6,992 nt of DNA from IMG/VR virus record IMGVR_UViG_2537562231_000012, positions 1-6,992 of that record; one strand, written 5' to 3'. How positions within the stretch are numbered: the stretch's first letter is position 1; every line of letters begins with the position of its first letter. A program made the translations under genes and the position numbers. The notes below the pieces were generated by a model. That model ran no database searches. It was not told where the DNA came from and saw only the letters and a program-made list of their open reading frames with translations. The stretch is from a virus. Taxonomy: Duplodnaviria > Heunggongvirae > Uroviricota > Caudoviricetes. This document shows positions 1-6,992 of the stretch, piece by piece.

Positions 1-2247
1 TGCCTCCGAAAACCAGAACTCAAACTGTACCGTCGGGTCATACACCGCAAGACGCGGGACCGCTGTTATCTGAAAATAGCCCGGTGTCAGTTCAATCGTG
101 GCGGGTACCGCAGGTGCATTAATCCTGAACGTGGTGGTGGCCGGTTCCCCCTGCTGGCCATAACTGTTAATTGCCCTGACTGTCAGGGTGTATTCCCCGA
201 GCGGCAGACCACTGAAACGATGCTCTGTATCCGCAGTGATGGCGGTGGTCACCAGACGGCTGTCCTGACCGCTTCCACTGGTCAGGCGCAGACTGAAGCG
301 CACGCCCTTCACCACCCGCGGCGTGTCCCATTTCGCCTGCGCCAGATACTGGCCGTCAGCTGCGCTCACCTCCACCGTCAGGTGCTGCACTGCCGGAGGG
401 ATGACGCTGTTCAGGGTGCCTGACTGCGGCTCAAAGCTGGCCCCGTTATCCACGATGGCTTCTTTCTCCGGCACATGCTGCACTGCCGTGATGGCAAAGG
501 TACCGTCCGTGTTTTCCCGGATGGAAACACAGCGGAACAGGCGACGACGCAGTGACGGCAGGGAGAGTCCCCACACACCGTATGTCTCCACACCATCAGG
601 CAGGGTGCTGACCTGTATCCGGTCAGGCGCGGGGTGTGCAGTGATGGCCACGCTCACCGGCTTACCGCTGCCGTTAATCAGATTAACAGTGGCCGCACCG
701 GTCTCCGGCAGGGTCACCTCCCGGTCCAGCGTCAGGGTACGGCTGGCGGCATCGATGGACAGGACACGTCCGCCGGTCATGGTCCCGGCATAGTCGTTAT
801 CACAGATTTCAATGATGTCACCGGGTGTGTGACGCAGCCCCTGTGACCCGAGCGTGAAATCCACCGTCTGCGTTTCCAGCAGTCCGGTCTTTATCACCCA
901 CAGCCCGGCACGGTGGGCCTGACCGCGACTGGTGCAGCCGAACGCATCCATCTTCAGCAGGTTGCGCCCGTAGCGCAGTATGGCTTCCGGGTCTTCCACC
1001 AGTTCCGTGGAGGTCTGCCAGCCGTTCTGCGGGTCGGTGTAATTCACCTCCACCGCCGTGTGGCGGTCCTTCAGGGCGCTGAAGCTGTAGCGAAACCCCA
1101 CGCCGTTATCATCCACCACCACATCGCAGTTGGTGTACGGCCACACCACATCCGACGGGCGGTCCTGAACGAACGTCAGCGTCTGGCCGTTCCATACCGG
1201 CATACAGCGCATCGCCGAGCAGAAATCACTGAGAACGTCCCACGCCTTACGCTGTTGTGACAGGTACGCATTAAAGGTCATCCGCGGCTCTGTGCCCCCG
1301 AAACCATCCGGGACCGTCTGGTCGCAGTACTGCGCAATGGCATACAGCGCCCATTTGTCCACGTCTGCCGCCCCCAGACGTTTTCCCATGCCGTAGCGCG
1401 GGTGAGTCAGCATGTCCCACAGGCACCAGGCCGGGTTGTTGCTGTATGCCGGTTTCAGGCTGCCGTCCCAGATGCCGCTGTAAGTGCGTTTTTCCGGGTC
1501 ATAGTTTGACGGTACCTGGATGATGCGACCGCGGATATGGTAGTTCACCGTCATCTGCTGACCGCCAAACTGCTCCGCATCCACCTGCAGCCCCACAATC
1601 GCCGTGTTCGGGTAGCACTGTTTCACATCGATGATTTCGGTGTATGACGACCAGAGCGTCTTATTCTGCAGCTGGTCCGAGGTGCTGTCCGCTGTCTCCC
1701 GGACCATCCGGATGTTAAAGGGCCGCTCAGGCAGATTATCCAGAATCACCGACGCCAGAAACTGCGAGGTGGTCTTGCCGTTAATGGTGACATCCTTTTC
1801 CGTCACCCAGTTACCGTTACGCTGTAACTGAATCAGCAGGCGGACGGATGTCGGGTTTCGGTCACCCTTTGACGTGGTCTGCACCAGTGACTGCACCCCG
1901 AAGGTGACCCGCAGGCGGTCAATGTTCGCGGATGTAATGGTGCGCGTCACCGGCTTTGCCTTCGTCACTTCCACGCCCAGTGCGGTTTCCGCCCCGGAGG
2001 ACTCAAAGCCTTCAGGTGGTGTCTGCTCCTGCTCCCCGGCGCGCCAGACCGCGGTCACACCGTGTATCACGGGATTACCGTCCGTGTCCGTCAGCGGGGT
2101 TTTGTTCACCAGGATACTCTGCAACCCCTTCACCGGACCTTCAATCGGCCCTTCACCAATGGCATCAATCACACTCATCATCTGCGTGGATTTGAGATTA
2201 TCCTTCGCCTCTCGAGGCGTGTGCGCCCTGCCGCCACCTTTGCCCAT
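1..2247 (-). CDS. J: Tail tip / central tail fibre protein J (host specificity protein), N-terminal ~749 codons; C-terminal receptor-binding part lies beyond the window start
   Basis: Minus-strand frame with ATG at 2247..2245 (preceded by AAAGGGTGAGACA, SD-like GGTGAG). I translated the N-terminus by hand as [49 protein letters not shown], and the codons at 60..1 as [20 protein letters not shown], both matching the lambda J family as I recall it. The ORF runs off the window edge without a stop, which is why it is absent from the Met-to-stop ORF track. Position directly after I matches lambda gene order. Confidence 0.9.
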
Positions 2248-2278
2248 TGTCTCACCCTTTACTGTGATAACTGTTACG

Positions 2279-2312
2279 CACAAAAACAACAGGCATCCCT
2301 GAGGATGCCTGT
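2279..2312 (-). terminator. Terminator-like hairpin on the late-gene sense strand: 9-10 bp perfect stem (plus-strand CAGGCATCC / loop CTGA / GGATGCCTG at 2290..2311), followed on the minus strand by UGUUUUUGUG
   Basis: Perfect inverted repeat read directly from the sequence; U-rich tail only in the minus-strand orientation; ends about 30 nt upstream of the J ATG. Could act as an attenuator or RNA-processing/stability element rather than a full terminator, since J must be expressed. Confidence 0.3.
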
Positions 2313-2341
2313 ATCATCACTGAATAAAACTTCTGAATATC

Positions 2342-2377
2342 TTCACATTTTCACAAACTGACTGTGGTGCTAATAAT
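2342..2377 (+). promoter_or_regulatory. Candidate sigma70-like promoter on the plus strand (antisense to the late operon): TTCACA at 2350..2355 (second copy at 2342..2347), 16-nt spacer, AATAAT at 2372..2377 with TG at 2368..2369
   Basis: Hexamer matches 5/6 and 5/6 to TTGACA/TATAAT by eye, in an AT-rich context where chance matches are common. Positioned about 60-90 nt upstream of the plus-strand terminator at 2442..2474. Confidence 0.15.
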
Positions 2378-2441
2378 TTCTCTGTGTTAATGTTTTTGTC
2401 GTGACATAAGAATAATTCCTTACACTTAATCTTCGTAACGC

Positions 2442-2474
2442 TCCCGCAGTTCCGCAACTCTGCGGGATTTTTTT
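2442..2474 (+). terminator. Rho-independent terminator-like hairpin on the plus strand: stem TCCCGCAG (2442..2449) / 10-nt loop / CTGCGGGA (2460..2467) followed by T7 (2468..2474)
   Basis: 8-bp GC-rich perfect stem immediately followed by seven T on the plus strand; on the minus strand the same hairpin is preceded by A7 and lacks a U-tail. Lies just downstream of the I stop codon (2482..2484) on the opposite strand; my reading here agrees with the ORF-track translation of the overlapping 80-aa frame. Confidence 0.4.
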
Positions 2475-2481
2475 ATTCTTT

Positions 2482-3162
2482 TTACCCCTGCCGCCCGATA
2501 ACCACGACCTTTCCGCCCCCGCCTTCATCACGGGTGCTGATGTCCTGGGATATCCGTCGTGAACCAACCAGCATTTCCCCGTAAGGCACCGGCATCGGGT
2601 TCCCCTGGGCAATCATATTGTCCAGTGACGAAAAATACGTGTTCTGTTTACCGTTATCCGTTGCGCGGTAATCCGGTGTTTTTGCCTTCGGTGCCAGCAT
2701 CTGGGCCACACCACCCAGAATCATACTGGCACCCAGTGAAAACAGCATCGTGGTGGCAGAAAAACCACCGGCACTCAGGGCTGTACCCCATAACGCCATC
2801 GAGCCTCCGGCAGTGAAGAAAGAGCCCACGATGGCTGCCGCCCCCAGCACAATCTGCAGTCCACCCTTTCCGGCTCCGGCCAGTCGCGGCACAATATGGA
2901 TAACCGTTCCCTCACCCAGTTGTTCGTGAAGGCGGGCATACACCACCTCCGGTGCCGTGTCCTCACCGCGAATACGTATCTGGTACCACCCTTCGTTCAT
3001 CTGACGGCGGAATCCCGGCACCTGTAACGACAGCGCCCGGATGGCTTCCGCTGCCGTGTTCACATACAGGCTGAGGCGGCTGCCAAATCGTTGTAAATCC
3101 CCGTGAAGGCAGATGCGTGCCAGTGGCGGTGACGCCAGACAGAATGCGTTCGTCGTTGCCAT
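2482..3162 (-). CDS. I: Tail tip assembly protein I (226 aa); N-terminal ubiquitin-like (beta-grasp) region, central Gly/Ala-rich hydrophobic segment
   Basis: ORF-track 226-aa protein MATTNAF...VVVIGRQG with strong resemblance to lambda gpI as I recall it; start overlaps the 3' end of K in another frame, as in lambda; SD-like GGAGAGG about 11 nt upstream of the ATG. Confidence 0.92.
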   Translation of the reverse strand: MATTNAFCLASPPLARICLHGDLQRFGSRLSLYVNTAAEAIRALSLQVPGFRRQMNEGWYQIRIRGEDTAPEVVYARLHEQLGEGTVIHIVPRLAGAGKGGLQIVLGAAAIVGSFFTAGGSMALWGTALSAGGFSATTMLFSLGASMILGGVAQMLAPKAKTPDYRATDNGKQNTYFSSLDNMIAQGNPMPVPYGEMLVGSRRISQDISTRDEGGGGKVVVIGRQG

Positions 3163-3803
3163 TTTTCGGAATACCTCTCCCGTTTACTCAGTTGTTCAGG
3201 CAGATGGTGAAGCAGCTCACCGTTGCCGCAGTAAATGGCGGCATGGTTCGGTACCGAAGCACCAAAGCAGCACAGCAGAATATCGCCCGCCTGTGCAGAG
3301 GACAGGGGCACCCGGTAAAAGCCGGTGACCGCCATATTGTCCAGGTAAAGGTTCTGACCGTTGCGCCACCAGTCATCCTCGCGATGAAAATCCGGCATTT
3401 CAGTCCCCGCCAGATGATAAGCATCCCGGAACAGCGTGTAACAGTCCGTCACCCCGTGCTCAAAGCGCCGTCCTGTCAGATGTGGCACACAGCGGAATTT
3501 GTGAATGTCACCCCGGCAGACCAGCCACCAGGGCAGTGCGCTTTTTATCTGCAGCCGCCGGTCAGCCTCGCTCAGCCAGGGCAGCCCACCGGGATGACTG
3601 TGGACCAGTGCCACAATCTCCCCCTGCATCTCTGCCCGCAGCCAGTCTTCCGGTGCGATACGAAAATACGCCTCCGGCTCTGCGGAAATATTCACACAAG
3701 GGATATACCGCTCCCCCTCCGGCGTGCTTATCACGAAGCCGCACGACTCCGCAGGCGCACACCGCCGGGCATGTGCCAGAATCGCTGATTCAGTCTGTGT
3801 CAT
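3060..3803 (-). CDS. K: Tail tip assembly protein K (247 aa as the longest frame from ATG 3803): N-terminal JAB/MPN (JAMM) metallopeptidase-like domain plus C-terminal NlpC/P60-like cysteine peptidase domain
   Basis: Part of the 334-aa track ORF 3060..4064; I translated MTQTESAI from the ATG at 3803..3801, 10 nt after the L stop. JAMM motif H68-S-H70-x7-S78-x2-D81 (HSHPGGLPWLSEAD) is at about 3561..3602; candidate catalytic Glu in AESCGFVI (E19). NlpC/P60-like Cys in VTDCYTLF and His in PNHAAIY. Start codon choice is uncertain (no SD before 3803). Confidence 0.88.
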   Translation of the reverse strand: MTQTESAILAHARRCAPAESCGFVISTPEGERYIPCVNISAEPEAYFRIAPEDWLRAEMQGEIVALVHSHPGGLPWLSEADRRLQIKSALPWWLVCRGDIHKFRCVPHLTGRRFEHGVTDCYTLFRDAYHLAGTEMPDFHREDDWWRNGQNLYLDNMAVTGFYRVPLSSAQAGDILLCCFGASVPNHAAIYCGNGELLHHLPEQLSKRERYSEKWQRRTHSVWRHRHWHASAFTGIYNDLAAASACM

Positions 3804-3813
3804 AAACCGGGAT

Positions 3814-4512
3814 TTACTGCGAAAGTTTATTAATGGAAAGGAAACCGCCAAAATTGCCGACATTCCTGCGCAGTTCACACCCACGCATGCACTTGCTGCA
3901 TCTGTCCTTACGGATATCCGTGGTGGGGTTGTCGAACTCATCCGCCACCGCAGGACCGTTATACCCGCATTCATCTCCCCGGTAATCCCACATACAGGTA
4001 TTCGCCAGCATAATGCGACCGGGAAACAGCGCTCCGTCCGTCTCCGTCGGTGTTGCCAGCACAAACGAGGCTGTCATGGCCGTCAGCTCTGACATCTGCT
4101 CCACCACCCAGCGGTCGCTCAGCTCCTGCTCCGGGTCCGCTTCCGGATTGCCCGCCACAAAATTCACCGCATCCAGAAAACGGGCATACACCCGGCGGCG
4201 GACCACCGTGGCCCCCACCAGGCTCTGCAGGTCCTCCGCCATTCCGGTGACCAGACCGAACAGATTCGACACCGTCAGCGACGGGCGGGCACTGCTACCC
4301 TTCCCGTTCATCTCAAAACCGCTGCCGTCAATCGGGTATGCCTGATATTGCCGCCCCTGCCAGGTGACCGCCTCCCCTTTTTCATTCAGCTCATTGCAGA
4401 AAAAATACCGCTCACCACCCTGTACCGTCAGGTCGATTTCCCAGAGTACCACCCGCGGTGACTGCTCTGATTTAACCGACTCGTTCAGACTTTCTTCGTG
4501 AATATCCTGCAT
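3814..4512 (-). CDS. L: Minor tail protein L (232 aa), tail tip complex component
   Basis: ORF-track 232-aa protein MQDIHEESLNESVKSEQSPRVVLWEIDLTVQGG..., the lambda gpL family by recollection, including the C-terminal Cys-rich stretch (CSKCMRGC); the ATG at 4512..4510 shares one base with the M stop (TGATG on the minus strand). Confidence 0.95.
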   Translation of the reverse strand: MQDIHEESLNESVKSEQSPRVVLWEIDLTVQGGERYFFCNELNEKGEAVTWQGRQYQAYPIDGSGFEMNGKGSSARPSLTVSNLFGLVTGMAEDLQSLVGATVVRRRVYARFLDAVNFVAGNPEADPEQELSDRWVVEQMSELTAMTASFVLATPTETDGALFPGRIMLANTCMWDYRGDECGYNGPAVADEFDNPTTDIRKDRCSKCMRGCELRRNVGNFGGFLSINKLSQ

Positions 4513-4841
4513 CAGTTCACCACCTGCTTAAACTCGGCACTGAATTCAACCCGCAGCATGCGAACCCGTGATGACCAGGCGGCACAGGTCACCTTTATCT
4601 GCCGCCAGGCATAAGGCGGTGTCCACAGAAACGCCTTCCAGCCACCGTGCTCTGCCAGGAACGCTTCCAGATGCCGGGCCTCCTCCCGGGTCACGGAAAG
4701 CGTCACACGGTATGTTTTCAGGTCAGCATTCAGCCCTGCCGCCATACGCTGTGAGTACCCGTCACCAAAACGCACTTCACGCACCGACGGCTGCGAGTTC
4801 ACCTCCATATCCGGCTTCACTTTCCAGCGAAATGTTTTCAT
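4512..4841 (-). CDS. M: Minor tail protein M (109 aa)
   Basis: ORF-track 109-aa protein MKTFRWKVKPDMEVNSQPSVREVRFGDGYSQR..., the lambda gpM family by recollection; its ATG (4841..4839) overlaps the H stop TGA (4840..4838) as ATGA. Confidence 0.95.
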   Translation of the reverse strand: MKTFRWKVKPDMEVNSQPSVREVRFGDGYSQRMAAGLNADLKTYRVTLSVTREEARHLEAFLAEHGGWKAFLWTPPYAWRQIKVTCAAWSSRVRMLRVEFSAEFKQVVN

Positions 4842-6992
4842 CGCCCGCTCCCCGATAACATACCGCCATCACGCAACTGCAGCCGGAGCTCATCCTGCGC
4901 CCCCTTGCGGGCCATGTCATACACCGCCTTCATCAGCTGCGGCCCCGCCTGTCCGTTGATACCGTCGTTCTGAATCACCACGTTGTTGTTCTGCTCAAAT
5001 CTGATACCCTCTGAACGCCGCATCTGCGCCGGACTTCCGGCACCGCCCACATAACCACCTTCCGCATAGCCCCGCATCAGGCGGTACAGGTTGCCGACGC
5101 CAATCCGGCTGGTTGCCTCCTTCGTGAAGACAAATTCACCACGGTGAACAATCCCCGCTGGCTCATATTTGCCGCCGGTTCCCGTAAATCCTCCGGTTGC
5201 AAAATGGAATTTCGCCGCAGCGGCCTGAATGGCTGTACCGCCTGACGCGGATGCGCCGCCACCAACAGCACCGCCAATGGCGCTGCCGATACTCCCGACA
5301 ATCCCCACCATTGCCTGCTTCAGAAAAATCTCTGTCAGCATGGAGAGCACAGAACGGGTGAAACCACGCCAGCTCTGTTCGCTGCCGGTCAGCATCGCTG
5401 CCATATTCTGTGCAATACCGTCAAAGGTCTGCGTGGCCACGCTTTTAACCTGCGAAAAACTGTCCGTCGCACTTTCCGCCCACTCGCCCCAGCCGGACTT
5501 CAGACCGGCCATCCAGCTTCCACGAAGCTGCTCCTCCGCAGACCAGGTGTTCTTCAGTGCAGATGTGGCCTTCGCCAGCGCAGCCGGATTATCACCGTAC
5601 ACCTCACGAAGGCGCTGCTCTTCCGACTCCCGCTGCGCCTGACGGTCGGTGAGGCCGCGGGCTTTTGCGCTGATGGCTGCCTGCTTCGCGCTCTGCTGCT
5701 GTTCAAACCGCGCCGCCTGCTGTGCCAGCTCATTCAGCCGTTTCTGGTGTTCAACCTTGTCGCCAAGCTCAGCCAGCTGGCGTTTGTACTCCAGCGTCTC
5801 TTTCTCATGGGTCAGCAGGGATTTTTCCTGCTCAGATAACTGCCGTTTCGTGGCTGCCTCTTTCAGGACCGCATACTGATTTTCCGCTTTCCATAAATCG
5901 CGACGCTGCTGGCTGATTTTCCCATTCGCACCGCTGTGTTTTTCCAGCGTCCGGAGCTCGGTTTCAAGCGCCAGCAGGGCAGCATGCGCCTGGTCTTCCT
6001 GACGCTCACCGGCTGACACTTTGACTCCTGACGACTTCGGCTTTTTCAGCGTTGATTCATAATCCTTTTTCGCCGCCGCCATCAGCGTGTTGTAATCCGC
6101 CTGCAGGATTTTCCCGTCTTTCAGGGCCTTATTCAGTTCTTCCTGACGGGCGGTATATTTCTCCAGCGGCGTCAGCAGACGCTCATACGCCTTCTGCGCC
6201 TCTCCGGTATACTTCAGCTGTGATGCGTCCCGTTCGGCCCGGTCCCTGGCGGCCAGTTCACCGGCTTTTTCCATATCCGACTGCAGCGTGGCCGCTGCCA
6301 GCCCCAGACGGGCATTTTCCCGGTCATTCCATGCGCCCTGCAGGTTGGCACGGAAAGAGGAGGTCTTTCCCCGGCGCTGGCTCCGGCTCTGGTACCACTG
6401 CCATTTTTTATCCGCCTCATCGAATGCCTTCTGCGCACTGGCAAGCATATCCGCTGAGGATTCCGGACGACCAATATCCAGAATGGCATCCCACATCGAT
6501 TTGAACGCCTTCCCTGTTTTATCCGCCCAGGTCTCCAGCGTCCCCATGTTTTCTTTCAGGCGACGGGTCTGCTCATCAAAGCCTTTCGTGGCAGCATCGT
6601 TCGCCGCCTGTAAGGCCCCGGCCTCATCACCGGAACGCTGCAGCTGCGCAACATACGCAATCTGCTCTGCCGTCACGTTACGGAACTGGCGCGCCATCGC
6701 CATCAGTCCCGACGTCGGGTCGGTGGTCAGTTTTCCGAAAGCCTCTGCAACCTTGTCCACCTCCACACCGGATGCAGAAGCAAAACGCGCGACACTCTGG
6801 TTGATGGCATCAAACTGTTCACCACCACGCACACCGGCATTCACCAGGGCTGCCAGTGACTCTCTCGCCTGGTTAAACGTCAGCCCTGCTGCCTGCCCGG
6901 CTCTGGAGAGCGTCAGCATGCGATCGGCAGTCAGTCCGGACTGATTACCGGAAAGAACCAGGGTTTTATTAAACGCTGAAAGCGTGGAATCT
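4838..6992 (-). CDS. H: Tail tape measure protein H, C-terminal ~717 codons; the true start lies beyond the window end
   Basis: The track ORF 4838..6919 (693 aa) begins at an internal Met. I translated 6991..6920 by hand as DSTLSAFNKTLVLSGNQSGLTADR with no stop, so the frame continues to the window edge. Long charged Ala/Gln/Glu/Lys/Arg-rich helical region and a C-terminal Gly-rich hydrophobic segment (AMVGIVGSIGSAIGGAVGGGASASGG) are typical of tape measure proteins and of lambda gpH. Confidence 0.95.
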   Translation of the reverse strand, partial: DSTLSAFNKTLVLSGNQSGLTADRMLTLSRAGQAAGLTFNQARESLAALVNAGVRGGEQFDAINQSVARFASASGVEVDKVAEAFGKLTTDPTSGLMAMARQFRNVTAEQIAYVAQLQRSGDEAGALQAANDAATKGFDEQTRRLKENMGTLETWADKTGKAFKSMWDAILDIGRPESSADMLASAQKAFDEADKKWQWYQSRSQRRGKTSSFRANLQGAWNDRENARLGLAAATLQSDMEKAGELAARDRAERDASQLKYTGEAQKAYERLLTPLEKYTARQEELNKALKDGKILQADYNTLMAAAKKDYESTLKKPKSSGVKVSAGERQEDQAHAALLALETELRTLEKHSGANGKISQQRRDLWKAENQYAVLKEAATKRQLSEQEKSLLTHEKETLEYKRQLAELGDKVEHQKRLNELAQQAARFEQQQSAKQAAISAKARGLTDRQAQRESEEQRLREVYGDNPAALAKATSALKNTWSAEEQLRGSWMAGLKSGWGEWAESATDSFSQVKSVATQTFDGIAQNMAAMLTGSEQSWRGFTRSVLSMLTEIFLKQAMVGIVGSIGSAIGGAVGGGASASGGTAIQAAAAKFHFATGGFTGTGGKYEPAGIVHRGEFVFTKEATSRIGVGNLYRLMRGYAEGGYVGGAGSPAQMRRSEGIRFEQNNNVVIQNDGINGQAGPQLMKAVYDMARKGAQDELRLQLRDGGMLSGSGR

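What the first reader, a model, noticed from the sequence alone, without database searches (positions are those of the whole stretch)
2248..2481. AT-rich 234-bp island between I and J breaks the otherwise tight packing of the tail module
Every other junction here is overlapping or 10 nt (H/M ATGA, M/L TGATG, L-K 10 nt, K/I about 100-nt overlap), yet I and J are separated by 234 bp. The core is about 32% GC against GC-rich flanking genes, and it holds two perfect hairpins and promoter-like hexamers. From memory the lambda reference has only about 60 bp between I and J, so this may be an insertion of roughly 170 bp: a moron remnant, a mosaic recombination joint, or a small regulatory/RNA element. 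It is the only sequence in the window not accounted for by known structural genes.
Basis: partly seen in the sequence, partly recalled or inferred. Interest (0 to 1): 0.55.

Follow-up and report, generated by a model that had tools for sequence, protein, structure and literature searches.

The report
Known prophage small-RNA gene between tail genes
The AT-rich gap between tail genes I and J holds a small regulatory RNA gene, of the PasB/EcOnc22 family already described in pathogenic E. coli prophages, that reads against the tail genes; it is real, and here a new sequence variant of a known thing.

Summary
I (2482-3162, minus) and J (start 2247, minus) are 234 bp apart, with 38% GC (core 31%) against 58-60% in the flanks. 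The gap holds two perfect hairpins and one sigma-70-like promoter. Lambda has 60 bp here, so about 174 bp is extra.

The extra DNA is a small-RNA cassette on the plus strand, antisense to the tail operon:
- promoter TTCACA-16-AATAAT (2350-2377)
- RNA body (2384 or 2397 to 2474) with a conserved single-stranded anti-Shine-Dalgarno-like block (2411-2436)
- intrinsic terminator (2442-2467 plus U7), ending 7 nt from the I stop codon

It sits where two published Hfq-dependent sRNAs sit:
- PasB of EPEC E2348/69 (83 nt)
- EcOnc22/23/24 of EHEC Sakai (about 85 nt)

A covariance model built only from other alleles hits window 2396-2474(+) at 61.5 bits, E about 1e-11. Rfam has no such family and RefSeq leaves the spacer unannotated.

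The second hairpin (2289-2312 plus a U-tract) is terminator-like on the tail-sense strand, just before J. Lambda and a third spacer type carry unrelated hairpins at the same place.

Verdict: a real feature of a known kind. This allele is about 72-77% identical to the characterised ones. Its targets are unknown. Interest is low.

The parts
2245..2247 (-). Start codon of J (tip attachment / host specificity protein); left border of the spacer
   Evidence: Pfam FNIII-A_GpJ, Ig_J, Phage-tail_3.
2279..2312 (-). Terminator-like hairpin on the tail-sense strand just upstream of J: ACAGGCAUCC-UCAG-GGAUGCCUGU, followed by UGUUUUUGUG
   Evidence: Perfect 10-bp inverted repeat. Called as a minus-strand terminator-like site. 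Fold z = -3.3. Kept in 14 distinct versions of this 50-nt segment drawn from IMG/VR contigs, the Sakai and E2348/69 loci and the window, with compensatory AUCC/GGAU to ACCC/GGGU changes. Function as a terminator is inferred.
2313..2349 (.). Well conserved block upstream of the sRNA promoter (ATCATCACTGAATAAAACTTCTGAATATCTTCACATT); possible regulator or UP-element region, function unknown
   Evidence: Conserved between the window, Sakai Sp15, E2348/69 PP6 and PPompW-type spacers. Conservation in the IMG/VR set is biased, because this block was the search pattern.
2350..2377 (+). Sigma-70-like promoter of the sRNA: -35 TTCACA (2350-2355), 16-nt spacer, -10 AATAAT (2372-2377)
   Evidence: 10 of 12 matches. 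The same geometry appears with TATAAT in E2348/69, AATAAT in Sakai and TATCAT in the L011 type. Use of this promoter is inferred; no start-site data exist for this allele.
2384..2474 (+). PasB/EcOnc22-family small RNA. The largest extent runs from the promoter-predicted start (about 2384). The 5' end homologous to mapped PasB is at about 2397, giving about 78 nt.
   Evidence: Covariance model R1, built from 12 alleles of other types, hits 2396-2474(+) at 61.5 bits, E 1.1e-11. The same model recovers exactly the published PasB coordinates in E2348/69 and the EcOnc22/23/24 loci in Sakai. The sequence is 72% identical to PasB and 77% to EcOnc22.
2411..2436 (+). Conserved, mostly unpaired block AAUAAUUCCUUACACUUAAUCUUCGU: A-rich stretch plus a CUCCUU/UCCUU anti-Shine-Dalgarno-like motif and UUAAUCUUC; the presumed seed
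   Evidence: Most conserved part of the RNA body across the 20 representative alleles aligned out of 43 distinct ones. Zhu, Shabalina and Storz 2026 place the PasB seed just upstream of the terminator. Pairing function is inferred.
2442..2474 (+). Intrinsic terminator of the sRNA: UCCCGCAG-10 nt loop-CUGCGGGA, then U7 (2468-2474); ends 7 nt before the complement of the I stop codon
   Evidence: All 25 distinct 3' ends examined fold into a terminator hairpin. There is one compensatory G:C to A:U change, and stem variants occur in divergent alleles.
2482..2484 (-). Stop codon (TAA) of tail assembly gene I; right border of the spacer

Best explanation
The island is a self-contained small-RNA gene inserted between tail genes I and J, as a moron is, in one lineage of lambda-like tail modules. 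It is transcribed from its own sigma-70 promoter (2350-2377) on the strand opposite to the tail operon. It gives an RNA of about 78-91 nt that ends at an intrinsic terminator (2442-2474) just short of the I stop codon.

It belongs to the same family as PasB (EPEC E2348/69) and EcOnc22/23/24 (EHEC Sakai). Those are Hfq-bound, Hfq-stabilised sRNAs made in the lysogen while the surrounding tail genes are silent.

Most likely mechanism, which is inferred: a trans-acting Hfq-dependent sRNA. Its conserved single-stranded block (2411-2436), which contains a UCCUU/CUCCUU anti-Shine-Dalgarno-like motif, pairs with host or prophage mRNAs, probably at ribosome-binding sites.

The other hairpin (2289-2312 plus a U-tract) is not part of this RNA. 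It is a terminator-like element on the tail-sense strand before J. It would stop ordinary transcription from entering J, while Q-modified late transcription reads through. That last step follows from established lambda biology and was not tested here.

Shown: position, strand, homology, conserved architecture, and published expression and Hfq data for homologues. Inferred: expression of this allele, its exact 5' end, its targets, and the role of the sense hairpin.
For: Position and strand:
- PasB is listed at NC_011601 1466343 to 1466261, minus strand, 83 nt, between E2348C_1436 and E2348C_1437 (PMC8550237 table S6). Those genes are I and J, so PasB is antisense to them and ends 6 nt from the I stop.
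- The EcOnc22/23/24 Hfq-CRAC peaks lie on the plus strand in the I-J spacers of Sp15, Sp14 and Sp11, opposite to the tail genes. The northern band is about 85 nt and is destabilised without hfq (PMC4104026 table S2).
- After correcting old to new Sakai coordinates by +136, calibrated on two HnrS copies, the EcOnc22 peak maps to L002 1651-1711, inside the model hit at 1649-1727.

Homology: model R1, built without window-type alleles, scores 61.5 bits (E 1e-11) at 2396-2474(+). It does not hit lambda or the HnrS loci.

Architecture across 43 distinct alleles: variable 5' part, conserved seed block and conserved terminator.

Expression of a homologue in the lysogen: PasB base mean is 482-1082 against 5-15 for the flanking I and J, and log2 change in delta-hfq is -6.8 and -2.4.

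Distribution:
- Matches in 1380 of 5426 complete E. coli genomes, up to 8 copies each, all unannotated in the listed rows.
- Matches in 149 phage records, mostly Stx phages.
- Absent from lambda-type modules.
Against: - No expression, start-site or Hfq data exist for this particular allele, which is only 72-77% identical to the characterised ones.
- The 5' end is ambiguous. The good -10 (AATAAT) predicts a start near 2384 (about 91 nt). The mapped PasB 5' end and the CRAC peak edge correspond to about 2397 (about 78 nt), where no convincing -10 exists, so processing has to be assumed.
- No validated target of PasB or EcOnc22 is known (one search lists the target as unknown; one search calls the seed only proposed).
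- RNAalifold found no consensus fold for the body, and covariation in the terminator rests on very few events.
- The seed shows no better-than-random pairing with the translation start regions of the six tail genes in the window.
Confidence: 0.85

Rival explanations
1. The RNA's main job is in cis. It is fully complementary to the I-J intercistronic part of the late tail transcript. It would either direct cleavage or dampening of J expression (tail tip, host range), or be soaked up by the late transcript on induction, so that its trans targets are released when the prophage goes lytic. This can coexist with the trans model.
For: The RNA lies wholly inside the transcribed I-J spacer on the opposite strand, so complementarity of about 78-91 nt follows from the layout. 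The cassette is fixed at this one junction in all variants seen. In the PPompW type it stays next to I while the J-proximal part is exchanged.
Against: No data show duplex formation or cleavage. PasB forms chimeras with many other RNAs on Hfq (37 interactions, interaction rank 15), which fits trans action. In lysogens the tail genes are almost silent, so a cis target is present only after induction. Lambda-type phages do without it.
Confidence: 0.15
2. The island encodes a small protein on the tail-sense strand. Many alleles carry an open frame that begins MKINV(K/M)ELF, whose ATG is the complement of the conserved seed end (AUCUUCAU), with a GGGAG-like ribosome site supplied by the terminator arm. 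On this reading the conservation reflects a peptide, not an RNA seed.
For:: sense-strand frames of 39-47 codons in Sakai-type, L007-type, L012-type and window-type alleles, sharing an N-terminal KI(N/K)xKELF motif and a C-terminal ENVK(I/S)FR(S/N)FI motif. Several differences between alleles in the first seven codons are synonymous (ATT/ATC, AAC/AAT, GTT/GTG; read).
Against: - The ATG is replaced by ACG or ACA in about half of the allele types, including this window. Here the frame opens only from a TTG inside the hairpin.
- The frame is cut to 22-26 codons in E2348/69 and in near-identical relatives of the window that differ by one T in a homopolymer run.
- It is out of frame with the C-terminal block in the commonest L011 type.
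- Indels between alleles are not multiples of three.
- The experimentally detected RNA is on the other strand.
Confidence: 0.04
3. The island is functionless AT-rich filler left by recombination between tail-module lineages, and the hairpins and hexamers are chance features.
For: The spacer is modular and recombinogenic. The J-proximal third is replaced by unrelated sequence in PPompW-type phages. There are short tandem duplications near the J start in some alleles and an IS insertion in one contig.
Against: - Both hairpins are kept with compensatory changes.
- The terminator count exceeds shuffles.
- Fold z-scores run from -3 to -4.4.
- The model hit has E about 1e-11.
- Homologues give a discrete, abundant, Hfq-dependent RNA.
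Confidence: 0.03
4. It is a copy of one of the better-known prophage sRNAs of EHEC: the anti-sRNAs AgvB/AsxR, or HnrS.
For: It has the same general look: short, Hfq-associated, prophage-borne, multicopy, with a variable 5' part and a conserved 3' terminator (PMC4104026; PMC13502914).
Against: - AgvB and AsxR lie in the moron site downstream of PR'. Rfam has models for them (RF02702, RF02703), and neither matches the region even at E up to 10.
- HnrS (EcOnc10-12) lies after the Rz endopeptidase gene, before the terminase genes, and has a different sequence.
- Model R1 does not hit the HnrS loci.
Confidence: 0.01

Closest known systems
PasB, 'pathogenicity associated sRNA' of EPEC O127:H6 E2348/69 prophage PP6 (Pearl Mizrahi et al. 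2021, PMC8550237; Zhu, Shabalina and Storz 2026 preprint, doi 10.64898/2026.05.13.724894)
   Same: Same slot (I-J spacer), same antisense orientation, 3' end abutting the I stop. Same promoter geometry, same terminator arms (CCCGCAG/CUGCGGG plus a U-run), and a homologous seed block.
   Different: Only about 72% identical overall. The 5' third differs (GUCGUGACAUAAGAAUAAU against GCCCGAGUAACAAAAACAAC). The seed differs at several positions (UUCCUUACACUUAAUCUUCGU against CUCCUUCACAUUGAUCUUCAU), so the target set may differ. No experimental data exist for this allele.
EcOnc22/EcOnc23/EcOnc24 of EHEC O157:H7 Sakai prophages Sp15 (Stx1), Sp14 and Sp11 (Tree et al. 2014, PMC4104026, table S2)
   Same: Same slot and strand. 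Hfq-CRAC peak over the RNA body, about 85 nt on northern, destabilised without hfq. About 77% identical to the window allele.
   Different: Different 5' part. None of the three papers checked links EcOnc22-24 to PasB: table S6 of PMC8550237 gives EHEC homologues for PasA and PasD but none for PasB; the 2026 preprint never mentions EcOnc; the one paper found for the term 'EcOnc22' lists its target as unknown. The equivalence is shown here by position and by model R1.
AgvB and AsxR anti-sRNAs (Rfam RF02702, RF02703) and HnrS of EHEC prophages
   Same: Short Hfq-associated sRNAs carried as extra transcription units in lambdoid prophages, often in several copies per genome, with a variable 5' part and a conserved terminator.
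   Different: Other slots: downstream of PR' for AgvB and AsxR; between the lysis genes and the terminase genes for HnrS. The sequences are unrelated.
Lambda I-J intercistronic spacer (NC_001416 15445-15504)
   Same: Same junction. It also carries a GC-rich hairpin followed by U's on the sense strand just before the J ribosome site.
   Different: 60 bp instead of 234. It has no sRNA cassette (no R1 hit), and its hairpin is unrelated in sequence.
Morons of lambdoid phages (Juhala et al. 2000, cited in PMC4104026)
   Same: Extra DNA between two conserved phage genes, with its own promoter and terminator and a deviant base composition. Expressed from the repressed prophage in homologues.
   Different: The product is an RNA, not a protein. 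It is transcribed against the surrounding operon. Within its tail-module lineage it is fixed rather than sporadic.

Membership tests
PasB / EcOnc22-24 sRNA family (I-J junction sRNA of lambdoid prophages) | Located in the spacer between tail assembly gene I and tip gene J, on the strand opposite to them, with the 3' end next to the I stop codon | tested here: met
   Window hit at 2396-2474(+), with I and J on the minus strand; the U-run ends 7 nt from the I stop. The layout is the same in E2348/69 and Sakai.
PasB / EcOnc22-24 sRNA family (I-J junction sRNA of lambdoid prophages) | Sequence and structure homology to the characterised members | tested here: met
   Covariance model from 12 alleles of other types: 61.5 bits, E 1.1e-11. 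72% identity to PasB and 77% to EcOnc22. There is no Rfam family to test against.
PasB / EcOnc22-24 sRNA family (I-J junction sRNA of lambdoid prophages) | Intrinsic (Rho-independent) terminator with a 3' U-run, the usual Hfq-binding module | tested here: met
   8-bp perfect stem plus U7. Conserved in all 25 distinct 3' ends examined.
PasB / EcOnc22-24 sRNA family (I-J junction sRNA of lambdoid prophages) | Conserved single-stranded seed just upstream of the terminator | tested here: met
   The block 2411-2436 aligns with the most conserved body segment. It is partly paired in the minimum-energy fold of this allele. The seed was proposed, not validated, in the literature.
PasB / EcOnc22-24 sRNA family (I-J junction sRNA of lambdoid prophages) | Own promoter; expressed in the lysogen as a discrete RNA of about 80-85 nt | tested here: inconclusive
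   The promoter-like site TTCACA-16-AATAAT is present and positionally conserved. The predicted start (about 2384) is 13 nt upstream of the 5' end homologous to mapped PasB. Expression of this allele cannot be measured here.
PasB / EcOnc22-24 sRNA family (I-J junction sRNA of lambdoid prophages) | Binds Hfq and depends on it for stability | not testable with these tools
   Known only for homologues.
AgvB/AsxR anti-sRNA family | Match to Rfam RF02702 or RF02703; location in the moron site downstream of PR' | tested here: not met
   No Rfam match at gathering score in the window, nor at E up to 10 in 2100-2650. The location is the tail module, against the PR' site.
HnrS (EcOnc10-12) | 66-nt sRNA after the Rz endopeptidase gene, with a CUUCU seed against the hha ribosome site | tested here: not met
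   The HnrS loci in Sakai lie between the Rz endopeptidase gene and the DNase and terminase genes. Their sequence is unrelated, and model R1 does not hit them.
Moron (autonomous extra transcription unit in a lambdoid phage) | Present in some relatives and absent in others at the same junction; own promoter and terminator; deviant base composition | tested here: met
   60 bp in lambda against 234 bp here. Lambda class about 55-60 bp against 237-342 bp. Promoter and terminator present. 31-38% GC against 58-60%. Expression in the lysogen is known for homologues only.
Type I toxin-antitoxin (antisense sRNA over a small toxin frame) | Conserved small hydrophobic open frame with its own promoter on the strand opposite to the sRNA | tested here: not met
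   The sense frame lacks a conserved start, is truncated in many alleles and has no membrane-helix-like stretch. No promoter-like site was found on the minus strand in 2000-2800.

The most novel reading that the evidence does not exclude
The I-J junction of Stx-phage-type tail modules may be a two-way RNA control point rather than just a parking place for an sRNA. The PasB-family RNA made in the lysogen would pair in cis with the late tail transcript, or be titrated by it on induction. The sense-strand terminator-like hairpin recurs in three unrelated sequence versions before J (lambda, this type, PPompW type) and would gate entry of transcription into the host-range gene J and the genes after it. 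The allelic 5' and seed variation of the sRNA would then give different prophages different host targets. None of this is excluded by the data, and none of it is shown.
Probability: 0.12. Interest if true: 0.55.

Novelty: new member of a known kind. Interest (0 to 1): 0.22.

Why it matters
The case matters mainly for annotation. A piece of DNA present in about a quarter of complete E. coli genomes (1380 of 5426, up to 8 copies), and in most Stx-phage records that share this tail module, is left blank by standard annotation because no Rfam family exists for it.

Two further points:
- EPEC PasB and EHEC EcOnc22-24 turn out to be one family, with at least half a dozen allele types that share a seed and a terminator. 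Results from the two pathotypes can therefore be pooled, and the allelic differences in the seed give ready-made variants for target mapping.
- The function of the family is still unknown. Any real advance would come from experiments, not from this window.

Tried and rejected
- **Rfam.** Nothing at gathering score in the whole window. In 2100-2650 at E up to 10, only chance hits well below gathering score.
- **HnrS.** I followed this lead because the sRNA is multicopy and described as sitting in the 'late genes'. I rejected it after locating EcOnc12 and EcOnc10 in Sakai, after the Rz endopeptidase gene.
- **AgvB/AsxR.** Rejected on position and sequence.
- **Raw EcOnc22 coordinates.** These first seemed to put the Hfq peak on the J-proximal hairpin. 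That was an artefact of the old Sakai coordinate system, and calibration on two HnrS copies gives a shift of +136.
- **RNAalifold on 20 alleles.** It gave no consensus structure because MAFFT misaligned the divergent terminators. Per-sequence folds and a hand-given structure were used instead. Covariation support is thin: one compensatory pair.
- **A conserved 5' hairpin in the longer (promoter-start) form.** None is consistent across alleles.
- **Pairing of the seed with translation start regions of J, I, K, L, M and H.** Not better than shuffled seeds.
- **Small-ORF reading.** Examined and judged unlikely.
- **RIL-seq partner list of PasB.** It could not be read out within the supplement look-up limit, so targets stay unknown here.
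- **Scan of one genome per species.** It found only two tiny contigs in unrelated taxa, probably contamination.
Full report
**1. What is in the sequence**

All genes of the window run on the minus strand. Pfam identifies them as follows:

| Gene | Coordinates | Note |
|---|---|---|
| H (tape measure) | 4838 to beyond the right end | runs off the window |
| M | 4512-4841 | |
| L | 3814-4512 | |
| K | 3060-3803 | |
| I | 2482-3162 | |
| J | from 2247 to beyond the left end | N-terminal 749 codons in the window |

H/M overlap by 4 nt, M/L share 1 nt, the L-K gap is 10 nt, and K/I overlap by 103 nt with the long I start.

The I-J spacer is 2248-2481, 234 bp. Its GC content is 38.0%, and 31.2% in the core 2313-2440. 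I is 58.6% and J is 60.2%.

There are two perfect inverted repeats: 2289-2298/2303-2312 and 2442-2449/2460-2467. A consensus scan calls each a terminator-like site, but on opposite strands. The first is on the minus (tail-sense) strand, followed by UGUUUUUGUG. The second is on the plus strand, followed by U7. The scan also finds one promoter-like site on the plus strand, TTCACA-16-AATAAT at 2350-2377.

These features exceed chance. The scan found four terminator-like sites against 0.8 expected in shuffles. Fold z-scores are -4.4 for the spacer and -3.0 for the plus-strand RNA, and -3.3 for the J-proximal hairpin.

**2. Comparison with lambda and other tail modules**

In lambda, I ends at 15444 and J starts at 15505, which gives 60 bp. 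Outside the coding flanks the two spacers do not align, so about 174 bp is extra here.

I searched the phage collection with 200 bp of I joined to 200 bp of J. The result is a clean split:
- Records whose I and J ends are at least 90% identical to the window (about 150, mostly Stx1, Stx2 and Stx2c phages) have spacers of 237-342 bp.
- Lambda-type records (about 110, 60-80% identical) have about 55-60 bp.

The island is therefore neither universal nor sporadic. It is fixed in one lineage of tail modules.

The spacer alone matches 149 phage records. It also matches 1380 of 5426 complete E. coli genomes, with a median of 2 and up to 8 copies. No annotated feature lies under the match in any listed row.

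A scan of one genome per species found the conserved 29-mer only in two tiny contigs of unrelated taxa, which look like contamination. That fits a host range limited to Escherichia.

**3. Identification**

The literature on prophage sRNAs of pathogenic E. coli gave three leads.

*HnrS (EcOnc10-12)* is multicopy and lies 'within the late genes' (PMC13502914). In Sakai, however, it sits after the Rz endopeptidase gene and has a different sequence.

*AgvB and AsxR* lie downstream of PR' (PMC4104026). Their Rfam models do not match here.

*PasB* fits. Table S6 of Pearl Mizrahi et al. 2021 (PMC8550237) places it at NC_011601 1466343 to 1466261, minus strand, 83 nt, between E2348C_1436 and E2348C_1437. 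These are I (ends 1466255) and J (starts 1466496), both on the plus strand. PasB therefore lies in the I-J spacer, antisense to the tail genes, with its 3' end 6 nt from the I stop. That is the arrangement of the plus-strand terminator in the window.

*EcOnc22, 23 and 24* of Tree et al. 2014 (table S2) also fit. These are Hfq-CRAC peaks on the plus strand in prophages Sp15, Sp14 and Sp11, with a northern band of about 85 nt that is destabilised without hfq. In all three prophages the tail genes are on the minus strand, and the peaks fall in the 240-bp I-J spacer.

The published coordinates refer to the older Sakai sequence. I required the HnrS peak to sit identically on its two oppositely oriented copies, which gives a shift of +136. 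With that shift the EcOnc22 peak maps to locus L002 1651-1711.

**4. Membership test**

I collected 119 I-J spacers (64 distinct) using a conserved 29-mer: IMG/VR contigs found by the scan, plus the Sakai and E2348/69 loci already fetched and the window itself. They contain 43 distinct sRNA alleles.

From 12 alleles that are not of the window type I built a covariance model, giving it only the terminator helix as structure. The results:

| Target | Hit | Bits |
|---|---|---|
| Window | 2396-2474(+), E 1.1e-11 | 61.5 |
| E2348/69 (L003) | 1462-1544(-), exactly the published PasB coordinates | 94.8 |
| Sakai Sp15 (L002) | 1649-1727(+), enclosing the corrected EcOnc22 peak | 94.1 |
| Sakai Sp14 (L004) | 780-858(+) | 94.1 |
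| Sakai Sp11 (L005) | 830-908(+) | 94.1 |
| PPompW-type phage (L126) | 306-388(-) | 96.4 |
| Lambda and the HnrS loci | none | - |

The E2348/69 and Sakai Sp15 alleles were in the model's training set (the Sp14 and Sp11 copies carry the same spacer sequence as Sp15), so their high scores are expected by construction. The informative results are the window hit and the absence of hits in lambda and at the HnrS loci.

The window allele is 72% identical to PasB and 77% to EcOnc22. Those two are 73% identical to each other. PasB and EcOnc22-24 are thus one family, and the window carries a further allele of it.

I did not find this equivalence stated in the three papers checked. Table S6 names EHEC homologues for PasA and PasD but not for PasB. 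The 2026 preprint on Pas sRNA distribution never mentions EcOnc. The one paper found for the term 'EcOnc22', a 2021 review, lists its target as unknown.

**5. Anatomy of the cassette (plus strand)**

- **Promoter.** TTCACA (2350-2355), 16 nt, AATAAT (2372-2377). The same spacing carries TATAAT in E2348/69, AATAAT in Sakai and TATCAT in the commonest IMG/VR type.
- **5' end.** The promoter predicts a start near 2384. The mapped 5' end of PasB, and the 5' edge of the EcOnc22 peak, correspond to about 2397, just after a U-run, where I see no credible -10. The simplest reconciliation is a primary transcript of about 91 nt trimmed in the U-run to about 78 nt. This is inference.
- **Body.** The 5' third varies between alleles. 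It is followed by an A-rich stretch and a conserved block, AAUAA(C/U)UCC(U/A)UA..(U)UAAUCUUC(A/G)U (window 2411-2436). That block holds an anti-Shine-Dalgarno-like CUCCUU or UCCUU. Zhu, Shabalina and Storz propose the PasB seed in just this place.
- **Terminator.** UCCCGCAG / CUGCGGGA plus U7 (2442-2474). Every one of 25 distinct 3' ends folds into a terminator. One allele has a compensatory G:C to A:U change, and divergent alleles use shifted but equivalent stems. Statistical covariation support is weak because most pairs never vary.

**6. How it most likely works**

Published data for homologues show the following:
- A discrete RNA of about 83-85 nt.
- Binding to Hfq in vivo.
- Strong dependence on Hfq: log2 change of -6.8 and -2.4 in delta-hfq.
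- Abundance in the lysogen (base mean 482-1082) while the flanking I and J are nearly silent (5-15).
- 37 RNA partners in RIL-seq.

Together with the conserved unpaired block and the terminator with its U-tail, they point to an ordinary trans-acting Hfq-dependent base-pairing sRNA, expressed from the repressed prophage. In effect it is an RNA moron.

No target has been validated, so direction and physiological role are unknown. Because the RNA is fully complementary to the I-J part of the late transcript, a cis role is possible and is kept as a rival. That role could be cleavage of the late transcript or titration of the sRNA on induction. The seed does not pair better than shuffled controls with the start regions of the six tail genes here.

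**7. The other hairpin**

The element at 2289-2312 is not part of the sRNA. It lies 38 bp upstream of the -35 element. On the tail-sense strand it reads ACAGGCAUCC-UCAG-GGAUGCCUGU-UGUUUUUG, about 30 nt before the J ribosome site.

It is conserved in all variants, with compensatory AUCC/GGAU to ACCC/GGGU changes.

Lambda has an unrelated hairpin at the same place (AAACCGCC-UGCG-GGCGGUUUU). The PPompW-type 342-bp spacer has a third, unrelated one (CCCCGGUAUC-UGCU-GAUACCGGGG-UUUCUCUUU). Recurrence in three sequence versions suggests a selected function on the sense strand.

Since Q-modified polymerase reads through terminators (established lambda biology), the hairpin would block only non-antiterminated transcription from entering J, or would act as an RNA stability element. 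I could not test this.

**8. Rivals considered**

- **Sense-strand small ORF (MKINV...).** It exists in many alleles, and some differences are synonymous. However, its start codon is missing in about half of the allele types, including this one. It is truncated by single-base homopolymer changes in close relatives and in E2348/69, and it is out of frame in the commonest type.
- **Chance or junk.** Excluded by conservation and by the published RNA data.
- **Other named sRNAs.** Excluded by position and sequence.

**9. Verdict**

The 'small regulatory/RNA element' option is the correct one. The element is a member of an already described sRNA family, so it is not new in kind.

New here:
- the explicit link between PasB and EcOnc22-24
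- the picture of an allelic series with a shared seed and terminator
- the assignment of the two hairpins to opposite strands
- the recurrent sense-strand hairpin before J

Interest is low.

Noticed in passing
window 2279-2312 (minus); L006 (lambda) about 763-790; L126 (PPompW_EH2246) about 508-545: Three unrelated sequence versions of a GC-rich hairpin followed by U's sit on the tail-sense strand just before the J ribosome site: lambda type, window type and PPompW type. A terminator-like element inside the late operon at this one junction seems to be selected. I did not find it described in the papers read.
   Followed up: partly
L126 292-650 (LC567836.1 PPompW_EH2246); also ON470626.1 and LC567824.1: A 342-bp version of the I-J spacer. 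The PasB cassette (E2348/69-like allele) and its upstream block are kept, but the J-proximal third is replaced by about 170 bp of unrelated sequence. The spacer is therefore built from two exchangeable modules.
   Followed up: partly
L033 (IMGVR_UViG_2534681940_000025), around its pattern match at 647-675: In one contig the sequence diverges right after TTCACAAACTGA, inside the sRNA promoter spacer, into an open frame starting MTKNTRFSPEVRQRAVRMVLESQGEYD. From memory this looks like the first ORF of an IS3-family element (IS629-like). An insertion sequence has apparently knocked out the sRNA promoter.
   Followed up: no
window 2317-2457 (minus) and the homologous frames in the IMG/VR variants: A sense-strand frame (MKINV(K/M)ELF...ENVKIFRNFI) overlaps the sRNA. 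Its ATG is the complement of the conserved seed end, and a GGGAG-like site comes from the terminator arm. It is intact in some alleles and broken in many, and here it is open only from a TTG. It is probably a by-product of seed conservation.
   Followed up: partly
L002, L004, L005, L001, L127 (Sakai NC_002695.2) against table S2 of PMC4104026: Coordinates of EcOnc peaks in Tree et al. 2014 are in the older Sakai sequence. In the region 1.78-2.90 Mb they must be shifted by about +136 to fit NC_002695.2. Without the shift, EcOnc22-24 appear to sit on the wrong hairpin.
   Followed up: yes
IMG/VR variants u15, u19, u23, u44, u47, between the J start and the sense hairpin; corresponds to window about 2262-2270: Sakai-type spacers carry one to three tandem copies of a 7-nt unit (TGTCTGA) in the J leader, so leader length varies between otherwise near-identical prophages.
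   Followed up: no
L129 (Asaia platycodi NZ_BAKW01000035.1, 546 bp) and L130 (Parendozoicomonas haliclonae NZ_FWPT01000051.1, 460 bp): The only matches to the conserved 29-mer among one genome per species are two very short contigs in unrelated bacteria. These are most likely E. coli prophage contamination in those assemblies.
   Followed up: no
window 4838-6992 (minus): The tape-measure gene H runs off the right end of the window; there is no stop upstream of 6919 in frame. The 693-codon ORF listed is therefore only its C-terminal part; the homologue in F8704-2 is 2580 bp.
   Followed up: yes

Follow-up and report, generated by a model that had tools for sequence, protein, structure and literature searches.

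A predicted antisense sRNA gene at the I-J junction of a lambdoid prophage, very probably a divergent allele of the EcOnc22/23/24-PasB family

Tail genes and the island between I and J

The DNA analyzed here (6,992 nt, hereafter the window, corresponding to positions 1 to 6,992 of IMG/VR record IMGVR_UViG_2537562231_000012) is, judging from its ORF list and Pfam matches, a lambdoid tail-gene block carried on the minus strand. The genes run from the tape measure gene H to the 5′ part of the tip attachment gene J (Table 1). An island of 234 bp, without any credible ORF, separates the stop codon of I (2482-2484) from the start of J. Two minus-strand ORFs that lie over the island, of 46 aa (2317-2457) and 80 aa (2370-2612) and both with TTG starts, were rejected as genes, as indels between alleles break their frames.

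Among relatives of the window's I protein, the I-J gaps fall into length classes of ~54 (lambda-type), 234-261 (the class of the window), 296, 336-345, 709, and 852 nt. Because of these discrete classes, and because the lambda-type junction of ~54 nt has no island, we consider the island to be inserted DNA and the junction to be a “moron” site.

The island also contains a terminator-like hairpin on the strand of the late operon. The 45-nt stretch around it (2276-2320) folds with -18.9 kcal/mol. This hairpin belongs to the island and not to the plus-strand unit described below. It is kept across the short-island alleles, between which one stem pair changes from T-A to C-G, with T.G and C.A as intermediates. 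In the 336-345-nt class, a different, bidirectional-looking hairpin (GAAACCCCGGTATC-AGCA-GATACCGGGGTTTC) is found at the place where this hairpin sits in short islands.

Table 1 Features of the window and of its I-J island
Feature	Position	Strand	Remark
Tape measure gene H	4838-6919	-	
M	4512-4841	-	
L	3814-4512	-	
K	~3060-3803	-	JAB and NlpC/P60 domains
Tail assembly gene I	2482-3162	-	Pfam Lambda_tail_I, E = 2.7e-15
Tip attachment gene J, 5′ part	1-2247	-	ATG 2247-2245, runs off the window; Pfam FNIII-A_GpJ, Phage-tail_3, Ig_J
Terminator-like hairpin, late-operon strand	2289-2312, tail to ~2279	-	ACAGGCATCC-TCAG-GGATGCCTGT, then TGTTTTTGTG; ~40 nt upstream of the J ATG
Conserved A/T-rich block	2324-2341	+	GAATAAAACTTCTGAATA, with a CTGAATA repeat inside; directly upstream of the promoter
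Second TTCACA copy	2342-2347	+	from the sequence
-35-like TTCACA	2350-2355	+	promoter scan
-10-like AATAAT	2372-2377	+	promoter scan; 16-nt spacer after the -35
Predicted sRNA, PasB/EcOnc22-family allele	2385-2474	+	~90 nt; start at 2384-2386 predicted from the -10; 3′ end within the T-run
Three A-R-N triplets, AAG AAU AAU	2408-2416	+	read from the sequence
Anti-Shine-Dalgarno-like UUCCUU	2416-2421	+	before UUAAUCUUC
UUAAUCUUC	2426-2434	+	most conserved unpaired block of the RNA; alignment
Intrinsic terminator	2442-2474	+	8-bp stem TCCCGCAG 2442-2449 / CTGCGGGA 2460-2467, 10-nt loop 2450-2459, T7/U7 2468-2474

Promoter, terminator and conservation of the plus-strand unit

The first-pass annotation of this DNA had proposed a short transcription unit on the plus strand of the island. 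The TTCACA and AATAAT hexamers on which it relied, with their 16-nt spacing, were recovered by our promoter scan. Together they match the consensus at 10/12 positions and form the best promoter-like site in the window, the sole one of that quality when both strands are scanned. The TG claimed to precede the -10 is not at the extended -10 position, since it lies two bases too far upstream (GTGCT-AATAAT). In shuffled windows, 0.30 matches of at least 10/12 are expected per window, and 25% of the shuffles have one. Given this chance expectation, the two hexamers alone are not significant. Significance comes jointly from the strong terminator 64 nt downstream on the same strand, the non-coding nature of the island and, above all, conservation and experimentally detected homologues.

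The terminator was as announced, with an 8-bp stem followed by seven T residues, and its hairpin folds with -14.4 kcal/mol. The 92-nt stretch that includes it (2384-2475), whose folding had been suggested as a check, gave -21.8 kcal/mol, with z = -3.46 compared with shuffles. Across 16 distinct alleles, a 7-bp core of the stem is identical, the loop varies in length and sequence, and no consensus structure is kept outside the terminator. Covariation lends no support to the stem because the stem never varies. A hairpin followed by a U-tail is the usual site for the proximal face of Hfq.

The first-pass annotation had also made its proposal dependent on conservation of the hexamers and the hairpin among related islands, and this conservation was found. 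In an alignment of 31 distinct islands, the mean pairwise identity is 90% for the -35 region, 73% for the spacer, 88% for the -10, 63% for the RNA body (2399-2425), 91% for UUAAUCUUC, 43% for the segment before the stem, 100% for the stem, and 62% for the loop. The A/T-rich block upstream of the promoter reaches 94%, more than the promoter spacer, and may serve as an UP element or as a site for a regulator. This segment-wise conservation fits the pattern of a working gene made of a promoter, a seed, and a terminator. Within the RNA, UUAAUCUUC is a candidate seed or protein-contact site.

Relationship to PasB and EcOnc22-24 and distribution of the alleles

Two sets of previously detected RNAs map to the same junction in other prophages. 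PasB (pathogenicity-associated sRNA B) was discovered in RIL-seq data and verified on Northern blots (Pearl Mizrahi et al. 2021; PMC8550237). It is an 83-nt RNA of prophage PP6 of EPEC E2348/69 (NC_011601, 1466343..1466261, minus strand; Table S6 of PMC8550237), and these coordinates place it between I, which ends at 1466255, and J, which starts at 1466496. Its log2 fold changes are -6.8 and -2.4 in two conditions of Table S2, which we read as the hfq mutant versus the wild type (PMC8550237). It has 37 recorded RIL-seq interactions, and its partners include many mRNAs, among them those of type III secretion and bfp genes (PMC8550237). Read counts in EPEC lysogens are 482-1082 for PasB versus 5-15 for the flanking I and J, and PasB is reportedly higher in “non-activating” growth conditions (PMC8550237). 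EcOnc22 (Sp15, the Stx1 phage), EcOnc23 (Sp14), and EcOnc24 (Sp11) are Hfq cross-link peaks of O157:H7 Sakai (Tree et al. 2014; PMC4104026). EcOnc22 is seen as an RNA of ~85 nt on Northern blots and is destabilized without Hfq (PMC4104026). All three peaks are in I-J gaps, on the strand opposite the tail genes.

The precise placement of EcOnc22-24 depends on the version of the Sakai record. The coordinates of Tree et al. refer to NC_002695.1 (Table S2 of PMC4104026), and the record used for our comparison was NC_002695.2. Taken at face value on the latter, they fall upstream of the promoter. AgvB is located ~137-146 nt higher in NC_002695.2, and a check with PasA/EcOnc51 gave an offset of seemingly ~0. 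We placed EcOnc22-24 on the sRNA body because the published Northern probe maps there: its target is in the plus-strand body of the RNA from the Sakai island, immediately on the 5′ side of the terminator, which implies a shift similar to that of AgvB. Use of the published table (PMC4104026) against the current Sakai record would therefore misplace these sRNAs.

The window shares the layout of these loci. Its predicted RNA lies in the I-J gap, antisense, with 7 nt between the end of its T-run and the I stop codon. EPEC PP6 and the Sakai prophages Sp15, Sp14, and Sp11 show the same arrangement, with the terminator adjoining this codon. At the sequence level, it has its own sigma-70-type promoter and a Rho-independent terminator, bounding a predicted RNA of ~90 nt, as in this family. 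The islands of the window and EPEC PP6 align with 88% column identity. Over the transcribed region, the window allele shows 70.7% identity with PasB and 75.3% with EcOnc22, and the longest exact words in common are 15 nt and 19 nt, respectively. The homology to the mapped RNAs extends across promoter, body, and terminator, and the window lies inside a continuum of 38 distinct alleles. The published PasB probe matches the EPEC terminator exactly and the window terminator with mismatches.

At the level of individual elements, PasB resembles the window unit in its TTCACA, a homologous -10, the 7-bp CCCGCAG/CTGCGGG stem core, the U7 tail, and a UURAUCUUC block. It differs in its -10 (TATAAT, compared with AATAAT in the window), its A-R-N stretch, and its terminator loop. 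EcOnc22/23/24 share with the window the locus, the strand, the AATAAT, the 8-bp terminator stem, and a near-identical loop (with AACTCTGCGGGATTTTTTT in common), and their size of ~85 nt fits the prediction. They differ from it in their -35, which is TTCCGG, and in a shorter and different body (GAUGCCUGAAAAAUAACUCCAUAAC...). At the place of the window's A-R-N triplets, PasB has AAC AAA AAC AAC and EcOnc22 has AAA AAU AAC. The A-R-N motif is described as an Hfq site (PMC4104026), and the triplets of the window might be bound by the distal face of Hfq. The equivalents of UUCCUU are CUCCUU in PasB and several other alleles and CUCCAU in EcOnc22. By alignment, the annotated 5′ end of PasB matches position ~2398 of the window. 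Relative to the start expected from the position of the -10, it is shifted ~15 nt downstream, which may reflect RNA processing or imprecise mapping.

From the common locus and strand, the sequence homology, and the probe mapping, we conclude that the window unit, PasB, and EcOnc22-24 are alleles of one gene. Positions 2342-2474 of the plus strand thus very probably constitute an sRNA gene, an antisense moron of the lambdoid I-J junction and a divergent allele of the EcOnc22/23/24-PasB family. The homology to these RNAs at the same locus and strand supports what the first-pass annotation had put forward, namely, an RNA of ~90 nt, transcribed from its own promoter to its own terminator in antisense to the late operon, and the behavior of PasB and EcOnc22-24 likewise favors its suggestion that the RNA may be expressed from the prophage in lysogens.

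A full-text literature search retrieved no paper that links EcOnc22 with PasB, and the equivalence of PasB and EcOnc22-24 appears to be new to the literature. The same search found EcOnc22 mentioned in a single review, which gives its target as unknown. When the full-text search was run with the sequence of the window allele, only unrelated papers were returned. An Rfam scan of the window at E values up to 1 gave nothing relevant. With the homologous EPEC and Sakai islands, no match was obtained at the gathering score; the AgvB and STnc100 controls were found at another Sakai locus. The window accordingly has no covariance-model match to the prophage sRNAs curated in Rfam (AgvB, AsxR, STnc100, Esr41, IsrK, and others).

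An identity with AgvB or AsxR (RF02702, RF02703; PMC4104026) was considered first and was rejected, as both genes map near PR′, outside the tail operon. Like the window unit, they are short sRNAs at a prophage moron site, with a variable A-R-N 5′ domain and a conserved terminator. They are Hfq-bound (PMC4104026), and Hfq binding is predicted for the window unit from its sequence. Unlike the window unit, they are located downstream of PR′, where stx or another moron gene is their neighbor. With 51-60 nt they are also shorter, and they have no sequence similarity to it. AgvB and AsxR are classed as anti-sRNAs (sponges).

A pattern search of viral contigs yielded at least 119 loci. They represent 38 distinct alleles, 132-143 nt in length, among which one is identical to the window. 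A second sample was anchored on the I protein alone and was therefore unbiased towards the RNA. In this sample, the sRNA terminator is next to the I stop codon in 79 of the 80 islands of at least 230 nt. Among 5426 complete E. coli genomes, 1254 have the window-type allele and 956 the PasB-type, with no annotated feature under either type of hit among the matches listed. A 2026 survey of PasB in bacterial genomes used blastn with a word size of 28 and a query coverage >75% (Zhu, Shabalina & Storz, bioRxiv 10.64898/2026.05.13.724894). It should miss the window allele because of the low identity and the short longest word that this allele shares with PasB. With its divergent sequence and wide distribution, the window element is a new member of an sRNA family that was already known, and not a new kind of system.

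Several other observations were made during these searches. One viral contig (L164, IMGVR_UViG_2671180417_000006) encodes an I protein 100% identical to that of the window and matches the window DNA without differences over 2294-2478; the two probably represent one prophage or two that hardly differ. Among complete genomes, E. coli O39:NM F8704-2 is the closest, with the window allele at 98-99% identity and eight I-J island matches in its chromosome; O157:H7 F8797 carries the allele at 97% identity over 2379-2453. A species-level genome scan with the I protein returned mostly lambda-like junctions without an island. Lambda-like I-J junctions with an I protein ~65% identical were found on low-coverage contigs of taxa such as Chromatium, Paenibacillus, Bradyrhizobium, and Shewanella (L130-L143, L145, L151-L155, L157, L160), and a 96%-identical copy was found in a Streptomyces assembly (L127). 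These hits in unrelated taxa look like contamination of the assemblies with lambda or E. coli DNA.

Some I-J islands carry sodC, encoding a Cu/Zn superoxide dismutase (Pfam Sod_Cu, E = 3.9e-32), which is also antisense and has its own terminator. In the 852-nt islands (L192, L161, L189, L205, L226), sodC is followed by the sRNA body and terminator. The TTCACA/TATAAT promoter is missing there, and the homology resumes close to the predicted start of sRNA transcription. The 709-nt island of Citrobacter meridianamericanus (L149) has sodC and lacks the sRNA. These sodC-bearing islands led us to regard the I-J junction as a recurrent antisense moron site.

Mode of action and significance

The window unit is most likely an Hfq-dependent, trans-acting sRNA that would be expressed from the lysogen. 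Its homologues are discrete lysogen RNAs of ~83-85 nt that bind Hfq and are strongly reduced (PasB) or destabilized (EcOnc22) without it (PMC8550237, PMC4104026), and Hfq-mediated chimeras of a homologue with many cellular and virulence-gene mRNAs have been recorded (PMC8550237). In the window copy, the sigma-70 promoter would fire at ~2385, independently of the silent late operon, and transcription would stop at the terminator, with a 3′ end at 2470-2474, to give an RNA of ~90 nt. Recruitment of Hfq would rely on the terminator hairpin, its U-tail, and the A-R-N triplets. The unstructured middle, including UUCCUU and UUAAUCUUC, could then pair in trans with host or prophage mRNAs, plausibly at ribosome-binding sites. 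Because the body differs from those of both tested alleles, PasB and EcOnc22, the target set of the window allele may differ as well.

It is conceivable, but in our view unlikely, that the RNA acts mainly in cis. As a perfect complement of the I-J spacer of the late mRNA, it would provoke cleavage by RNase III or RNase E, or convergent transcription would interfere, and the expression of J and of the downstream tail fibre genes would be tuned in lytic growth. The antisense position of the unit speaks for this reading, as do its placement directly after the I stop codon in every sRNA-bearing island and the conserved late-sense hairpin that the island has before J. However, the RNA (~2385-2474) overlaps neither I, whose stop codon is at 2482-2484, nor the J ribosome-binding site, nor any other coding sequence. 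It starts ~137 nt upstream of the J ATG (2247) and is transcribed away from J. In three cognate pairs (window, EPEC, and Sakai), the pairing predicted between the sRNA and the initiation region of J was no stronger than in shuffled controls. In lysogens, in which I and J are hardly expressed, the homologues accumulate to high levels; they behave as Hfq-bound sRNAs with multiple targets, and lambda-type phages do without the island altogether. The locus tags of I and J are not among the entries listed in the accessible part of the EPEC RIL-seq table (PMC8550237). A regulation of J by the sRNA, which the first-pass annotation had envisaged, is not supported.

Lambda OOP is an example of a cis mode. 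It is a short RNA of a lambdoid phage, with its own promoter and intrinsic terminator and antisense to an operon; it covers the 3′ end of cII, and its action in cis depends on RNase III. The window unit is likewise short and antisense, with its own predicted promoter and terminator, but unlike OOP it has no coding overlap, and its homologues behave as trans-acting Hfq sRNAs.

Improbable to a greater degree is the view that the window copy is a silent relic, in which a weakened AATAAT -10 no longer drives useful transcription and only the terminator and the homology are left. The distribution of promoter forms in the I-anchored sample gives this view some weight. Of the 79 sRNA-bearing islands, 53 have TTCACA and a 16-nt spacer, followed by TATAAT in 48, by AATAAT, as in the window, in 4, and by GATAAT in 1; the others include the Sakai form (5), a TATCAT form (10), and islands of the sodC class that have lost the promoter (9). 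The frequency with which shuffled windows contain a comparable match points in the same direction. Against it, the O157 Sakai allele, which has the same AATAAT and a more degenerate -35 (TTCCGG), still gives a Northern band and Hfq cross-links (PMC4104026). In addition, 612 E. coli records contain the window-type body with 95-99% identity, and the promoter, the conserved block, and the terminator are all intact. That the unit encodes a very small peptide instead of a regulatory RNA is hardly credible: the 18-codon reading frame mentioned in the first-pass annotation, the one point in its favor, is not an ORF, the longest frame with an ATG, GTG, or TTG start on the plus strand of 2370-2480 has 6 codons and no Shine-Dalgarno sequence, and the alleles differ in length by indels that are not multiples of three, so that the unit can be regarded as non-coding, as that annotation had preferred.

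Within the preferred reading of a trans-acting sRNA, the alleles allow a further, tentative proposal, which we consider possible but rather doubtful. The I-J sRNA could be a modular locus for seed swapping, in which a fixed scaffold (promoter, UUAAUCUUC, and invariant terminator) is combined with at least 4-5 divergent body types that recombine among prophages. The body types observed, namely, window-like, PasB-like, Sakai-like, and those of two further loci (L171 and L202), are strongly divergent. If this proposal were true, co-resident prophages would provide a cell with several paralogous sRNAs with different regulons, to which cis action on the late mRNA during induction might add, and the window allele, which about a quarter of the complete E. 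coli genomes carry, would act on other targets than PasB and EcOnc22 do.

For the window itself, the first-pass annotation recognized, correctly and de novo, an element of a type already known; it did not uncover a new mechanism. The analysis had as by-products the equivalence of PasB and EcOnc22-24, an allelic series, and the recognition of the I-J junction as a site for antisense morons. The sRNA gene is invisible to current annotation, having no Rfam family and no annotated feature among the matches listed. Two literatures have described one locus under different names, and merging EcOnc22-24, PasB, and the divergent alleles would lead to a proper family model and to fuller surveys. As the homologues contact mRNAs of EPEC virulence genes and ride on Stx phages, allele-specific targets could matter for the way in which prophages rewire the regulation of their hosts.
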